A stretch of 64,000 nucleotides of DNA from an uncultured Gammaproteobacteria bacterium. Its GTDB lineage: Bacteria > Pseudomonadota > Gammaproteobacteria > SZUA-229. The translations under genes were made by a program, and so were the position numbers. Shown here one piece after another: positions 1-64,000 of the stretch. Each line of letters starts with the position of its first letter. Within the stretch, counting starts at the first letter, position 1. Where the stretch lies: contig CAJXZZ010000001.1 of NCBI GenBank assembly GCA_913065105.1, positions 15,117 through 79,116 of the forward strand. Reading direction: 5' to 3'. Under the pieces are notes generated by a model. It worked only from the letters and a program-made list of their open reading frames with translations, did no database searches and was not told where the DNA came from.

Positions 1-219
1 GTGACTATTGTTTGTGAGGAACCCGATCAAGAATTATTATTTGCCGACTGGTTAAATGCTTTGATCTTCGAAATGTCTACGCGAAATATGTTGTTTAGCC
101 AGTTTGAAGTTTTTATCGAGAACGGACGTCTTCAGGCCAGCGTTTGGGGTGAGCCGATCAATGTAAAACATCATCAGCCCACTGTTGAAATTAAAGGCGC
201 CACTTATACCGAGTTGGCA

Positions 220-250
220 GGAATAATAGGGGACAGACCACGATTATTCC
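220..250. repeat. Short palindromic REP-like element GGAATAAT-AGGGGACAGACCACG-ATTATTCC
   Basis: Perfect 8-bp inverted repeat (220-227 / 243-250) around a GGGGACAGACCACG core. It lies where archease similarity ends. Confidence 0.6.
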
Positions 251-391
251 TACTACCTGCCATCCATGGCAGTATGCGTTACCCTCGGTCTCTGTTCCAG
301 ACTCGACTCTACCGATTCCATCCTTGGAATCGTACCACTTACATCCATGTAGGCGTCCTGCATTGCCCTGATACCGTACGTCCTTTGCATA
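251..391 (-). repeat. Nested cluster of CA(N)GGANG-hairpin repeat modules
   Basis: Minus strand reads TATGCAAAGGACGTACGGTATCAGGGCAATGCAGGACGC, which matches 56628-56666 at 33/39 nt. It is followed by hairpins TACATGGATGTA, GATTCCAAGGATGGAATC and CTGCCATGGATGGCAG. Confidence 0.8.
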
Positions 392-439
392 TTCAGCGTT
401 TGATCGTATTACAGTATTTGTTGTTGTTTGTGATTGATA

Positions 440-472
440 CCCTCACCCTGGCCCTCTCCCATAAGGAGAGGG
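440..472. repeat. CCCTCACCC...CCCTCTCCC-N-GGAGAGGG (BoxC-like) palindromic repeat
   Basis: CCCTCACCCTGGCCCTCTCCCATAAGGAGAGGG: pyrimidine tail plus a CCCTCTCC/GGAGAGGG stem, a widespread bacterial intergenic repeat type. Confidence 0.65.
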
Positions 473-651
473 AATGATGGGAGTGGGTAATCTGTAAATA
501 AAATGGATTTATTTTGATTTACCTCACTTTTGATATTTAACTAACGCAATCGATCAGAATAGCGGACATGGTCTGTCATTTTTGTTATATTTTCTTGTAG
601 ATAAATACTCAACGAATGGGAAAGGAATAAGATTTATCTTTAATCTTTATC

Positions 652-2505
652 ATGAACGATAATCGGTTTTATTCATATCTGCATAAGCAGATACCAGTGA
701 TGATTGTTTTGTCAGTGTTTCCTGGGCTGGCATACGTTCTGCTCAGCTGGTTACATGGCATTCATCTGAAGGCGGTGATCTGGTATTTCGCCGTCCTCGC
801 TGTTTCTTTCTATGGCTATCTCATCCATAGGCAATACCGTACTCAGCAGTTGAGTAGCGCTCAGTTAAAGGTCTGGTATAAAAACCTCAGTCTGTTTTAT
901 TATGTATTTTGCCTGCTCTGGCTGGTCATATTCCTGCTGTTCATCTCCGAAGATGAGTACGATCTGCATTATATTGCGATATTTACCGAGATCGGGGCTT
1001 CTGTTGTTGCCTCTGTTTTACTGGTTCCTGATAAGAGGCTGTTTAAACCGACTGTTATCGTCCTGATGTTGCCGCTGGCCGTCTATTTCTTCTTTATGGG
1101 TGGATGGGTTGGTTATGTGTTATCGGTGTTTGCCTGCATATTCACCTGGGTATTGATCTACGCCGCTGAGAGCAGTCATAAATTATTGATACAGACGAAC
1201 TTTCAGGCGAACCATGACTTTCTTACCGGGCTGAAGAATCGATATTACTTTATCGGTTATCTGCAAACGCTGATGGTGACGCTGCAGCGGTCTCAGAAAT
1301 GCTCCTATCTATTATTGATCGATCTCGATCACTTTAAGACGATTAATGATTCTCTGGGGCATGACGTGGGCGACCATCTGTTACAGGAAGTATCATCCCG
1401 CATCGACAAACAGAAAGATGAAGGCGGCTTGCTGGCACGTTTAGGCGGCGATGAGTTTGTTGTGGTCGGCCGGGAATATGAGAACAAGTCAGAGTGCCGG
1501 ATAAAGGCAGTAGCGAAGGCTAAAAATATTCTGACCTCTCTTAAGGAGAGTTACAACGTTGATCTGCACAGTCTCTACATCAGTGCCAGTATCGGTGTCA
1601 GTCTGATCGATGGAAAGAATAACGATGCTAATCGGCTCATCAAAGAAGCCGACATCGCCATGTACGAAGCTAAAGCAAAAGGTCGTGATGGCATCATCGT
1701 TTTTGATGATGCGATGCAGAAACGTGTCGAACATAACCTCGAGATCGAGCAGTTATTGCATTTTGCGCTGGATAACGATGAGCTCACCTTGAACTACCAG
1801 CCGCAGCTCGATAGCGGTGGCAATATCGTCGGTGCTGAGACACTGGCACGTTGGGATAATAATAAACTTGGCTCTGTATCACCCGATAAGTTCATCCCTA
1901 TCGCTGAGCAGACCGGCTCGATCATAAAGATCGGTTATTTCATCATGGAAACGGCTTTCCGTACGCTGAGCGAGTGGGAAAAACAGGGTATCGATGTTCA
2001 GCAGTTTTCGATCAATGTCAGTATGCGTCAGTTCTTCTATTATAATTTTATCGATGATGTCTTTACGTTATGTAATAAATACCTCTCTGAAGAGACCAGG
2101 AAAAAAGTTGTCTTCGAGGTAACAGAAAGCATCATCGCTGAGGATGTCGATAAAGTGGTACGCATCATGGAAAGGATAAAGAGCCTGGGCATCCGTTTTT
2201 CTATGGATGATTTCGGCACAGGCTATAGCTCGTTGAGTTACATGAAGCGCCTGCCGATCGATGAGATAAAGATCGACCGTTCTTTTGTATCGGAGTTAAA
2301 TGAAGAATCGACCGATCAGGTCATGGTGCGCAGTATCCTGTATATGGCCAAACATTTTAATCTGAAAGTGGTTGCTGAAGGTGTTGAAACCCAGGAGCAG
2401 TTTGATATTCTGCGTAATGATAACTGCGACCTTTACCAGGGTTATCATTTTTCCAGACCACTGGTTTTTGATGATTTTGTAGCGTTTTATAAAAACAATC
2501 GATAG
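652..2505 (+). CDS. Membrane-bound GGDEF-EAL diguanylate cyclase/phosphodiesterase
   Basis: N-terminal hydrophobic helices; DFLTGLKNR, DLDHFK, GGDEF; EAL domain with AETLARW, DDFGTGYSSL, IKIDRSF, AEGVET, QGYHF. No RxxD I-site. Confidence 0.93.
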   Translation: MNDNRFYSYLHKQIPVMIVLSVFPGLAYVLLSWLHGIHLKAVIWYFAVLAVSFYGYLIHRQYRTQQLSSAQLKVWYKNLSLFYYVFCLLWLVIFLLFISEDEYDLHYIAIFTEIGASVVASVLLVPDKRLFKPTVIVLMLPLAVYFFFMGGWVGYVLSVFACIFTWVLIYAAESSHKLLIQTNFQANHDFLTGLKNRYYFIGYLQTLMVTLQRSQKCSYLLLIDLDHFKTINDSLGHDVGDHLLQEVSSRIDKQKDEGGLLARLGGDEFVVVGREYENKSECRIKAVAKAKNILTSLKESYNVDLHSLYISASIGVSLIDGKNNDANRLIKEADIAMYEAKAKGRDGIIVFDDAMQKRVEHNLEIEQLLHFALDNDELTLNYQPQLDSGGNIVGAETLARWDNNKLGSVSPDKFIPIAEQTGSIIKIGYFIMETAFRTLSEWEKQGIDVQQFSINVSMRQFFYYNFIDDVFTLCNKYLSEETRKKVVFEVTESIIAEDVDKVVRIMERIKSLGIRFSMDDFGTGYSSLSYMKRLPIDEIKIDRSFVSELNEESTDQVMVRSILYMAKHFNLKVVAEGVETQEQFDILRNDNCDLYQGYHFSRPLVFDDFVAFYKNNR

Positions 2506-2521
2506 ATGTGTGCAAGGGTTA

Positions 2522-3475
2522 CTATTTTATCTGTACATCGACCAGGCTAACATTAACGACTTCGTTACTGACATCGGGTTCAGACCAGTTCCAGTTGGTG
2601 TAGGCGCGCTGCACGACCAGTACTGCACCCTCTTCCTGTTTGTCTGTTTTTTGATAGGCCTTTAACGCATCGCAGTAATATCCATTACAGATAGCCGAAC
2701 GCAATTCTCTGGGAAGTGCGCAGCCGGTGTTGCTATGGTTAATACAGGAGCCTTCGATTGATTGTGAACTGATATGCGATAGATAAAGCTCGCGTAACAT
2801 CTCAGCGGTTAGATCTGGATTAGCGTCCATGTAAGTGCGTAGTGTAAAGACTGAAAGATAAGCATGCTCTCCGCCTTTGGTGCAGCAGCCGCCTTTGCAC
2901 ATGGTGCAAATTCTGTCGCTGATATCTCGCAGCGCAGGTGTTTTATTTAAACGTTTTTCTACCTGCAGCATTTTTCCATGTGCATCGTGATGCTGGTCAT
3001 AGACTACCTCTGATGCGCTGGAAAATTTTCCTGCTTCTTCTATGATCGAGTTTACATGTTCGATATATTTTTCTACGCGGGTTTTACTGGCGGGTGCTAA
3101 TTTAGAATAACCTGAGGGGATCTGCAGTAATCGCACATTCTCTTTTGTCAGGTGGCTATGTTTATCCAGTGTGGTCTGCAGTATCTTGTCGTTTTCCTGC
3201 TGCAGTTTTTTTGTTACTTCTGCTACATGCTTTTTTAGGGCTATGTTTTTTTCACGGCGTTGACGAATTTGTTTTTTATCAAATTCAAGATGGGATTTAA
3301 ACAACGCGGGCGTCATCGAAGATTTTAGACGTAAGACTCTCTGGCAATCAAACGAACGACAGACCGGAAACTCTGACGATTTATTCAGCAAAGCATCTAC
3401 ATGGCTCATGTTACAGCCACAGACCTCACACTCCGACTGATTAGTGTGCTGTAAATTTGTAAAGCTATTGTTCAT
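2522..3475 (-). CDS. Cys-rich hypothetical protein with C-terminal YkgJ-like (CxxCxxxCC) metal/Fe-S cluster domain
   Basis: 317-aa ORF; CTMCKGGCC...C...GC.LP...R..ICNGYYC, plus an N-terminal CxxC...CxxxxC. Confidence 0.6.
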   Translation of the reverse strand: MNNSFTNLQHTNQSECEVCGCNMSHVDALLNKSSEFPVCRSFDCQRVLRLKSSMTPALFKSHLEFDKKQIRQRREKNIALKKHVAEVTKKLQQENDKILQTTLDKHSHLTKENVRLLQIPSGYSKLAPASKTRVEKYIEHVNSIIEEAGKFSSASEVVYDQHHDAHGKMLQVEKRLNKTPALRDISDRICTMCKGGCCTKGGEHAYLSVFTLRTYMDANPDLTAEMLRELYLSHISSQSIEGSCINHSNTGCALPRELRSAICNGYYCDALKAYQKTDKQEEGAVLVVQRAYTNWNWSEPDVSNEVVNVSLVDVQIK

Positions 3476-3573
3476 CGCGGCTTAATAAAACGTCTTCAGC
3501 TGGCATTGCATACGACATCTGTCCCTGTTTGATGATTTGTTATTCCATTGAAATCGATAACTTCACTATCGCT

Positions 3574-4500
3574 TTATTTTTGAATCGCCTGCACTTCATA
3601 TTGCACCCAGAGATGATGCGCTTTGCCTGCTTCGATGGTCACGACATCATCGGCGGCATTACAGCTTTCGACACAGAGCATTTTTTTGTAACCGTTTTTA
3701 CCCAGGTCACCCATTTTTTCGGCAGTTGCTTGCCATGGGTTCCACACCACGGTGGAGTGGCTGCCGCATTTATCGATGATGATGTTTCGATTTAGCGTCT
3801 TGTCCGAGATCAGACACTCTCTGACGGTGTCGAGATATATTCTGTCGACTTCTTCTTCGATGGTTACTGGGCCGCGCTGGTATTTTTGTTTGAAGTCGTC
3901 GAGTTTATCCAGGTAGTTGGTATCGTCCAGACCGTGCAGTAGAACCTTACTGACATCGCCCACCTTAAAATAGGTGTGCAGTGCCTGGCCGATGGTGATG
4001 GGTTGTGTGCCGTTGTTGTGGGTGATGAGTTCCATCTCCAGTTTTTTACCGATGGTTAGCTGGTATTGCACGCTGGTGTCGGCTGGCCACATCTGTTGAT
4101 TATCTGCTTGTGGTTGTGTGGTGAAGTTGATGCGGGTGCGGCCATCTTCCAGTGTTTCGGTGGTTAATACCTGCCAGTTTACGGTGCGGGCAAATCCATG
4201 CGCTGGAAAGTTTTCATTGGATGCGTGTGCGCCGAACCACGGCCAGCAGATGGGGATGCCGCCGCGGACTGATTTACCGGCAGCGAATTTGGCGTCTTTT
4301 GATAACCAGATCACGTCATCTTGCCCGTTGGGTATCCAGCTAAGCAGGTGTGCGCCTTGTAGACTGATTAAGGCGCTGCCGTGCTGGTTGTGGATTTCTA
4401 CCACAGGGATATCACCTTCGCCGATTTTAAAACGCAGGTAGCCGTCGCCGTTTTGTAATGATAATTCTTCGTTTAGCTGTTCTATGTCGTGTGTATTCAT
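3574..4500 (-). CDS. D-hexose-6-phosphate mutarotase (YeaD / aldose 1-epimerase family)
   Basis: GAHLLSW, RGGIPICWPWFG, HGFAR, ALHTYF, EVDRIY, VVWNPW and LCVE motifs. Confidence 0.92.
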   Translation of the reverse strand: MNTHDIEQLNEELSLQNGDGYLRFKIGEGDIPVVEIHNQHGSALISLQGAHLLSWIPNGQDDVIWLSKDAKFAAGKSVRGGIPICWPWFGAHASNENFPAHGFARTVNWQVLTTETLEDGRTRINFTTQPQADNQQMWPADTSVQYQLTIGKKLEMELITHNNGTQPITIGQALHTYFKVGDVSKVLLHGLDDTNYLDKLDDFKQKYQRGPVTIEEEVDRIYLDTVRECLISDKTLNRNIIIDKCGSHSTVVWNPWQATAEKMGDLGKNGYKKMLCVESCNAADDVVTIEAGKAHHLWVQYEVQAIQK

Positions 4501-4685
4501 TGTTTGATAGTTTTTATTGAGGCCTGGATATACATCGTCATTGTCAGCCGTTGTTGTGGCGTGGCAACCTGATTTTATTGCATCATACTAGAGATTATAA
4601 ATTACATCCTTTTAATTTATCTTGTTGGTCTATTAAGCTGTTCGAGTGGTTACTGTCAGATTTGTTGTAATGACAGCGCTAGCGG

Positions 4686-5705
4686 TTAGTCGTTTTCCAG
4701 TGACGGTTGATATTCACCCAGCATCGCCAGATGGTTGAGCCGTGCGCGTTTGAGCAATGCCTGTTGTGCGGCTGGGATGTTTTCTGGTTTGCCCTGCCAG
4801 GCCTGTAGTGCCGGTTGCTGCAGGGCGCGGCCGTAGGAGATGCTGAGGTTCCATAGTGCATCGGGTGCCTGCTGGTTGATGGCATTGAGGTTGATGGTGG
4901 ATTCTTCGGGCCCCATTCCGCCGGAGAGGAAGTTTATGCTGGGCATGGCTGTAGGCACGGTGCGGCGTAATACTTTTAGTGTGGCCTGTGCGACTTCGTC
5001 TGGTTCTGCGCGACGGTTGTCTTTGCCCGGCAGTACCATGTTGGGTTTGAGTATCATCAGTTCGAGCACGACATTGTGTCGATGTAAGGCTTGAAACACG
5101 GCCTGTTGTACCGCTTCGGTGACTTCGGCGTGGCGATCGATATCGTGGACGCCATCCATTAATACTTCCGGTTCGACGATGGGTACGATGCCCTCTGCCT
5201 GACAGACAGCAGCATAACGTGCCAGCATTTCGGCGTTGGCTTCGATGCCGTGTTGTGTGGGTACATGTTTGTCTATGTTATAGACTTCCCGCCACTTGGC
5301 GAAGCGTGCGCCCTGCTCTTTGTAACCGCGCAGGCGTTCGTGCAGACCGTCCAGCCCCAGGGTGATGAGATCACCGGGTGACAGCGCGAGCGGGATCTTG
5401 CCTTTGTCGACCTTGATGCCGGGCACGATCTTTTGTGCCCAGGCGGCTTCGGGGATGGTTTTACCGTCGTCGGTTTTCTGATCCAGTGTTTCTTCGAACA
5501 GGATGGTGCCGCTGATGTATTCACCCAGACCGGCGGTGGTGAGCAGCGTGCTGCGCCACAGACGCCGGTTTTCTTCGGTGGATTGCACATCGATCGCCTG
5601 AAAGCGTTTGGCGATGGTGGGTGCGCTCTCATCGGCGGCAAGTATGCCGCGCCCTCTCTGCACCATGTCGTTGATGGTGGCTTCCAGTTCGCTTATATAC
5701 TGCAT
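4686..5705 (-). CDS. Fructose-bisphosphate aldolase class I (eukaryote-like glycolytic family)
   Basis: GILAADES, PGIKVDKG, GARFAKWR, VPIVEPEV, Schiff-base LKPNMV, FLSGG and SYGRALQ motifs. Confidence 0.95.
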   Translation of the reverse strand: MQYISELEATINDMVQRGRGILAADESAPTIAKRFQAIDVQSTEENRRLWRSTLLTTAGLGEYISGTILFEETLDQKTDDGKTIPEAAWAQKIVPGIKVDKGKIPLALSPGDLITLGLDGLHERLRGYKEQGARFAKWREVYNIDKHVPTQHGIEANAEMLARYAAVCQAEGIVPIVEPEVLMDGVHDIDRHAEVTEAVQQAVFQALHRHNVVLELMILKPNMVLPGKDNRRAEPDEVAQATLKVLRRTVPTAMPSINFLSGGMGPEESTINLNAINQQAPDALWNLSISYGRALQQPALQAWQGKPENIPAAQQALLKRARLNHLAMLGEYQPSLEND

Positions 5706-5722
5706 CTTGCTACCCTCTCAGT

Positions 5723-6247
5723 TCAATCGATCTGTATACGGTGAAAGCTTGTTTTATGGCACTTGGGGCAAGGTGGTATGTGTCCTGCTTTGTGAAAATG
5801 CAGTTTTTCTCCGCATTCATCACAGATCAAGGTGCCAAAGCCTGCGATTTCGCCGGTGCGGTAATCATAAGGCTCGTGGGCATTCTCTTTCATTCTCAGC
5901 AGTGCGAGAGTGGTTTTGTCTGCGGTTTCCAGCATCCCCTTAATGAATTCGTTTTTGAGCAGCGATGTTTCAAAGCCAAGCCAGTCTTTGAATGCATATT
6001 CGGTTTCTGAAACGTAGTTAATCGCATCGTCCAGATCGCGTTTGAGCCACTTGGCGATTTTCTCGGCATCCTCTTCCGCTACGTCTTCGATGTCCATTAC
6101 TTTGTTTTTGGCTTCATCGATTAGCTGATTGATCAGCGGACCTGTTCTATCTTGTGCTTTGTGCAGGTTGTCAGCAACGTGTTCGTACATCGTTTCATAG
6201 ACGGAACCAAGGACATCTAGCGGATCAATGCGGTTCTTTTCTGTCAT
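5723..6247 (-). CDS. Zinc-ribbon-containing protein (DUF1451-like)
   Basis: Helical N-terminus with 'LKRDL' and 'ADKT'; C-terminal YRTGEIAGFGTLICDECG...IPPCPKC; Shine-Dalgarno AGGAGA upstream. Confidence 0.8.
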   Translation of the reverse strand: MTEKNRIDPLDVLGSVYETMYEHVADNLHKAQDRTGPLINQLIDEAKNKVMDIEDVAEEDAEKIAKWLKRDLDDAINYVSETEYAFKDWLGFETSLLKNEFIKGMLETADKTTLALLRMKENAHEPYDYRTGEIAGFGTLICDECGEKLHFHKAGHIPPCPKCHKTSFHRIQID

Positions 6248-6286
6248 TTCTATCTCCTGTTTTCGGTATTTAATTAGCTTAGCTTT

Positions 6287-6327
6287 AGTCTAGGCATCTT
6301 GTCTCTCACCATGTTGATGTAAATCAA
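6287..6327 (-). promoter_or_regulatory. FNR/ANR-type class II promoter: perfect TTGAT-N4-ATCAA box (6314-6327) and -10 TAGACT (6287-6292)
   Basis: TTGATGTAAATCAA is an exact FNR consensus. Its centre at 6320.5 lies about 41.5 bp upstream of the start site implied by the -10. Confidence 0.75.
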
Positions 6328-6493
6328 TAGTGCGTGTTATTTCCTATGTGAGCAGTAGGCCTGATTAAGTGTATATGTAGTTATACACCAAAGCATACTG
6401 GAATAAATCGAGAATGCCGATAGCGGAGCAATTAAGGCAAATTCTGCTACATTTATTTTAGGGATAAACAAATGATACTCAATACTTTTAATT

Positions 6494-6796
6494 TTGACAG
6501 CGGAGTTAATCGTGAAATATATAGCCATACTTATCACCATGTTTGCTTCATCGGCTTACGCAAGTGCGCCTGAAACCTGTTTAGAAATGACGCGTGATTA
6601 TCTGCTATCTAAGGATGCGGCGCAGCCAGAGATGTTGATCGATTATAAACGTGAGAGGTTTATGGCGTCTTGTAAAGCGGATGATGCTGGCTTTAACCAG
6701 GCGTTAACTGAACTAGTTGTTGAAGATAGTTTTATCTATGCGATTCATGACGACCGAGACACAGTTCGGTTAGATAGTTCTTCGTACAGAATATAA
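6494..6796 (+). CDS. Small putative secreted hypothetical protein (true start probably GTG at 6512)
   Basis: Signal-peptide-like KYIAILITMFASSAYA; two Cys; GGAG shortly upstream of the GTG. Confidence 0.55.
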   Translation: MTAELIVKYIAILITMFASSAYASAPETCLEMTRDYLLSKDAAQPEMLIDYKRERFMASCKADDAGFNQALTELVVEDSFIYAIHDDRDTVRLDSSSYRI

Positions 6797-6883
6797 AGTC
6801 TTTAGCAATACACTTAATCGGTATTTCTGGGTATTTCGGTGTGGAGAAAGCGCTTCTAATAACACCAAAACGATGTATTGTTA

Positions 6884-8005
6884 TCAGTCACAGATAACAG
6901 TATTACGGCCGGAAGCTTTGGATTTATACATGGCTAAATCTGCCTGTCTGACGATCGCATCTATATCACATATACCGCTGGTTACACCAAAACTGGCGGT
7001 AATACTAAAACTCTGATCTTCATACGAAACAACTTCGTTCTCTATCGCCTGACGTAATTCCTCTGCCAGCTGAGCCGCTACACTCAAAGGTGTTAACGGT
7101 AACAGCATACCAAATTCCTCGCCGCCAATACGCGCAAACACATCTGACTTTCTTAGTCGCTTCAGTAGGATTTGACCAATCTGTTTTAGCGCAGCGTCAC
7201 CCGCTGCATGGCCAAAACTATCATTGATGGTTTTAAAATTATCGAGATCCATGATAATCATCGCAAGCTCATCTTTATTTCGTTGACTATTGTTTGCCAG
7301 TACTTTTCCGTATTCATAGAAAGCCCGCCGATTATATAACCCAGTCAATTCATCTATACGAGCGAGTTTATCCGCCTTTACCTTGGAAATTTCGAGTTGA
7401 TGCGTCATCAGGAAATTATTGTGCATGGCGAAACCAAGAACACTGGTGGCACGTATAGTAGAAATAAAGAAACTGATTGCACCGATGGCCATTGCTGCAA
7501 AAATAAACTCTCCACTGAAGAGAAAATATATTGTTACAGGTAATAACACAGCAGCGATCGTTGCCAATGTCATTGCACGGTGTGCCGAATAAACAGAGAT
7601 TGCACCGCCTGACATGCCGATCAAGAAATAAAAGATGACTGCCTGATGCAGCGGGGAATCAGTCGGCATTATTAATACGCAGCCAAGGCCCCAGATAAGG
7701 GACGACAGCATAAGTGTTATGAAATAGGGTTTTTCCCAGGAGAGTACCTCCTGAGCTTGCGGTGCCGCTTTATAGTAACGGTTAAAGAGAAAAAGCCGCA
7801 GTGTGGAGGACACCAGGAAAAGGCTAAACCAGATGAGTAATAGTTGGTGGTCCTGCGCCGGCCATAGTATCGCCGCCAGAAGAGCAGCGTTAAACAGGCT
7901 GACAAAAATGGCCGGAAAAGACTGGCGGTAAAGTAGCTGTAATTTATCTGATTGAACCAGCACCGACAGATCCGACTCGGTATTATTTTTATCTACGATA
8001 TCCAT
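6884..8005 (-). CDS. Membrane-bound diguanylate cyclase (GGDEF)
   Basis: Multiple TM helices; DELTGLYNRR, DLDNFK, RxxD I-site (RKSD), GGEEF, ADLAMY. Confidence 0.93.
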   Translation of the reverse strand: MDIVDKNNTESDLSVLVQSDKLQLLYRQSFPAIFVSLFNAALLAAILWPAQDHQLLLIWFSLFLVSSTLRLFLFNRYYKAAPQAQEVLSWEKPYFITLMLSSLIWGLGCVLIMPTDSPLHQAVIFYFLIGMSGGAISVYSAHRAMTLATIAAVLLPVTIYFLFSGEFIFAAMAIGAISFFISTIRATSVLGFAMHNNFLMTHQLEISKVKADKLARIDELTGLYNRRAFYEYGKVLANNSQRNKDELAMIIMDLDNFKTINDSFGHAAGDAALKQIGQILLKRLRKSDVFARIGGEEFGMLLPLTPLSVAAQLAEELRQAIENEVVSYEDQSFSITASFGVTSGICDIDAIVRQADLAMYKSKASGRNTVICD

Positions 8006-8116
8006 TATCGCCGGAATTCTAACAACAAACTGGATTCATTACAGAAAAATAAATCCCCAGTTATTAAGCGTGTAGGACGACAGCATGTTTGAGATTGTAA
8101 TCGCGTAGAAATAACC

Positions 8117-8130
8117 TTGATCTGAATCAA
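8117..8130. promoter_or_regulatory. Perfect FNR/ANR/DNR-type box
   Basis: TTGATCTGAATCAA = TTGAT-N4-ATCAA, between the divergent DGC gene and a small ORF. Confidence 0.65.
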
Positions 8131-8253
8131 AATCTAGCCGATATAGCCGTTTAAAAAATGGCGCACTTGGTCATATGAAAGGCGTCAAGTGTCATTTTTG
8201 CATTTATCTTGCTCTGTACAATACGCCAATACTCAACAGGCAAGGAGGGATAA

Positions 8254-8337
8254 ATGGACATGCAAGCTAGAGATTTTGGATATTTGATTGTTGTTATACT
8301 GCTGTTCATAGCGATCAGCAGTTATATATTTTCTTGA
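8254..8337 (+). CDS. Putative 27-aa single-pass membrane peptide (not in ORF track)
   Basis: MDMQARDFGYLIVVILLFIAISSYIFS*; strong Shine-Dalgarno AAGGAGG at 8242-8248; one hydrophobic stretch. Confidence 0.55.
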   Translation: MDMQARDFGYLIVVILLFIAISSYIFS

Positions 8338-8409
8338 TGTTACCCGTGCAGAAATTTTTATTAATGACGGTTATATTGATACCGATAAGGTGTGCTGGTT
8401 AGACGTTAG

Positions 8410-8548
8410 GGTATTACTTAAATTTACAGATGAATTAAAAATGGTGCCCAGGGCCGGATTAAATTTGTCTGGAACAAATTTAGCATGAGTGTTTTCTACG
8501 AATGACCCGCAGGGTGAATTACAGGGATGTAATTCATAATCTAACCGG
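8410..8548 (-). repeat. Duplicated tRNA-Leu 3' end and trailer, with an ~80-bp element inserted in the T-loop
   Basis: 8410-8458 is a near-identical direct repeat of 8589-8637. CCGG...AATCTAACCGG is split by AAATTTGTCTGGAACAAATTT...GACCCGCAGGGTGAATTACAGGGATGTAATTCAT. Confidence 0.85.
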
Positions 8549-8620
8549 ATACCGGGTCGATTCTGCTCAGATATACCGTCAACTAACAGGTAATACTTAA
8601 ATTTACAGATAAATTAATAA

Positions 8621-8707
8621 TGGTGCCCAGGGCCGGAATCGAACCGGCACGCCCGTGAAGGCGAGGGATTTTAAGTCCCTTGCGTCTACCAATTTCGCCA
8701 CCTGGGC
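8621..8707 (-). tRNA. tRNA-Leu (anticodon TAA)
   Basis: GCCCAGGTGGCGAAATTGGTAGACGCAAGGGACTTAAAATCCCT...GGTTCGATTCCGGCCCTGGGCACCA; 87 nt, long variable arm, encoded CCA. Confidence 0.97.
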
Positions 8708-8880
8708 TAACAGAATGGTCTTTGCTACATCTAGCCGTATTTTATTGCTTAAGGTAAGTAGCGCTCTGCACTACTGTCTACCACAACGCCACCTGGGCAT
8801 ACTTCTAGATGGTCTTGCTTAGCTTTTTTAGTTGAAGCTCAACGTTCAGCGACAACACACCTGGGCTAACCGGTGGTAAT

Positions 8881-8954
8881 TGGAGGCGGGACCCGGAGTC
8901 GAACCGAGGTAGATTGATTTGCAATCAACTGCATGGCCACTTTGCTATCCCGCC
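8881..8954 (-). tRNA. tRNA-Cys (anticodon GCA)
   Basis: GGCGGGATAGCAAAGTGGCCATGCAGTTGATTGCAAATCAATCTACCTCGGTTCGACTCCGGGTCCCGCCTCCA; 74 nt, U73 discriminator. Confidence 0.96.
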
Positions 8955-9145
8955 GAATTTAAGCTACTTAGCTCGCCTGCTCTCTATTAAATGTTATGTT
9001 CAGAACGGTCCATTTACAATGTGTAAACGCCGCTTTCATCAAGATCATTTGTTCTGATCAGGCTTCGCACGTGACGCTAAGATATATTATAACAGCCTGC
9101 ATCACACATACATTTTCATTTTATACAGCAAATACGTCTGTAAAA

Positions 9146-9190
9146 ATGAAAAAACCCTGCATCTTGTTTAATTAACGCAGGGTTTTTCAT
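9146..9190 (-). terminator. Putative intrinsic terminator directly after tRNA-Gly
   Basis: Minus strand ATGAAAAACCCTGC-N-GCAGGGTTTTTTCAT stem followed by T tracts. Confidence 0.6.
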
Positions 9191-9194
9191 AATT

Positions 9195-9270
9195 TGGAGC
9201 GGGAAACGAGATTCGAACTCGCGACCTCAACCTTGGCAAGGTTGCGCTCTACCAACTGAGCTATTCCCGC
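9195..9270 (-). tRNA. tRNA-Gly (anticodon GCC)
   Basis: GCGGGAATAGCTCAGTTGGTAGAGCGCAACCTTGCCAAGGTTGAGGTCGCGAGTTCGAATCTCGTTTCCCGCTCCA; 76 nt; conserved pgsA-Gly-Cys-Leu synteny. Confidence 0.98.
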
Positions 9271-9292
9271 ATTGCTTTGAAAGCAGGCCGCT

Positions 9293-9320
9293 ATTCTAGC
9301 GATGACGGCGATACTGTCAA
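9293..9320 (-). promoter_or_regulatory. Sigma70 stable-RNA promoter of the tRNA cluster
   Basis: TTGACA-16 bp-TAGAAT followed by the GC-rich discriminator AGCGGCC. Confidence 0.8.
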
Positions 9321-9361
9321 GGTAAAATTGACCGATAACGCTTATTAATCCTGTTTTATGA

Positions 9362-9919
9362 TCAATTACTTGTTGTTAATGTGGACCACGCTGACTTTAT
9401 ATAAATTATCATCGAGACCATGGTAAGAAATGCTGCCCACACTAGTAAACCAACGCCGATAGTATATATCGGTATAGTGAAGATATCCTGATCATAAATT
9501 AAGAACAGTAAGGCGACCATTTGAGCGACTGTTTTTGCTTTGCCAGATAATGATACCGCAACATCTTTGCTTTTACCCAGGGCCGACATCCATTCACGCA
9601 GTGATGAGATAAATATTTCTCGTGAAACGATGATTAATGTCGAAAATAATAACCAGTTGTTTTCTGGATGCCTGGTCAATATTAGTAATAGTGCTGATAT
9701 CACCATGAGTTTATCGGCTAACGGGTCGATGAAAGCCCCTAATGATGTTTGCTGGTTTAATTTGCGAGCCAGGTAACCGTCAACCCAGTCGGTAATGGCT
9801 GCAAAACCGAAGATGAAGGTGGCTAATGCCGGTGCCCATGAATATGGCAGATAGAAAACGGCTATAAATACGGGGATTAAAACGATACGGGTTGTTGTTA
9901 CTGTGTTTGGTATATTCAT
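9362..9919 (-). CDS. pgsA: CDP-diacylglycerol--glycerol-3-phosphate 3-phosphatidyltransferase
   Basis: NIPN..T..RI, DWVDGYLAR, GAFIDPLADK, REI.IS.LRE, GKAKT..QM; synteny with uvrC. Confidence 0.96.
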   Translation of the reverse strand: MNIPNTVTTTRIVLIPVFIAVFYLPYSWAPALATFIFGFAAITDWVDGYLARKLNQQTSLGAFIDPLADKLMVISALLLILTRHPENNWLLFSTLIIVSREIFISSLREWMSALGKSKDVAVSLSGKAKTVAQMVALLFLIYDQDIFTIPIYTIGVGLLVWAAFLTMVSMIIYIKSAWSTLTTSN

Positions 9920-9985
9920 CGTGGTCTGTCATTGTAATCGACTAAGCGATGACAATTCATTTAATTGTTCGGTAATTACCTATAT

Positions 9986-11860
9986 CTAATCGGATGCATG
10001 AAACTGGTCATAAATATCTTGCGCCAGCTTTTTACTGATACCGGTTATTTTAGCAATATCTTCGACGCCTGCCTGTGTTATTCCCTGTATTCCACCAAAA
10101 TGTTTCAATAAAGTTTGTCGTCGCTTTGGTCCCAGGCCAGCAATGCCCTCTAAAGGTGATGTGCGACGTTTTTTTGCACGCTGAGCACGATGGCCGCTGA
10201 TGGCAAAACGATGGGCTTCATCGCGTACCTGCAGTATCAGATTGAGCGCAGCGGATTCTATAGTGAGATACAGGTCAGGACGGCCATCGCTAAATATCAG
10301 TTTTTCAAGACCGGCCTTACGGCCTTCCCCTTTGGCGACACCGACCAACAATACGGAGTCGATGGCCAGTTCTTCGAATACTTCTATCGCCTGTCTAAGC
10401 TGTCCTTTACCGCCATCGATAAACAATATATCGGGGAGTTTCTGTTCCAGTTTCTGGTTATTTTTAGTTTTAACGGATTTAAAACGTCTCTGCAGTGCCT
10501 GCTTCATGGCGGCATAATCATCGCCACCGGTAATACCTGTGATGTTGTAACGACGATAATCAGTTTTAAATGCACCTTCAGGGGTGAAAACTACGCAGGA
10601 CGCTACCGTTGCTTCCCCCATGGTATGGCTGATATCAAAACATTCCAGGCGTACAGGAATTTCATCCAGTTGCAGCACTTCTTGCAGTGCTTCAAAACGT
10701 GTTAATAACCCTGATCGAGATATAAGTTTTGTTTTCAAAGAATTATCGGCATTATTTAATGCCATTTCTATCCACTTTGCACGCTCTCCCCTGACCTTAT
10801 TGGTGACTCTTACCTTGTGCTTAGATTGATCACTTAATACTTCTGCAATCAGCGCGTGGTCGTCGAGTGCGTGTGAAACAATAATTTCTCCCGGGACATC
10901 GCGTTTTAGATAAAACTGCGGGATAAAAGCGGTGAGAATCTGTTCTGCGCTTAATTCATCAGGCAAGCTAGGGAAGAAACTGCGGTTGCCAAGATTTAGC
11001 CCATTACGTATATAGAAGACCTGCACACAGGCCTGGCCTGCCTCAGCACTACAGGCGATAACATCGATATCCCCTTTATCGGCACTGATATGCTGCTGTT
11101 CGGTTATTTTTCGCAGATTGCTGATCTGGTCACGATAGACTACGGCTTTTTCAAAATGCTGTTTTTCTGCTGCTGTTTCCATATCTTTTACTAGCTCATT
11201 GGTCACCTGCTCACTTTTACCCTGTAAGAATAAAATCGCATGATTGATATCCTTGCGATAGGCTTTTTCAGTAATGAAATTGACGCAGGGTGCAGTGCAG
11301 CGTTTGATCTGATACTGCAGACAGGGGCGCGACCGGTTCTGAAATGTACTGTCTTCACATTGGCGGATCAAAAACATTTTTTGCAGTAGATTGATACTTT
11401 CACGAACGGCATGGGCATTGGGATAAGGGCCAAGGTACATGCCCTTTTTTTTCCGTGCGCCGCGATGCAGTGCGATGCGTGGGTAGGCAGCCTTGTCAGA
11501 TACAAAGATATAGGGATAACTTTTATCGTCACGCATCAATACGTTATAGCGCGGCCTTAATTCTTTTATTAAATTACTTTCGAGTAATAAAGCTTCACCT
11601 TCGGTATGGGTGATGGCGATATTTATAGCGGCAATTTTAGATACCATCACCTGTGTTTTTGGTGACAGCCCGGTTTGACGGAAATAACTGCTGAGGCGAT
11701 TTTTCAGGTTTTTGGCTTTGCCGACATAGATGACCTGCTCTTTGTCATCGAGCATGCGGTAAACACCCGGTTTGCTGGTTACGTTTTTAAGAAAGGCGTT
11801 AGAGTCAAAATTTGACGGTGATTCTGTTGACGATTTGTCTAGTTCTTCTGCTGCAGCCAT
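9986..11860 (-). CDS. uvrC: Excinuclease ABC subunit C
   Basis: GIY-YIG (PGVYRM, YVGKAKNL), DDKSYPY, ECFDISH, DGGKGQ, RDEAHRFA, C-terminal HhH. Confidence 0.97.
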   Translation of the reverse strand: MAAAEELDKSSTESPSNFDSNAFLKNVTSKPGVYRMLDDKEQVIYVGKAKNLKNRLSSYFRQTGLSPKTQVMVSKIAAINIAITHTEGEALLLESNLIKELRPRYNVLMRDDKSYPYIFVSDKAAYPRIALHRGARKKKGMYLGPYPNAHAVRESINLLQKMFLIRQCEDSTFQNRSRPCLQYQIKRCTAPCVNFITEKAYRKDINHAILFLQGKSEQVTNELVKDMETAAEKQHFEKAVVYRDQISNLRKITEQQHISADKGDIDVIACSAEAGQACVQVFYIRNGLNLGNRSFFPSLPDELSAEQILTAFIPQFYLKRDVPGEIIVSHALDDHALIAEVLSDQSKHKVRVTNKVRGERAKWIEMALNNADNSLKTKLISRSGLLTRFEALQEVLQLDEIPVRLECFDISHTMGEATVASCVVFTPEGAFKTDYRRYNITGITGGDDYAAMKQALQRRFKSVKTKNNQKLEQKLPDILFIDGGKGQLRQAIEVFEELAIDSVLLVGVAKGEGRKAGLEKLIFSDGRPDLYLTIESAALNLILQVRDEAHRFAISGHRAQRAKKRRTSPLEGIAGLGPKRRQTLLKHFGGIQGITQAGVEDIAKITGISKKLAQDIYDQFHASD

Positions 11861-11887
11861 AACGCTTAGTTTAACGTAAGGATAAAA

Positions 11888-12508
11888 CTATAGTAATTGT
11901 TGCGCTCGTTTAAATACATCTTCGAACATTGCCTGGGTTAAACGTTTAGTTTGTGTGTTATAGCGTGAACAATGATAGCTATCGATCAGGTTACCGTTTG
12001 TGAGTGTATGTTCAGCACAGTGTGAAAACTTGTAATCACTCTGTTTTAGATCCAGCGCTTTTATGACCGCTTTATGTGCAATAGCACCTAATGCCACTAT
12101 GACGAAGTTTTTCGGTAATAATTTTAATTCCTGCTGTAACCATAAATTGCAGGTATTAATTTCTGCGCCGATGGGTTTGTTCTGTGGCGGCAGGCATTTG
12201 ACGGCGTTGGTGATACGGCAATTGATTAAGCGTAAGTCATCATCTTTCTGCGAGTCTTTTTTTGATGAGAAGCCGTATTTATAGAGTGTTTCATACAGTA
12301 TTATGCCGGCATGATCACCGGTAAAGGGTCGTCCGGTGGCGTTGGCACCATGTAAACCCGGCGCCAGACCAACGATGCACAGTTGCGCATGGCTATCACC
12401 AAATGCGGGTACCGGTTTCGAAAAATAGTCGGGATGTGCCAGTTTTACCTGTTTGAGAAATTTCGCTAATCGTGGGCAGCGTTTACAGTTCGTCGAAAAC
12501 GAAGGCAT
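11888..12508 (-). CDS. Uracil-DNA glycosylase, family 5 (UdgB-like, Fe-S)
   Basis: CxxCPRL, GLAPGLHGANATGRPFTGD, NAVKCLPPQNKP, SYHCSRYNTQT. Confidence 0.9.
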   Translation of the reverse strand: MPSFSTNCKRCPRLAKFLKQVKLAHPDYFSKPVPAFGDSHAQLCIVGLAPGLHGANATGRPFTGDHAGIILYETLYKYGFSSKKDSQKDDDLRLINCRITNAVKCLPPQNKPIGAEINTCNLWLQQELKLLPKNFVIVALGAIAHKAVIKALDLKQSDYKFSHCAEHTLTNGNLIDSYHCSRYNTQTKRLTQAMFEDVFKRAQQLL

Positions 12509-12539
12509 GTCAGGGTGCTTTATGGTGGATTATGGTGGT

Positions 12540-13220
12540 TTATTTGTTGGGTCGTTTATTTTCGTCTAACACGCCGTATTTCATCGCCAGATGCAGCATT
12601 TCGATATCAGAGTCAACATCGAGTTTTTCATGTAGACGTTTACGGTAAGTACTAATTGTCTTTGGACTTAGATTGAGTATCTCAGAAATTTTTTGTGTTC
12701 GTGTGCCCTGAGCAATCATCATCAATACCTGTGTTTCTCGCATTGACAGGCCGTCTAAAGGATTAGTTTCACCTGGCAGAACAGACAGCGCCAGTTGTTG
12801 TGCAATGTCTTTCGCAATGTAGTGTTTGCCATTATGAACATCCTTGATTGCGGTAATCATTTCTTCAACACCATTACCCTTGGTGAGATAGCCTCTGGCG
12901 CCGCCATTGAGCAGTTGTTTAGGTAGTGGGCCATCGTCATGTACGGTGATTATAATAATGCCGATATCTGGCCAGGCTTTGCTGATGCGGTGTGTGGCCT
13001 CTATACCGCCGATGCCCGGCATGTTTACATCCATTAAGATGATATCGACACTGCCTTTATTATCACGACACCAGTTAATAGCCTCTTCACCGCTACTGAG
13101 TGTTTCGACGACTTCTATACAGTCCTGTGTACCAAGCAGGCTTTTAAATCCGAAACGCACGAGCTCATGATCGTCAACGATCAAAACGCGTGTTTTAGAA
13201 TTATTATTACTTTCAGTCAT
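12540..13220 (-). CDS. uvrY: UvrY/GacA/LetA-family response regulator
   Basis: VDDHELVR, LMDVNMPGIGGIEAT, GYLTKG, IAQQLAL and a LuxR HTH (LSPKTISTYR); upstream of uvrC. Confidence 0.88.
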   Translation of the reverse strand: MTESNNNSKTRVLIVDDHELVRFGFKSLLGTQDCIEVVETLSSGEEAINWCRDNKGSVDIILMDVNMPGIGGIEATHRISKAWPDIGIIIITVHDDGPLPKQLLNGGARGYLTKGNGVEEMITAIKDVHNGKHYIAKDIAQQLALSVLPGETNPLDGLSMRETQVLMMIAQGTRTQKISEILNLSPKTISTYRKRLHEKLDVDSDIEMLHLAMKYGVLDENKRPNK

Positions 13221-13268
13221 TTAGGCACTTTTAAAATTATTTTATTACAGTTTTATTGTAGCAAATAT

Positions 13269-13754
13269 TTACCTAGACCACTGTTTATATGAATTTTTTA
13301 TCAAATAATTGTTGTAATAGCGCTCGTCATGACTAACTTCAGGGCCCAACCAGTCAGGCCGTTCAAAATGTTCATCCAGGCTACCTAGTTCTATCTCAGC
13401 CATCTGCAGGCCTTTGTTTTCACCGGCAAATACATCAATTTCCCATAAGTGAGATTCATAGGGTACATAGAAACGTGTTTTTTCTATGGCCACACCACTG
13501 CACAAGGTTAATAACATCTGCTCAGCATCGTGTAGCGGTATGTCGTATTCAAACTCCTGACGGACTGCGGAGAGTTCGGCACTTTTAACATTGATATTCG
13601 CCAGTTTGTTACTGATTCTTATGCGTACAGATGATTTTTGTGACGTATCAAGGCCGCTTTGCAGGTAACTCTGTTTGATGACATGTGTTTCTGTCACATG
13701 CGCTTTCCAATCATCATTTTTTAATAAAAACTTACGTTCTATCTCAACACCCAT
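13269..13754 (-). CDS. CYTH-domain protein
   Basis: EIERKFL, VRIRI, RQEFEYDIP, IEKTR, WEIDVF.GEN.GL, AEIEL. Confidence 0.92.
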   Translation of the reverse strand: MGVEIERKFLLKNDDWKAHVTETHVIKQSYLQSGLDTSQKSSVRIRISNKLANINVKSAELSAVRQEFEYDIPLHDAEQMLLTLCSGVAIEKTRFYVPYESHLWEIDVFAGENKGLQMAEIELGSLDEHFERPDWLGPEVSHDERYYNNYLIKNSYKQWSR

Positions 13755-13875
13755 TATTGCCGCCTGTTTTCAATACTTATTTATGAACAAATTTAAGTAT
13801 TAATGTTTGATTTCTATAACTGATTTTTAGCGGTGAATATTAATACTTAAACGGGTTTCATGATACATTGGAAAC

Positions 13876-15009
13876 ATGAAATCACATTTCCAGCTTGAGA
13901 AGAATATTGTTCACCTCAATCACGCTGCCGTGGCGCCATGGCCAGCGGTGACACGTGATGCGGTGATTGCATTTGCAAAAGAAAATGCCGCGATCGGTTC
14001 GCAGAATTATGATTTATGGATGAAAACAGAGCAACAGTTAAAACAGAAACTGGCACAATTGATCAATGCGCGATCCAGCGATGAAATAGCGATATTAAAA
14101 AACACCTCTGAAGGTTTGTCGCTGATCGCACAAGGTTTACGTTTTAACTCGGGTGATAATATTGTTATTCCTGCCGAAGAATTTCCTTCCAATAAAGTTG
14201 TCTGGCAGGCGCTGCAGGTTCAGGGAGTAGATCTACGACTTATCCCTGTACAGGATGTCGATGATCCTGAGCAAGCATTGATTAATGCCATGGATGAAAA
14301 CACGCGTTTATTAAGCTGCAGTTCGGTGCAATTTGCGCGTGGTCTACGACTGGATTTAGATCTTATTGGCCAGGCTTGCAGGCAAAATGAAACCTTGTTC
14401 TGCGTCGATGCTATTCAGTCGCTGGGGGCCATCGGCTTTGATGCACAGGCCTGTCATGCAGACTTTGTCGTTGCTGATGGCCATAAATGGATGTGCGGGC
14501 CGGAAGGTACGGCATTATTTTATTGCCGTAAGGAAGTTCAGGATTTATTACAACTGCGTCAGCATGGCTGGCATATGCTTAAAGATGCGTTTGATTTTTC
14601 TCATCAACATACAGCATTACAGATTGCAGACAACGCACAACGCTTTGAGAGTGGCAGTCCAAATATGATGGGCATCGCTGCACTAAATGCCTCGCTTGGA
14701 TTGCTGCTTGATATCGGTATAGAAAAGATACAGAAAAAAGTTATTGAGAAGGCCGATTATCTGATTGACCAGTTAACTTCAGATTCTGATATAACGATAT
14801 TAAGCTCTACACAACGAGGCAGATATGCCGGCATCATTACCTTTCAGAAAAACCACGTGGACAATACAAAACTCTATCAGCATCTACAGGACAACGATGT
14901 CATCTGTGCTTTTAGAGGTGACGGCATCCGTTTTTCTCCACACTTTTATACTGAGTTACCCCTTATGCAGAGAGCGATAACAATAGTGCATGATTTTGCA
15001 GATAGTTAA
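13876..15009 (+). CDS. Class V PLP-dependent aminotransferase (cysteine desulfurase-like fold)
   Basis: LNHAAVAP, KNTSEGL, EFPSN, VDAIQSLG, ADGHKWM.GPEG, RFESGS, IRFSPHFY. Confidence 0.88.
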   Translation: MKSHFQLEKNIVHLNHAAVAPWPAVTRDAVIAFAKENAAIGSQNYDLWMKTEQQLKQKLAQLINARSSDEIAILKNTSEGLSLIAQGLRFNSGDNIVIPAEEFPSNKVVWQALQVQGVDLRLIPVQDVDDPEQALINAMDENTRLLSCSSVQFARGLRLDLDLIGQACRQNETLFCVDAIQSLGAIGFDAQACHADFVVADGHKWMCGPEGTALFYCRKEVQDLLQLRQHGWHMLKDAFDFSHQHTALQIADNAQRFESGSPNMMGIAALNASLGLLLDIGIEKIQKKVIEKADYLIDQLTSDSDITILSSTQRGRYAGIITFQKNHVDNTKLYQHLQDNDVICAFRGDGIRFSPHFYTELPLMQRAITIVHDFADS

Positions 15010-15193
15010 AACTATTTGAACTGAAAACACGATATTCTGTCTCAAATAACTGCTGTGATGGTGAATTTGGGCTAGGCTATAGATAGATAAAAAGGAAAGA
15101 ATCTAGTGCAAATATATATATTTTTGTCAGCAGTATTTATTCGTTATTCAAATAATTTATCAACTATAACGATAACCCATTTACGGAGTTTTT

Positions 15194-16156
15194 ATGTTCC
15201 GTCTTGCTAGATTTAAAAATTATCTGTGGGACAAGTTTATACATTGGCTTAACTATGAGTCACCTGATAACAAAACGCCACTAACCAGTTTTGAGCGTTT
15301 ACGTTATGAACTGCGCCCGGGTGATGTTCTGTTAGTCGAAGGCCGCTCAAATGTCGCTGAAATTATCAAATCGATTACGCAGAGTATATGGACGCATTCT
15401 TTTTTTTATATCGGTCGATTACATGATATTGATGACCCGATGTTACGCGACCACATCCAGAAATACCGCCATTGCAGTCCAGATGAACAGCTGGTCGTCG
15501 AAGCCATCCTGGGTCAAGGTATCGTAGTAAATTCTATCGAAAATTATGAAGGCGAACATCTACGTATCTGTCGCCCCCGTGGTATTACACGTACCGATTC
15601 ACAGACCGCCATTGAGTATTCGATAAACGAACTCGGCAAAGATTATAACGTCCGTCAGATTATGGATCTGGCACGTTTTATGTTTCCTTACTGGTTTCTA
15701 CCTAAACGCTGGCGCTCTACGCTGTTTGAGCATAATGCCGGTAGACCGACTAGAACAGTATGCTCTACCATGATTGCAGAAGCTTTCGCCAAAATTCGTT
15801 TTCCGATTATCCCCGTCATCCATCAGGATAAGGACGGTCAGTTAAAACTGATACGCAGTAATACTAAATTAATTACGCCGCGTGACTTTGACCATTCCCC
15901 CTATTTTGATGTTATCAAATACCCTATTCTTGATTTTGATGAACTCGGTATCTATCGCAGGTTACCCTGGGATCAGACAGGGGTTCACTGCAATGATATC
16001 GGTGACTGTTTTATTTCTGACCCTGAGGATGTTAGTGGACTAACACCGATAAAATCAGCCGACACCATTAACACACGTCAAGATTTTACAGATGGTATGA
16101 ATGATGATGAGGCGGCGGGTGACAACGCGTCTGAAAAAACAGTAGGTAATCATTAA
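15194..16156 (+). CDS. Permuted papain-like NlpC/P60 (YiiX/YebB-like) cysteine hydrolase
   Basis: LRPGDVLLVEG, TQSIWTHS, G..Y, VCSTMIAEAF, TPRDFD (His-before-Cys order). Confidence 0.8.
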   Translation: MFRLARFKNYLWDKFIHWLNYESPDNKTPLTSFERLRYELRPGDVLLVEGRSNVAEIIKSITQSIWTHSFFYIGRLHDIDDPMLRDHIQKYRHCSPDEQLVVEAILGQGIVVNSIENYEGEHLRICRPRGITRTDSQTAIEYSINELGKDYNVRQIMDLARFMFPYWFLPKRWRSTLFEHNAGRPTRTVCSTMIAEAFAKIRFPIIPVIHQDKDGQLKLIRSNTKLITPRDFDHSPYFDVIKYPILDFDELGIYRRLPWDQTGVHCNDIGDCFISDPEDVSGLTPIKSADTINTRQDFTDGMNDDEAAGDNASEKTVGNH

Positions 16157-16275
16157 GTTGTCTTTAATGATAGGGTTAGATGTGACGAATCATTACAATA
16201 AACGGTTTTAATGAACGAGTTCCATGCTTAAGCATCTACATGGTAAATAATTTTATAACTTAACAGGTAAAGCAA

Positions 16276-18699
16276 ATGATTTGGATCGGTATTATAATTA
16301 TTTTAGTTTCAGCTTATCTGCGTTTGCCACTACTGCTCTGGTCCCTGCTTCTTGGTGCAGGACTCGTCGGTTTTAATTTCTATACCGATGCTGCCATGGC
16401 ACAAAAAACCCTGTTATGGATTATTTATGCTGCTGTCATTATCCCGCTAAACGTTAAACCCCTACGTCGTAACTTTTTCAGCCGTATTATTTATGCAGCG
16501 ATGAAAAAAATCATGCCGACGATTTCACAAACCGAGCAGGAAGCACTGGATGCCGGTGATGTGTGGTGGGAAGCAGAACTGTTTAGCGGCAAACCCGATT
16601 TTAAATTTATTAAAAAACTGCCTAAACCCGAACTGACAGAAGAAGAACAGGCTTTTCTAGATGGTCCGGTTGAAGAATTCTGCAAGATGCTTGATGACTG
16701 GCAGATAACACATATTGATTATGACCTGACGCCCGAAGCCTGGCAGTTTGCCAAAGACAACGGTTTTTTCTCGCTGATCATTCCCAAACAATATGGCGGC
16801 CTGGATTACTCTGCTTACTGCCACTCTCAGGTAGTGATGAAAATCGGCAGTCGCAGCGGTTCAGCGGGTGTTACGATAATGGTGCCTAACTCTCTTGGTC
16901 CCGGCAAGCTGTTGATGACTTACGGTACGGAAGAGCAAAAAGATTATTATCTGCCACGACTGGCTAAGGGCATCGATATCCCCTGTTTTGGTTTGACGGG
17001 TCCAGACGCTGGTAGTGATGCCGGTGCCATGCCTGATACGGGTGTTGTCTGTCATGGCGAATACGAAGGTAAAGATAATGTTCTAGGGGTTCGCCTTAAC
17101 TTTGCGAAACGATATATCACGTTAGCACCGGTGGCTACCATTCTTGGTATTGCCTTCAAGCTTTCTGACCCTGAGCATCTGCTAAGTGATGAAGTAGAAC
17201 GCGGTATCACCCTGGCGCTGATCAAACGTGAGACGGAAGGTATAGAGATCGGCGATCGCCACTTCCCTGCCAATCATGCTTTTATGAACGGCCCTGTTCG
17301 CGGCAAAGATGTTTTTATTCCGATCGAATCCATCATCGGCGGTGTTGATTATGTAGGTAAAGGCTGGTCGATGTTAATGGAGTGTCTCGGTGATGGCCGT
17401 GCTATTTCACTGCCTGCGCTAGGTACAGCTGCAGGTAAGATGGGTTCTAAATATACCGGCGCATATGCCCGTATTCGCCAGCAGTTTCATACACCGATCG
17501 GTCATTTCGAGGGTGTCGAAGAAGCGCTGACTGAAATTGCGGGACAAGCTTATGTGATGGACGCTTCACGTTCTTTAGTTGCGGTAGCGCTAGACGCCGG
17601 TGCTGTACCTTCAGTGATTTCTGCCATTGTTAAGTTGCAGGTGATGGAACGTATGCGTGAGGTGATCAATCATGCCATGGATGTCCATGGTGGCCACGGC
17701 ATCTGCATGGGCCCACTCAATCATCTGGGCCGTGCATATCAACTCATTCCTGTTGGCATTACTGTTGAAGGCGCAAATATTTTGACCCGTACTATGATTA
17801 TTTTCGGTCAGGGCGCGATGCGTAGCCATCCTTTTTTATTAAAAGAAGTACAGGCCGTACATAACGAAAATCAGAAACAGGGTCTTAAAGATTTTGATAA
17901 TGCGTTCTTTTCGCACATGGGTTTTATTATAAGTAATGTGGTTCGCTCATTCTGGTTTGGTCTGAGTTATGCAAAGTTTGTTATTACGCCCGGTGATCGA
18001 GATACCCGACATTATTATCAGCAGCTGGTAAAAATGAGCTCGGCTTTTGCGTTGATGGCTGATATCTGTGTAGGTGTGTTAGGTGGTTCTTTAAAACGAC
18101 GCGAAAAAATTTCCGGTCGACTGGCAGACGCACTATCAAACTTGTATGTAATGACTGCCGTATTGAAGCATTATGAAAATCAGGGTAGCCACAAGGAAGA
18201 TATGGCCCTGGTTAAATGGGCCTGTGAAGACTCGTTGTACAACATTCAAACTGCGCTGAAAAATATCATGAGGAACTTGCCGGTACCTTTTATCGGTAGC
18301 CTGTGTAACTTTATAATTTTCCCATTAACTAAACCTTACCACCGCCCTAATGACAAGTTAGGTCATCAAGTTGCCAGCCTGACATTAACACCCAGCGAAA
18401 CTCTGGATCGTTTGAGTGACGGTGTGTTTGATAGCGACGATAAAAATAATTCAACTGGCCGTTTAATGCATGCATTAAATCTGGTTCTTAAAACGGATGA
18501 GCTACAACATAAATTACGTGATGCATTTAAACAAGGCCGCATAAGCAGTCGTGAACGTGATGTTTACGAAGAAGCAAAAGATAAAAAAATAATTACCGAC
18601 AATGAATACAAACTATTAATCGAAACCGATGAAGCAATTCAAAACGCGATCAAGGTTGACGAGTTTTCATTTAGCGGCTGGGAAATAAAAACACCGTAG
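16276..18699 (+). CDS. fadE: Acyl-CoA dehydrogenase (long, membrane-anchored FadE type)
   Basis: N-terminal TM; IS.TE.EAL.AG.VWW, MVPNSLGP, PCFGLT.P.AGSDA, KRYITLAP, ITVEGANILTR, GQGA.R.HP. Confidence 0.93.
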   Translation: MIWIGIIIILVSAYLRLPLLLWSLLLGAGLVGFNFYTDAAMAQKTLLWIIYAAVIIPLNVKPLRRNFFSRIIYAAMKKIMPTISQTEQEALDAGDVWWEAELFSGKPDFKFIKKLPKPELTEEEQAFLDGPVEEFCKMLDDWQITHIDYDLTPEAWQFAKDNGFFSLIIPKQYGGLDYSAYCHSQVVMKIGSRSGSAGVTIMVPNSLGPGKLLMTYGTEEQKDYYLPRLAKGIDIPCFGLTGPDAGSDAGAMPDTGVVCHGEYEGKDNVLGVRLNFAKRYITLAPVATILGIAFKLSDPEHLLSDEVERGITLALIKRETEGIEIGDRHFPANHAFMNGPVRGKDVFIPIESIIGGVDYVGKGWSMLMECLGDGRAISLPALGTAAGKMGSKYTGAYARIRQQFHTPIGHFEGVEEALTEIAGQAYVMDASRSLVAVALDAGAVPSVISAIVKLQVMERMREVINHAMDVHGGHGICMGPLNHLGRAYQLIPVGITVEGANILTRTMIIFGQGAMRSHPFLLKEVQAVHNENQKQGLKDFDNAFFSHMGFIISNVVRSFWFGLSYAKFVITPGDRDTRHYYQQLVKMSSAFALMADICVGVLGGSLKRREKISGRLADALSNLYVMTAVLKHYENQGSHKEDMALVKWACEDSLYNIQTALKNIMRNLPVPFIGSLCNFIIFPLTKPYHRPNDKLGHQVASLTLTPSETLDRLSDGVFDSDDKNNSTGRLMHALNLVLKTDELQHKLRDAFKQGRISSRERDVYEEAKDKKIITDNEYKLLIETDEAIQNAIKVDEFSFSGWEIKTP

Positions 18700-18748
18700 C
18701 CAACACCTCGCAATGACGGAAAGAGTTTAATTTAAAGAGAGAGTTCTT

Positions 18749-20065
18749 ATGAGTAACGAATCTGGACGTAAAGTTTATATAGTCGACGGTAGCCGGACCC
18801 CGCAGCTCAAGTCACGCGGCAAAGTCGGTCCGTTTTCAGCGGGTGACCTGGCAGTCGCTGCGGCTAAACCGTTATTACTACGTCATAACTTTCCACTTGA
18901 GGCTATAGATGAAGTTATCCTTGGCTGTATGATGCCAGGTGAACGTGAAGCCAATGTCGGCCGTGTTGTTGCTTTACGGCTTGGCATTCCCCAGAGCGTG
19001 CCAGCGTGGACTGTACAGCGAAACTGCGCATCTGGTATGCAGTCTGTTGATTCCGCTTTTAAAAATATACGAAACGGTGACGCCGATTTAATATTAGCCG
19101 GTGGTGTCGAATCGATGAGCCGTGCGCCAGTGCTGTTTAACCATACGATGGTTAACTGGTTAGGCGATTTTATGCGTGCACGCTCCCTGGGGCAGAAATT
19201 AAAAACGATTTCTCAGTTACGCGCTAAACATTTCACCCCGGTAATCTCCCTGATTCATGGTTTGACAGACGATACCGTCGGCTTAAACATGGGTGAGACG
19301 GCTGAGATCATCGCAGAAAAATTTGGTATTACACGACAGCAAATGGATGAATATGCGATGAACAGTCATCATCGCCTGTCAAAAGCACATGATGCCGGTT
19401 ACCTGGATGAAATCGAAGTTTTGTATGACGAAAAAGGAAACTTTTACGATCATGATGATGGTGTACGTGCAGACTCCTCTGTAGAGAGCCTGTCTAAATT
19501 ACGTCCCGCTTTCGATAAAAAATATGGCAAGGTTACTGCCGGTAATAGCGCACAGATTACTGATGGCGCTTCATGGTTGTTACTCGCCAGTGAGGATGCG
19601 GTTAAAAAATACGATTTACCTGTGATGGCATCAATCACCGATACACAATGGGCAGGTCTGGATCCTGCAGTGATGGGTATGGGCCCGGTGCACGCTATGA
19701 CACCCATCATGCAGCGTCATCAGCTTTCCATTGATGATATCGATTACTGGGAAATTAATGAAGCTTTCGCAACACAGGTATTGGGTTGTGTTCAAGCCTG
19801 GCAACAGGATGGCTACTGTCAGGATAATCTACATCTTGATAAAGCCATGGGAGAAATCCCTTACGAAAAATTAAATATTGATGGTGGTGGTGTCAGTTTA
19901 GGTCATCCGGTGGGTGCAAGCGGAGCGCGTATTATTTTACATCTGTGCAAAATATTACAGCGTACCAATGGCAAACAAGGTATGGCGAGTTTATGTATAG
20001 GCGGCGGTCAAGGTGGCGCTGTACTTCTGCAAAATGAATCAACAACAAATACTGAGGCAGCCTGA
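18749..20065 (+). CDS. Acetyl-CoA C-acyltransferase (thiolase), FadI-like
   Basis: G.RTP, NCASGM, GGVESMS, EINEAFA, GHPVGASG, CIGGGQG. Confidence 0.93.
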   Translation: MSNESGRKVYIVDGSRTPQLKSRGKVGPFSAGDLAVAAAKPLLLRHNFPLEAIDEVILGCMMPGEREANVGRVVALRLGIPQSVPAWTVQRNCASGMQSVDSAFKNIRNGDADLILAGGVESMSRAPVLFNHTMVNWLGDFMRARSLGQKLKTISQLRAKHFTPVISLIHGLTDDTVGLNMGETAEIIAEKFGITRQQMDEYAMNSHHRLSKAHDAGYLDEIEVLYDEKGNFYDHDDGVRADSSVESLSKLRPAFDKKYGKVTAGNSAQITDGASWLLLASEDAVKKYDLPVMASITDTQWAGLDPAVMGMGPVHAMTPIMQRHQLSIDDIDYWEINEAFATQVLGCVQAWQQDGYCQDNLHLDKAMGEIPYEKLNIDGGGVSLGHPVGASGARIILHLCKILQRTNGKQGMASLCIGGGQGGAVLLQNESTTNTEAA

Positions 20066-22083
20066 TGTCGGAAAATAATTGGACAATTGAGCACGACGAT
20101 AACAATATTGCCTGGGTGCATTTTGATTCACCTGGTGCATCAGCAAATTTATTGTCGCAGGTGGCAATCAAGGAGCTTGATAATATTATTAAAGACTTCG
20201 AGCAAAACCTTCCCCGCGCTCTAGTTATTCTTTCTGATAAGAAAGATAGTTTTATCTTCGGTGCTGATATAAAAGAATTTACCGCCTTAGAAAATAAAGA
20301 ACAGGCTCTGGCATTTATGCATAACGGACATGACTTGATGAATCGACTGGAGGCGCTATCCTGTCCGACCGTTAGTATGATCCATGGTCTTTGTTTCGGC
20401 GGTGGTACGGAATTGTCTTTAGCCTGTAATCATATCGTTGCCTCCGATGACAAAAAAACAAAGATTGGTTTGCCGGAAATTAAATTAGGTATTCATCCCG
20501 GTTATGGTGGCACAGCAAGATCGATCGAACGTTGTGGTCCACTGGCGGCGATGAATATTATGCTCACCGGTCGTGCATTGACTGCTCGTTCAGCAAAAAA
20601 AATAAATCTTATCGATGAAATGGTGCCTGTTAGACAGCTAAAAGCGGCGGCGGAATACTTTGCCTTGAATGCGCCTAAACGCAAACAACTACCATTTCTT
20701 ACCCGCATCACTAACAGTTCACTGTTGCGTCCGTTAATCGCAGCACAGATGCGTAAACAGGTTGCGACAAAAGCCAAAGCAGAACATTACCCTGCACCCT
20801 ACTCGTTAATTGATCTGTGGAAAAAATATGCCGGTAATAAAAAATTAATGCTAGAAAAAGAAGCTATGGCAGTTGCCGATTTAGCAACGACTGATACCGC
20901 AAGAAATCTGGTGCGTGTTTTTTTCCTTCAGGAAAATTTAAAAAGTCAGGGAAAACAAACCGATTTTGACGTTAAACATGTACATGTTATCGGCGGCGGT
21001 CTTATGGGTGGAGATATCGCTTCGTGGTGTGCTATTCAAGGTTATTCTGTAACCGTACAGGACCAATCACCACAGGCGCTGGCACAGACCATTAAACGTG
21101 CCCAGTATTCGTTTAACAAAAAGTTCAAACGCGACCGACGCGCTATCCGCGATGCTAATGACCGACTGATGGCTGACCATCGAGGTGCGGGTATACCGCG
21201 CGCTGATATTATTATCGAAGCCATCTTTGAAGATAAGGACGTCAAACGTACCTTATACGAATCGATCGAACCACGAATGAAAGAGAGCGCCATACTGGCT
21301 ACTAATACTTCCAGTATCAAACTCGAAGATTTGTCTTCCTGCCTGAAAAATCCCGGCCGTCTGGTAGGCTTACATTTCTTCAATCCGGTTGCGTTAATGC
21401 CGCTGGTTGAAATCATCCGTGGCAATGAAACAGATGAAACAGTAGTACAGCAGGCGTTAGCGTTTGGTAAAAATATCGGCAAGTTACCTTTAGCGGTAAA
21501 AAGTTCGCCCGGTTTTCTGGTTAACCGGATATTGATGCCTTATATCCTGGAAGCTGTGACCATGGTTGATGAAGGTATACCAGCAGAAGTCATCGATAAA
21601 GCCGCTACTGATTATGGCATGCCGATGGGCCCTATCGAACTCGCTGACACTGTGGGTCTGGATATCTGTAAATCCGTGGCTAATATCCTGTCAGAAGCAT
21701 TAGGCATGCCGTTACCTGATAACTTAAAACAACTCTCAGATAAAAAACTGGGCAAAAAAACCGGTGAAGGTTTTTATCAATACAAAGGAAATAAACCGGT
21801 TAAAAACAAAAGAGCCTCATATTCAGATCCTCAGGAAGTACAGGACAGACTGGTGATGCGTCTGCTTAATGAAGCAACCGCCTGTCTACGTGAAGGTATT
21901 GTTGAAGACAAAGATTTAATTGATGCTGGCGTGATATTTGGCACTGGTTTTGCCCCTTTCCGTGGTGGCCCACTGGAATATATCAGAAGCTGTGGTATTG
22001 ATAAGTTAAGTCAGAATATGGCATCACTACAGGCTAAATTTGGTGTGCGCTTTGAGAGAGATGGTGGCTGGGACGAGTTATAA
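20065..22083 (+). CDS. Enoyl-CoA hydratase / 3-hydroxyacyl-CoA dehydrogenase (FadJ/FadB-like)
   Basis: GADIKEF, GGGTEL, GLPEIKLG, G.GLMG, TNTSS, GLHFFNPV, PGFLVNR; translationally coupled to the thiolase. Confidence 0.93.
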   Translation: MSENNWTIEHDDNNIAWVHFDSPGASANLLSQVAIKELDNIIKDFEQNLPRALVILSDKKDSFIFGADIKEFTALENKEQALAFMHNGHDLMNRLEALSCPTVSMIHGLCFGGGTELSLACNHIVASDDKKTKIGLPEIKLGIHPGYGGTARSIERCGPLAAMNIMLTGRALTARSAKKINLIDEMVPVRQLKAAAEYFALNAPKRKQLPFLTRITNSSLLRPLIAAQMRKQVATKAKAEHYPAPYSLIDLWKKYAGNKKLMLEKEAMAVADLATTDTARNLVRVFFLQENLKSQGKQTDFDVKHVHVIGGGLMGGDIASWCAIQGYSVTVQDQSPQALAQTIKRAQYSFNKKFKRDRRAIRDANDRLMADHRGAGIPRADIIIEAIFEDKDVKRTLYESIEPRMKESAILATNTSSIKLEDLSSCLKNPGRLVGLHFFNPVALMPLVEIIRGNETDETVVQQALAFGKNIGKLPLAVKSSPGFLVNRILMPYILEAVTMVDEGIPAEVIDKAATDYGMPMGPIELADTVGLDICKSVANILSEALGMPLPDNLKQLSDKKLGKKTGEGFYQYKGNKPVKNKRASYSDPQEVQDRLVMRLLNEATACLREGIVEDKDLIDAGVIFGTGFAPFRGGPLEYIRSCGIDKLSQNMASLQAKFGVRFERDGGWDEL

Positions 22084-22110
22084 GCTTTTTATTTCCGAAC
22101 GATAATATGG

Positions 22111-23226
22111 TTATAAAGTAGCATCCTCGTCTTCATCTGTATAAACAACTTTATTACGACCTAACTGCTTTGCACGATACATTCTATTATCTGCGTTCAT
22201 CAATGTTTCCTGTATGGTATTAAACTGTTTAAAGTTAGATATACCGATTGATACGGTTGCATGTAGCGCTGGTGCTATATCACTGAAATTATAGTTTTCT
22301 AAGCTTTCGCGTATACGCTCGGTAATCTTTATGGCGTTCTCAATATCTGTATTTACCAATAAACAAACAAATTCTTCACCACCAAAACGTGCGGCATAGT
22401 CAATTTCACGTATTGATGTGCTAAGAATTTGTGAAAATTTCTTTAACACGATATCACCAGTGTGATGGCCAAATGTGTCATTAATCTGTTTAAAATGATC
22501 CAGGTCGAAGTAACACACAACAAAATCTGAACCATCACGTTCAGATAAAGCTTTTTGTTGAGCCAGTTGATCCATGAAATATCGACGGTTATACAAACCC
22601 GTTAATTCATCTGTTGTTGCCAGTTTTTTATTCAGTTCATGTGCTTGCTGTAAAGCAACATATTGTTTTTTAGAACGATCTCTTAAACGATGAATCGATG
22701 AACCCGTGTATAACATAATAGAAGCTGAGCAGGTGAATGCTAGCAGTTGCAATAACTCAAGATTTATATTGATACGTTCAGGTTCGTAGATGAAAATGTA
22801 TAAAATAACTAAAAAATAACCTAATACAGCAGTCATAATAACAGACATAAATTCACGAAATTTTAGCTTGAAAAAACCAAAACTTAACATGCCAAAATAT
22901 GCCATCAGCATCAGGCCACGCCACTCATTCATTAAATAAGTGATAGTTAATAGATACAACGTTCCCCATAATAACTGACCTATAGTAAGGCTAGGGTCAC
23001 TAAACTTTTTATTTAAACCGCTACGAATAAGAAAAGTAAATACTAATACGCCTAGCCAGAAAAAAATAAGGATGCTCTCTAAGGTTTCTTTTTCTACTGA
23101 ATATAAATCGTAATAGTAGAAAAAAATCCCCACTAGTGTAAAAGCAAACAACGCTATCAGCGCAGAAAGATGCCTGAACATACGTAACGCCTGTTTAGGA
23201 TCAGCACTGAATAGAAAGTTATACAT
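22111..23226 (-). CDS. Membrane-bound diguanylate cyclase (GGDEF)
   Basis: TM region with F.DPSLT; DELTGLYNRR, DLDHFK, RxxD (REID), GGEEF. Confidence 0.93.
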   Translation of the reverse strand: MYNFLFSADPKQALRMFRHLSALIALFAFTLVGIFFYYYDLYSVEKETLESILIFFWLGVLVFTFLIRSGLNKKFSDPSLTIGQLLWGTLYLLTITYLMNEWRGLMLMAYFGMLSFGFFKLKFREFMSVIMTAVLGYFLVILYIFIYEPERININLELLQLLAFTCSASIMLYTGSSIHRLRDRSKKQYVALQQAHELNKKLATTDELTGLYNRRYFMDQLAQQKALSERDGSDFVVCYFDLDHFKQINDTFGHHTGDIVLKKFSQILSTSIREIDYAARFGGEEFVCLLVNTDIENAIKITERIRESLENYNFSDIAPALHATVSIGISNFKQFNTIQETLMNADNRMYRAKQLGRNKVVYTDEDEDATL

Positions 23227-23234
23227 AGCTGTTA

Positions 23235-24023
23235 TTATGTCTGTTGAGCAGTAGCTAAATTAAATAACTGGTAAAAGTTATTGCGTGTTACTTCTGCAAT
23301 ATGTTCCACACTGGTATCTCTGAGGTCTGCCAGAGTCTTAGCAACATATTTTACATATGCGGGCTGATTTTGTTTGCCACGATATGGCATCGGTGCAAGA
23401 TACGGTGAATCTGTTTCAATTAATAAGTGATCATCCGGAATCGTTTTTACTATCTCACGTAAAGCATCAGCATTTCTAAAAGTCACGATGCCCGAAATCG
23501 ATATCATTAATCCCATCTCAATCGCCTGATCGGCAAATGCCTGTGTCTCGGTAAAGCAATGAATGACGCCACCACATTGTTCGGCATTTTCCTGGTGTAA
23601 TATTTTTAGGGTATCGTCACCGGCATCACGAGTATGAATAATAACAGGCTTATTGAGTTGATTGGCCACCTGTATGTGTGCGCGAAATCTTTCCTGCTGC
23701 CACTGTGGATCACCCTTATGGTAATAATAATCCAGACCGGTCTCACCGATCGCCACGACTTTGTCATCACTAGCGAGTTCGGTTAGATATTCGATTGAGA
23801 AATCATCAGTTTCGTCTGCCATTGGGTGCATGCCGGCAGAAACTGAGATAGTGGGATAGTTGCGTACCTTTTTCAGCATCTGAGGGTACTTTTCCAGATT
23901 GATAGAGACGCATAACATGTGCTCTACACCCGCGTCATGCGTTTGCTGTATCAGGGCATCAAAGTTGTTATCAAAATCAGATAAATCTATACAATCGAGA
24001 TGACAATGTGAATCAACCAGCAC
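23235..24023 (-). CDS. TatD-family hydrolase (YcfH-like)
   Basis: DSHCHLD, IGETGLDY, IIHTRDA, HCFTE, ETDSPYLAP; holB-pilZ-tatD synteny. Confidence 0.94.
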   Translation of the reverse strand: MLVDSHCHLDCIDLSDFDNNFDALIQQTHDAGVEHMLCVSINLEKYPQMLKKVRNYPTISVSAGMHPMADETDDFSIEYLTELASDDKVVAIGETGLDYYYHKGDPQWQQERFRAHIQVANQLNKPVIIHTRDAGDDTLKILHQENAEQCGGVIHCFTETQAFADQAIEMGLMISISGIVTFRNADALREIVKTIPDDHLLIETDSPYLAPMPYRGKQNQPAYVKYVAKTLADLRDTSVEHIAEVTRNNFYQLFNLATAQQT

Positions 24024-24046
24024 TAAAGCTTCCTTATACTCATTGA

Positions 24047-24409
24047 TTACATCGTGTGTGTAATACGATCAGAATTTAATGAGCCCGCTAAGTGTGTTTC
24101 TATTTTACCGCGTGTCGCACCTTTGTCCTGTGGTGAAAACTGTACTCCTACTCCATTTGCGCGGTTACCCTGGGCACCTTTTGGCGTCATCCAGATTATT
24201 TTACCGGCAACTGGTAAACGCTCACTATCATCCATTAACGATAACAACATGAATACCTCATCACCCAGTGCATATGTTTTGTTGGTTGGAATAAATAGTC
24301 CACCGTTTTTAACAAAAGGCATAAAGGCTGCATATAACGATGCTTTGTCCTTAATGCTTAGAGATAACATGCCCGGACGTGCTGCTGGAGTACTCATAAT
24401 TCTATCCAC
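24047..24409 (-). CDS. pilZ: Type IV pilus assembly protein PilZ (start may be ATG at 24397)
   Basis: LSLSIKDK..LY.A.MPFVKNGGLFIPT, LGDEVF.LL, GVQFS, THTM end; downstream of holB. Confidence 0.92.
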   Translation of the reverse strand: MDRIMSTPAARPGMLSLSIKDKASLYAAFMPFVKNGGLFIPTNKTYALGDEVFMLLSLMDDSERLPVAGKIIWMTPKGAQGNRANGVGVQFSPQDKGATRGKIETHLAGSLNSDRITHTM

Positions 24410-24415
24410 TTTCTG

Positions 24416-25411
24416 TTATAAGTTGTCCCACGATAATAGCAGATTTTCCCATAATAACTGTTCATTGACCGCTATTGAGCTGTGTAACAAATTGAAATTT
24501 ATCTGGTCATGAAATCGGAATACTCTCTGTTGATCTACCTTTTTAGCTATCGCCTGTAATTTAATACGGTGTAATTCATTGCTGATAGTAGCGTCCGGTC
24601 CACAACTGAGTAATCTAGTTAAATCCGATGCCCAGCCCAACATGCTTTCTAGCGTCTGAATTTTGGCAAATTTTGCCAGTTTTGCTGCATAATCTAGCGT
24701 ATTTTTACCTGAGACAGCTGCCGTCATGGCTTCAGCCAGTATTTGATGACGCTCCTCTTCCTGCAGATGGATTAAAGCTGCCAATGGCGAGCCATGTGCG
24801 TGTTTCAATGCTTGTTGTAATTGATTTACCGACGTCTGTTCGTCTTGCTGACTGGTCTGCAACCAGTCTAATGCCTGTTTTTCATCCGGTTCAGTAAAAC
24901 GCAATACCTGACAACGACTGCGTATGGTAACCGGTAACCTGTGTGGTCGTGATGTTGTCAATAGAATAAGGACATCCTGTCCAGGCTCTTCCAGTGTCTT
25001 TAACAGGCTGTTTGCTGCAGATATGGTTAACAGTTCGGCCTGATCGATAATGGCGACACGATAACCGCCGTACTGACTAGTCTGGTTTAATTTGTTACAC
25101 AACACGCGAATATCATCAATTCGAATACTCAGTACCGGGTTTTTACTTTTTGAGGTTGGCGGTGCAGCTGGTTTTAGATGATACAGATCCGGATGAGTGT
25201 CGGCGAATAGTAGCTGGCATGATTTACACAGACCACAAGCCTTAAAATCGGCAGCGGGTTGTTGACATAACACCGCATGCGCCATCGAACTAGCAAAGTC
25301 GGTTTTTCCCAAACCCTGATTTCCCAGTAGCAACATAGCATGCGGTAAACGCTCAACTTTGATCAGCTGACTTATCTGCAGCCATTGTGTTTGTTGCCAG
25401 GGATAGATCAT
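24416..25411 (-). CDS. holB: DNA polymerase III subunit delta'
   Basis: YPWQ, HAMLL.G..GLGK, C...CG.C.SC, HPD, ANSLLKTLEEP, TIRSRC. Confidence 0.95.
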   Translation of the reverse strand: MIYPWQQTQWLQISQLIKVERLPHAMLLLGNQGLGKTDFASSMAHAVLCQQPAADFKACGLCKSCQLLFADTHPDLYHLKPAAPPTSKSKNPVLSIRIDDIRVLCNKLNQTSQYGGYRVAIIDQAELLTISAANSLLKTLEEPGQDVLILLTTSRPHRLPVTIRSRCQVLRFTEPDEKQALDWLQTSQQDEQTSVNQLQQALKHAHGSPLAALIHLQEEERHQILAEAMTAAVSGKNTLDYAAKLAKFAKIQTLESMLGWASDLTRLLSCGPDATISNELHRIKLQAIAKKVDQQRVFRFHDQINFNLLHSSIAVNEQLLWENLLLSWDNL

Positions 25412-25448
25412 ATAAAAATATTACAGCACAATTTGCTCAGCTACCAGT

Positions 25449-26081
25449 CTAAATGACATGATCCAGAATGTTATATTCCTGTAATTTTTCTCGTATCTGC
25501 AGTTGTACCGCTGTTAATTCTACTGAGGCATCAACTAAACAGATACGATGTGGATAATGGTTGGCCAATTCGATATAAGCTTTGCGCACCCGTTGAAAAA
25601 AATCATCATGTTCTTTTTCGATACGATCGGGTTCACTTCTACGGCCGGCGCGCGCGCGTCCAACTTCTACCGGGGCATCCAGTATGATGGTCAAATCCGG
25701 GCGCAGATCGCCCTGCACCCATTCTTCAAGCTCAGTAATCTTATCTACATCGAGCTGACGACCGCCGCCCTGGTAAGCATAGGTGGCTTCTGTAAATCGA
25801 TCGCATAACACTGTCTGGTTGTCCGCTAGTGCGGGTAGGATGACCTTATTCAGGTGTTCTGCCCTTGCAGCGAACATCATCAACAATTCAGCGTCAGCGC
25901 TCATATTTTCATCTGAGTGGCTTAATAATAAAGCCCTTAACGCCTCGCCCAGGTTCGTGCCACCTGGCTCTCTGGTCACTACACAGGTGTGCCCTGATGA
26001 TTCGAGCAGTTCTTTTATAAAACGAAGGTTGCTGGTTTTACCAACACCTTCGATACCTTCTAAGGTGATAAATTTTCGCAT
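25449..26081 (-). CDS. tmk: Thymidylate kinase
   Basis: FITLEGIEGVGKT, TREPGGT, CDRF, YQGGGR, PDLT. Confidence 0.96.
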   Translation of the reverse strand: MRKFITLEGIEGVGKTSNLRFIKELLESSGHTCVVTREPGGTNLGEALRALLLSHSDENMSADAELLMMFAARAEHLNKVILPALADNQTVLCDRFTEATYAYQGGGRQLDVDKITELEEWVQGDLRPDLTIILDAPVEVGRARAGRRSEPDRIEKEHDDFFQRVRKAYIELANHYPHRICLVDASVELTAVQLQIREKLQEYNILDHVI

Positions 26082-26119
26082 TTTCGTTATTTTTTTCTGT
26101 TATGCACAGTGACAGATTT

Positions 26120-27139
26120 TTAGTGTTTTTTACGTTGATACTTATCAACGGCTTTTTCATGATCTTTTAAATTAGTAGAAAATACATGGCGACCAGACCC
26201 GTCGCCGTAAGCGACAAAATATAGATATTCGGTTTTATCAGGATGTAATGTTGCATGTATGGCCTCTCTGCCCGCTAATGCAATGGGCGTGGGGGGCAGA
26301 CCGTAACGTGTATAGGTATTATACGGGGTATCGTTACGTAAATCTTTGAAGCGGATATTGCCGTCATAGTTTTTTATGCCGTAGATAACGGTGGGGTCAG
26401 TCTGCAGACGCATTCTTGTACGCAGACGATTGACGAACAGGCCGGCGATCAATGGTCGCTCTGTAGCAACCGCGCTTTCTTTTTCAACGATGGACGCCAA
26501 AATCAATGCTTCATATGACGTTTTAAATGGCAGATTTTCTTCACGCTGTTGCCATTCTTCTTCGAGGATATCCTGCATTCTTTTATAAGCACGCGTAAGT
26601 AACTCAGTGTCTGTAATACCGCGTGAGATATGGTATGTGTCCGGATAAAAACGTCCTTCAGGATGTTCGCCCTCATGCCCCAGGATTTTCATTATTTCTT
26701 CATCAGATAATCCTGCTAATTCAAGCGTGATGTTTGGATCCTGCTGGACGACTTTTAATACCTGTCGAAAGGTAAATCCTTCGATCAAGGTGATGTTATG
26801 TTTGACGACATTACCGGCAACCATGTTATCGAGTAATTCAGCGAGTGACATTCCAGGGGAGATAATATATTCACCCGCCTGCAGCCGGGTTTCCTGTCTA
26901 TTTATTTTCCCCCAGATAAGGAAATAATTTTTCTGTTCAAGTAAATCTTTTTCAATTAACAGGTTTGCCAGCGTCCGAATCGACGAACCTCTGGAAAAAA
27001 TAATATTTTCTGATTGCGACAGCTTTAATTCCGAATGCATCTGAGAATAAATTTTTGCTGAGAAATAAAATACTATTACCAACAGGATACAGGCTATAGC
27101 TACTACTACAGGCAATGCTTTATTAAATGACTTGAACAT
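26120..27139 (-). CDS. mltG: Endolytic transglycosylase MltG
   Basis: EG.FYPDTY, LASIVEKE, NRL...MRLQTDPTVIYG, YNTY...GLPPTPI, YLYFVA. Confidence 0.95.
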   Translation of the reverse strand: MFKSFNKALPVVVAIACILLVIVFYFSAKIYSQMHSELKLSQSENIIFSRGSSIRTLANLLIEKDLLEQKNYFLIWGKINRQETRLQAGEYIISPGMSLAELLDNMVAGNVVKHNITLIEGFTFRQVLKVVQQDPNITLELAGLSDEEIMKILGHEGEHPEGRFYPDTYHISRGITDTELLTRAYKRMQDILEEEWQQREENLPFKTSYEALILASIVEKESAVATERPLIAGLFVNRLRTRMRLQTDPTVIYGIKNYDGNIRFKDLRNDTPYNTYTRYGLPPTPIALAGREAIHATLHPDKTEYLYFVAYGDGSGRHVFSTNLKDHEKAVDKYQRKKH

Positions 27140-27992
27140 GATCTTCTTTTGTTTTTAGTAAATTACTATAGATTATTTTTGTAATCGTCTGTTGCTTATA
27201 AAAAGTATCGCCAATTTTATTAACCGACCTGATACCGAATAGACTGTTGCTGATAAATATCTCTTCCATAGCGAGCAGATCATCAAGACTGATATCAAGC
27301 GTCGATAGCGGTATATTATTTCTATCGGCTGCGTCGATTATCATATCACGCATTATTCCATTAACACCCGATCGACTGAGGTCAGGTGTGTATATTTGAT
27401 TATCTCTTATCGCAAACAGATTACTCATGGTGCCTTCGATAACATGTCTATTAGCATCGAGCATCAGACCATCGATAAAATTATTGTTGGCAGTATCAGG
27501 CCATTCATTTCTTGCCAATACATTTTCCAGTCGATTTAGATGCTTTACTCCGGCAAGGCTCTCGTTGATAGAAACTTGCTGTTTGCATATATATAACTCA
27601 CCCGATATTAACTGCTCTGATAATAGTGACGAATAGTCCGATGTTAACTTCGATAAAAAAACAAGTCGATTTTCGCTTGTCTTTTTTGGCATAACATAAC
27701 CACGTTCGCTGCTACCGCGTGTAAGGATTATTTTTATTGAACAGGCAGCAGGATCTATACTTTCATTTCCCTGTAACAAAGATCTAATGTCGCTGAGAAA
27801 AGTCTGCTCATCAGGACAGTTTAATTTTAATTTACTAGCGGACCTCTGAAGTCGCAGATAGTGCTGGGACCAGTAGAACAACCTATTGTTTTCACATAGT
27901 ATGGTTTCAAATAACCCATCGCCGTAATGAATCGCCCGGTCATTTATAGTTAAGAAGTCGGCCGTTACGCCATTGATCAGAGTTTTAGTCAT
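27123..27992 (-). CDS. pabC: 4-amino-4-deoxychorismate lyase
   Basis: DRA..YGDGLFET, LAG.KHLNRLENVLA, EGTMSNLF, GV.GIMR; synteny with mltG. Confidence 0.93.
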   Translation of the reverse strand: MTKTLINGVTADFLTINDRAIHYGDGLFETILCENNRLFYWSQHYLRLQRSASKLKLNCPDEQTFLSDIRSLLQGNESIDPAACSIKIILTRGSSERGYVMPKKTSENRLVFLSKLTSDYSSLLSEQLISGELYICKQQVSINESLAGVKHLNRLENVLARNEWPDTANNNFIDGLMLDANRHVIEGTMSNLFAIRDNQIYTPDLSRSGVNGIMRDMIIDAADRNNIPLSTLDISLDDLLAMEEIFISNSLFGIRSVNKIGDTFYKQQTITKIIYSNLLKTKEDHVQVI

Positions 27993-29413
27993 CGTTTGAA
28001 AATTTTCAATAGCCCTTTGGCTTTGGCACGTGTTTCTTCCAGCTCTTTTTCTGCAATAGAATCACTTACTATGCCACCGCCTGCTCTAAATGTAATCGTG
28101 TTATTTTCACCCCGTGTATCGCGGACCATGGTACGTATCAGAATATTGAAATCCATACTGCCGTCATTATTGATGTATCCTAACGAACCTGTGTAAGCGC
28201 CCCTGGCATGCTGCTCCATTTCTGCCAGTATTTCGATACAGTGGACTTTGGGACAACCAGTGATGGTGCCACCGGGAAAAACCGAGCGCAGCACATCTAT
28301 CGGAGATTTATCGTCGGCCAGCTCACCGCGCACATTCGATACGATATGATGCACATGCTGCCAGCTTTCTAACACCATTAATTCATCGACTTCTATCGAT
28401 CCTGGACGACATACGCGTCCCAGATCATTACGTTCTAGATCAATCAGCATTATGTGCTCAGCCTGCTCTTTAGGATGAGCCAGTAGTTCTCTGGCTAATG
28501 CATCGTCACTTTGTGGATTACTATCGCGCGGTCTGGTGCCTGCTATCGGTCTTGTCTCAACTATACCGTTTTTCAATGAAATCAGTCGTTCTGGTGACGA
28601 GCTGATGATGGTCATATTTTGTAAACAGGCCAAAGCCGCAAAAGATGAAGGGTTTTGTTTTGATAGAACATCAAATAAAACGGAATCATCAACATGATGT
28701 TTTAATGTTGCTTGCCACTGCCTGGATAAATTAGCCTGAAAAATATCACCGTCGAGAATGTACTGTTTTATTGTCTCAACCTGATCTAGATACGGCTGCG
28801 TGTCATCTTCAACAAGGGTCTCGATTTCTATTTGTACATTTTTCTGTTCTGCTGGTGATCCAACATCACTTTGACTGATGATTTTTAAATAATCCTGCTC
28901 CAGTTCATCAAGTAAATATTCATATTTATCTTCAGCAATGGCAAGCAGTCGATGATTTTTTTTATCAAAAATAATAGCGGCGGGACAGCGTGCCGCGACG
29001 GCAAGTGGTTGGCCATCAGGCAATGTGGGTAATGACAGGCAGGGTTCAATCTCTTCGGCTATCTCGTACGATAGATAAACGAACCAGCCACCGGTAAAAG
29101 GTAAAGTATCCTGATCGATGGATGCAGCTTTTTTGTTATCCTGGTAGAGTTTTTCAAGCGTATTAAAAAATCCTGAAGAAAGGCTAACGTCGTCATCTGT
29201 ACAGCTGAGTGTCTTATCAGAGCTAAGACTGAGAAAGTATTGCGGGCAGGCAATTAAAATATCATATTGCGTATTATTCTGCCTGCTGGCACTGCTTAGC
29301 AATAGATAAGGATAACGTTGTGAATCAAACTGGTTGAATAAACTTAAGTTCGGTATATCAACGCCAGGATGATGCAGATTTTGTGTTGATAGTAGCCGCG
29401 TTTTAAATGACAC
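27989..29413 (-). CDS. pabB: Aminodeoxychorismate synthase component I (PabB/TrpE family)
   Basis: LPFTGGW, GDIFQANLSR, SSPERL, RPIAGT, KEQAEHIMLIDLERNDLG, FPGGTITGCPK; overlaps pabC. Confidence 0.82.
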   Translation of the reverse strand: MSFKTRLLSTQNLHHPGVDIPNLSLFNQFDSQRYPYLLLSSASRQNNTQYDILIACPQYFLSLSSDKTLSCTDDDVSLSSGFFNTLEKLYQDNKKAASIDQDTLPFTGGWFVYLSYEIAEEIEPCLSLPTLPDGQPLAVAARCPAAIIFDKKNHRLLAIAEDKYEYLLDELEQDYLKIISQSDVGSPAEQKNVQIEIETLVEDDTQPYLDQVETIKQYILDGDIFQANLSRQWQATLKHHVDDSVLFDVLSKQNPSSFAALACLQNMTIISSSPERLISLKNGIVETRPIAGTRPRDSNPQSDDALARELLAHPKEQAEHIMLIDLERNDLGRVCRPGSIEVDELMVLESWQHVHHIVSNVRGELADDKSPIDVLRSVFPGGTITGCPKVHCIEILAEMEQHARGAYTGSLGYINNDGSMDFNILIRTMVRDTRGENNTITFRAGGGIVSDSIAEKELEETRAKAKGLLKIFKR

Positions 29414-29477
29414 GGAAGATCTCGACTAGTGTTTAAGAGAACGACGGTTGAAAAAACGGTGATTAATGATCGAGAAT

Positions 29478-30719
29478 TTAATCTAAGCGTTTAAAAATCA
29501 ATGTTCCATTGGTGCCGCCGAAACCAAAGGAGTTGGATAAAGCATAATCAATTTTCATCTGGCGAGCAGTGTTAGGCACATAATCCAGATCACAACCTTC
29601 ACCTGGATTGTCTAAATTGATCGTTGGTGGCGCTACCTGATCTTTTATTGCCATCACAGAGAACACTGCTTCGATACCGCCTGCTGCACCTAATAGATGG
29701 CCTGTCATGGATTTAGTTGAACTTACAGCTACTTTGCTTGCATGCTCACCGAGCGCATTTTTTACTGCATTGGTCTCTGCAACATCACCTGCAGGTGTTG
29801 AGGTGCCATGAGCGTTAACGTAATCGATAGCATCGGCATTGATGCCCGCATCTTTCATTGCCAGTTTCATGCATTTACCCGCACCACTACCATCTTGTAC
29901 AGGCATGGTCATATGATACGCATCGCTGTTGTAACCAAAACCAGCGACCTCAGCATAGATTTTGGCACCACGGGCTTTGGCATGTTCATACTCTTCTAAG
30001 ACGAGAACACCGGCACCATCACCTAATACAAAACCATCTCGGTCTTTATCCCAGGGACGACTGGCAGCAGCAGGATCGTCGTTGCGAGTTGATAGTGCGC
30101 GTGCAGCAGCAAAACCGGCAATACCTAATGGTGATGACGCCATTTCAGCACCGCCAGCAAACATCACGTCAGCATCGCCGTAAGCGATAATCCTGGCAGA
30201 CTCACCAATGCTGTGTGTGCCGGTAGAACAAGCGGTAACGATGGCGATATTAGGACCTTTCGCACCGTAACGGATAGAGAAGTTACCAGAAATCATATTG
30301 ATGATTGAACCGGGGACAAAAAACGGAGAGATTTTACGTGGTCCACCGCTGTTCAGCTTCTCATTGTTGACTTCGATCATCGGCAGACCACCGATGCCAG
30401 AGCCAATGGCAACACCAATTCTTTCAGCATTCTCTTCGGTGATTTCGAGCCCGGAATCTTTTAAGGCCTCATCAGCTGCAAAAAGACCATAATGGATAAA
30501 GGTATCCATTTTTTTAAGATCTTTTGCCGGAATAACTGACGTGGCGTCAAAGTCTTTTACTGTGGCTGCTATTTTTGCCGAGAAATCGGTGGTGTCAAAT
30601 TTATCAATCGCAATAACACCGCTTTTACCAGCAGTGATACTGTCCCACGCTTGTTTTAGATTATTACCAACTGGCGATACGATACCTAGACCAGTTACAA
30701 CAACGCGACGATGTGACAA
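29478..30719 (-). CDS. fabF: 3-oxoacyl-ACP synthase II
   Basis: [43 protein letters not shown]. Confidence 0.96.
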
Positions 30720-30786
30720 ATTAAGCCTCTTTGATAATTAAGAGAAATCACGATGATTAATCATGATTTTTAGTTTTAACACTTAA

Positions 30787-30818
30787 AACGGCAACTGTAC
30801 GAATGTAAAGTTGCCGTT
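30787..30818 (-). terminator. Stem-loop/terminator after acpP
   Basis: AACGGCAACT / AGTTGCCGTT 10-bp inverted repeat, ending in TTTT on the minus strand. Confidence 0.6.
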
Positions 30819-30863
30819 AGGAAGTCTCTGATCACGCCGTGTTCAGAGCCTCTTATGAGCTAT

Positions 30864-31100
30864 TTAGCTTGAGTGTGCGTTTACGTAGTCAATTGCTTGC
30901 TGAATGGTTGTAATGTTTTCAGCTTCTTCGTCAGGAATTTCACACTCGAACTCTTCTTCCAGAGCCATAACCAATTCTACTGTGTCCAGTGAATCTGCAC
31001 CTAAGTCGTCAACAAATGATGCTTCATTTGTTGCCTGTTCTTCAGTTGCACCTAATTGTTCAATGACAATTTTACGAACGCGTTCTTCAGCTGTGCTCAT
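30864..31100 (-). CDS. acpP: Acyl carrier protein
   Basis: [20 protein letters not shown]; 78 aa. Confidence 0.98.
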
Positions 31101-31350
31101 CTATTTTTCCTCTAGTTTTGGTCCAAATGACCAATATGAAAATCTGTTTAATATAGGTATTTCGAGTTGCGCGGTATTCTAGTGAATTCGAGCGGTAGTT
31201 ACCAGTTAAATTCTACAAATAATGTTCGCATTACATTAATATCATTATACCTATACTTAACAGTAAGTTAGTTGCATTATCTAATGTAAATTATTATTTA
31301 ATATGCCGATTTATATTAAAAATAGTTGGCTATTTTAGTCCATAACCCGT

Positions 31351-32094
31351 CTATGGCATATACATTCCACCATTTACATTGATCGTCTCGCCGGTAATAT
31401 AAGCTGCTGCCGGACTTGCCAGGAAAGCAACAGCGGCTGCAATATCAGCTGGATCCCCTAAACGGTTTAGCGGAATTTGATCGATCAATGTTTTTCTTTG
31501 TTCTTCTGGCAACTCTTTTGTCATGTCGGTATCAATAAACCCGGGAGCAACACAGTTTACAGTGACATTCCTCGAGCCTATTTCACGTGCTAATGATTTG
31601 GTAAAACCTAACATGCCCGCTTTTGTTGCGGAGTAATTCGTTTGACCCGGATTACCGGTTAAACCGACTACCGATGATATGTTTATGATCCGGCCTTTTC
31701 TGGCTTTCATCATGCTGCGTACGACCGCTTTCGACAGGCGGTAGATCGACGTTAAATTCGTGTTGATGATGTCATCCCATTGATCTTCTTTCATCATCAT
31801 CAATAGATTATCTTTAGTGATGCCAGCATTGTTGACCAGTATGGATACAGCGCCAAACTCTTCGCTAATAGCTTTCATTACTGCTGCGATAGAATCCGCA
31901 TCCGTTACATTCAAACACATGCCTTTACCACCAATGTCAGATAAATAAGCACTTATATTATCTGCACCCGTGTCTGAAGTTGCCGTACCGATTACGGTTG
32001 CACCCATTGAAGCCAGCTGCTCAGCAATGGCCTTTCCGATACCGCGACTTGCACCAGTAACCAGTGCGATTTCACCTTCTAATTCTTTACTCAT
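31351..32094 (-). CDS. fabG: 3-oxoacyl-ACP reductase
   Basis: TGASRGIG, NNAGIT.DN, Y...K (YSATK), PGFIDTDMT. Confidence 0.96.
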   Translation of the reverse strand: MSKELEGEIALVTGASRGIGKAIAEQLASMGATVIGTATSDTGADNISAYLSDIGGKGMCLNVTDADSIAAVMKAISEEFGAVSILVNNAGITKDNLLMMMKEDQWDDIINTNLTSIYRLSKAVVRSMMKARKGRIINISSVVGLTGNPGQTNYSATKAGMLGFTKSLAREIGSRNVTVNCVAPGFIDTDMTKELPEEQRKTLIDQIPLNRLGDPADIAAAVAFLASPAAAYITGETINVNGGMYMP

Positions 32095-32137
32095 TTTATT
32101 AAAAAACCTTGTTATAAGTTAATTATTTAACTCTGGT

Positions 32138-33088
32138 TCACTCAACAGACATTGAGTCCAGGAATTTTTGCATAGATGCCATTGAATCCAGCGAATAACT
32201 TTTTACTTCTTTGTTTATCCGACGTGTCAGACCTCCTAATACTTTACCCGGTCCACATTCGACTACTACGTCAGCACCATCACTGATAATCTGTACCGTA
32301 TGAGTCCATTGCACCGGGTTGTACAATTGTTTAACCAGCGCTTCACGTATGGCATCAGGGGCATCATGTGATTTTGCGTCTACGTTATGTATCACCTGAA
32401 TCTTAGGTGTTTTGATTGTGACACCTTTGAGATATTCAGCCAGCTCATCCGCTGCCGGTTTCATTAATGAACTGTGTGAAGGTACGCTTACAGGTAACGG
32501 TAATGCGCGTTTTGCACCTTCTTCTTTTAACAGCTCCATCGCCTTGTTGACAGCATCCGTCGCACCGGCAATAACGACCTGTCCAGGTGAGTTGAAGTTG
32601 ACTGCTTCTACCGGAGAACCGGTATCACTGCTTACCTGCTCACAGATCTTAATGATAGCCTCATCATTTAAACCGATGATAGCTGCCATCGCACCCTCGC
32701 CTTCAGGTACCGCAGCCTGCATCAGCTGACCACGCTTAGACACCAGTTTAATGGCGTCCTCAAAGTCCAGTGCCTCTGCGGCAACCAATGCTGCATATTC
32801 ACCCAGACTATGACCGGCAAATACCATTGGCGTCAACATGCATTGCTGCGCCATAACACGCATAACCGCAATGTCCGCAGCCAGCATGATCGGTTGTGTT
32901 ATTTCGGTTTTATTAATTTTTTCTACAGGACCGTTGCAGACGATATCCCAGCAGTCATAACCTAATATATCGGATGCCTGCTTAAAGGTTTCTTCGATCT
33001 GCGGCCATATCTCTGCGTAATCAGCCAGCATACCAATTGACTGCGACCCCTGACCAGGGAAGATAACAACAATATTCATTCCGTCCAT
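32138..33088 (-). CDS. fabD: Malonyl-CoA:ACP transacylase
   Basis: FPGQGSQ, TQP, GHSLGEY, RG.LMQ, VSVPSH, ECGPGKVL. Confidence 0.96.
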   Translation of the reverse strand: MDGMNIVVIFPGQGSQSIGMLADYAEIWPQIEETFKQASDILGYDCWDIVCNGPVEKINKTEITQPIMLAADIAVMRVMAQQCMLTPMVFAGHSLGEYAALVAAEALDFEDAIKLVSKRGQLMQAAVPEGEGAMAAIIGLNDEAIIKICEQVSSDTGSPVEAVNFNSPGQVVIAGATDAVNKAMELLKEEGAKRALPLPVSVPSHSSLMKPAADELAEYLKGVTIKTPKIQVIHNVDAKSHDAPDAIREALVKQLYNPVQWTHTVQIISDGADVVVECGPGKVLGGLTRRINKEVKSYSLDSMASMQKFLDSMSVE

Positions 33089-33149
33089 TTATTTACCTTA
33101 TTCATTTTAATGGAGATTTTTATTTTAATTATTAGAACGTTTAATAATA

Positions 33150-33953
<804 letters not shown>

Positions 33954-34023
33954 CTATGACCCCAAGGCTTTTTATTATTTTTGTAGTTTGCCATTATATA
34001 ACTTTGAACAAAACAAATATTTT

Positions 34024-34122
34024 ACCGCAGAGGCGCAGAGACGCTGAGGAAACAAATCTTGATCATTTATTGCGCCGTAGGCGCAACTAGTAAAAAACTC
34101 TGCGTCTCCGCGCCTCTGCGGT
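34024..34122. repeat. REP/REPIN-like palindrome, CCGCAGAG family, copy 1
   Basis: 25-bp inverted arms with 2 mismatches (ACCGCAGAGGCGCAGAGACGCTGAG / CTCTGCGTCTCCGCGCCTCTGCGGT); internal TTGCGCC-GTA-GGCGCAA hairpin. Confidence 0.85.
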
Positions 34123-34133
34123 GAATAATTCTT

Positions 34134-35258
34134 TTACGCTTTCAACTCATCAAAGAATTTTTTCATACGGTCACCCCAGGACGCATTTTGCGGACTATGT
34201 TGTTTGCCATCCTGCTGAATTGATTTTTCAAATTCTTTGAGCAAATCTTTCTGTTTATTGCTTAATTTTACCGGTGTTTCGACATTGACCCGGCATAACA
34301 GATCGCCGGTCGCGCCACCTCTAACTGGTTTAACGCCTTTACCACGCATACGGAAAGATTTGCCCGTCTGTGTTTCTGCAGGGATTTTCAGTCGAAGCTT
34401 GCCATTGAGTGTTGGTACTTCAATTTCACCACCTAATGCTGCAGTGCCCAGAGATATCGGCATTTCACAGAACAGATCATTATCATCACGGCTGAAAATG
34501 GCATGTGGTTTAACGTGCATCTGAACGTATAAATCGCCATTTTGTGCGCCTTGCTCACCCGCCTCGCCTTCATTTGCGAGACGAATTCTATCGCCGGTAT
34601 CAACACCTGCAGGCACTTTGACGGAGAGTGTTTTCTGTTCCTGTTTACGACCCTGTCCATGACAGTCATTGCATGGGTCAGAGATCATCTTACCTTTACC
34701 TCGACATTGCGGACAGGTTTGCTGTACTGCGAAAAAACCCTGTTGCATACGAACCTGACCTGCACCACCACAGGTTGTACAGGTTGTCGCTGATGTGCCT
34801 TTTTTTGCACCACTGCCAGAACATGTCTTACAGCCGACCAAAGTAGGCACACGAATTTTGACCTCGGTACCAAAAACCGCGTCTTCTAGAGATAATTCAA
34901 GATTATATTGAAGATCAGAACCACGTTGTACACGCTGACTACGACGACCACCACCAAAAATATCACCAAAAACGTCACCGAAAGCATCTTCAAATCCACC
35001 GCCACCGCCTGACTGACCTCGCATTGATGGATCAACGCCTGCATGTCCGTACTGGTCATAAGCAGCACGTTTATTGGCATCAGAAAGTATCTCGTAGGCT
35101 TCTTTAGCTTCTTTAAATTTTTCTTCTGCCTCTTCCGAATCATCGGTATTACGATCTGGATGATGTTTCATCGCAAGACGGCGATACGCCTTTTTTAAGT
35201 CGGCATCGCTAGCATCGCGGGATGCACCTAATGTTTCGTAATAATCTTTTTTTGACAT
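34134..35258 (-). CDS. dnaJ: Chaperone DnaJ
   Basis: J-domain HPD, G/F region, four CxxCxGxG zinc fingers. Confidence 0.98.
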
Positions 35259-35298
35259 AATTTTTATTCGTAAATACGTATTAAACTAAAAACCAAAC

Positions 35299-35374
35299 AA
35301 CCGCAGGGGCGCGGAAGCATAGAAGAAAATGAATAAAACTTTTTCATCTGCTATGCCTCCGCACCCCTGCGGTT
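35299..35374. repeat. REP/REPIN-like palindrome, CCGCAG family, copy 2
   Basis: 24-bp inverted arms with 2 mismatches (AACCGCAGGGGCGCGGAAGCATAG / CTATGCCTCCGCACCCCTGCGGTT), between dnaK and dnaJ. Confidence 0.8.
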
Positions 35375-35385
35375 AACTTGTTATG

Positions 35386-37302
35386 TTATTTGTCGTCTTT
35401 GCTTTCTTTAACTTCTTCAAATTCAGCATCGACTACATCGTCATCAGCCGCCGCTTCACCTTCGGCAGCTGGCTCACCGGCCTGCGCCTGTTCTGCATAA
35501 GCTTTTTCAGCAATCTTGCCAGCAACTTCGCTTAAAGCTTCTGTTTTTGCTTCGATGACTTCTTTATCATCACCGTCCAATGCGGCTTTTAATTCAGAGA
35601 TAGCCGTTTCAGCCGCCGCTTTTTCATCAGCTTCTACTTTATCACCAAGATCTTTAATAGACTTTTCAGTCGCATGGATCATGTTTTCAGCTGTATTTTT
35701 TGCGGTAACTAATGCATGTGCCTGTTTATCTTCATCAGCATGGGCTTCAGCATCTTTAATCATCTGATCGACTTCTTCATCAGACAGACCGCTTGATGCT
35801 TTGATCACGATAGACTGCTCTTTACCCGTCGCTTTGTCTTTTGCTGATACGTTCAGGATACCGTTGGCATCGATATCAAAAGCCACTTCGATCTGTGGCA
35901 CACCGCGTGGTGCAGGTGGAATATCACTTAAGTCGAAACGACCTAAGGATTTATTACCGGTAGCCATCTCACGTTCACCCTGTAATACGTGAACAGTCAC
36001 TGCGCCTTGATTGTCATCTGCAGTTGAGAATACCTGTGATGCCTTAGTCGGAATCGTGGTGTTTTTCTCAACCAGTTTAGTCATTACACCACCCATGGTT
36101 TCGATACCCAGAGATAGAGGTGTTACGTCTAATAATAAGATGTCGTTAACATCGCCGCCTAGTACACCACCTTGAATCGCTGCGCCCATGGCAACCGCTT
36201 CATCAGGGTTTACGTCTTTACGAGGCTCTTTACCGAAGAAAGCCTGTACTTCTTCCTGCACCTTAGGCATACGTGATTGACCACCGACAAGGATAACGTC
36301 GTCGATGTCGCTAAGCGATAAACCAGAATCTTTAAGTGCTTGTTTACAAGGTTCGATAGTGCGAGCGATTAACTCATCAACCAGGCTTTCCAGTTTGGCG
36401 CGAGTCAATTTGATGTTTAAATGTTTTGGTCCAGACGCATCAGCAGTAATGTAAGGCAGATTAACGTCTGTTGACTGTGTTGAAGACAACTCGATCTTGG
36501 CTTTTTCTGCTGCTTCTTTTAAGCGCTGCAGTGCTAATGGATCGTTGTGTAAATCAAAACCGTTATCTTTCTTGAATTCATCAGCCAGATAATCGATCAG
36601 ACGTGTATCAAAGTCTTCTCCACCAAGGAAGGTATCACCATTAGTCGCCAGTACCTCAAATTGATGTTCACCGTCGATCTCAGCAATCTCGATGATAGAT
36701 ACGTCAAAAGTACCACCACCCAGGTCATAAACAACAATCTTGGAATCGCCGCGGTTTTTGTCCATGCCGTAAGCAAGGGCTGCCGCTGTGGGCTCATTGA
36801 TAATACGTTTTACATCGAGACCGGCGATACGGCCAGCGTCTTTTGTTGCCTGACGCTGTGAGTCATTAAAATAAGCAGGTACCGTAATAACGGCTTCTGT
36901 CACTTCATGACCGAGATATTCTTCTGCAGTACGTTTCATTTTTTGCAGGATACGCGCTGAAACTTCAGGCGCCGCCATCTTGTTGCCTTTAGCTTCTACC
37001 CAGGCATCACCGTTATCAGCTTTAACAATATTGTAGGGAACAAGCTTGATGTCACGCTGAACAACTTCTTCATCAAAACGACGGCCGATCAAACGTTTAA
37101 CCGCGAAAATGGTATCTTTTGGATTAGTTACTGACTGGCGTTTAGCAGGTGAACCTACAACCACTTCATCATCTGTGTAAGCGACAACAGAAGGCGTGGT
37201 ACGCTCGCCTTCACTATTTTCAAGAACCTTCACTGAACCACCGTCCATGACAGCGACACAAGAGTTGGTTGTACCTAAATCTATACCTATAATTTTAGCC
37301 AT
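35386..37302 (-). CDS. dnaK: Chaperone DnaK (Hsp70)
   Basis: [47 protein letters not shown]. Confidence 0.99.
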
Positions 37303-37377
37303 TGCTGGTCTCCGATATTTTAGTTTTGCCGGCTTAACCCTGTTAAGTATTGGCAGTAATATTTGTTGTTAGTGTCT

Positions 37378-37405
37378 ATATGGGGCTGCTTTTATTAAAA
37401 CCAAG
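37378..37405 (-). promoter_or_regulatory. Sigma32 (RpoH)-type promoter upstream of dnaK
   Basis: Minus strand CTTGGTT-13 bp-CCCCATAT versus consensus CTTGAAA-N13/14-CCCCATNT. Confidence 0.7.
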
Positions 37406-37451
37406 CGATAAATCAGCCAATTACTTAATAAAATTGATGTTTTTAGTTTTT

Positions 37452-38039
37452 TTACTCAACTGCCTTGGAAACGATTACCATCGCAGGGCGAATTAAGCGC
37501 TCATTAAGTGAATACCCCTTCTGCATCACCGCTAACACCGTGTTTGGCTCAACCTCGTCGCTGGGTTGCATGGTCATGGCCTGATGTCTGGCCGCATCAA
37601 ATTTTTCGTTAAGCGGATCGATCTCTTCGATACCCAGTTTCTCCAGCATCTTCCCCAGCATGTTCATTGTTAATTCCATGCCTTCACGCAGACTTTCAGC
37701 ACTGGCATCTTCAACGGTAAGACCCAATACCATACTATCTACCACGGGTAGCAGCTCGTTAACGAATTTTTCGATACCGAATTTATGTGCGTTTTCCAGA
37801 TCTTTGACGTTACGGCGGCGCAGGTTATCCATTTCTGCTTTGGTACGGATAAACTGGTCCCAGTTTTCACTGGCTTTTGCCTGTGCTTGCTCTAGCTGTG
37901 CTTCAAGGCTGTCTGCATTCTTTTCCGGGGATTCCAGTTTTTCTTCATTCTTATGTGCATCTTCAAGCTTCGCCTCATCTTTGTGCGAATCTTCCAGTTG
38001 TTCATGTACTTCATTTTGATCTTGTTTTTTAGCAGGCAT
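37452..38039 (-). CDS. grpE: Nucleotide exchange factor GrpE
   Basis: R..AEMDNLRRR, LLPVVDS, FD...HQAM, MQKGY.LN.RLIRPAMV.V. Confidence 0.96.
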   Translation of the reverse strand: MPAKKQDQNEVHEQLEDSHKDEAKLEDAHKNEEKLESPEKNADSLEAQLEQAQAKASENWDQFIRTKAEMDNLRRRNVKDLENAHKFGIEKFVNELLPVVDSMVLGLTVEDASAESLREGMELTMNMLGKMLEKLGIEEIDPLNEKFDAARHQAMTMQPSDEVEPNTVLAVMQKGYSLNERLIRPAMVIVSKAVE

Positions 38040-38096
38040 GTTGTATCTCGTCTTGTTTTATCTGTATGAAAAATGAAATTAATTACTTGCTGTTTT

Positions 38097-38124
38097 GTAT
38101 GGTGCTGATTTGCTTTTTTTCAAG
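38097..38124 (-). promoter_or_regulatory. Sigma32 (RpoH)-type promoter upstream of grpE
   Basis: Minus strand CTTGAAA-13 bp-CACCATAC. Confidence 0.7.
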
Positions 38125-38159
38125 AGTGCAGCGAGATTTTTTAACAAAATTTTTTCTCT

Positions 38160-39200
38160 TTATGGGTTTAGAGCATTGCCTAATAAGCGCGCTGTCATAT
38201 CAACAACGGGAATAACCCGATCATAATTCATCCGTGCAGGACCAATAACACCTAATACACCTATCGGTTTACCTGCGACTGAATAAGGCGCCGTGATAAC
38301 ACTGCAGTCACCGAAGCCTGCAAACCCAGCCTCATGACCAATAAATATTTTTACACCTTCATTGTGTACGCAGCGATCAAATAACCCAAGGATTTCCTGT
38401 TTTCTATCAAAAATTTCAAATAGATGCTGCATTTGTTCACGATCGGTATTATCGTTATATCGGAGCAGGTTTTTTTCTCCCTGTACGATGAATTCGGGTT
38501 TGCTTGTCTCATCTTTCGACAGCGCTTTATTGGCGACTTCGACGGCTGTTCTCATCACGTTATCTACATCCTGGCGAGTACGGTCAAGATCTTTCAACAG
38601 ACTCTCTCTTATCTGATCAACATCCTGCCCGGTAAACTGCTGATTAAGGTAATTGGCGGCATGCTGTAGTTCATCTGCGCTGTATTCCCTATTGAGATGC
38701 AGCACCTTGTTGTGTACATCTTTTTCATTGGTCACCATGATGGCCAGGATGCGCTTTTCGGGTAAGGGTAAAAACTCTATGTGGCGTAATTTTGCGTGAT
38801 CTTGTTTAGGCACACTCACGATGCCCGCCATCTGGGTCATTTCAGACACCAGTTGAGATGCCTCACTGACCAGATCATCCATATCTTTATCGGGATCAAG
38901 TTGCTGCTGTAACTGACTGACTAACCTGGTATCAATCGGCTGAATCTCGAGCAGACTATCAACGAACAGGCGTAAGCCTTGCTCTGTTGGGATACGTCCT
39001 GATGAAGTATGCGGTGCGACGATGAGTCCATTTTTTTCCAGCCCGGACATCACATTTCGGATAGTTGCAGAGCTGATATCAAGCCCGGCATCTTGAGCCA
39101 GTTGCCGTGAACCCACAGGCTGGCCATCATGAATGTAACTGGCGACTAATTGTTTGAGCAAAATAGCAGCGCGATCGTTAAGTATGTGTGGTTTATTCAA
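38160..39200 (-). CDS. hrcA: Heat-inducible transcription repressor HrcA
   Basis: YI.DGQPVGSR, SSATIRNVM, PHTSSGRIPT..G.R.FVD, GVLGVIGP.RM.Y; TTG start uncertain. Confidence 0.96.
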   Translation of the reverse strand: MNKPHILNDRAAILLKQLVASYIHDGQPVGSRQLAQDAGLDISSATIRNVMSGLEKNGLIVAPHTSSGRIPTEQGLRLFVDSLLEIQPIDTRLVSQLQQQLDPDKDMDDLVSEASQLVSEMTQMAGIVSVPKQDHAKLRHIEFLPLPEKRILAIMVTNEKDVHNKVLHLNREYSADELQHAANYLNQQFTGQDVDQIRESLLKDLDRTRQDVDNVMRTAVEVANKALSKDETSKPEFIVQGEKNLLRYNDNTDREQMQHLFEIFDRKQEILGLFDRCVHNEGVKIFIGHEAGFAGFGDCSVITAPYSVAGKPIGVLGVIGPARMNYDRVIPVVDMTARLLGNALNP

Positions 39201-39229
39201 TGTATCGGTATGTATCTAGTTGTTAATGC

Positions 39230-39256
39230 TTAGCACTCTATGGGCATGAGTGCTAA
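39230..39256. promoter_or_regulatory. CIRCE operator (HrcA binding site)
   Basis: TTAGCACTC-TATGGGCAT-GAGTGCTAA, an exact TTAGCACTC-N9-GAGTGCTAA about 30 bp upstream of hrcA. Confidence 0.95.
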
Positions 39257-39314
39257 AAACAAGAATTATGGTTGTAAATAGTTAGCTGGTCAAGAAAAAC
39301 AAAATATTGTCTTA

Positions 39315-39408
39315 CCGCAGAGACGCGAAGTCGCAGAGAAAACCTTTTTTGATGTTATGCGTGCCGCAGGCAATTTTGTAAAAACTCTGCGACTATGCGT
39401 CGCTGCGG
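39315..39408. repeat. REP/REPIN-like palindrome, CCGCAGAG family, copy 3
   Basis: 24-bp inverted arms with 3 mismatches (CCGCAGAGACGCGAAGTCGCAGAG / CTCTGCGACTATGCGTCGCTGCGG); internal TGCC-GCA-GGCA hairpin. Confidence 0.82.
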
Positions 39409-39487
39409 CTAAATTTGTTTTTATACCTGCATATCAGTTAGCGTATAATGCGTTTTCGAAACACCCCAATCGCCATTACCGGTACCC

Positions 39488-42400
39488 ATGACAGAGTCAC
39501 ATTCAGCAAGAATTCGAGAGATTCCTTACAACTACACGTCTTATTCAGACCGTGAAATTATTATTCGATTTCTGGGCGAAGAAAGCTGGCGCATTGTTGA
39601 AAAACTGCGTACCTCACGACGCACTGGTCGCTCAGCACGGATGTTGTTTGAAGTTCTTGGTGACATGTGGGTGATCAAAAGAAATCCTTTTGTAAAAGAC
39701 GACCTGCTGAATAATACAAAGCGTCGTGAATCGCTAATTAATGCCTTAAAACACCGTTTGAAGCAGGTTGAAATTCGCGCTGATGGAAATGCCGATGCAT
39801 TAATCCTGCATAGCAATTGCTTGAAGGCAATCACAACCTTTGAAGAAAACCTGTTGTCTCAGATATCACTACGTCAAAAAACGCTCAGAGCATTGAGCAA
39901 AATTACCTCTAAGAACAATATTGATTTTAGTGGCCTGGCACGCATTGCACATTCAACAGATGCAACCGACTGGCGTATCGCCATGCCATTTGTAGTGTTT
40001 AAACCGGATACTGAACACGAAGTTGCCGCTATCGTAAGGGCATGTATTGCTTTAGGTTTAACCATTATTCCACGCGGTGGCGGCACCGGTTATACCGGCG
40101 GCGCTATACCACTGCATGCCAACACGGCGGTCATCAATACCGAAAAACTGGAAACATTAAGCCCGGTAAATCACATCGAACTATCGGGGCTGAAAGGTAA
40201 ATACCCGGTGGTCGAATGTGGCGCCGGGGTTATTACTCGGCGAGTTTCTAACTTAGCCGAACAGCACGGCTACGCCTTTGCGGTCGATCCTACTTCTCAG
40301 GATGCATCGACCATCGGCGGTAACATCTCCATGAACGCTGGCGGTAAAAAAGCCGTGATCTGGGGAACTGCTTTAGACAACCTGGTTTCATGGCGCATGG
40401 TGACGCCAGATGGTTTATGGATGGACGTTGAACGTATCAACCATAACCTCGGCAAAATTCATGACCAGCAGCAGGTCACGTTTAAGATCACACGTTATCA
40501 GGCAGATGGAAAAACCACTATCGGTGAAGCAGAATTACTGCAGCTCGATGGACAGTGTTTTCGAAAAAAAGGCCTGGGTAAAGATGTAACGGATAAATTT
40601 TTATTCGGTCTACCCGGCATTCAGAAAGAAGGTTGTGATGGTTTAATTACATCCGGTCGTTTCATCCTGCATAAGATGCCAGAGCATAAACGTACCATCT
40701 GTCTCGAATTTTTTGGCAGCGACATCGCAGAAGCGGTTCCCGCTGTCGTCGAAGTAAAACAGCTGCTCGATAACAATAAAAATGTTTTACTCACAGGCCT
40801 CGAACATTTAGACGAACGTTATATTAAAGCCGTTAAATACACCACCAAAGCCAGTAGTGCAGATGGCTCTTATGATGGCCGGCCTAAAATGGTTTTACTG
40901 GCAGATATTTCATCTGATGATGAAGATGAAGTAAACGCTGCAGCTCAACAAGTTATCGAAACCTGTAAAAAAAGAAATGCTCAGGGCTTTATTGCTGTAA
41001 GTGCGGAGGCGCGTAAACGCTTCTGGCTTGACCGTGCACGCACCGCCGCCATCTCTGCGCATACCAATGCATTTAAAATCAATGAAGATGTCGTCATCCC
41101 GCTGCCACGTTTAGGCGAATATAACCGTGGCATCGAATGCATCAACATCGACCAGGCGATCAGCAATAAGATAAAAATTTGCGATGCCGTCATCAAGTAT
41201 CTCGATAGCAATCTTAAAGATGCTAAAGAAGATGATGCTTATGCAACAAGCATAGAAGCTGAGCAGATCATTCAGAAAAAATGTGAGACCGCTATACAGC
41301 TCATAGCCACAAAGAAACAACGCTGGTCAAATATCCTTCAACACCTGGATTCGCCAGCAAACGAAGTAAAACATCTGTTACTCGATAGCGAACTGGAGAA
41401 TATCAGAGACGCTGATAATCTGATCGACCTGTTACTGCGACGCGATTGTGTAATTTCGTATAGCAGAGAGATCTATAATTCGTTAAGAGAGATTTTTTCT
41501 GGTCAGGACTTAAGCCCAGTCAGAGAAAAGCTCAAACAGATACATGGCAACATCAGAGATTCTAAACTGTTTGTCGCCTTACACATGCACGCAGGTGACG
41601 GCAACGTACATACTAATATTCCCGTGCATTCAGATAACTACACGATGCTGCAGGAAGCAGATAAGATCGTCGATCAAATAATGGCGTTGGCGCAGTCACT
41701 CGATGGCGTTATCTCCGGTGAACACGGTATCGGTTTAACCAAGATCCAGTACCTGGAGCCTGAAAAATTAGCAGAATTTGCCAGCTATAAAAACAGAGTT
41801 GACCCAGAACAGCATTTCAATAAAGGAAAATTACAGGCGATATCAAACCTCGAGTTAGCCTATACCCCTTCTTTACGTCTGGTGCAACAGGAAGCGATTA
41901 TCCTTGAAGATAGTGAACTGGGCGCATTAAACGATGAGATTAAAAATTGCCTGCGCTGCGGTAAATGCAAACCAGAATGCATGACACATGTACCGCGCGC
42001 AAACCTGTATTACTCACCGCGTGACAAGATCTTAGCGACCGGCTTAATGATCGAAGCTTTTTTATATGAAGAGCAAACCAGACGCGGCATCTCACTTTCA
42101 CATTTCGATTCGATGAATGACATCGCAGACCACTGCACCACCTGCCATAAATGCCTGCCCCCTTGCCCGGTAAATATAGATTTTGGTGATGTCTCTATTC
42201 ATATGCGTCATATCTTGACCAAACACGGTAAAAAGAAAAGTAACCTTGGCACCAAAGCCGCTATCACTTTTCTCAATGTTAAAAACCCCTTCGCTGTAAA
42301 AACACTGCGTACGGTATTAGCGCGCGGTGGTTTTAAAGCAATAAATACGGGTCACTTTTTTGCAAAAAGATTTGGTCTGTTAGGTAAGAAAAAGAGAATA

Positions 42401-43360
42401 CCGCCTAGTACAACAGGCCCTGTTGATAGTACAACACAGATTGTTAACCTGGTACGAAAACCTATCCGAGTGGCTGTGCCGCGTAAAACCAGCCGTGCCC
42501 TGCTAAATCTGGAAGATACCAGTGTTGTTTCTATCATAAGAAATCCTGAATTAAATCATGATGATTCGGATGCTGTGTTTTATTTTCCTGGTTGCGGCTC
42601 AGAAAGACTGTTCAGTGAAATTGCCATGGCAACATTACATATGCTCTATGAAGCAGGTGTGCAGACGGTATTACCGCCGGGTTACTTATGTTGCGGCTAC
42701 CCACAAAGCTCTGCTGGACTACAGGATAAGAGTCGTTCGATAACGACAGAGAACCGCGTATTGTTTCATCGCATCGCCAATACACTTAATTATCTCGACA
42801 TAAAAACGGTGATCGTCTCCTGCGGCACCTGCATGGACCAGTTATTGAAATATGAATTTGAAAAGATATTTCCAGACTGTCGCTTACTGGATATACATGA
42901 ATATCTGATGGAAAAAAATATCACCCTGCAAGGTACTAGCGACACCGAGTATCTGTATCACGATCCCTGCCACACACCGATGAAACTATATGACCCCATC
43001 ACCGTTGCAGAAAAACTGTTAAACAAGAACGTAGTTAACAATGATAGATGCTGCGGCGAAGCCGGCACCTTGGGTACCTCGAGGCCAGACATCGCAGAAC
43101 AGCTTCGTTACCGTAAACGTGAAGAAATGGCAAAAGATATTAAAACAATCACTGGTCACAACAAAGCCAAAAATAATGAAGTTAAAATATTAACGTCCTG
43201 CCCTGCCTGCCAACAGGGCCTGGGCAGATACACTGATGATACGGGTTTGAAAACGGACTACATCATCGTGGAAATGGCAAACCATATGCATGGCAAAAAC
43301 TGGGAAAAACAGTTTATTCAAAAAGCGAATAATGGTGGCATTGAGAAGGTGCTGCTCTGA
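39488..43360 (+). CDS. Large FAD-linked oxidoreductase with 4Fe-4S dicluster and CCG domains (DUF3683/DUF3400 type)
   Basis: REIPYNYTS, IPRGGGTGYTGG, AVDPTS, HAGDGNVHTN, SGEHGIG, CLRCGKCKPEC, CTTCHKC..PC, YFPGCG, LCCG, RCCGEAG, SCPAC. Confidence 0.85.
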   Translation: MTESHSARIREIPYNYTSYSDREIIIRFLGEESWRIVEKLRTSRRTGRSARMLFEVLGDMWVIKRNPFVKDDLLNNTKRRESLINALKHRLKQVEIRADGNADALILHSNCLKAITTFEENLLSQISLRQKTLRALSKITSKNNIDFSGLARIAHSTDATDWRIAMPFVVFKPDTEHEVAAIVRACIALGLTIIPRGGGTGYTGGAIPLHANTAVINTEKLETLSPVNHIELSGLKGKYPVVECGAGVITRRVSNLAEQHGYAFAVDPTSQDASTIGGNISMNAGGKKAVIWGTALDNLVSWRMVTPDGLWMDVERINHNLGKIHDQQQVTFKITRYQADGKTTIGEAELLQLDGQCFRKKGLGKDVTDKFLFGLPGIQKEGCDGLITSGRFILHKMPEHKRTICLEFFGSDIAEAVPAVVEVKQLLDNNKNVLLTGLEHLDERYIKAVKYTTKASSADGSYDGRPKMVLLADISSDDEDEVNAAAQQVIETCKKRNAQGFIAVSAEARKRFWLDRARTAAISAHTNAFKINEDVVIPLPRLGEYNRGIECINIDQAISNKIKICDAVIKYLDSNLKDAKEDDAYATSIEAEQIIQKKCETAIQLIATKKQRWSNILQHLDSPANEVKHLLLDSELENIRDADNLIDLLLRRDCVISYSREIYNSLREIFSGQDLSPVREKLKQIHGNIRDSKLFVALHMHAGDGNVHTNIPVHSDNYTMLQEADKIVDQIMALAQSLDGVISGEHGIGLTKIQYLEPEKLAEFASYKNRVDPEQHFNKGKLQAISNLELAYTPSLRLVQQEAIILEDSELGALNDEIKNCLRCGKCKPECMTHVPRANLYYSPRDKILATGLMIEAFLYEEQTRRGISLSHFDSMNDIADHCTTCHKCLPPCPVNIDFGDVSIHMRHILTKHGKKKSNLGTKAAITFLNVKNPFAVKTLRTVLARGGFKAINTGHFFAKRFGLLGKKKRIPPSTTGPVDSTTQIVNLVRKPIRVAVPRKTSRALLNLEDTSVVSIIRNPELNHDDSDAVFYFPGCGSERLFSEIAMATLHMLYEAGVQTVLPPGYLCCGYPQSSAGLQDKSRSITTENRVLFHRIANTLNYLDIKTVIVSCGTCMDQLLKYEFEKIFPDCRLLDIHEYLMEKNITLQGTSDTEYLYHDPCHTPMKLYDPITVAEKLLNKNVVNNDRCCGEAGTLGTSRPDIAEQLRYRKREEMAKDIKTITGHNKAKNNEVKILTSCPACQQGLGRYTDDTGLKTDYIIVEMANHMHGKNWEKQFIQKANNGGIEKVLL

Positions 43361-43416
43361 TTTATGACAGTTTCAGCCTGTTATAATTAGCAGAAGAACC
43401 TGACTGCTTAAATTAT

Positions 43417-44091
43417 TCAACTTACCTTAGCTAAAACACCATCTTCGAGCGTATAAATAGTATCCATACGTTCTGCAATTTTTAGATCATGGGTAACGAT
43501 AACCAGTGATGTATTGTATTGTCTGTTTAGATCTATGATTAGCTCTATCGCCTGTTCGGCATTCTTTCGATCGAGATTGCCTGTAGGTTCATCGGCAAGT
43601 ATACAATCTGGCTGATGGATCAACGCACGGGCGATTGCTGCTCGCTGCCGTTCACCACCAGATAACTCACTGGGTTTATGGTGGACACGTTGTTTAAGAC
43701 CAACGTTTTCCAATACCTCTTCAGCACGTTGTGTTGCCTCTGCAACCGAACTGCCTTTAATCAAGAGAGGCATGGCTACATTTTCAAGGGCAGAAAATTC
43801 TGGCAGCAGGTGATGAAACTGGTAGATAAAACCAAATTTTTTATTTCTGACGATACAGCGTTGTCGTTCACTCAGCTCATGCACATTTACATCATCTAAG
43901 AAAACCTGTCCACTTGTCGGTTTATCTAAACCGCCAAGTATATTTAATAAGGTGGTTTTTCCTGATCCCGATGAACCTATGATGGCAGATGTTTCAGCAC
44001 GGTCTAGATTGAATGAGATGTCATTCAATACGTGTAGATCATTACGAATGCCGTCATTATAATCTTTTGCTATATTTGTAGCGCGTAACAT
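43417..44091 (-). CDS. lolD: Lipoprotein-releasing ABC transporter ATP-binding protein
   Basis: GSSGSGKT, GFIYQFHHLLPEF, LSGGERQR, ADEPTGNLD. Confidence 0.94.
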   Translation of the reverse strand: MLRATNIAKDYNDGIRNDLHVLNDISFNLDRAETSAIIGSSGSGKTTLLNILGGLDKPTSGQVFLDDVNVHELSERQRCIVRNKKFGFIYQFHHLLPEFSALENVAMPLLIKGSSVAEATQRAEEVLENVGLKQRVHHKPSELSGGERQRAAIARALIHQPDCILADEPTGNLDRKNAEQAIELIIDLNRQYNTSLVIVTHDLKIAERMDTIYTLEDGVLAKVS

Positions 44092-44101
44092 AGTCTAGTC
44101 C

Positions 44102-45349
44102 TTACTCATAACGTAGTGCTTCAGCAGGTAATGTCTTTGACGCACGCCAGGCAGGATAAATAGTCGCCAGTATAGTTACCGAGAATGCAGATAAAGCATA
44201 AGTGACAACTTCACTAGCTTTCACGTCTGCTACGATATCGCTGATGTAATAAACATCACTTGGAAGAAAATCGGTGTTAAACAACTGCTCTAACCAGGAA
44301 ACGATCTCAAACACATTAAGCGCAACAGGTACGCCAGCCCCGACGCCTATCAATGTACCAAAAAATCCTATGAACGCGCCCTGGATGATGAAGATGATCA
44401 TGACACTCGAAGGCTGCATACCCAGCGCACGTAATATGGCGATATCGGATTCTTTCTCTGTGACGGTCATCATCAGAGTAGAGACAATATTTAAAGCGGC
44501 CACTGACACCATTAGTAATAAAATGATAAACATTACGGTTTTTTCAGTCTGTAATGCTCTAAAGAAATTTTTGTGTTGTTTTGACCAGTCCTTTACCCAG
44601 AAATCTTCGCCAAAATCCTTCTCGATTTCACGTGAAATTCGAGGTGCTTCGAATAGATCCGTCAGTTTTAAACGGACGCCATTCACTTTATCTTTATAAC
44701 TGAAAAGCTTTGAAGCATCATCGATATGCATATAGGCCATGGCGGCATCAAATTGATGCATACCAACTTCAAACACACCTACGACACGAAAACGACGTAA
44801 TCTCGGCATGACACCAACCGCCGTCACACTGGCCTGTGGGGTAATGACGGTGACACGTTCACCTTCATAAACACCAAGAGTATTAGCTAATTCGCGACCT
44901 AGAACGATACCATATTCGCCTGCTTTTAAATCAGACAGGCTGCCTGAGATCATTTTTGATTCGACCAGCGACACCTTACTCTCCATCTCTGGTTGAATAC
45001 CGCGAATTAACGAGCCACTTACACGACGACCATTTGACAACATGATCTCTTTATTTATGTAAGGCGCAGCGGCTAAAACTTCTTTATTTTTTATGGCTTT
45101 TTCCAGCACGGCAGGCCAATCGCGCAGGTATCCATCGAAACCAGTGATAGTGGCATGCGAGGTCATACTTAATGTGCGATCACGTAATTCGTTACCAAAA
45201 CCGTTCATTACCGAAAGCACGACGATAAGCGCAAATACGCCCATAGCGACACCTGCGATAGATATGAAAGCAATGAATGATACGAAGTGACTTTTACGTT
45301 TAGCACGAATGTAACGTAAGCCGATAAATAGCTCTTTAGGCTGGAACAT
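44102..45349 (-). CDS. Lipoprotein-releasing ABC transporter permease (single LolC/E, LolF-like)
   Basis: FIGLRY, VLSVMNGF, EK.VMF, NIVSTL.M.V.EK..DIAILR, YPAWRA, PAEALRYE. Confidence 0.92.
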   Translation of the reverse strand: MFQPKELFIGLRYIRAKRKSHFVSFIAFISIAGVAMGVFALIVVLSVMNGFGNELRDRTLSMTSHATITGFDGYLRDWPAVLEKAIKNKEVLAAAPYINKEIMLSNGRRVSGSLIRGIQPEMESKVSLVESKMISGSLSDLKAGEYGIVLGRELANTLGVYEGERVTVITPQASVTAVGVMPRLRRFRVVGVFEVGMHQFDAAMAYMHIDDASKLFSYKDKVNGVRLKLTDLFEAPRISREIEKDFGEDFWVKDWSKQHKNFFRALQTEKTVMFIILLLMVSVAALNIVSTLMMTVTEKESDIAILRALGMQPSSVMIIFIIQGAFIGFFGTLIGVGAGVPVALNVFEIVSWLEQLFNTDFLPSDVYYISDIVADVKASEVVTYALSAFSVTILATIYPAWRASKTLPAEALRYE

Positions 45350-45461
45350 TATATGTTTAAAGACCTGAATGAAAAATGTTTAAAACTTCTAGAGAACCAT
45401 TTTGTAGTAGATATTCAGGATCATAGCAATACCAGACAAAACACATTTTTACAAAATATTA

Positions 45462-46127
45462 TTATTTTTTCTTGATGAGATTTTTATCTTTTAAATCGTT
45501 GATCAGTAATTTAGTCAAATCAGTGATCACTTCATCAACAGATTCGGGCGAGAATGTACGGCTGCGTGCAGACCACACCAGTTCTTCTGTTTTAACATCG
45601 TACAGATTGGTTTCCAGCGTATAGGTTTCGTGGGTGGTGTAATAACCAGGGCTATGAACATAACTATTTACGTGTGGGTAATAACCATACATGCCGCCAC
45701 CATAACCACCACCGTAGCCACCGTAGCCATAACCACCGTATCCCGCGCCCGAGTAACCCATGCCTGGTCGATAGACTGTTTCTTCCTCTACCGCGGTCAT
45801 GTGGGTAATAATGACACCATCAATCTCCATGCCTTCGATCGCTTTTACTACGGTATTGCGTTCAATTTTCTCGCTACTTTTGATCAGTTTATAACTTGCC
45901 TCTGCCTCAGTTCCCACTTCTCTTAATGCTTCCACGAAGTGGCTTTCATAAGCACGCCTATTTTGTTCGCTCTCAGCTATACCGATTATAAGCAGATCGT
46001 TATATGACTTTTTATTATCAGGTTCAACCCATGATTGAGAAATCTTGGTATTTGCACACGAAAATAGCAAAAAGACCGTACTGATCAATAAGATTTTTTT
46101 ACTCATATTCTGATTAAACAAGATCAT
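45462..46127 (-). CDS. Putative lipoprotein with Gly/Tyr-rich insert (DUF4136-like fold suspected)
   Basis: Start moved to the Met with an upstream AAGGA; lipobox LFSC; RR.YE, ETNLYDV...LVWS; paralog of the neighbouring gene. Confidence 0.65.
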   Translation of the reverse strand: MILFNQNMSKKILLISTVFLLFSCANTKISQSWVEPDNKKSYNDLLIIGIAESEQNRRAYESHFVEALREVGTEAEASYKLIKSSEKIERNTVVKAIEGMEIDGVIITHMTAVEEETVYRPGMGYSGAGYGGYGYGGYGGGYGGGMYGYYPHVNSYVHSPGYYTTHETYTLETNLYDVKTEELVWSARSRTFSPESVDEVITDLTKLLINDLKDKNLIKKK

Positions 46128-46234
46128 AAATATTTCCTTTAGGATTAATTCTGTTATCTGCATGCATGATAGCAACTGCACACTAAAACACAATGTCTTA
46201 TATTGTTAAACACCTAAACAGTTTGAATTTTAAG

Positions 46235-46846
46235 CTATTTCAGAAGCTCGTCGTCAAACAGTTTCTTTATGAGCAATGTTGTTACCTCGGTAATAACTTG
46301 ATCTATGGATTCCGGAGCAACTGATTTTGTCTGTACGGACCAGACTAGCGATTTTGTTTTCACATCATAGAGATCATTTTTTAAAGTCACGACCTCTCCA
46401 TCACTAGAGCGACCCCGAACTGAGATCAATGTATCAGACACCATGCTATTCTCAACATTGCTTGAATAGCCAGTGTTTAAGGGTGAGTCACGCTGTACTG
46501 TCACTTCCTCATCAGAGATCAGATAAGACACTAGAACGGCGTCAATCTCGGTGCCTTTTATCGCAGCAATAACGGTATCGCGATCGATCTTCTGTTTACT
46601 GCTGATCAATGTATAACTCGCTATCGCATTAATTTTCTTTTTCTTTAATTCGTCGACCATGTGATTTTCATAAAGACGACGGGTTTGCTGGCTATCAGAA
46701 ATGCCAATAATCATGGGGTGTTTATAGGATTTACTATGACCTTCTTCCATCCAACTATCTTTCACACTAGTATTGGCACAGGATGTGACCAGAAAACCTA
46801 TCAATAAAACAACAACACTATTAGCTTTAACACTCTTTATAAACAT
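46235..46846 (-). CDS. Putative lipoprotein, tandem paralog of 45462-46127
   Basis: Lipobox VTSC; shares SCANT, IIGI, RR.YE, ASY.LI, LYDVKT..LVWS and PES.D.VI with the neighbour. Confidence 0.65.
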   Translation of the reverse strand: MFIKSVKANSVVVLLIGFLVTSCANTSVKDSWMEEGHSKSYKHPMIIGISDSQQTRRLYENHMVDELKKKKINAIASYTLISSKQKIDRDTVIAAIKGTEIDAVLVSYLISDEEVTVQRDSPLNTGYSSNVENSMVSDTLISVRGRSSDGEVVTLKNDLYDVKTKSLVWSVQTKSVAPESIDQVITEVTTLLIKKLFDDELLK

Positions 46847-46860
46847 TACATCTCTCTCAA

Positions 46861-48033
46861 TTAAAACAGTTCCAGCCTTTCCAAAAACCAGTAAAAACCA
46901 ATTATTGAAATAAAAGCCGAACCTGGTATAACAACAATTTTTCGATATAGGTTTTGATCTTTAAACCATAATCGTAACAATATAAAAGCCATCGATATTA
47001 CTGCGATCTGACCTAATTCAACACCGACATTAAAGCTGATCAAGGCTACCGCAAAATCATTGTCTGGCATACCAAAATCAGACAGCACGCCGGCAAAGCC
47101 TAAACCATGCAGCAGACCAAACATAAACACCAGAATCAATCTGCTTTTATGCAAGGTCTTTGAAAGTATATTTTCCACACCAACATAAGCGATCGACAGG
47201 GCGATTAATGGTTCGACCACATTTGCCGGCAAATCGATCACATTATTCATTGCTAAACCCAATGTGATCGTATGCGCCACCGTGAACATCGTTACCTGAA
47301 ATAGCAATGGACGCCAGTGGGTCGACAACAAAAACAAACCCAGAATAAACAGAATATGGTCCAGGCCTTTGGGTACTATGTGCTCGAAACCGATGACAAT
47401 GTAAGAAGCAATTACCTCTGGCGTTGTCTGCATAGCGACGATTTCGGTCAGTGAAAACGGTGTGCTGGCCTGATCTTTACGTAGCCACTGCCACTGAGAC
47501 CAGTGCCATTGCTCATTTTCTCTGTCAATCTGCCTGACGCGAACCGCATTATCACCGAATTTTTCCGGATAATACCATTTTATAGACTCTGCTGATAACG
47601 GCAGCTCTGTGGCCAGACGAATAATACTGATACGCGGCACCTTGGTATAACCGGGTGGCGGAATGTCGACTGAGCTAATGGTCAATACTGGTTCTTGATC
47701 TGCTGCTTCTAAATGAATTGAGCGTAAAAATTGAGTTTTGAATCCATCAAATACCTGCATTAGCTCGGCTGGTGGCATCTTGCGTAGTTCATCGTACTGC
47801 GCGGCGTTTGGAGCGTCCTTTGTATTTTTATATTGTGAATTGATACCAGTGACTAAAGCCTCGATACTGGCGCGAATTTCAATGATAACCATTCTCTCAC
47901 GGTCAACGTTTATCTCGATTAATGCCGGTTTAACAACATCGGCAAAAGCTGTCTGCCAGGATAAACAGCTGAGACTGAATAATAAAAGGAATTTTCTAGA
48001 GGCATAATTCATAAGAGCGCGAATATTACACAA
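46861..48033 (-). CDS. HupE/UreJ-family membrane protein with N-terminal periplasmic domain
   Basis: GFEHI..G.DHILF, FTVAHTITL, VEPLIALSI, FGLLHGLGFA, FNVGVELGQ; signal-peptide-like N-terminus. Confidence 0.85.
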   Translation of the reverse strand: MCNIRALMNYASRKFLLLFSLSCLSWQTAFADVVKPALIEINVDRERMVIIEIRASIEALVTGINSQYKNTKDAPNAAQYDELRKMPPAELMQVFDGFKTQFLRSIHLEAADQEPVLTISSVDIPPPGYTKVPRISIIRLATELPLSAESIKWYYPEKFGDNAVRVRQIDRENEQWHWSQWQWLRKDQASTPFSLTEIVAMQTTPEVIASYIVIGFEHIVPKGLDHILFILGLFLLSTHWRPLLFQVTMFTVAHTITLGLAMNNVIDLPANVVEPLIALSIAYVGVENILSKTLHKSRLILVFMFGLLHGLGFAGVLSDFGMPDNDFAVALISFNVGVELGQIAVISMAFILLRLWFKDQNLYRKIVVIPGSAFISIIGFYWFLERLELF

Positions 48034-48208
48034 ATTCGTCGTATTTAAAGCAATTTTTGAATAAAATTTTTACCAGTACGTCACTTTAATAAGTGAAAAT
48101 TCAACACTAAATTAACCATTTCCCCAAATATGCGTTATTATGCGTAGTTAAACCAAATTGCTAAACTAAAAAAACATAATAAAAATACAATACTATTGAG
48201 GAGTCTAC

Positions 48209-50155
48209 ATGCCTACGATTGATCGCCGTACTTTTCTGAAACTAATGGGATTAAGCGCAACAGCTAGCAGCGCTGCCGTTTTATCTGCCTGCAGTGACAA
48301 TGCGCCACCAGCACCAATACCAGCAGCGGTTGTTCAGGACGCTACAAAAATTTCAGATGATTTTTATGACCTGCCCATACAAGGTAATGTGCGCATCCTG
48401 CATACCACTGACTTTCATGGTCAGTTACAACCTGTTTATTTCAGAGAGCCTAATGTAAACCTGGGTGTTGGTGATGCATTTGGTCGCCCGCCTCACCTGG
48501 TCGGCAACAAACTGCTAACAGCGATGAATTTAAAACCAAACACACCTGAATCATACGCTTTCACCTATCTAGATTTTGAAAATGCCGCCGCCAAATACGG
48601 AAAAACAGGTGGTTTCCCACAGATGAAAACCCTGTTAGACCGTATGCGTAAACAGGCCGGTGGTCGCCAGAACACGGTAACCATAGATGGTGGTGATTTA
48701 TGGCAGGGTTCAGGCACATCTTTATGGACACGCGGTGTCGACATGGTGGAAGCCTCAAACATCCTGGGCATCGATGTCATGGTCGGTCACTGGGAGTTTA
48801 CCTATAATGAAAGTGAAGTATTAAGCAACGTTGCCCTCTTCAAAGGTGATTTCATCGGTCAGAATGTTCGTGTTAAAGAAGATTCCTTGATGGATGAAAA
48901 ATATACCGAACTGGTCGATGCCAACGAAGGCCGCGGTCTGTTCGATGAAGATGAAGGTTACGCCTTTCAGCCTTATGTCATTAAAGAAATCAATGGTGCA
49001 AAAATTTGTATCGTTGGTCAGGCTTTCCCGCGTACAGGTAATGCCAATCCACCTGAATTCTTCCCTGACTGGTCATTTGGACTACGTGAAGATGACATGA
49101 TCGAACTGGTAGAAAGAATTCGTGAAGAAGAAAAACCTGATGCCATCGTACTGTTATCTCACAATGGTATGGATGTCGACGTCAAAATGGCGGAACGCGT
49201 TCCTGGTCTAAATGCAGTATTCGGTGGTCATACACATGACGGCGTACCAAGACCTGTCAAAGTGAAAAACGTTGAAGGTCATGACTGCTGGGTAACTAAT
49301 GCTGGCTCTAACGGTAAATTCCTCGGTGTTATGGATTTTAACATCGTGGAAGGAAAAATTAAGAGCATGCATTACAACATGCTACCGGTTATTTCAGATG
49401 CACTGCCCGCTGACAAAGAGATGCAGGCTTATATCGACCAGATGCGCACGACTGTATATGACGAAAATATTATCGAAAGCCGTGTCGAAAAAATGCATTA
49501 CAACAAGTCTCGTGTTGGCAAGACCTTTGCCTCTATCCTTGATGAAAAACTCGCCATCGCTGATCGACTACTTTACCGTCGTGGTAATTTCATGGGTACC
49601 TGGGATCAGGTTCTCTGTAACGCCTTACGTGAAGAATATAGTGCCGATGTTGCTATGTCTGCAGGTGTGCGTTGGGGTACAACCACACTGAAAGGTGACT
49701 GGATTACGATGGAAGATGTCATGACTCAATGTGCATTAACCTACGGTGAAACTTATGTTTCAGAAATGTCAGGCAAAAACTTAATGAACATTCTTGAGCA
49801 AGTCGCTGACAACCTGTTCGATCCTGACCCGTATTTACAGTCAGGTGGTGACATGGTTCGTATTGGTGGCATGGACTACACCATAGACCCTTCCAAACCT
49901 CTTTATGAACGCATCACAGATGCGCGTCTGGATTCCGGTCACTTAATAGAAGCCGATAAGATGTATAAAGTTGCCGGATGGGCACAGGTTAACCGTACCC
50001 CTGAAGGTCGCCTGATGTGGGATGTTGTTCATGATCACATCGTTAAAAACAGAGGCAAGGATAATATATTGCATATCCCTAAGATCAATCATCCTAAACT
50101 GATTAGTGTTGTAAATAATCCAGGCATCGCGGATTATCCAGGTGAAGCAAGTTAA
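48209..50155 (+). CDS. soxB: Thiosulfohydrolase SoxB (Tat-exported, predicted lipoprotein)
   Basis: RRTFLK Tat motif; D.HGQL.PVYFREPNVNLG, DGGD.WQGSG, GHWEF, LSHNG, GGHTHD, LYRRGNF.GTWD, G.RWG, DNLF.PDPY.Q.GGDMVR. Confidence 0.93.
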   Translation: MPTIDRRTFLKLMGLSATASSAAVLSACSDNAPPAPIPAAVVQDATKISDDFYDLPIQGNVRILHTTDFHGQLQPVYFREPNVNLGVGDAFGRPPHLVGNKLLTAMNLKPNTPESYAFTYLDFENAAAKYGKTGGFPQMKTLLDRMRKQAGGRQNTVTIDGGDLWQGSGTSLWTRGVDMVEASNILGIDVMVGHWEFTYNESEVLSNVALFKGDFIGQNVRVKEDSLMDEKYTELVDANEGRGLFDEDEGYAFQPYVIKEINGAKICIVGQAFPRTGNANPPEFFPDWSFGLREDDMIELVERIREEEKPDAIVLLSHNGMDVDVKMAERVPGLNAVFGGHTHDGVPRPVKVKNVEGHDCWVTNAGSNGKFLGVMDFNIVEGKIKSMHYNMLPVISDALPADKEMQAYIDQMRTTVYDENIIESRVEKMHYNKSRVGKTFASILDEKLAIADRLLYRRGNFMGTWDQVLCNALREEYSADVAMSAGVRWGTTTLKGDWITMEDVMTQCALTYGETYVSEMSGKNLMNILEQVADNLFDPDPYLQSGGDMVRIGGMDYTIDPSKPLYERITDARLDSGHLIEADKMYKVAGWAQVNRTPEGRLMWDVVHDHIVKNRGKDNILHIPKINHPKLISVVNNPGIADYPGEAS

Positions 50156-50181
50156 TTTACTCAATTAATTAAGCCAGACCT

Positions 50182-50218
50182 AAAAAAGCCTCGTAGAGAA
50201 ATCTATGAGGCTTTTTTT
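50182..50218. terminator. Bidirectional intrinsic terminator between convergent soxB and msrQ
   Basis: AAAAAAGCCTCGTAGA-GAAA-TCTATGAGGCTTTTTTT; overlaps the msrQ stop codon. Confidence 0.75.
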
Positions 50219-50820
50219 CTGTTAAATATTTTTCTGTCATATACGGCACGTGACAACATCAACGCAAGAAATATAAAGGTATAGATCAGTGGCTCTGAAT
50301 AATCAGCCTTTAATGACCAGATAAAATGTATAACCACCAGCATGGGAATAACATAAACCAATTTATGCAGCTTAAGCCATTTCTTTTTTAACCGTCTCTG
50401 CATAGCGTTCGTTGATGTTAGTACCAATGGAATCAATAATACTAATGATACGAAACCAATGGTTATAAACGGACGTTTAGGAATATCGATAAGTATTTCA
50501 TTCCAGTCAAAAAACTGATCGAACCAGATGTACGTCATGAAGTGCAAAACTGCGTAAAAAAAAGCAAACAGACCGAACATGCGACGAAGTTTAATCAACC
50601 AGTTTATCTTCAGCAGTCGTCTCAATGGTGTGACGCACAAACCGATCAACAAAAACCGCAGCGCCCACTGCCCGGTTTCATGCGTTAATGTTTCAACGGG
50701 ATTAACACCAAGGTTTTCGTTCACAGTCGCTAGAATCAAAAATATAAAGGGCGTTAAAGATAATAAAAAAACTATCGGCTTTATCAAATAGTTTATTTTT
50801 TTATTTGAAAGATTATTCAA
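50203..50820 (-). CDS. msrQ: Protein-methionine-sulfoxide reductase heme-binding subunit
   Basis: NPVE.L.H.TG.WAL, TPLR, RRM.GL..FFY..LH, KRPFI..G, LH.LVY. Confidence 0.93.
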   Translation of the reverse strand: MNNLSNKKINYLIKPIVFLLSLTPFIFLILATVNENLGVNPVETLTHETGQWALRFLLIGLCVTPLRRLLKINWLIKLRRMFGLFAFFYAVLHFMTYIWFDQFFDWNEILIDIPKRPFITIGFVSLVLLIPLVLTSTNAMQRRLKKKWLKLHKLVYVIPMLVVIHFIWSLKADYSEPLIYTFIFLALMLSRAVYDRKIFNRKKAS

Positions 50821-50824
50821 AGCG

Positions 50825-51775
50825 CTAAAAATATTTATTTAGATCCATACCGTCATACAGATGTGCAACCTGTTTTGCATAACCATTAAAGATCTGTGTA
50901 TCACGTTTGGCTTGCCAGAAAGGAAGGCCGATAACCCGCTCTTTTTTCTGACTCCAGCGAGGGTGGTCTACCGTTGGGTTCACATTCGAATAAAAACCGT
51001 ATTCTTTAGGAGCCGTTACATTCCATGTTGTTTGTGGCTGGGTTTCAGTAAAGCGAATTTTGACAATTGATTTTATACTTTTGTAACCATACTTCCACGG
51101 AACAACCAGGCGAATAGGCGCACCGTTCTGGTTAGGCAATACCTCGCCATACAAACCTACAGCCATAAAAGGCAATTCATTCATAGCTTCATCAATACGC
51201 AAACCTTCTGTATATGGCCAGCGTAAGACACGACGCTTTTGTCCAGGCATTCTGGATTCATCGAGTAACGTGGTGAATTCAACGTATTTTGCTTTTGATG
51301 TGGGTTCAAAGCCTTTCAGCATATCGGCAAGTGAGAAACCCACCCAGGGAATAACCATTGACCAGCCTTCGACACAACGTAAACGGTATATGCGCTCTTC
51401 TAGTACGGCTGGTTTTATAAAATCTTCAAGATCAAAAACACCTGGCTTTTCACATTCACCTTCGACCGTTATCGACCAGGGTCGAGGATTAAATTTTGTA
51501 GCGTTTTTATGCGGATCTTTCTTGGAGGTACCAAACTCATAAAAATTATTATAGGTAGTGATATCTTCAAAACTATTGAGCTTATCTGATGAACTATAAG
51601 GACTATGTTTCAATTCAGGCCACTTCTTCGCCCAAGCAGGTAACATGGCATCAGCCGTTAATAACACACTGGTTGCAACGGCCTGCTGCATAAATCTTCG
51701 TCTATCCAGATAGATTGATTTTGGTGTGATCTCTGAAGATTTTATAGTTGATGATTTCTGAATGATGATAGACAT
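50825..51775 (-). CDS. msrP: Protein-methionine-sulfoxide reductase catalytic molybdopterin subunit
   Basis: SEITP...Y.DRRRF Tat signal, [53 protein letters not shown]. Confidence 0.96.
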
Positions 51776-51887
51776 TACTACTCCGTTATTAAATACTGAC
51801 TGACTTATCAGAACATACGTAGGCAGTAATGGTTCAACCAGAATAACTCAATATAACAAATTTTATTGTAGTTATATCAGCAAAATA

Positions 51888-51926
51888 AAAAGTATCACGG
51901 AGATATGATAACTGCGTGATACTTTT
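51888..51926 (-). terminator. Putative purL terminator
   Basis: AAAAGTATCACG / CGTGATACTTTT 12-bp inverted repeat with a T-rich tail on the minus strand. Confidence 0.6.
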
Positions 51927-51954
51927 GTTATAAATGAACAACCAAAGAGGTAAA

Positions 51955-54900
51955 TTAACTAACCCAGGCACGCGCATTTCTAAATAATCGCATCCATGGT
52001 GCATCTTCCTGCCAGTCATCTGGATGCCATGAATGCTGTACGGTTCTGAATACACGCTCGGGGTGCGGCATCATAATCGTAGTGCGGCCATCATCGCTGC
52101 AAAAACCGGTTAGCCCTTCTGGCGAACCGTTTGGATTTAGCGGGTAGGCTTCTGTTGCCTGTGCGTTGTGGTCTACATAACGCATTATTGTTTGCACGCT
52201 TTCACGCTGCTCAGCTGATCTGTATTCTGCTCGACCTTCACCATGCGCAACAGCGATAGGCATGAAGGAACCGGCCATACCCTGCATTAATATCGATGGT
52301 GACTCCATAACTTCGACCATACTAAAACGGCCTTCAAACTGTTCGGAATTGTTGCGCACAAAGTGTGGCCAGTGCTGCGCACCTGGAATCAGAGATTTCA
52401 CATTCGCCATCATCTGACAGCCATTACAGACACCCAGACTAAAGGTATCATCACGATTAAAGTATGTCTCAAAAACATCACGTGCACGGGAGTTAAACAA
52501 GATTGATTTCGCCCAGCCTTCACCTGCACCCAATACGTCACCGTATGAGAAACCACCACAGGCAACCAGACCTTTGAATCTTTCAAAATCGATATCTCCG
52601 CTAATGATGTCACTCATGTGAACATCGACAGCATCAAAACCAGCGCGATCAAATGCTGCGGCCATTTCTATCTGGCCATTAACACCCTGCTCTCGTAATA
52701 CAGCGATAGCTGGTTTTACCCCTGTTTTAATATATGGTGCAGCCACATCTTCATCGGCATCAAAGCTCAAATTAACATTTAAGCCTTTGTCATTCTGCGT
52801 GATAGCATCGAACTCCTGCTGTGCACATTCAGGGTTATCACGCAGACGTTGCATGTGATAACTGGTTTCACTCCATGCCCGTTGTAATGACTCCCGTGAT
52901 GCGGAAAAAACAGGGAAACCATTATTATTTATGGTGATCTGGTCATCTTCATAGATACGTCCCAGTTCATGTAGACAATCAGCCAGCCCGACCTCGTCAA
53001 AAGCTGCTTCGATAACTTCCAGATCATCACAACGAATCTGTATGACACCGCCGACTTCTTCATTAAACAGAGCGGACACCACATCACTTTCACTGTCTTG
53101 CAACAGCGAATCAAGCTGAATATTTAAACCACAATGGCCGGCAAAAGACATTTCACAAAGACAGGCAAATAGACCACCATCGGAGCGATCATGCCATGCA
53201 ATAATTTTGCCTTCGCTGTTTAATTGCTGGAAAACATCAAAGAATGATTTTAACTGTGCGCCATCATCAACATCGGGCGGCACGTCACTGACCTGCTTAC
53301 AGGTCTGTGCTAACGCGGAACCTCCCAGACGGTTTTTACCATTACCTAGATCAATAAGTAATAAACCGGTGTTTTCAATATCGGTACGAATCTGCGGTGT
53401 TAAGGTCTTGCGTACATCGGTAACCGGGGCAAAGGCAGTAATGATTAATGACAATGGCGCAGTGACTGATTTGCTAGCACCCTCTTCTTGCCATACTGTT
53501 TTCATCGACATCGAATCTTTACCGACAGGAATGGTAAGACCCAGTTGCGGACAGATTTCCATACCAACCGTTTTCACTGTGTCATATAAAATAGCATCTT
53601 CACCCGGATGACCAGCGGGTGCCATCCAGTTTGCCGACAGTTTTATATCTGATATTTTTTCTATCGATGCGGCCATGATATTAGTCAATGATTCTGCAAT
53701 AGCCATGCGTGCTGATGCCGGTCCATTGAGCAGCGCCACAGGTGTGCGTTCACCTATCGCCATGGCTTCGCCGCAATAACTTTCAAAAGAACTTGTTGTT
53801 ACTGCAGCATCGGCCACCGGTATCTGCCAGGGGCCCACCATCTGATCACGTGTCACCATACCGGTAACCGTGCGGTCACCGATGGTTATCAGGAATGTTT
53901 TATTGGCGACCGACGGCAAGCGTAATACATTGAATGCGGCTTCGGTGATATCTATCGAATGGGTATCCAGCGGCGCATGTGTAACTTCAACATGTTTTAC
54001 ATCACGCAACATCTTTGGTGGTTTGCCTAACAGCACATCCAGTGGCATATCCACCGGATAGTTATCAAAATGCCTGTCGTGTACTTTCAAGGTTTTAGCC
54101 TCAGTGGTATCACCCAGGATGGCATATGGACAGCGCTCACGTTCACACAGTCTTTTAAAATCTTCGATACGCGCTGGGTCGATCGCAAGTACATAACGTT
54201 CCTGCGACTCATTACTCCATATCTGCATCGGTGTCATGCCGGGCTCATCATTATGGACTTCACGCAGCTCAAACTCAGCGCCACGGCCACCGTCATAGAC
54301 CAATTCGGGTAAAGCGTTCGACAGACCACCGGCGCCGACATCATGAATCGACAGGATTGGGTTGTTACCTATCTGAGACCAGCAACCATCGATCACTTCC
54401 TGACAGCGCCTTTCCATTTCAGGGTTGCCGCGTTGCACCGAAGCAAAATCAAGGTCCTCAGCACTGGCACCACTGTCCATCGATGAAGCCGCGCCGCCAC
54501 CCAGACCGATTAACATTGCAGGCCCACCCAGTACAACAATGGGGGTACCTACCGGCAGGCTAAGTTTTTCGATATCCGGTTCGCGAATATTGCCGTAACC
54601 ACCGGCCAACATGATCGGTTTGTGATAACCGCGAACTTCGTCACCTTCAGGTCCTGCTACTTTTTCTTCAAAGGTGCGGAAATAACCGGTTATGTTGGGG
54701 CGGCCGAATTCGTTATTGAATGCTGCTGAACCAATCGGGCCTTCGAGCATGATATCGAGTGCAGAAACAATGCGAGAGGGTTTACCGTAGTCGGTTTCCC
54801 ATGGCTGCGGATAGTCAGGAATCTTTAAATTCGAGACCGAAAATCCGCTCAGACCAACTTTTGGTTTCGAGCCACGACCGGTGGCACCTTCATCACGAAT

Positions 54901-55851
54901 TTCACCCCCAGCGCCAGTAGCTGCACCCGGGAAAGGTGAAATCGCGGTGGGATGATTATGCGTTTCAACCTTCATCAAAATGGCGATATGCTCATCATGA
55001 TAACTGTACTGATGAGTGTCACCATCGGGCATAAACCGTTTTGCTGTATGCGAAGCGATAACCGACGAGTTATCGCTGTAGGCACTTAACACATCGATGG
55101 AATGTGATTCATAGGTATTACGAATCATATTAAATAACGATCTATCCTGTTCTTCACCGTCGATGACCCAGTCTGCATTAAAAATCTTATGGCGACAATG
55201 CTCTGAGTTTGCCTGGGCGAACATCATCAGCTCTGCATCGACGGGATTACGTTGTTCCGAGATAAAATGCGCCATTAAATAGTCGATTTCATCTGCTGAC
55301 ATGGCGAGACCCAAACGCTGGTTTGCTTCGGTTAAAGCCTCAACACCCTGGTCGAGAATATCGATCGTCTCACCAGCTCTTGGTTCATGATGTTCAAATA
55401 AACAACTGGCCGCATCCATATCCTCAAGCACGATTTCGATCATGCGGTCATGCAGGCAGTCAGCAACAGTTTGTTGTTGCGTTTCACTTAACTGAAGGTC
55501 TTCCCTACACTGGACGTGATATGCAATGCCGCGTTCGATCCGGTTGATGCCTTTCAAACTGCAGTTATGTGCAATATCGGTCGCTTTTGACGACCAGGGT
55601 GAGATGGTGCCGGCACGCGGTACAACAAGGAAGAGTTTGCCCTCACTTGAGGTCTCTGCTACATGTGGGCCATAACGAAGCAACTTTTCCAGAACCGAGA
55701 TCTCGTCTTCGCTGAGCTGATTATGTGCATCAACAAAATGCACAAAGTGTGCAGTCAGTTGAGACACTTCAGGTAAGGTCGACTGAAGTAAATTGAGTAA
55801 TTTTTCCTGACGAAAAGTTGATAACGCGGGTGAGCCAATGAATATCTGCAT
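51955..55851 (-). CDS. purL: Phosphoribosylformylglycinamidine synthase (large type)
   Basis: [62 protein letters not shown]; start placed at MQIF (55851). Confidence 0.97.
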
Positions 55852-56101
55852 TTTTAGGTCTGTATTAGGATGATAATATACAAGCAATGTAAGGCTAAAA
55901 AGATGCTAAAGCCTGACAAAATTTAAAGCAGAATATTACCCTGAATCGTTCACCAAGTCGCCCTCTGCTTTGAGGATAGCGGGATTTTTTCCACGACCAG
56001 TACTTGTAATTCAGACGTTTGCACATATGTTAAGTTTACGGTGTGAAAATACCGTATAATATCGATAGAACTTGACCGTTCTATTTTAGATACACCCTTC
56101 A

Positions 56102-56463
56102 GGGGATGACATGGCTTCGACGTGGGTAATGAAACCTGAGGTGCATGCAGAGGTGTGAAATTCCTCTTAAAACCGTTCACAAAACTTATAGTTGCCAACG
56201 ACGACAACTACGCTTTAGCAGCTTAAACCCCTGCTCATAGCCCTCGGCCTAATGTGCGCTTACACGCTTAGATAACCGGGGTCGACTCATGTAAGATCGC
56301 GATGAAGCTTCTTCCTGGGTGGATTCGTTAAAACTTACAGGAATCGCTCTGTATTTTCCCTGTTCGTCGGGTAATACAAAGTTAAACTAATAGACGGAAT
56401 AAGCATGTAGAGCCGATGGCGGAGTGCTTGCGGACGTGGGTTCGATTCCCACCATCTCCACCA
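56102..56463 (+). ncRNA. ssrA: tmRNA (one-piece), tag peptide ANDDNYALAA
   Basis: 5' GGGGATG pairs with 3' CATCTCC-ACCA and has the G3:U pair; T-arm GTGGGTTCGATTCCCAC; tag frame GCCAACGACGACAACTACGCTTTAGCAGCTTAA at 56194-56226. Confidence 0.97.
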
Positions 56464-56468
56464 ATAAC

Positions 56469-56500
56469 AAAGGTCAGCCGTTTTTCGGTTGACCTTTTTT
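56469..56500 (+). terminator. ssrA intrinsic terminator
   Basis: AAAGGTCAGCCG-TTTTT-CGGTTGACCTTTTTT; the stem can extend to pair TATTGGTGG with the tmRNA 3' end. Confidence 0.8.
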
Positions 56501-56533
56501 ATTGGTGGATCTGGTATTGAATTTAAGACGCTA

Positions 56534-56730
56534 CGGGTTCAAAAAATTGTCTGGAACAATTTTTAACGTGTGCTTTTTACACGGCCCCGAAGGCACCTAC
56601 ATGGATATAGGATGGTAGAGCAACGCATATGTACAGGAAGTACGGTATTAGGGTAACGCAGGACGCAGTTACCGAGGAGAAATTGCCGAGGTGAGTCTCA
56701 TGGATGAGGCGAATACTTCCCGCCATCTCC
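56534..56730 (+). repeat. Duplicated tmRNA 3' end with a three-level nested insertion in its T-loop
   Basis: CGGGTTC (56534-40) and TTCCCGCCATCTCC (56717-30) mimic GTGGGTTCGATTCCCACCATCTCC. Between them lies the same AAATTGTCTGGAACAATTT element as at 8461, itself interrupted by two further modules. Confidence 0.85.
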
Positions 56731-58185
56731 TCATTTAACGCCGTCAAATTTTTCCTTGCCAAAGTGTTCAAGTAATAAACCATCATAATTCCTTATTCGT
56801 GTCACATAGCGTACCGGCTCATTTCCGCGCGCATAACCATAACGTAGGTCTTTATAATATTTTTTCTGACTTAACAATGGCAATATCTCTTTCATTTCTG
56901 CCCAATGGTCAGGGTTTTTATTCATCTTTCTAGCCAAAGATTGCGCGTCACGGAAATGGCCGCGGCCAACATTGTATGCCGCCAAAGCAAGCCAGCTACG
57001 ATCTGGTTCGCTTACCTCTGCCACCATTTTTTTCATCTTTGCCTGAAATTTTGCACCCGCATAAATATTTTGTTTAGCATCCAGTCGATTAGTCACGCCC
57101 AGTGATTTCGCTACCGGTTGTGTCAGCATCATAATGCCGCGCACTCCTGTCGGGCTTTTTGCTTTAGTGTTCCAATGTGATTCCTGATAACTTTGAGCAG
57201 CAAGTAAAGAAGGTTCAATGCTATTTTTATTTGCAGCATCAATAAAAAAATCTTTATATTTAGGTAAGCGCGTTGTTACTCTTGATAAGAATTTGTGTGT
57301 ATCCACATAATCAAAAACCTCGACGTAACCATAATATTTTTCTAACATACGTGCTAGACCATAATCTTCTTCATAGTGATCAAACCAGTCATTAATGGCC
57401 TGTTTCAGCTTGCCATTTTGCTTATTTATCATCCATGCCAGTTCAGTGTCTTCAGCAAAAACGTATTTATTTTGTATCTCGGTATGGTATCGGCGCTCTA
57501 TCGCGTACAAAGTAGAATCGCTAATAGTGCATTCAATTTTTTTATCCGCGACCTGCTCCAACAGATCTGAAGTGCTACTATTGTTATCTTCTGTCCACGA
57601 TACACCCGCGTAGGATTTTATTGACTGGATATAACTGCTATCGGCAGTAACTATAATCTCGAGAGTTTTTAATTCTTCTTTAGTTTTTACGCTTTTTTTA
57701 CTTCGGTGGCAGACCAGATACTCATTCGTGGTTTGGTAGACCGGCCCAAAATCGAATTCTTTTTTTCGATTATCATTAACAGTTAGACTTGCTGCAGCGA
57801 TATCGCCTTCATTATTACGTAACGCTTCTATTAGTGCTTTAGTTGAATCATAAACTTTATATTCAACATCAACCTGTAGCCTTTTTGCAAATGATTGCAT
57901 CATATCGTACTCAGGTCCGGTTATTTCATTATCACGATTGTAATAATAAGTAGTCGGTGAATTTGTGGTTAAAACGATCAACTTACCACGCTGCACAATT
58001 TTTTCTAAGAGCGCAGATGCTAGTAAATTATCACGGCTTTCCTGAATACCAGAATTAGGCAGGATGGTTGAAATGACTGATTTCTCATCGACTTGATCGC
58101 ACGCATTTATCAATAGCGTCATCACAAACAATAATATTATTTGTCTGCTTTTGCTACAGAATACTTTATGAGTAATAGAAACCAA
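56731..58185 (-). CDS. mltF: Membrane-bound lytic murein transglycosylase F
   Basis: SBP-like N-domain (RG.L.V.T.NSPTTYY, G.EYD); SLT domain LAA.SYQESHW, SPTGVRG.MMLT, ALAAYNVG.GH, YGYARG.EPV.YV. Confidence 0.93.
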   Translation of the reverse strand: MVSITHKVFCSKSRQIILLFVMTLLINACDQVDEKSVISTILPNSGIQESRDNLLASALLEKIVQRGKLIVLTTNSPTTYYYNRDNEITGPEYDMMQSFAKRLQVDVEYKVYDSTKALIEALRNNEGDIAAASLTVNDNRKKEFDFGPVYQTTNEYLVCHRSKKSVKTKEELKTLEIIVTADSSYIQSIKSYAGVSWTEDNNSSTSDLLEQVADKKIECTISDSTLYAIERRYHTEIQNKYVFAEDTELAWMINKQNGKLKQAINDWFDHYEEDYGLARMLEKYYGYVEVFDYVDTHKFLSRVTTRLPKYKDFFIDAANKNSIEPSLLAAQSYQESHWNTKAKSPTGVRGIMMLTQPVAKSLGVTNRLDAKQNIYAGAKFQAKMKKMVAEVSEPDRSWLALAAYNVGRGHFRDAQSLARKMNKNPDHWAEMKEILPLLSQKKYYKDLRYGYARGNEPVRYVTRIRNYDGLLLEHFGKEKFDGVK

Positions 58186-58352
58186 TATACGTACCCGATC
58201 AGTTCATTGTTATGTAAGAGGAAACTGTTTTTATCACATATAGTTAATATAACTGAATAACAACATGAAATAAATTTAATGGATGTGACAATAGCATATA
58301 ATACGAACGTAAATAATAAGACACATTTTAACGAAGACCAAACTAGTAAAAA

Positions 58353-58712
58353 ATGAATAACATAGAAAAAATACTACAGCAGGTCAAAAACAACCCTGAG
58401 ACAGTTGAATTTAAAGACGTTATCAATGCTATTGATGAAAGTTATGATTACGAACCCACTCGTTTTACCAATGGCTCGCAAAATGAAAAAGTAATCAATC
58501 ATGCTGGAGAAAATGAGGGTTCATGCAAAATATTTTCATTTGCAAAACTAAATAACCTCAACGTCGAACAGACACTGAACTGTTTTGGACACTATTATCG
58601 TGATGAAGTATTAAACCATCCTGAACGTTCAGACCATCAAAACATAAGAGCATTTATCAAATACGGTTGGGAACAGTTAGAGTTTGAGGGGTCCGCACTT
58701 AAAGAAAAATAA
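58353..58712 (+). CDS. HopJ-family protein (conserved small protein; effector role not implied)
   Basis: F.D....ID..Y...PT.F.NG, N.AGENEGSCKIF.FA, FG.YYR.EVL..P...DHQNIR.F...GW. Confidence 0.85.
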   Translation: MNNIEKILQQVKNNPETVEFKDVINAIDESYDYEPTRFTNGSQNEKVINHAGENEGSCKIFSFAKLNNLNVEQTLNCFGHYYRDEVLNHPERSDHQNIRAFIKYGWEQLEFEGSALKEK

Positions 58713-58744
58713 GAGCATTAGCGTCACCTTGTGGTTGCTTGTGA

Positions 58745-58822
58745 CATATCGTACATCCAAGCTATATACGCCGCACCGCCATCCCTGGCTCCTTGCGGCA
58801 TACCGTACATCCTGTACATAAA
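58745..58822 (-). repeat. Further copy of the CA(N)GGANG-hairpin repeat family
   Basis: Minus strand TATGTACAGGATGTACGGTAT matches 56628-56648 at 20/21 nt; followed by a GCCAGGGATGGC hairpin and a degenerate GGATGTACGATATG repeat. Confidence 0.75.
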
Positions 58823-58982
58823 AAGTACCGAGTCACCATGTGAGATTTAATCGTCTCAAGGGATATAATGGCCTCGGCTGCGGGTGTTATCCTTTTACTG
58901 ACACACCGCCCGCTGGTGTCATCTACCTTTCTTCCTGAGAAAGACAAGCAGTCAAAGATTCGAATAAAACGCCAGATATACT

Positions 58983-59261
58983 CTAGTCAAGCATGCCTAG
59001 TAACATTAAAACCCCATGCACAAACCCAACAGGAACTAATAACACATCAATAATTACCATTACCCAGTTCTGATTAATCGCACTATTTACAATGGCAAAA
59101 ACGGGAATAATTAATAAAACACTAAAGAAAACAAACTTAAAATAATTAACAACAGAAAATAATTCAGAATCAGGACTTGCTCCGTTCCTGAGTAAATCAT
59201 ATGAATTTTTGCCTGTCACACCTGATTTATTCTCATTTTTTTTAAACCTTAATAACATCAC
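58983..59261 (-). CDS. Small hypothetical membrane protein
   Basis: Two hydrophobic segments, C-terminal PVGFVHG; start uncertain. Confidence 0.45.
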   Translation of the reverse strand: MMLLRFKKNENKSGVTGKNSYDLLRNGASPDSELFSVVNYFKFVFFSVLLIIPVFAIVNSAINQNWVMVIIDVLLVPVGFVHGVLMLLGMLD

Positions 59262-59356
59262 AAAATTCTACTAAATAAATTATCTAATATTTGACTATAG
59301 ACGCCTATCTCTTGACGAATACTGACAAAATAACAATTTTTTGACTTATCCAAACA

Positions 59357-59557
59357 TCACTCATAATTCATGTTAACGGGTTTACCCGTATAACGTTCTA
59401 CAACTTCCCTGAGATTTTTTAAACTGCCTACATGGCCAACTATTGCACTGTAAATTCTGGCATCGTGTCCAGGCATAAAGTCAGCACCACGTGGGTAACC
59501 GCCACAACCACAGTCGCATAATTTTAATTTGAGTTTAGATTTAATTAATCTAGCCAT
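59357..59557 (-). CDS. 66-aa hypothetical protein with CxCGCG...FxPGHD putative Zn-binding motif
   Basis: Good Shine-Dalgarno (AGGAG) before the ATG; LCDCGCGG...FMPGHDAR. Confidence 0.65.
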   Translation of the reverse strand: MARLIKSKLKLKLCDCGCGGYPRGADFMPGHDARIYSAIVGHVGSLKNLREVVERYTGKPVNMNYE

Positions 59558-59687
59558 AAAACCGCTCCTAACCTTTCTAATAGGTGAATATTAGTGGTCA
59601 TAGATGTGACATGATTGACATGTCACGCCATTCGTTTAACAAACAATGTGAATATGTTTGTAGTGAATGATGTGAGGGGGTATAGAT

Positions 59688-60284
59688 TTATTTGGTTTTT
59701 AAAAAATGCAGGATCCGATTATTTGCCGGCATTGCATAATCCGTAATCAACTGCATGCCATTGATGTTAGCCAGTGACTCTATCTCTTCGAAGTCTTTAA
59801 TACCACTCAAAGGGTCTCTATTTTTTAACCATTGATCAAAACGTTCATTACTAGAACTGGTATATAAGCCATTGTAGTTAAATGGACCATAGATAACTAA
59901 ACTTCCTTTTTCTTGCAATAACTCACCAGCAGCAGTCATAAGATTAGCCACATCTTGCTGGTGCATAATATGTATAGAGTTAGCTGTGAAAATTGCATCG
60001 GTATCTAACGTAGGCCATTTAGACGTAGTCACGTTTAGTTCGAATGGCTGCATAGCATTTGGCAAACCTGCATCGTCTAACCACATATTTATACCATCAA
60101 GATAAGGATTACAGTCACTTGTATACCATATCAGGTGCGGCAATTTTCCAGCAAAATAAACAGCATGCTGTCCTGTGCCACTGCCAATTTCAAGCACTCT
60201 TGAATAGTTTATAAAAATGGGCGATAGAATCGACAGGATCGGATCTTTATTTTGATCACATGACTCTGAATATGGCTTAGACAT
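59688..60284 (-). CDS. DUF938-family SAM-dependent methyltransferase
   Basis: KPYS..C..NK.PIL, VLEIGSGTGQH, YGPF, SN..FD.WL, G.KD.E, MPANN. Confidence 0.9.
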   Translation of the reverse strand: MSKPYSESCDQNKDPILSILSPIFINYSRVLEIGSGTGQHAVYFAGKLPHLIWYTSDCNPYLDGINMWLDDAGLPNAMQPFELNVTTSKWPTLDTDAIFTANSIHIMHQQDVANLMTAAGELLQEKGSLVIYGPFNYNGLYTSSSNERFDQWLKNRDPLSGIKDFEEIESLANINGMQLITDYAMPANNRILHFLKTK

Positions 60285-60366
60285 GATAATTTACATTCCC
60301 ATTACTGAATTAACGCTATGTTAAACTATATCGATACTAATTCACTATTAAGTAAAGTTAATTGAA

Positions 60367-61215
60367 GTGTTTCAAAAAAATATAAAAGCGCTCCCCTACA
60401 CTATAATCGTTATCGCATTACTCTATTTGAGCACTAACACTGCTTCCGCTGCTGAAGATGATGGCGTCTATGGCGTCACTAATTTTGCATTTTCCAGTTA
60501 CCTGGGCACAGGATTTTATACCACCTCAGGACAAAACGTTTTTGTCCTGCATTTACCTTTTGACCACACTATAAAAGAAAAATCTGACACTGAGGCGGGC
60601 TGGACGCTTACCCTGCCTGTAACCCTGGGATTTATAAATTTCGATACAATTGATCCCTCTGAATTACCCAATCTAAAGAATGACGTTAAAACTATTACTT
60701 TTTTACCTGGTATTGAGTATCGCTATCCAGTCACCCCAGGCTGGACAGTTATTCCATTTGCTGACTATGGCTTTGCACGTGATCTCGACCATGCGAATAA
60801 TGTACTAATAACTGGTATCGGCGCAAAAAGTTATGCTAACTTTCGCCATAATAAAAACCTGTTTACGCTAGGCAACCGATTATTGTATGCTCGTGAAAGG
60901 AGTGGCGACACCAGTAATGATTCCAGTTACTCTTTATTCGAAACTGGTTTAAATTATCGCATGACCAGTGACCAGTATTTTGATAATGGCGCACTATACG
61001 TCAACTTCTATTTCATCAATTTCTATTATCCGAATGATCTGGTTTTTTTTGAACGCACAGCCAACCCTATACGTGTCGGCATGGAAAATGAACTGGGTAT
61101 TACCATCAGTAATATCCCCAATTTTTTGTTTTTTAAAAAACCACAGTTAGGTCTTGGCGTGCGTTTTGGTGATAACGTCGATGTCTACCGTATCGTTTTT
61201 GGAATGCCATTTTAA
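60367..61215 (+). CDS. Hypothetical exported / outer-membrane beta-barrel-like protein
   Basis: Signal peptide ending ASA, amphipathic beta-strand pattern, C-terminal Phe. Confidence 0.55.
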   Translation: MFQKNIKALPYTIIVIALLYLSTNTASAAEDDGVYGVTNFAFSSYLGTGFYTTSGQNVFVLHLPFDHTIKEKSDTEAGWTLTLPVTLGFINFDTIDPSELPNLKNDVKTITFLPGIEYRYPVTPGWTVIPFADYGFARDLDHANNVLITGIGAKSYANFRHNKNLFTLGNRLLYARERSGDTSNDSSYSLFETGLNYRMTSDQYFDNGALYVNFYFINFYYPNDLVFFERTANPIRVGMENELGITISNIPNFLFFKKPQLGLGVRFGDNVDVYRIVFGMPF

Positions 61216-61374
61216 ATTTCATCAAATACTGATCAACATCGCCTAATCAATTCAAATACTTAGCGTGACAAATCCTTCAGCTACTGTATTATTTGCGACT
61301 CGTTTTTTGTTTTAGTACAATATCAGAAAATAATAATAAAACAGGTTGTCTCAATCAACTTTAAGGGGAACAAA

Positions 61375-61863
61375 ATGTCTTCACAAGCACCCAATGAACG
61401 TCGTTCACGTACACGTAAAGAAATAAAGCAGCTTATTGAAGAACGGAATTCTGTACTTTCGCAATTCTATAATCTTGCCAGACTTACTGACGACCCTGGA
61501 AACAATTTAAATGACACCCGTGAGCTACTTGAGGATTTTTGCCAGGAACTTGTCGACTACATGGCAACTGGCCATTTTGAAATCTATCGACGTATTGAAG
61601 ATGGCAGTGAACGTCGTGATGAGATAACAACGCTTGCCAATAAAATAATGCCACGGATAAATGACACAACTCAGGTTGCTGTAGCATTTAATGACTTATT
61701 TGATAACACATCAAAGGTCAAAGACGACGCTTACGACCAACTGCCTACATACCTGACAAAACTTGGTGAGGAACTGGCCACTCGCATTGACCTGGAAGAT
61801 CAATTTATCAATACACTGCTAGCTACAGGCAATAAACCAAAATTAACCGCAGTTAGTGTGTAG
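61375..61863 (+). CDS. rsd: Rsd/AlgQ-family anti-sigma70 factor
   Basis: FCQ.LVDY...GHFEIY, FND..D, L..LGE.L..R..LED..I. Confidence 0.88.
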   Translation: MSSQAPNERRSRTRKEIKQLIEERNSVLSQFYNLARLTDDPGNNLNDTRELLEDFCQELVDYMATGHFEIYRRIEDGSERRDEITTLANKIMPRINDTTQVAVAFNDLFDNTSKVKDDAYDQLPTYLTKLGEELATRIDLEDQFINTLLATGNKPKLTAVSV

Positions 61864-61864
61864 A

Positions 61865-64000
61865 TTACATAGAGCAATCAAGGGCTGATTCCTGTTTGGC
61901 CAGACACCAGCAGCGGTGTGCTGGTTTACGCTTGAAGTCTTCTGTCGTTGTTATAGCCGTTATTTCTTTTACGAAGCAGAGTTCGCTTAGACTACTATCA
62001 AGCTTGAACCCCTTGGCGTTTGTAGAAAAAATAATTTTCCCGTCATCATCAAGCAAAGCAAGACAACCACTTAAAAGCGCAACATGATCACGGTTAATAT
62101 CTAACGATGTTGTCATTTTCTTTGAATTAGAAAACGTTGGTGGATCAATAAAGATTAACTGATATTTTTTCTTTTCATCTATTGCCTGCTGCAGCCAATG
62201 CAAACAATCATCTCGAATAAATTGATGCCTGTCCCCAGAGTACCCATTGATCGATAAATTTTCCTGTGCCCAATTTAGATAGGTATTAGACATATCCACT
62301 GTCGTGGTTGAGCTAGCACCACCAGCTGCAGCGTAAACAGATACGCTCCCTGTGTATGCAAACAAATTGAGAAAACTGCGTTTATTCGCCAGTTTTTTAA
62401 TTAATTGCCGTGTGTTTCGATGATCGAGAAATAAACCTGTATCGATATAATCATAGACATTGATTATAAATTTAAGGCCATTTTCTTTTATAGTAATCTT
62501 ACGATCTTTTCTGTCCTGCTTTTGATATTGTGAAGAACCTTCCTGTTTTTTTCGTACTTTTAAAACAACGTATTCCTGTTTAGTCTCAAGAATGTCGGCC
62601 ACCACGTCTATTACATCATTAATACGTTGGAATGCTCTGGTTTTATTGACCGTTTTAGGCGCCTGGTATTCTTGGACGTGTATCCAGTCATCATATTTAT
62701 CAATGGCTACCGCATATTGCGGGATATCTGCATCGTAAACCCGGTAACAGCTGACATCATTTTTTCTTGCCCATTTTTTTAAATGTTTATAGTTCTTTTT
62801 AAGTCGATTGACGAACATTAATGCGTGTTCAGACGTTTTGTTATCAACACCTGTTACAGTATCAAGCGCTTTATTGTTGTCTTTATCTGATCCTACTGTT
62901 TCTTCTGGGGCAGGATCTTTTGCTGTCTTATTTAGATTTGGGTTGACTCTATATTGATACAACGTCGCTTTTAAAGCACCGTTGAACAGCGTGTTTTTAC
63001 GAAAAGCACGTAACCCCAAACTTTGCGCTAATTCTGCCTCAGAGGTAATGATTACTGCCGTCCAGCCATCAAAGTTAGCTTTCAATTGCACGCCAAAACG
63101 ATGATACAGCGTACGTAATAACTGGACTTGCCCGATTCGTTTACCATACGGCGGATTAGTCACGATCAAACCTTGTTTGTCTGTGCCTTTACATGGTACT
63201 AAGTTCGTCGTCGCATCCTGCAAAGTAACTTTTATTGCTGACGATAACCCCGCCGATTCAATATTGCTCCTGGCAATACCTACCAGCTGTTCACTATTAT
63301 CACTGCCACAAATGACCGGCAAAGAGTGCATAGCCTGCTGTTTTTTCTCTTCGGCATCACTTTGAATTTTTTGCCATTGGCTCTGATCAAACTGTTTCCA
63401 GCAATCAAATCCAAATCGGTCACGTAATAATCCAGGTGCTATATTAGCCGCCATCATTGCCGCTTCGATAAGTAAAGTACCGCTGCCACACATCGGATCG
63501 AAAAATGGTAAGCCTTGTTCATAAAAACTACTCCATTTGGCACGATATAGCATGCTTGCAGCCAATGTTTCACGTAGTGGCGCACTGCCTGCTTGCTGGC
63601 GATAACCGCGTTTATGTAATGCTTCCCCGGATAGATCGAGATAGATCAGACATTGTTTATCGCTAAGATAAAGATTGAGTCTTATATCAGGATTATCTTT
63701 GTCTATTGAGGGACGATACGTGGTGTTCTGCGTAAACTGGTCAACGATCGCATCTTTGACACGCAGTGCGGCGTAGTGACTATGTGTAACGATTGAATGT
63801 GAGCTAAAACAGTCGATTGCCAGCGTCTCATCTTCCGAAAAGTGTTCTGACCAATCGATACTTATTATTTCGCTGTACAGGTCATCATCTGAAGATATTG
63901 TGAACTCTTTTAATTGCAGCAAGATACGGCTGGCTACACGCGACCATAGACAAGCTTTGTAGGCATTTTCAATATCGCCTTCAAATGCAACACCGCCAGT
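61865..64000 (-). CDS. rlmL: Bifunctional 23S rRNA methyltransferase RlmKL (5' end outside the window)
   Basis: Frame stays open beyond 63922 (WSRVASRILL); LSG..LHKRGYR, APLRETLAA, DPMCGSGT, NPPYG, YRVYDAD, DTGLFLDHR, FLNLFAYTG, DPPTFSNSK. Confidence 0.95.
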   Translation of the reverse strand, partial: TGGVAFEGDIENAYKACLWSRVASRILLQLKEFTISSDDDLYSEIISIDWSEHFSEDETLAIDCFSSHSIVTHSHYAALRVKDAIVDQFTQNTTYRPSIDKDNPDIRLNLYLSDKQCLIYLDLSGEALHKRGYRQQAGSAPLRETLAASMLYRAKWSSFYEQGLPFFDPMCGSGTLLIEAAMMAANIAPGLLRDRFGFDCWKQFDQSQWQKIQSDAEEKKQQAMHSLPVICGSDNSEQLVGIARSNIESAGLSSAIKVTLQDATTNLVPCKGTDKQGLIVTNPPYGKRIGQVQLLRTLYHRFGVQLKANFDGWTAVIITSEAELAQSLGLRAFRKNTLFNGALKATLYQYRVNPNLNKTAKDPAPEETVGSDKDNNKALDTVTGVDNKTSEHALMFVNRLKKNYKHLKKWARKNDVSCYRVYDADIPQYAVAIDKYDDWIHVQEYQAPKTVNKTRAFQRINDVIDVVADILETKQEYVVLKVRKKQEGSSQYQKQDRKDRKITIKENGLKFIINVYDYIDTGLFLDHRNTRQLIKKLANKRSFLNLFAYTGSVSVYAAAGGASSTTTVDMSNTYLNWAQENLSINGYSGDRHQFIRDDCLHWLQQAIDEKKKYQLIFIDPPTFSNSKKMTTSLDINRDHVALLSGCLALLDDDGKIIFSTNAKGFKLDSSLSELCFVKEITAITTTEDFKRKPAHRCWCLAKQESALDCSM

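Follow-up and report, generated by a model that had tools for sequence, protein, structure and literature searches.

A tRNA-linked repeat unit with a reversed core 3' of tRNA-Leu(UAA) in an uncultured gammaproteobacterium

The tRNA-Leu and tmRNA loci

The tRNA-Leu(UAA) gene considered here, with the T-arm GCCGG TTCGATT CCGGC, is the terminal gene of a Gly-Cys-Leu tRNA operon within the window, that is, the whole stretch of 64,000 nucleotides that was analysed from the genome of an uncultured Gammaproteobacteria bacterium. The pgsA and uvrC genes are located upstream of the operon, and the gene order matches that of the uvrC-pgsA-glyW-cysT-leuZ locus of E. coli. A promoter-like site for the operon is present at 9320-9293, and terminator prediction gave none ahead of the repeat unit that follows the last gene. 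The open reading frames of the region 8005-9362 are all short (≤59 aa) and none is integrase-sized; the genome has five matches to PF00589, all on other contigs.

A repeat search of 8300-8760 returned a single direct-repeat family and a single inverted pair (8552-8563 and 8636-8647). The direct repeat (8410-8458 and 8589-8637; 49 nt, 94% identity, spacing 179) consists of 17 nt of the tRNA-Leu 3' end and 32 nt of trailer, which bears out the recurrence of the tRNA-Leu 3' end and trailer 179 bp away that had been reported in a first-pass annotation of this DNA. The match of the displaced copy to the complement of the tRNA-Leu 3' end, TGGTGCCCAGGGCCGGA, extends over 17 of 17 positions, and the position thereafter differs, being A in the copy and T in the gene. 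The distal trailer copy is probably the native trailer of tRNA-Leu. The repeat unit itself (8441-8620) lies immediately 3' of the gene, and along the direction of the tRNA the intact gene is followed by the proximal trailer (32 nt), a spacer (26 nt), a T-arm hairpin of 11 bp, a core of ~80 nt, the T-stem 3' half, the acceptor 3' strand, CCA and then the second trailer copy (Table 1). The hairpin is formed by pairing of 8552-8563 with the adjoining pseudo T-arm half and is kept in relatives (loci L002, L003, L004 and L006). The ~80-nt element said to split the T-arm of the distal copy can be read directly from the sequence and had been placed correctly; it is antisense to the tRNA operon and occupies 8461-8540 (+), with the displaced 3' end on one side and AATCTAACCGG on the other. 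Its first helix (H1) is AAATTTG-TCTGGAA-CAAATTT, H2 is variable, H3 is CCC-GCA-GGG and H4 is GAATTAC-AGGGAT-GTAATTC, with a tail of ATAAT and a GGA in the loops of both H1 and H4.

Table 1. Position of the features of the two repeat loci in the window
Feature	Position	Strand	Basis
Distal trailer copy	8410..8441	-	Direct repeat; downstream comparison; similarity to proximal copy stops at 8409
Displaced pseudo 3' end of tRNA-Leu (T-stem 3' half, acceptor 3' strand, CCA)	8442-8458	-	17/17 identity
TLR core, ~80 nt, four hairpins	about 8458-8540	+	Model R1, 85.7 bits; covariation; fold
Pseudo T-stem 5' half and T-loop	8538-8548	-	+ strand AATCTAACCGG, real gene AATCGAACCGG; sequence, flank tables
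Unit spacer with inverted copy of T-arm 5' half and loop (8552-8563)	8549..8588	-	Inverted pair
Proximal trailer, 32 nt, within repeat unit	8589..8620	-	Direct-repeat copy 8589-8637
tRNA-Leu(UAA), intact	8621-8707	-	ARAGORN; Rfam tRNA, 60.8 bits
tRNA-Cys and tRNA-Gly, operon partners of tRNA-Leu	8881..9270	-	ARAGORN
tmRNA gene (ssrA)	56102-56463	+	ARAGORN, Rfam
ssrA TLR core, long form with inner module, sense to gene	56543..56715	+	R1, 45.2 bits over 56543-56619; sequence
Displaced pseudo 3' end of tmRNA, CTTCCCGCCATCTCCTCA	56716..56733	+	Sequence; gene reads ATTCCCACCATCTCCACCA

A covariance model of the core (R1) was built from an alignment of 13 copies from this genome and five relatives, the copy next to the tmRNA gene being excluded. 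The four hairpins account for 90.5% of cells as paired, compared with 29-45% after the 3' partners are slid by one to three columns; 14 of the 22 pairs have changes on both sides, and none of 500 shuffles reached the observed covariation. Across 44 distinct copies, 875 cells of the stems are Watson-Crick pairs, 16 are G-T and 7 are A-C. The four helices of the core are thus shown to be under selection. Both strands of the Leu copy fold about equally (-19.9 and -19.8 kcal/mol), so that folding does not tell which of the two matters.

The tmRNA-linked copy, which is flanked by GGGTTC on the left and CTTCCCGCCATCTCCTCA on the right, is matched by R1 with 45.2 bits and a genome-wide E of 4.3e-6. 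The first-pass annotation had regarded the Leu and tmRNA copies as the same element and had named a structure-aware comparison as the means of refuting this; with a model from which the tmRNA copy was withheld, the two are alike beyond chance. The terminal stems that it described as covarying around CA.GGATG (GAATTAC/GTAATTC and CTC/GAG) correspond to helix 4 of R1, and the two cores do have opposite orientations relative to their genes, antisense at tRNA-Leu and sense at ssrA. A search of Rfam over the whole window at the gathering score, and at E ≤ 10 over both loci, named only tRNA and tmRNA; a match of AaHKsRNA22 to the tmRNA copy (14 bits, E = 2.7) was not significant and was set aside.

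A member of the tRNA-linked repeat family

The tRNA-linked repeats (TLRs) were among the first bacterial repeats to be sequenced. They number 22 at ten loci in E. coli K-12 and are defined by 18-19 bp of identity to the 3' end of an upstream tRNA or rRNA gene (PMC8144298). The 179-bp Leu unit is one TLR unit, of the RtT type, and not a new kind of element: it is located directly 3' of a tRNA gene in an operon, and its 3'-end identity of 17/17 is one that we count within the definition. The orientation is where it departs: its core is encoded on the + strand, opposite to the tRNA (-), and so does not run in the sense of the operon transcript, whereas the five E. coli matches all have the core sense to the gene. 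The idea of a new element system therefore has to be given up, since the core belongs to the TLR/RtT family known since 1978 (PMC8144298).

On sequence comparison the core is shown to be homologous to the TLR cores of E. coli. Although built from one genus only, R1 finds the 3' flanks of rrnD, rrnA and rrnB of E. coli K-12 at 63.8 bits, proK at 29.8 bits and, at 18-21 bits, the spacer between tyrT and tyrV together with all three tyrV units. The repeats of tyrV/tyrT and the proK unit share the order of parts found in the family here, namely 3' end, trailer, GGATGAGAA., GGTTCGACT, hairpins, CCCGAAGGG, hairpin and GAGT/AATCC, with the motif CCCG.AGGG in common. In E. coli rrnB the 5S gene is followed by terminator T1, a stretch ending in CTGAGTAGG, the core, AACTGCCAGGCATCAAAT (which repeats the 5S 3' end) and terminator T2; the T1-T2 stretch of rrnB, which is a widespread terminator cassette in cloning vectors, contains a TLR core. 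The Rfam RtT model (RF00391) aligns end to end with the sister units at tRNA-Val (42.2 bits), tRNA-Ser (27.3) and tRNA-Asp (19.8), all below its cut-off of 45 bits, and has no match at E ≤ 10 on the Leu unit (8350-8720) or on the tmRNA unit.

The core was found by R1 in all 34 genomes of the genus, in 1 to 91 copies each, in all 97 genomes of the order (one family, 19 genera) and in 66 of 151 genomes representing the class by one genome per family (65 of 150 without the unpublished genome G135). At tRNA-Leu(UAA) the relatives carry no unit (G015), one (G013, G017), two (G024) or two and a partial one (G010), and in every relative that carries any the cores are all antisense. Tandem arrays occur in several genomes with a period of 174-182 bp (178 bp at E. 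coli tyrT). Both the array of G010 and that of E. coli proK finish with a partial unit that ends exactly where a core would start, and we conjecture that such ends reflect unequal exchange between a core at the T-loop of the gene and a core at the downstream T-arm-like site. TLRs are also present at the same tRNA in distant families of the class (Ser-gct, Ser-gga and Gln-ctg). An automatic classifier of flanks, which worked on loci of only ~1 kb and so undercounts, called 71 of 88 further matches not tRNA-linked; at least L048, L053, L079 (two matches) and L092 among those that it missed are Leu antisense units by eye.

This genome holds 23 R1 matches at E ≤ 0.001. Twelve of them are within 200 nt of one of its 45 tRNA and tmRNA genes, a span of ~1% of the genome (binomial P ~1e-18), and a thirteenth lies inside the T-loop of a tRNA-Met fragment of which two paralogous copies are uninterrupted. 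Ten copies are 3' of a resident gene, each adjoining a copy of the 3' end of that gene, the sense ones at Gln-ctg, Val-gac, Ser-gct, Asp (two tandem units), Pro-ggg and tmRNA, and the antisense ones at Leu-taa, Leu-caa and Phe. Conversely, by BLAST within this genome, every extra tRNA 3'-end copy of ≥16 nt adjoins a core, with two exceptions, the C68 tRNA-Met fragment and one gene cut by a contig end. Two further copies are upstream of tRNA-Ser genes, and that at Ser-gct is preceded by a copy of the first 22 nt of tRNA-Ser, cut in the D-loop. About 10 of the 23 copies are remote from tRNA genes, most of them within another repeat. As a separate observation, one of the two csrA genes of this genome ends 150 nt before the core preceding tRNA-Ser(gct), a tRNA that has another TLR on its 3' side.

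Insertion site, orientation and origin of the core

Several lines of evidence lead us to infer that the core exists, or once existed, as a self-contained DNA unit of ~79 nt. In the second Leu unit of G024, two further cores are nested in that of the host. The first (ACT and H1 to GACGAAT; 79 nt) is inserted cleanly and in reverse between CAAATTT and AGCATG, and no target-site duplication is present at it; the second occupies the helix-3 loop of the host, where three host letters are gone, and the same composite is found at Leu-caa in this genome. Removal of the unit from ACT up to, and without, AAT restores GGTTCG^AATCC at Val, Ser, Asp, E. coli Tyr and proK, and GTTCA^AATCC at Gln, the real loop of which is TTCAAAT. 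On the bottom strand, removal gives CCGG^AATCTAACCGG (CCGG^AATC.AACCGG) at Leu and CCTGG^AATTTAACCAG at Phe, each being the real T-arm sequence with one G-to-T change. The restored T-arm is cognate for each tRNA, and the left flank is therefore T-loop and not part of the element.

The AAT is always 3' of the core, and the strand on which a T-loop reads AAT appears to determine the orientation of the core that accompanies it. A T-loop with ..AAT at its end goes with a sense core, and in no case with an antisense one, in 12-13 tRNA species (Asp, Ser-gct, Pro-ggg, Val-gac, Gln-ctg, Gln-ttg, Pro-tgg, Tyr, Ser-tga, Ser-gga, Arg-acg, Ser-cga and E. coli Pro-cgg). Where the loop ends ..ATT, so that AAT is on the bottom strand, the cores are antisense (Leu-taa, Leu-caa and Phe), tmRNA being the exception with the loop TTCGATT and yet a sense core. 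Counted by tRNA species, which like the genomes are not independent samples and are only roughly so even as species, AAT loops have 12 sense and no antisense cores and ATT loops one sense and three antisense (Fisher P = 0.007). In this genome TLRs accompany 5 of 22 ..AAT genes (all sense), 4 of 6 ..ATT genes (three antisense, one sense) and none of the 17 genes in which the loop ends otherwise (Fisher P = 0.0086). We propose that the Leu core is antisense because its loop, TTCGATT, reads AAT on the bottom strand. The suggestion in the first-pass annotation that the element targets the quasi-symmetric T-loop gains from this, in that the symmetry of the loop appears to set the orientation, the T-arm restored by removal being on the top strand where the core is sense and on the bottom strand at Leu. 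It stands in part: the same core does sit in the T-loop of displaced 3' ends from more than one tRNA-like gene, sense at some and antisense at others, but other sites are used too, namely the 3' end of 5S rRNA in E. coli, a tRNA-Ser D-loop and the 10 of 23 copies off tRNAs. The core may have targeted the T-loop actively. The core ends in RTAAY even off tRNAs, so AAT may belong to element and target alike, and the junction is ambiguous by 3 nt.

Our preferred reading, to which we assign a probability of about 0.7, is that the Leu unit is a TLR unit whose core has been mobile into T-loops at AAT, that the sense copies give rise to processed RNAs that bind CsrA and Hfq, and that the reversed Leu copy is a passenger or an antisense partner. 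According to this proposal, the core (ACT and AAAWTYG to RTAAT) would have joined the T-loop of a spare tRNA 3' copy at the trinucleotide AAT, the strand reading AAT would have set its orientation, and arrays would grow and shrink via unequal recombination between 3'-end copies. The reversed core in particular suggests past entry into a tRNA T-loop as a small mobile DNA. Plain insertion does not account for all that is seen: the intact gene is always beside the split copy, when plain insertion would have destroyed it, and in every unit an inverted copy of cognate T-arm or acceptor sequence precedes the split T-arm, the two forming a perfect hairpin once the core is taken out. Other routes to the observed arrangement were rejected. 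A long target-site duplication via staggered nicks is excluded because the left flank is the 5' half of the cognate T-loop (GTTCA at Gln, GTTCG at the others) rather than the last part of the trailer. Had the Leu form come from a sense unit through inversion across the inverted T-arm copies, its left flank should differ from the one observed. Target-primed copying of the operon transcript could, on reasoning alone, extend an array but not found a TLR at a new tRNA. An integron-type reading, prompted by the fit of GTTAGAT to GTTRRRY, was dropped because this motif is simply the mutated T-loop.

An unlikely alternative is that TLRs are static functional RNAs, that is, old, vertically inherited sRNA modules of stable-RNA operons in which the local 3'-end duplication serves as a processing signal and the inversions at Leu and Phe are local and tolerated. 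The same-tRNA TLRs of distant families would follow from it, and they are also an observation against a mobile core, since they fit old vertical inheritance too. As selection predicts, the three 18-nt 3'-end copies of G024 are identical while the trailers have diverged, and in E. coli the processed RNA RrB ends 3 nt beyond the repeat (PMC8144298). However, a static RNA leaves unexplained the clean core-in-core insertions, the core in the T-loop of the tRNA-Met fragment with its uninterrupted paralogues, the ~10 of 23 copies off tRNAs and the absence of TLRs at all 17 genes without AAT on either strand of the T-loop.

If the core has been mobile, the means of its movement has to be considered, and a search for a mobilising enzyme found none in this genome, where the sole Y1 transposase is a pseudogene. 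The core could be a non-autonomous single-strand transposon of the IS200/IS605 or REP/RAYT type, the end hairpins of which a Y1 HUH enzyme would recognize and which it would insert into hairpin loops exposed as single strands, for example in the T-arms of genes with high transcription. Such an element would have neither terminal inverted repeats nor a target duplication, would bear different hairpins at its two ends and would have a short fixed target beside the insertion, all of which apply to the core; several of its sites are hairpin loops (T-loop, D-loop and the loop of core helix 3). We nevertheless consider this origin quite improbable. The single Y1_Tnp gene of this genome is truncated, with an in-frame TAG stop, and in the 151 class genomes, counted by hand from two tables for the same set, both core and Y1_Tnp occur in 44, the core only in 22, Y1_Tnp only in 46 and neither in 39, which is no tight association; moreover, the stem sequence of helix 4 is not conserved, unlike a transposon end recognized by a protein. 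A classical MITE was rejected on its ends, ACT with H1 and H4 with RTAAT not being mutual inverted repeats, and on the nested insertion without duplication.

Direct repeats of a tRNA 3' end around foreign DNA are the classical outcome of integrase activity at tRNA and tmRNA genes, and the direct repeats at Leu, together with three tyrosine recombinases and two presumed XerC/XerD-like proteins (so called by score only) in this genome, would fit an island once integrated in the T-loop of tRNA-Leu (and ssrA) and since deprived of its cargo, with attL and attR 179 bp apart and the element as an attP arm. This origin we find barely credible, and indeed excluded, because the core is conserved and covarying in 97 of 97 genomes of the order, occurs in both orientations as well as in tandem (174-182 bp) and self-nested, and is present after the 5S rRNA of E. 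coli; the split is also inside the T-loop copy, when the core of an attR would be uninterrupted, no integrase lies within several kb of the Leu unit, and none of the 12 Leu loci examined has an island with core and integrase at opposite ends. The earlier comparison of the locus with an att-site outcome lacking integrase and cargo is accordingly correct as to what is absent from the 179-bp unit, but a reading as an att remnant is ruled out by the conserved core.

RNA function and comparison with known systems

Conservation of sequence within the core is highest in two of the loops, that of helix 1, with GGA, and that of helix 4, with CA.GGA.G. Among 123 distinct copies, GGA is present in the H1 loop region of 106 and in the H4 region of 118, and ACA.GGA.G is present in H4 of 68. 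The SELEX consensus for CsrA is RUACARGGAUGU, in which ACA and GGA are invariant and GGA is in a hairpin loop (PMC4347634); on the + strand, the Leu copy has UUACAGGGAUGU as its helix 4, which matches this consensus at 11 of 12 positions. A GGA, ideally within ACA.GGA.G, in two or more hairpin loops is what would be expected of a CsrA decoy, and H1 and H4 of the core together provide it. In E. coli, processing of the rrn transcript yields the RNAs RrA, RrB and RrF, to which both Hfq and CsrA bind in vitro (PMC8144298). The orientation of R1 is that in which rrB is transcribed. The excess of G-T over A-C in the stems (16 to 7) leans slightly towards the R1 strand as the RNA strand.

In the preferred reading, the sense copies would be cut from the tRNA or rRNA transcript, with the duplicated 3' end acting as the processing signal, and by analogy with E. 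coli RrB in vitro the resulting RNAs may bind CsrA and Hfq. In the transcript of the Leu operon the core would be present as its complement, the loops of which read UCC; therefore the Leu copy would be no CsrA ligand unless the + strand is transcribed. The sole promoter-like match for that strand, at 8255-8284, is weak (9/12). Public RNA runs covering the region number 24, each with ≤0.20 of the sampled words, and consist of contigs only. The Leu core may thus be a passenger without effect, or else the antisense partner of RNAs from sense cores, and it is possible to speculate that it acts as a sponge. A bolder version of this proposal, rather unlikely in our estimation, is that TLR cores are a class-wide miniature DNA that homes to AAT where stable-RNA genes have it in hairpin loops, among them the D-loop, the T-loop (in either strand) and the 3' region of 5S rRNA, and that it thereby creates the 3'-end duplications by which TLRs have been defined since 1978, the complement of the core at Leu and Phe serving as an antisense sponge of the sense TLR RNAs that ties tRNA output to CsrA.

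For the Leu locus itself the finding is mostly deflationary, being that of a known family with a reversed core. Of wider concern are three results on the core, namely its conservation over ~80 nt from this order to the rrn terminator region of E. coli, its near-consensus CsrA site and an orientation that tracks the strand of AAT, which together turn the colonization of stable-RNA genes by a small structured module, without their destruction, into a testable question. The TLRs are said in the one research paper on them that our searches found to 'have no known function', and that paper does not discuss their origin; in the text of the paper on the rr TLRs of E. coli the word 'mobile' does not occur (PMC8144298). 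Our literature searches, which did not cover Egan & Landy (1978), Rudd (1999) or Bösl & Kersten (1991), found no paper in which TLR cores are mobile or reversed, and as far as these searches show, neither the reversed core nor the AAT-strand rule nor the nesting of copies is in print.

Among mobile DNAs, the core resembles REPINs and their RAYTs, the miniature relatives of IS200/IS605 and IS1397, which inserts into the loops of REP palindromes, in being small, structured and multi-copy, in its preference for hairpin loops and in having no terminal inverted repeats or target duplication; unlike REPIN/RAYT and the IS200/IS605 miniatures, it has no cognate transposase that we could find and does not co-occur with Y1_Tnp. 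The att sites of islands share with the Leu locus an intact gene followed by a displaced 3' end and a break at the T-loop, whereas the Leu locus is without integrase or cargo, its copy is interrupted and the intervening DNA is a conserved structured module. CsrB, CsrC, RsmY, RsmZ and RNAs of that type likewise display GGA in hairpin loops, and H4 of the core, UUACAGGGAUGU, is near RUACARGGAUGU, but the core has two sites rather than many, a promoter of its own is not established and the GGA strand at Leu is opposite to the operon transcript.

The closest likenesses are within the family. The TLR/RtT of E. coli tyrT (RF00391) and the Leu unit both adjoin a tRNA gene in an operon, have units of 178 and 179 bp that end with 17-19 nt of the tRNA 3' end, place a T-arm-like motif ahead of a hairpin core with CCCG.AGGG and form tandem arrays. 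They differ in that the Leu core is reversed, the closing helix of RtT (inverted copy with pseudo 3' end) is absent and RF00391 gives no score. The rrA, rrB and rrF elements in the T1-T2 regions of E. coli rrnA, rrnB and rrnD have the same core of four hairpins, score 63.8 bits with R1, carry GGA in the loops and are flanked, like it, by a split copy of the 3' end of the stable RNA upstream; there, unlike at Leu, the host is 5S rRNA and the core is sense, and the RNA and its binding of Hfq and CsrA are experimental for those elements only. Lastly, 3'ETS-leuZ of E. coli is a sponge of sRNAs cut from the glyW-cysT-leuZ transcript (cited in PMC8144298). It resembles the Leu unit as the trailer of a Gly-Cys-Leu operon near pgsA and uvrC, a likeness of position for which we claim no relation of sequence, and it sets a precedent for a trailer RNA that pairs with sRNAs.

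Gene and repeat copies at tRNA-Leu and tRNA-Met

At one tRNA-Leu locus of another genome (G017:C114:1-340), the acceptor pairs of the resident gene read GCCTGGG/CCCAGGC, whereas the displaced 3' end in the tRNA-linked repeat (TLR) retains the genus-typical CCTGGGC, unlike the resident gene, and the 51-nt trailers that follow the resident gene and the displaced 3' end are identical. From these sequences, the tRNA-Leu gene at this locus seems to have been replaced and the TLR copy not. In the window, a 27-codon ORF (8254-8337, plus strand), with a good ribosome-binding site and a predicted hydrophobic peptide product, points at the core of the tRNA-Leu TLR and is convergent with the tRNA operon. 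With read-through transcription, if real, the 3' UTR of this ORF would include the sense core.

Two cases of core-split tRNA fragments were observed, one of tRNA-Met and one of tRNA-Leu. The 3' region of tRNA-Met is present in three copies in the source genome of the window, G000 (C23:1-400, C68:5930-6250 and C95:4400-4720), of which one is a full gene, one is internally deleted and one, on C95, is split by the core. Each is followed by approximately 250 nt of conserved sequence, possibly an island end or a structured RNA. The tRNA-Leu fragment, a larger one (G004:C6:57900-58100), starts in the anticodon loop and includes part of the acceptor; it carries the core within its T-loop and is distant from the resident gene.

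Mirror-image, long and composite forms

The segment G000:C37:17821-18675 contains a csrA gene (PF02599 match, 92 bits) and, no more than 150 nt beyond it, a TLR core; tRNA-Ser(gct) comes next, then another TLR and finally tRNA-Arg(acg). TLR cores thus stand on both sides of tRNA-Ser(gct) after csrA, and predicted RNAs with CsrA-type GGA loops would accordingly flank this tRNA gene. Some TLRs are of a mirror-image form, designated 5'-type, in which a copy of the first ~22 nt of tRNA-Ser, to the D-loop, lies upstream of the gene, and the core comes after this copy. Long cores, at ssrA and tRNA-Phe, have two CA.GGATG hairpins separated by an inner module (..GGTAGAGCAACGCAGGAGCAGTTGCCGA..). Cores away from tRNA genes sit inside a different repeat, which has a hairpin of its own (..GAGTCACTCTTTTG..CAAAAGAGTAACCAGACT, then the core), and this composite was found again in many genomes of the genus.

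Locations of variant TLR and core forms
Feature	Location	Remark
5'-type TLR	G000:C37:18107-18203	at tRNA-Ser
5'-type TLR array	G012:C64:42650-43642 (L098)	three units, period 179
5'-type TLR	L032 1575-1651	another family of the class
Inner module of long core	window 56600-56700	ssrA
Inner module of long core	G000:C98:3250-3300	Phe
Inner module GGTAGAGCAACGCAGGAGCAGTTGCCGA	C16:39950-40010	inverted copy
Core inside other repeat	G000:C7:32400-32650	
Core inside other repeat	G000:C98:7530-7700	
Core inside other repeat	G000:C23:36960-37130	
Core inside other repeat	G000:C3:63550-63720	
Core inside other repeat	G000:C92:10990-11110	

Transposase content and array period

The sole Y1 (IS200/RAYT-type) transposase of G000 (C56:237-530, minus strand) is a pseudogene, truncated and interrupted by an in-frame TAG. 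Unit length in TLR arrays, including that at locus L013, stays within 174-182 bp in the order and is 178 bp in Escherichia coli tyrT, both despite unrelated trailers.

Follow-up and report, generated by a model that had tools for sequence, protein, structure and literature searches.

Nested 48-nt hairpin modules within a probable RtT-type repeat unit behind the tmRNA gene of an uncultured gammaproteobacterium

The window analyzed here is a stretch of 64,000 nucleotides from the genome of an uncultured gammaproteobacterium (G000; 3.06 Mb, 147 contigs; the window is G000:C1:15117-79116). It contains the tmRNA gene ssrA on the plus strand at 56102..56463, identified by ARAGORN and by the Rfam model RF00023 with 225 bits. 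The gene encodes the tag ANDDNYALAA and is flanked by a purL-like and an mltF-like gene. A terminator hairpin with a T run, recognized in the sequence, follows at 56469..56500 (plus strand), in an arrangement that recurs in the relatives, and it is also the midpoint of a longer, decayed palindrome mirroring the ssrA 3' end. The MltF-like neighbor gene (SBP_bac_3 and SLT domains) occupies 56731..58185 on the minus strand, outside the element described below, with its stop codon abutting the last base of the latter.

All parts between the terminator and this neighbor were read on the plus strand, and the positions given for them in an earlier note on this DNA were exact in every case when re-read in the sequence. 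The first part is a decayed, inverted pseudo-copy of the ssrA 3' end (56503..56533), assigned from the relatives and from the alignment to the RtT model as the left arm of an RtT-like unit. It corresponds to the GAUGAGAA block of RtT and is better preserved in relatives, e.g., in L008. The 5' half of a pseudo T-arm, CGGGTTC (56534..56540), comes next; it precedes every core in the relatives as CGGGTTCGA and pairs with the CCCG of the pseudo 3' end. Part 1 of an RtT-like four-hairpin core (56541..56593; nhmmer family match with E 2.4e-11, covariation over 38 copies) holds hairpin 1 with the loop CTGGA, then hairpin 2, and from hairpin 3 its 5' strand and two Gs, and reads as two hairpins plus CCCCGAAGG. 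In the 5' part of module A (56594..56627; nhmmer module match, model positions 1-30), hairpin I, whose loop reads CATGGAT, is followed by GGTAGAG and by the 5' strand of hairpin II as far as GCA. Module B (56628..56675; nhmmer E 6e-9), 48 nt long and of the TATG-type subfamily, sits in the loop of A's hairpin II, on the 5' side of GGAG. The 3' part of module A, GGAG...GCCGA (56676..56689), resumes A in the way seen in the unbroken A-type modules of L006 and L009. Part 2 of the core (56690..56716), which is directly joined to 56593 in the relatives, starts with GGTGAG, in which the final two Gs of hairpin 3 lie, and goes on with hairpin 4 (loop CATGGATG) and GAATAC. The element closes with a direct pseudo-copy of the ssrA 3' end, TTCCCGCCATCTCC (56717..56730), comprising the 3' T-stem half and the acceptor 3' strand in the ancestral CCCGCC state.

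This pseudo 3' end is identical at 13 of 14 positions to the ssrA gene of G000 itself, and at every position to the 3' end that ssrA has in all 13 relatives compared, in which the gene reads CCCGCC. The T-stem pair of ssrA is GCGGG/CCCGC in all 13 of these relatives and GTGGG/CCCAC in G000. Hence, the ssrA gene of G000 underwent a compensatory change in its T-stem, and the pseudo-copy retains the older state. The matches found in sequencing runs shared about 1/4 of the sampled words at best; they came from relatives, as contigs that covered mostly ssrA and, in DNA runs, the repeat module, and none spans the locus.

Modules A and B had been described as separate 48-nt units, one inserted into the other, and both were found to belong to one family, with A composed of 56594-56627 and 56676-56689 and B of 56628-56675. 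Deleting A and B restores the CCCC-GAA-GGGG hairpin, and the uninterrupted state was observed in the ssrA-linked units of relatives. In an alignment read by eye, hairpin 3 (CCCCGAAGGGG) is intact and free of any module in 19 of the 21 ssrA-linked units of 12 relatives. The genomes G004 and G006 match the query at 48-594 and then directly at 691-731, i.e., without 56594-56689. An uninterrupted 48-nt A-type module without B is present at the identical GG|GG point in unit 1 of L006 and unit 2 of L009, and module A of G000 is an L006/L009-like module split after GCAACGCA by the 48 nt of B. Both levels of nesting, B within A and A within the outer element, were thus matched by equivalent sites without the insertion in relatives. 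The lack of a target duplication, noticed earlier, was also borne out: the empty sites have the sequence GAAGGGGTGAG, as against GAAGG[insert]GGTGAG where the site is filled. Modules A and B are genuine insertions: A entered between the Gs of hairpin 3, and B the loop that closes hairpin II of A. In G000, the Phe-linked core carries a module at the equivalent place, and in L006, L009 and L010 further modules of 42-47 nt occupy the loop of hairpin 1 of a core or lie next to it. The module at the junction of hairpins 3 and 4 in G000, G010 and G024 could have been inherited rather than acquired in three separate events.

A genome-wide search with nhmmer recovered copies of the modules as a dispersed family, with 42 matches in 35 clusters in G000. 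Each module begins with 2-5 variable nucleotides, followed by hairpin I, with the loop CA-N-GGA-TG on a stem that shows compensated variation, then by GGTAGTAGAG, hairpin II with the loop GCAGGAGCA, and CGA. The CCGA|GG junction, noticed earlier at this locus, recurs across the family: among the 34 of 42 matches that reach the 3' end, 33 continue with A and 25 with A and GG, against a genome-wide GG background of 4.5% of positions. YCGA is constant at the 3' end. At the 5' end the sequence varies (TATG, CACC, CTTC, CGCC, TAACA and others), which fits poorly with sequence-specific cleavage there, and the left flank is often GCA, but also AGG or CCC. The modules are therefore discrete, dispersed units that lie 5' of GG(A/T)G, mostly in hairpin loops, end in YCGA and leave no target duplication. 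With respect to genes, 10 modules lie between convergent and 1 between divergent ones.

Nesting is frequent in the family. Of the ten TATG-type copies in G000, eight lie inside other modules, which differ from case to case, in the loop of hairpin II at GCA|GGA, and the nesting is three deep on contig C129. The window itself contains a further nested cluster of 48-nt modules, with approximate limits of 250..400 on the minus strand (nhmmer match C1:15469-15500, window 353-384). Beyond G000, a 17-mer of the module, allowing at most 1 mismatch, was shared by 31 of the 34 genus genomes and, at the level of the family, by 56 of 97 genomes in 16 of 19 genera; copies per genome numbered 0-95, as compared with 0-1 for a reversed control pattern. 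Complete genomes free of modules include G023, G062 and G095-G097. At two intergenic loci of G000, the orthologous spacer carries no module in 5 of 5 relatives (C3 locus) and in 2 of 2 alignable relatives (C11 locus). The flanking genes are 75-83% identical there and the spacers are too diverged for base-level junctions, so that only the absence of the module can be read. The comparison of empty and filled sites is hence precise to the base inside the repeat units, whereas in unique intergenic DNA it extends to module absence only. The module copies of G000 differ by 1-5 substitutions, which are compensatory in hairpin II, suggesting that the copies either are old and held by structural selection or stem from numerous masters, and do not reflect a recent burst. 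Taken as a whole, the 48-nt repeats are a real family and are probably mobile. Still smaller units with a single hairpin were seen beside the 48-nt modules, and tandem GGAGCAGTT-CCGA stretches also occur.

Such tandem stretches, together with the short length and mutual likeness of the modules and the assembly of an uncultured organism into 147 contigs, would also be expected if A and B had arisen by local duplication or slippage of hairpins, or if the locus had been misassembled. We consider this extremely unlikely. TATG-type inner modules that are at least 90% alike occur inside different outer modules on 9 contigs, the module 17-mers are dispersed in 56 genomes, and the order of ssrA, terminator, core and pseudo 3' end recurs in 12 independently assembled relatives.

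The outer layer was found at other genes as well. ARAGORN identified 45 tRNA/tmRNA genes in G000, and 8 of them (Leu, tmRNA, Asp with two copies, Ser, Pro, Val, Gln and Phe) are followed by a copy of their own last 14 nt before CCA, counted with at most 2 mismatches and at 120-260 nt 3' of the gene. Since the estimated chance expectation is about 0.2 such copies per genome, this number exceeds chance. The parts have the same order at all 8 genes: a spacer or terminator, a diverged inverted tRNA 3' end with GTGAGAAC or GATGAGAAC, a short loop, GGTTCGA in the 5' half of the T-stem, a core of four hairpins that takes up about 85 nt and runs to GAATA, and ATCC with the remaining tRNA 3' end. The second RtT-like unit of the window (8421..8620, minus strand) lies 3' of the tRNA-Leu gene (8621-8707, minus strand). 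It is bounded by a direct repeat of the tRNA 3' end and flank (8421-8459 and 8600-8638), and its core (8460-8537) is inverted with respect to the tRNA. The uninterrupted copy to which the outer element had been aligned, at 8461-8537, is a genuine member of the family (nhmmer match at window 8460-8530, E 1.3e-9). In the Leu (C1) and Phe units the duplication extends into the 3' flank, over about 95 identical nt at Phe.

Iterated nhmmer searches yielded 18 cores in G000 and 23 in the ssrA loci of the relatives, where 1-4 tandem units follow ssrA, each composed of 3' end, terminator, inverted partner and core. Covariation of the four hairpins was seen over 38 copies, where 89.1% of the cells are standard pairs versus 70.9% in 300 column shuffles (maximum 73.7%) and 32-46% when the partner is slid, and double changes were found in 20 of the 24 pairs. 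The RNA fold of 56505-56735 has a z-score of -1.08 and is as a whole no stabler than shuffles. Of the 11 cores located in a pseudo T-loop, 8 have the direction of the tRNA and 3 are inverted (Leu twice, Phe). Cores were also observed in the D-loop of pseudo 5' ends, 5' of two tRNA-Ser genes, in unrelated hairpins, inside another repeat and away from tRNA genes, and in L003 and L004 a core is nested, inverted, in hairpin 1 of another core. Hence, with sites in T-loops, D-loops, unrelated hairpins and its own copies, the core behaves as a discrete unit.

These distributions bear on the possibility that the second ssrA 3' end and the preceding DNA are attL/attR scars of one or several lost genomic islands, single or in tandem, at ssrA. 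An integrase gene directly follows ssrA in L011 and L013, the distance from ssrA to the mltF-like gene is 5-23 kb in relatives, and for tandem islands at ssrA that leave direct repeats there is a described precedent in Dehalococcoides (PMC3146451). However, 7 different tRNA genes also have a unit, each with the 3' end of its own neighbor, and units are found 5' of two tRNA-Ser genes in a pseudo 5' end. The units are about 175 nt long and gene-less, they match the RtT model, and their cores are found in either orientation (8 sense, 3 inverted) and also at sites with no tRNA gene nearby. An island scar at this site is accordingly very improbable.

The reading that we prefer is that 56503-56730 is one tRNA-linked repeat unit of the RtT type attached to ssrA, with two 48-nt modules of a mobile family inserted in its core, and we assign it a probability of roughly 0.7. 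A unit of this type would be built from a decayed inverted 3' end of the gene, the 5' T-stem half and the core with its four hairpins (about 85 nt), after which the 14 nt that precede CCA are repeated directly. Judged by its sequence, the outer element is a distant relative of the RtT or tyrT "178-bp repeat" family (Rfam RF00391), whose architecture is known; this reading is drawn from the match to the RtT model, the order of the blocks and the layout at E. coli tyrV and proK. With permissive thresholds, the RtT model matched units of G000 over its full length (1-130) with 42.2 bits and a genome-wide E of 9e-7 for a Val-linked unit (C79), 27.3 bits for a Ser-linked unit and 19.8 bits for an Asp-linked unit. 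The ssrA-linked units of the relatives L003 and L009 scored 23-27.3 bits against RtT and 33 bits against AaHKsRNA22 (RF02902), which is probably of the same kind as RtT. Every RtT score of these units is below the Rfam gathering score of 45, and the AaHKsRNA22 scores are below theirs too. In a search of 56000-57000 against Rfam at permissive E-values, the ssrA-linked unit of G000 itself had no match to the RtT model, and modules A and B gave nothing credible.

As a positive control, E. coli K-12 gave 16 RtT matches in several tRNA operons, 13 of them above the cut-off. Two weak matches at 2817924-2818449 were under the gathering score and lie in what we take to be the serV-argV operon beside csrA. 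The cmscan alignment to RtT has in common the blocks GAUGAGAAC, GGUUCGA, AACG-hairpin-CGG, CCCGAAGGG, a hairpin, and GAGUAAUCC with the tRNA 3' end, as well as GAGUA. The tyrV-rttR repeats and the proK-linked unit of E. coli K-12 have an identical order of parts and a split pseudo T-arm, and at proK the terminator is duplicated. Like RtT, the units described here are adjacent to tRNA genes, and each has at its close a directly repeated 3' end of the neighboring gene, from the T-loop on. They share the inverted partner with GAUGAGAA, the 5' T-half GGTTCGA, four hairpins that include CCCGAAGGG, and also GAGTA, and they may likewise be tandem and take in a terminator. They differ from RtT in scoring under gathering (at best 42.2 vs 45), in their attachment to ssrA, in having GGA in the loops of hairpins 1 and 4, where the E. 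coli units have no GGA, and in a core that is also found solitary, self-nested and in the D-loops of pseudo 5' ends. The outer element that splits a duplicated T-loop is thus present as the earlier note had seen it, but it is not a new architecture, being the standard build of RtT and tyrT repeats. As the more sober of two new readings, we put forward that the whole RtT family may have begun as a mobile four-hairpin core entering T-loops between positions 58 and 59.

For the inner layer, the modules were compared with other small repeats. They resemble REP/BIME and REPIN-RAYT sequences in being short extragenic hairpin repeats that are mosaic, clustered and mostly 3' of genes, with GTAG ahead of a hairpin and no target duplication. 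They differ from them in lacking RAYT linkage or correlation and inverted doublets, and we know of no REPs that insert into each other's loops as the modules do. Cyanobacterial small dispersed repeats are reportedly mobile, hairpin-forming and, at 21-27 nt, far below the size of MITEs; they are said to lie inside one another and inside other repeats, with the mobilizing activity unknown. By this description they are sub-MITE mobile hairpin repeats nested in each other, like the modules, whereas they belong to another phylum and are unrelated in sequence to the modules, which have 48 nt, two hairpins and a YCGA|GG junction. PATEs derived from IS200/IS605 share hairpin ends and insertion beside a short target without duplication; however, the modules have no conserved target tetranucleotide on the 5' side, their 5' end is variable, and no TnpA linkage was found. 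Fungal mitochondria carry GC clusters and double-hairpin elements, mobile sequences of 30-80 nt whose insertion sites are structured regions and other elements of the same kind, and some of these make short target duplications; they are organellar, in contrast to the modules, and their sequences are unrelated. A classical MITE was rejected for the modules, with no TIRs and no target duplication at their empty/filled pairs, and an integrase att scar was rejected for the outer layer, as gene-less units of about 175 nt occur at 8 different genes.

The fixed 3' end, the target in a loop, the lack of duplication and the location 3' of genes point to a hairpin-specific strand-transfer enzyme acting in trans. 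We infer that the modules are non-autonomous mobile DNA moved by an enzyme that would recognize a folded hairpin with a GGA loop, most simply on single-stranded DNA. Each module would bring two new GGA loops, so that every insertion would create new targets, which would explain the nesting. Transposons that move as single-stranded DNA often show a replication-strand bias; no such bias of the modules was seen by GC skew (17 versus 11 clusters), in a test that is uninformative. Among about 2.9 million IMG/VR contigs, a 20-nt module pattern was present in 4, a number too small to point to a phage as vector.

The earlier note had proposed that such units are mobilized by HUH/Y1 enzymes of the IS200/IS605 TnpA or RAYT kind. 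Several features agree with it: insertion at a defined point without target duplication, hairpin-dependent ends, the position of most modules 3' of genes (10 convergent vs 1 divergent), and a GTAG one base before hairpin II in the module consensus. REPs, too, carry GTAG before their hairpin. The genomes richest in modules, G005 and G012, also have many Y1 matches (10 and 8). However, the proposal found no support in either linkage or copy number. Y1 matches are present in 30 of the 34 genus genomes, and their number is uncorrelated with that of modules over the 34 genomes (Spearman rho 0.07, p 0.69). The sole Y1_Tnp match of G000 is broken by TAG. G042, which is 97% complete and has 15 module 17-mers, is without a Y1 match, while G014 and G023 have Y1 matches and no modules. 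Clustering of copies beside HUH/RAYT genes, which the same proposal would lead one to expect, was not seen beyond the density expectation around Y1 loci: there were 0 modules or cores in 85,111 nt around 30 Y1 loci (within about 1.5 kb), and 2 full module matches in 81,380 nt around all 18 Y1 matches of G005 and G012, where about 2 are expected by density. In the one adjacent case, the module lies within a TIR-bearing insertion (a MITE) that appears to interrupt the Y1 gene, and this gene is flanked by a different, classical REP. Mixed orientation was observed in only 1 of 35 clusters, with no inverted doublets like those of REPINs. That the modules are REP-like sequences mobilized specifically by a RAYT or an IS200/IS605-type Y1 HUH transposase is therefore unlikely. 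An enzyme of the Y1/HUH type in general is possible but doubtful, and another site-specific strand transferase, e.g., a DEDD/IS110-like one, is a decidedly weak candidate, which leaves the greater share of the probability to enzymes of neither class. The Y1 searches of G000 and the 34 genus genomes revealed no mobilizing gene.

The GGA loops allow a further reading, in which the hairpins are kept as RNA binding sites for CsrA/RsmA and the core and modules are spreading GGA units that would add sites to transcripts or decoy RNAs. Hairpins 1 and 4 of the core and hairpins I and II of the module have loops of the form CA-N-GGA or C-N-GGA, with covarying stems and conserved loops. The CsrA SELEX consensus is RUACARGGAUGU, with GGA in a hairpin loop (PMC7652899), and CA-N-GGA is its core. 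G000 has two csrA genes, one of which lies just 5' of a tRNA-Ser gene and two cores. The order of csrA and tRNA-Ser in G000 is presumably the same as that of csrA and serV in E. coli. RtT RNAs are described as being released from the transcripts of tRNA operons (PMC4986893; bioRxiv 10.1101/2024.07.17.603846), in E. coli according to PMC4986893, which also has their detection by Northern blot in A. pleuropneumoniae.

Other observations run counter to an RNA role. Between genes of the same direction, 15 module matches are antisense and 6 sense, with nested matches that are not independent; the hairpin loops of the E. coli RtT units have no GGA; and a strong terminator separates ssrA from the unit. 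A candidate Csr/Rsm decoy RNA distinct from the modules is also present; it carries 10 motifs within 250 nt, has a terminator and matches RsmY weakly. The modules resemble the decoy RNAs CsrB, RsmY and RsmZ in having many short hairpins with CA-N-GGA loops, but they differ in having no promoter or terminator of their own and in being dispersed in both orientations, and the candidate decoy gene is separate from them. An RNA role of the GGA hairpins thus remains a minority view suggested by the sequence, and we regard it as quite improbable. Equally improbable is the combined idea that the 48-nt modules and the single-hairpin units are self-propagating hairpins with loop sites of the CsrA/RsmA type, inserted into GGA loops by an activity that recognizes such loops. 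If it were true, post-transcriptional regulatory sites would themselves be mobile, and RNAs with many GGA motifs, including RtT-type RNAs from tRNA/tmRNA transcripts, would grow module by module.

On the earlier suggestion that the nested architecture had not been described before, the result is divided: the outer layer is known as the RtT-type repeat, whereas the nested 48-nt modules add a novel form to the very small mobile repeats. Mobile DNA of less than 50 nt is rarely documented. For the question of how such DNA moves, the module family offers unusually clean material, with its fixed 3' end YCGA, a defined target, no duplication, self-nesting and 0-95 copies per genome. For annotation, the units at these loci are a warning that "second 3' ends" after tRNA/tmRNA genes are not necessarily att sites of islands. 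The outer layer ties the old, unexplained tyrT/rtT repeats of E. coli to a wider family that reaches an uncultured lineage of marine sediment and the tmRNA gene, and the core, being found solitary, self-nested and in D-loops, bears on the origin of RtT units.

At the ssrA (tmRNA gene) locus of the related genome G021 (L012, 1950-2140), a single ssrA-linked RtT-like unit carries two copies of the four-hairpin core, and the first of these occupies a loop (GATGA|GAAC) in the inverted partner, the inverted pseudo-copy of the gene 3' end. This loop is a third loop type occupied by the core. Three near-identical copies of the core lie inside another repeat of the source genome G000 (C7:32496, C23:37044 and C98:7613), where the arrangement is …GAGTCACTCTTTTGCTACAGCCCAAAAGAGTAACCAGA, the core and then CATGCCGCC…, and the sequence bearing them is a composite repeat. 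A tRNA-Leu gene on the minus strand and the RtT-like unit downstream of it occupy 8421-8707 of the window, and the core of this unit has the opposite orientation to the tRNA. This locus has a direct repeat of 39 nt (8421-8459 and 8600-8638), which spans the tRNA 3' end and 22 nt of flank.

Cores were also observed at a csrA, tRNA-Ser and tRNA-Arg locus of the source genome (C37:17821-18675; L061), where the order is csrA, a core lying within the D-loop of a tRNA-Ser pseudo 5' end, the tRNA-Ser gene, an RtT-like unit and the tRNA-Arg gene. The gene order is presumably identical to csrA-serV-argV of E. coli, and two weak RtT matches were found at positions 2817924-2818449 of E. coli. A TGGCACATAG-RAAT stretch, common to C37 and C79 and located 3' of both upstream cores, resembles a sigma-54 -24/-12 element.

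Several modules of the 48-nt family, nested or abutting, form a cluster near the window start (about 250-400, minus strand). A small array of single-hairpin micro-units was found at 58740-58820, also on the minus strand, immediately preceded by a HopJ-family ORF (58353-58712). Each micro-unit is about 20-25 nt long and consists of a stem around a CA-N-GGA-TG loop, then GGTATG. Comparable arrays are located at C3:35587-35834 of the source genome and past the terminator at C5:41022, where a candidate Csr/Rsm-type decoy sRNA is encoded on the minus strand (C5:41022-41274; L120). This candidate contains 10 [AC]A-N-GGA motifs within 250 nt and a rho-independent terminator, with a palindromic TGTAGG-N6-CCTACA box about 60 nt upstream; its match to RsmY is weak (18.6 bits, E 0.063).

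An insertion of about 170 nt, which has 21-nt terminal inverted repeats and contains a 48-nt module, appears to interrupt a Y1_Tnp (RAYT-like) gene in the related genome G012 (C40; L081, 1990-2836). Classical REPs (GTAGGAGCGG...) flank this gene, and REPs of this type are scarce in the source genome (3 copies). True modules were also found on four viral-collection contigs (IMG/VR, L116-L119; 6 nhmmer matches, three on L116), which are probably prophage or host DNA from related bacteria.

The T-stem of the source genome's ssrA carries a compensatory change (GTGGG/CCCAC, window 56440-56460). All 13 relatives compared (within L002-L019) have GCGGG/CCCGC, and the ancestral bases are retained in the downstream pseudo-copy. 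A P4-type-looking integrase gene lies directly 3' of ssrA in L011 (G023) and L013 (G013), in place of the RtT-like units, and the distance from ssrA to the mltF-like gene is 5-23 kb in other relatives. Therefore, ssrA doubles as an island integration site within the genus.
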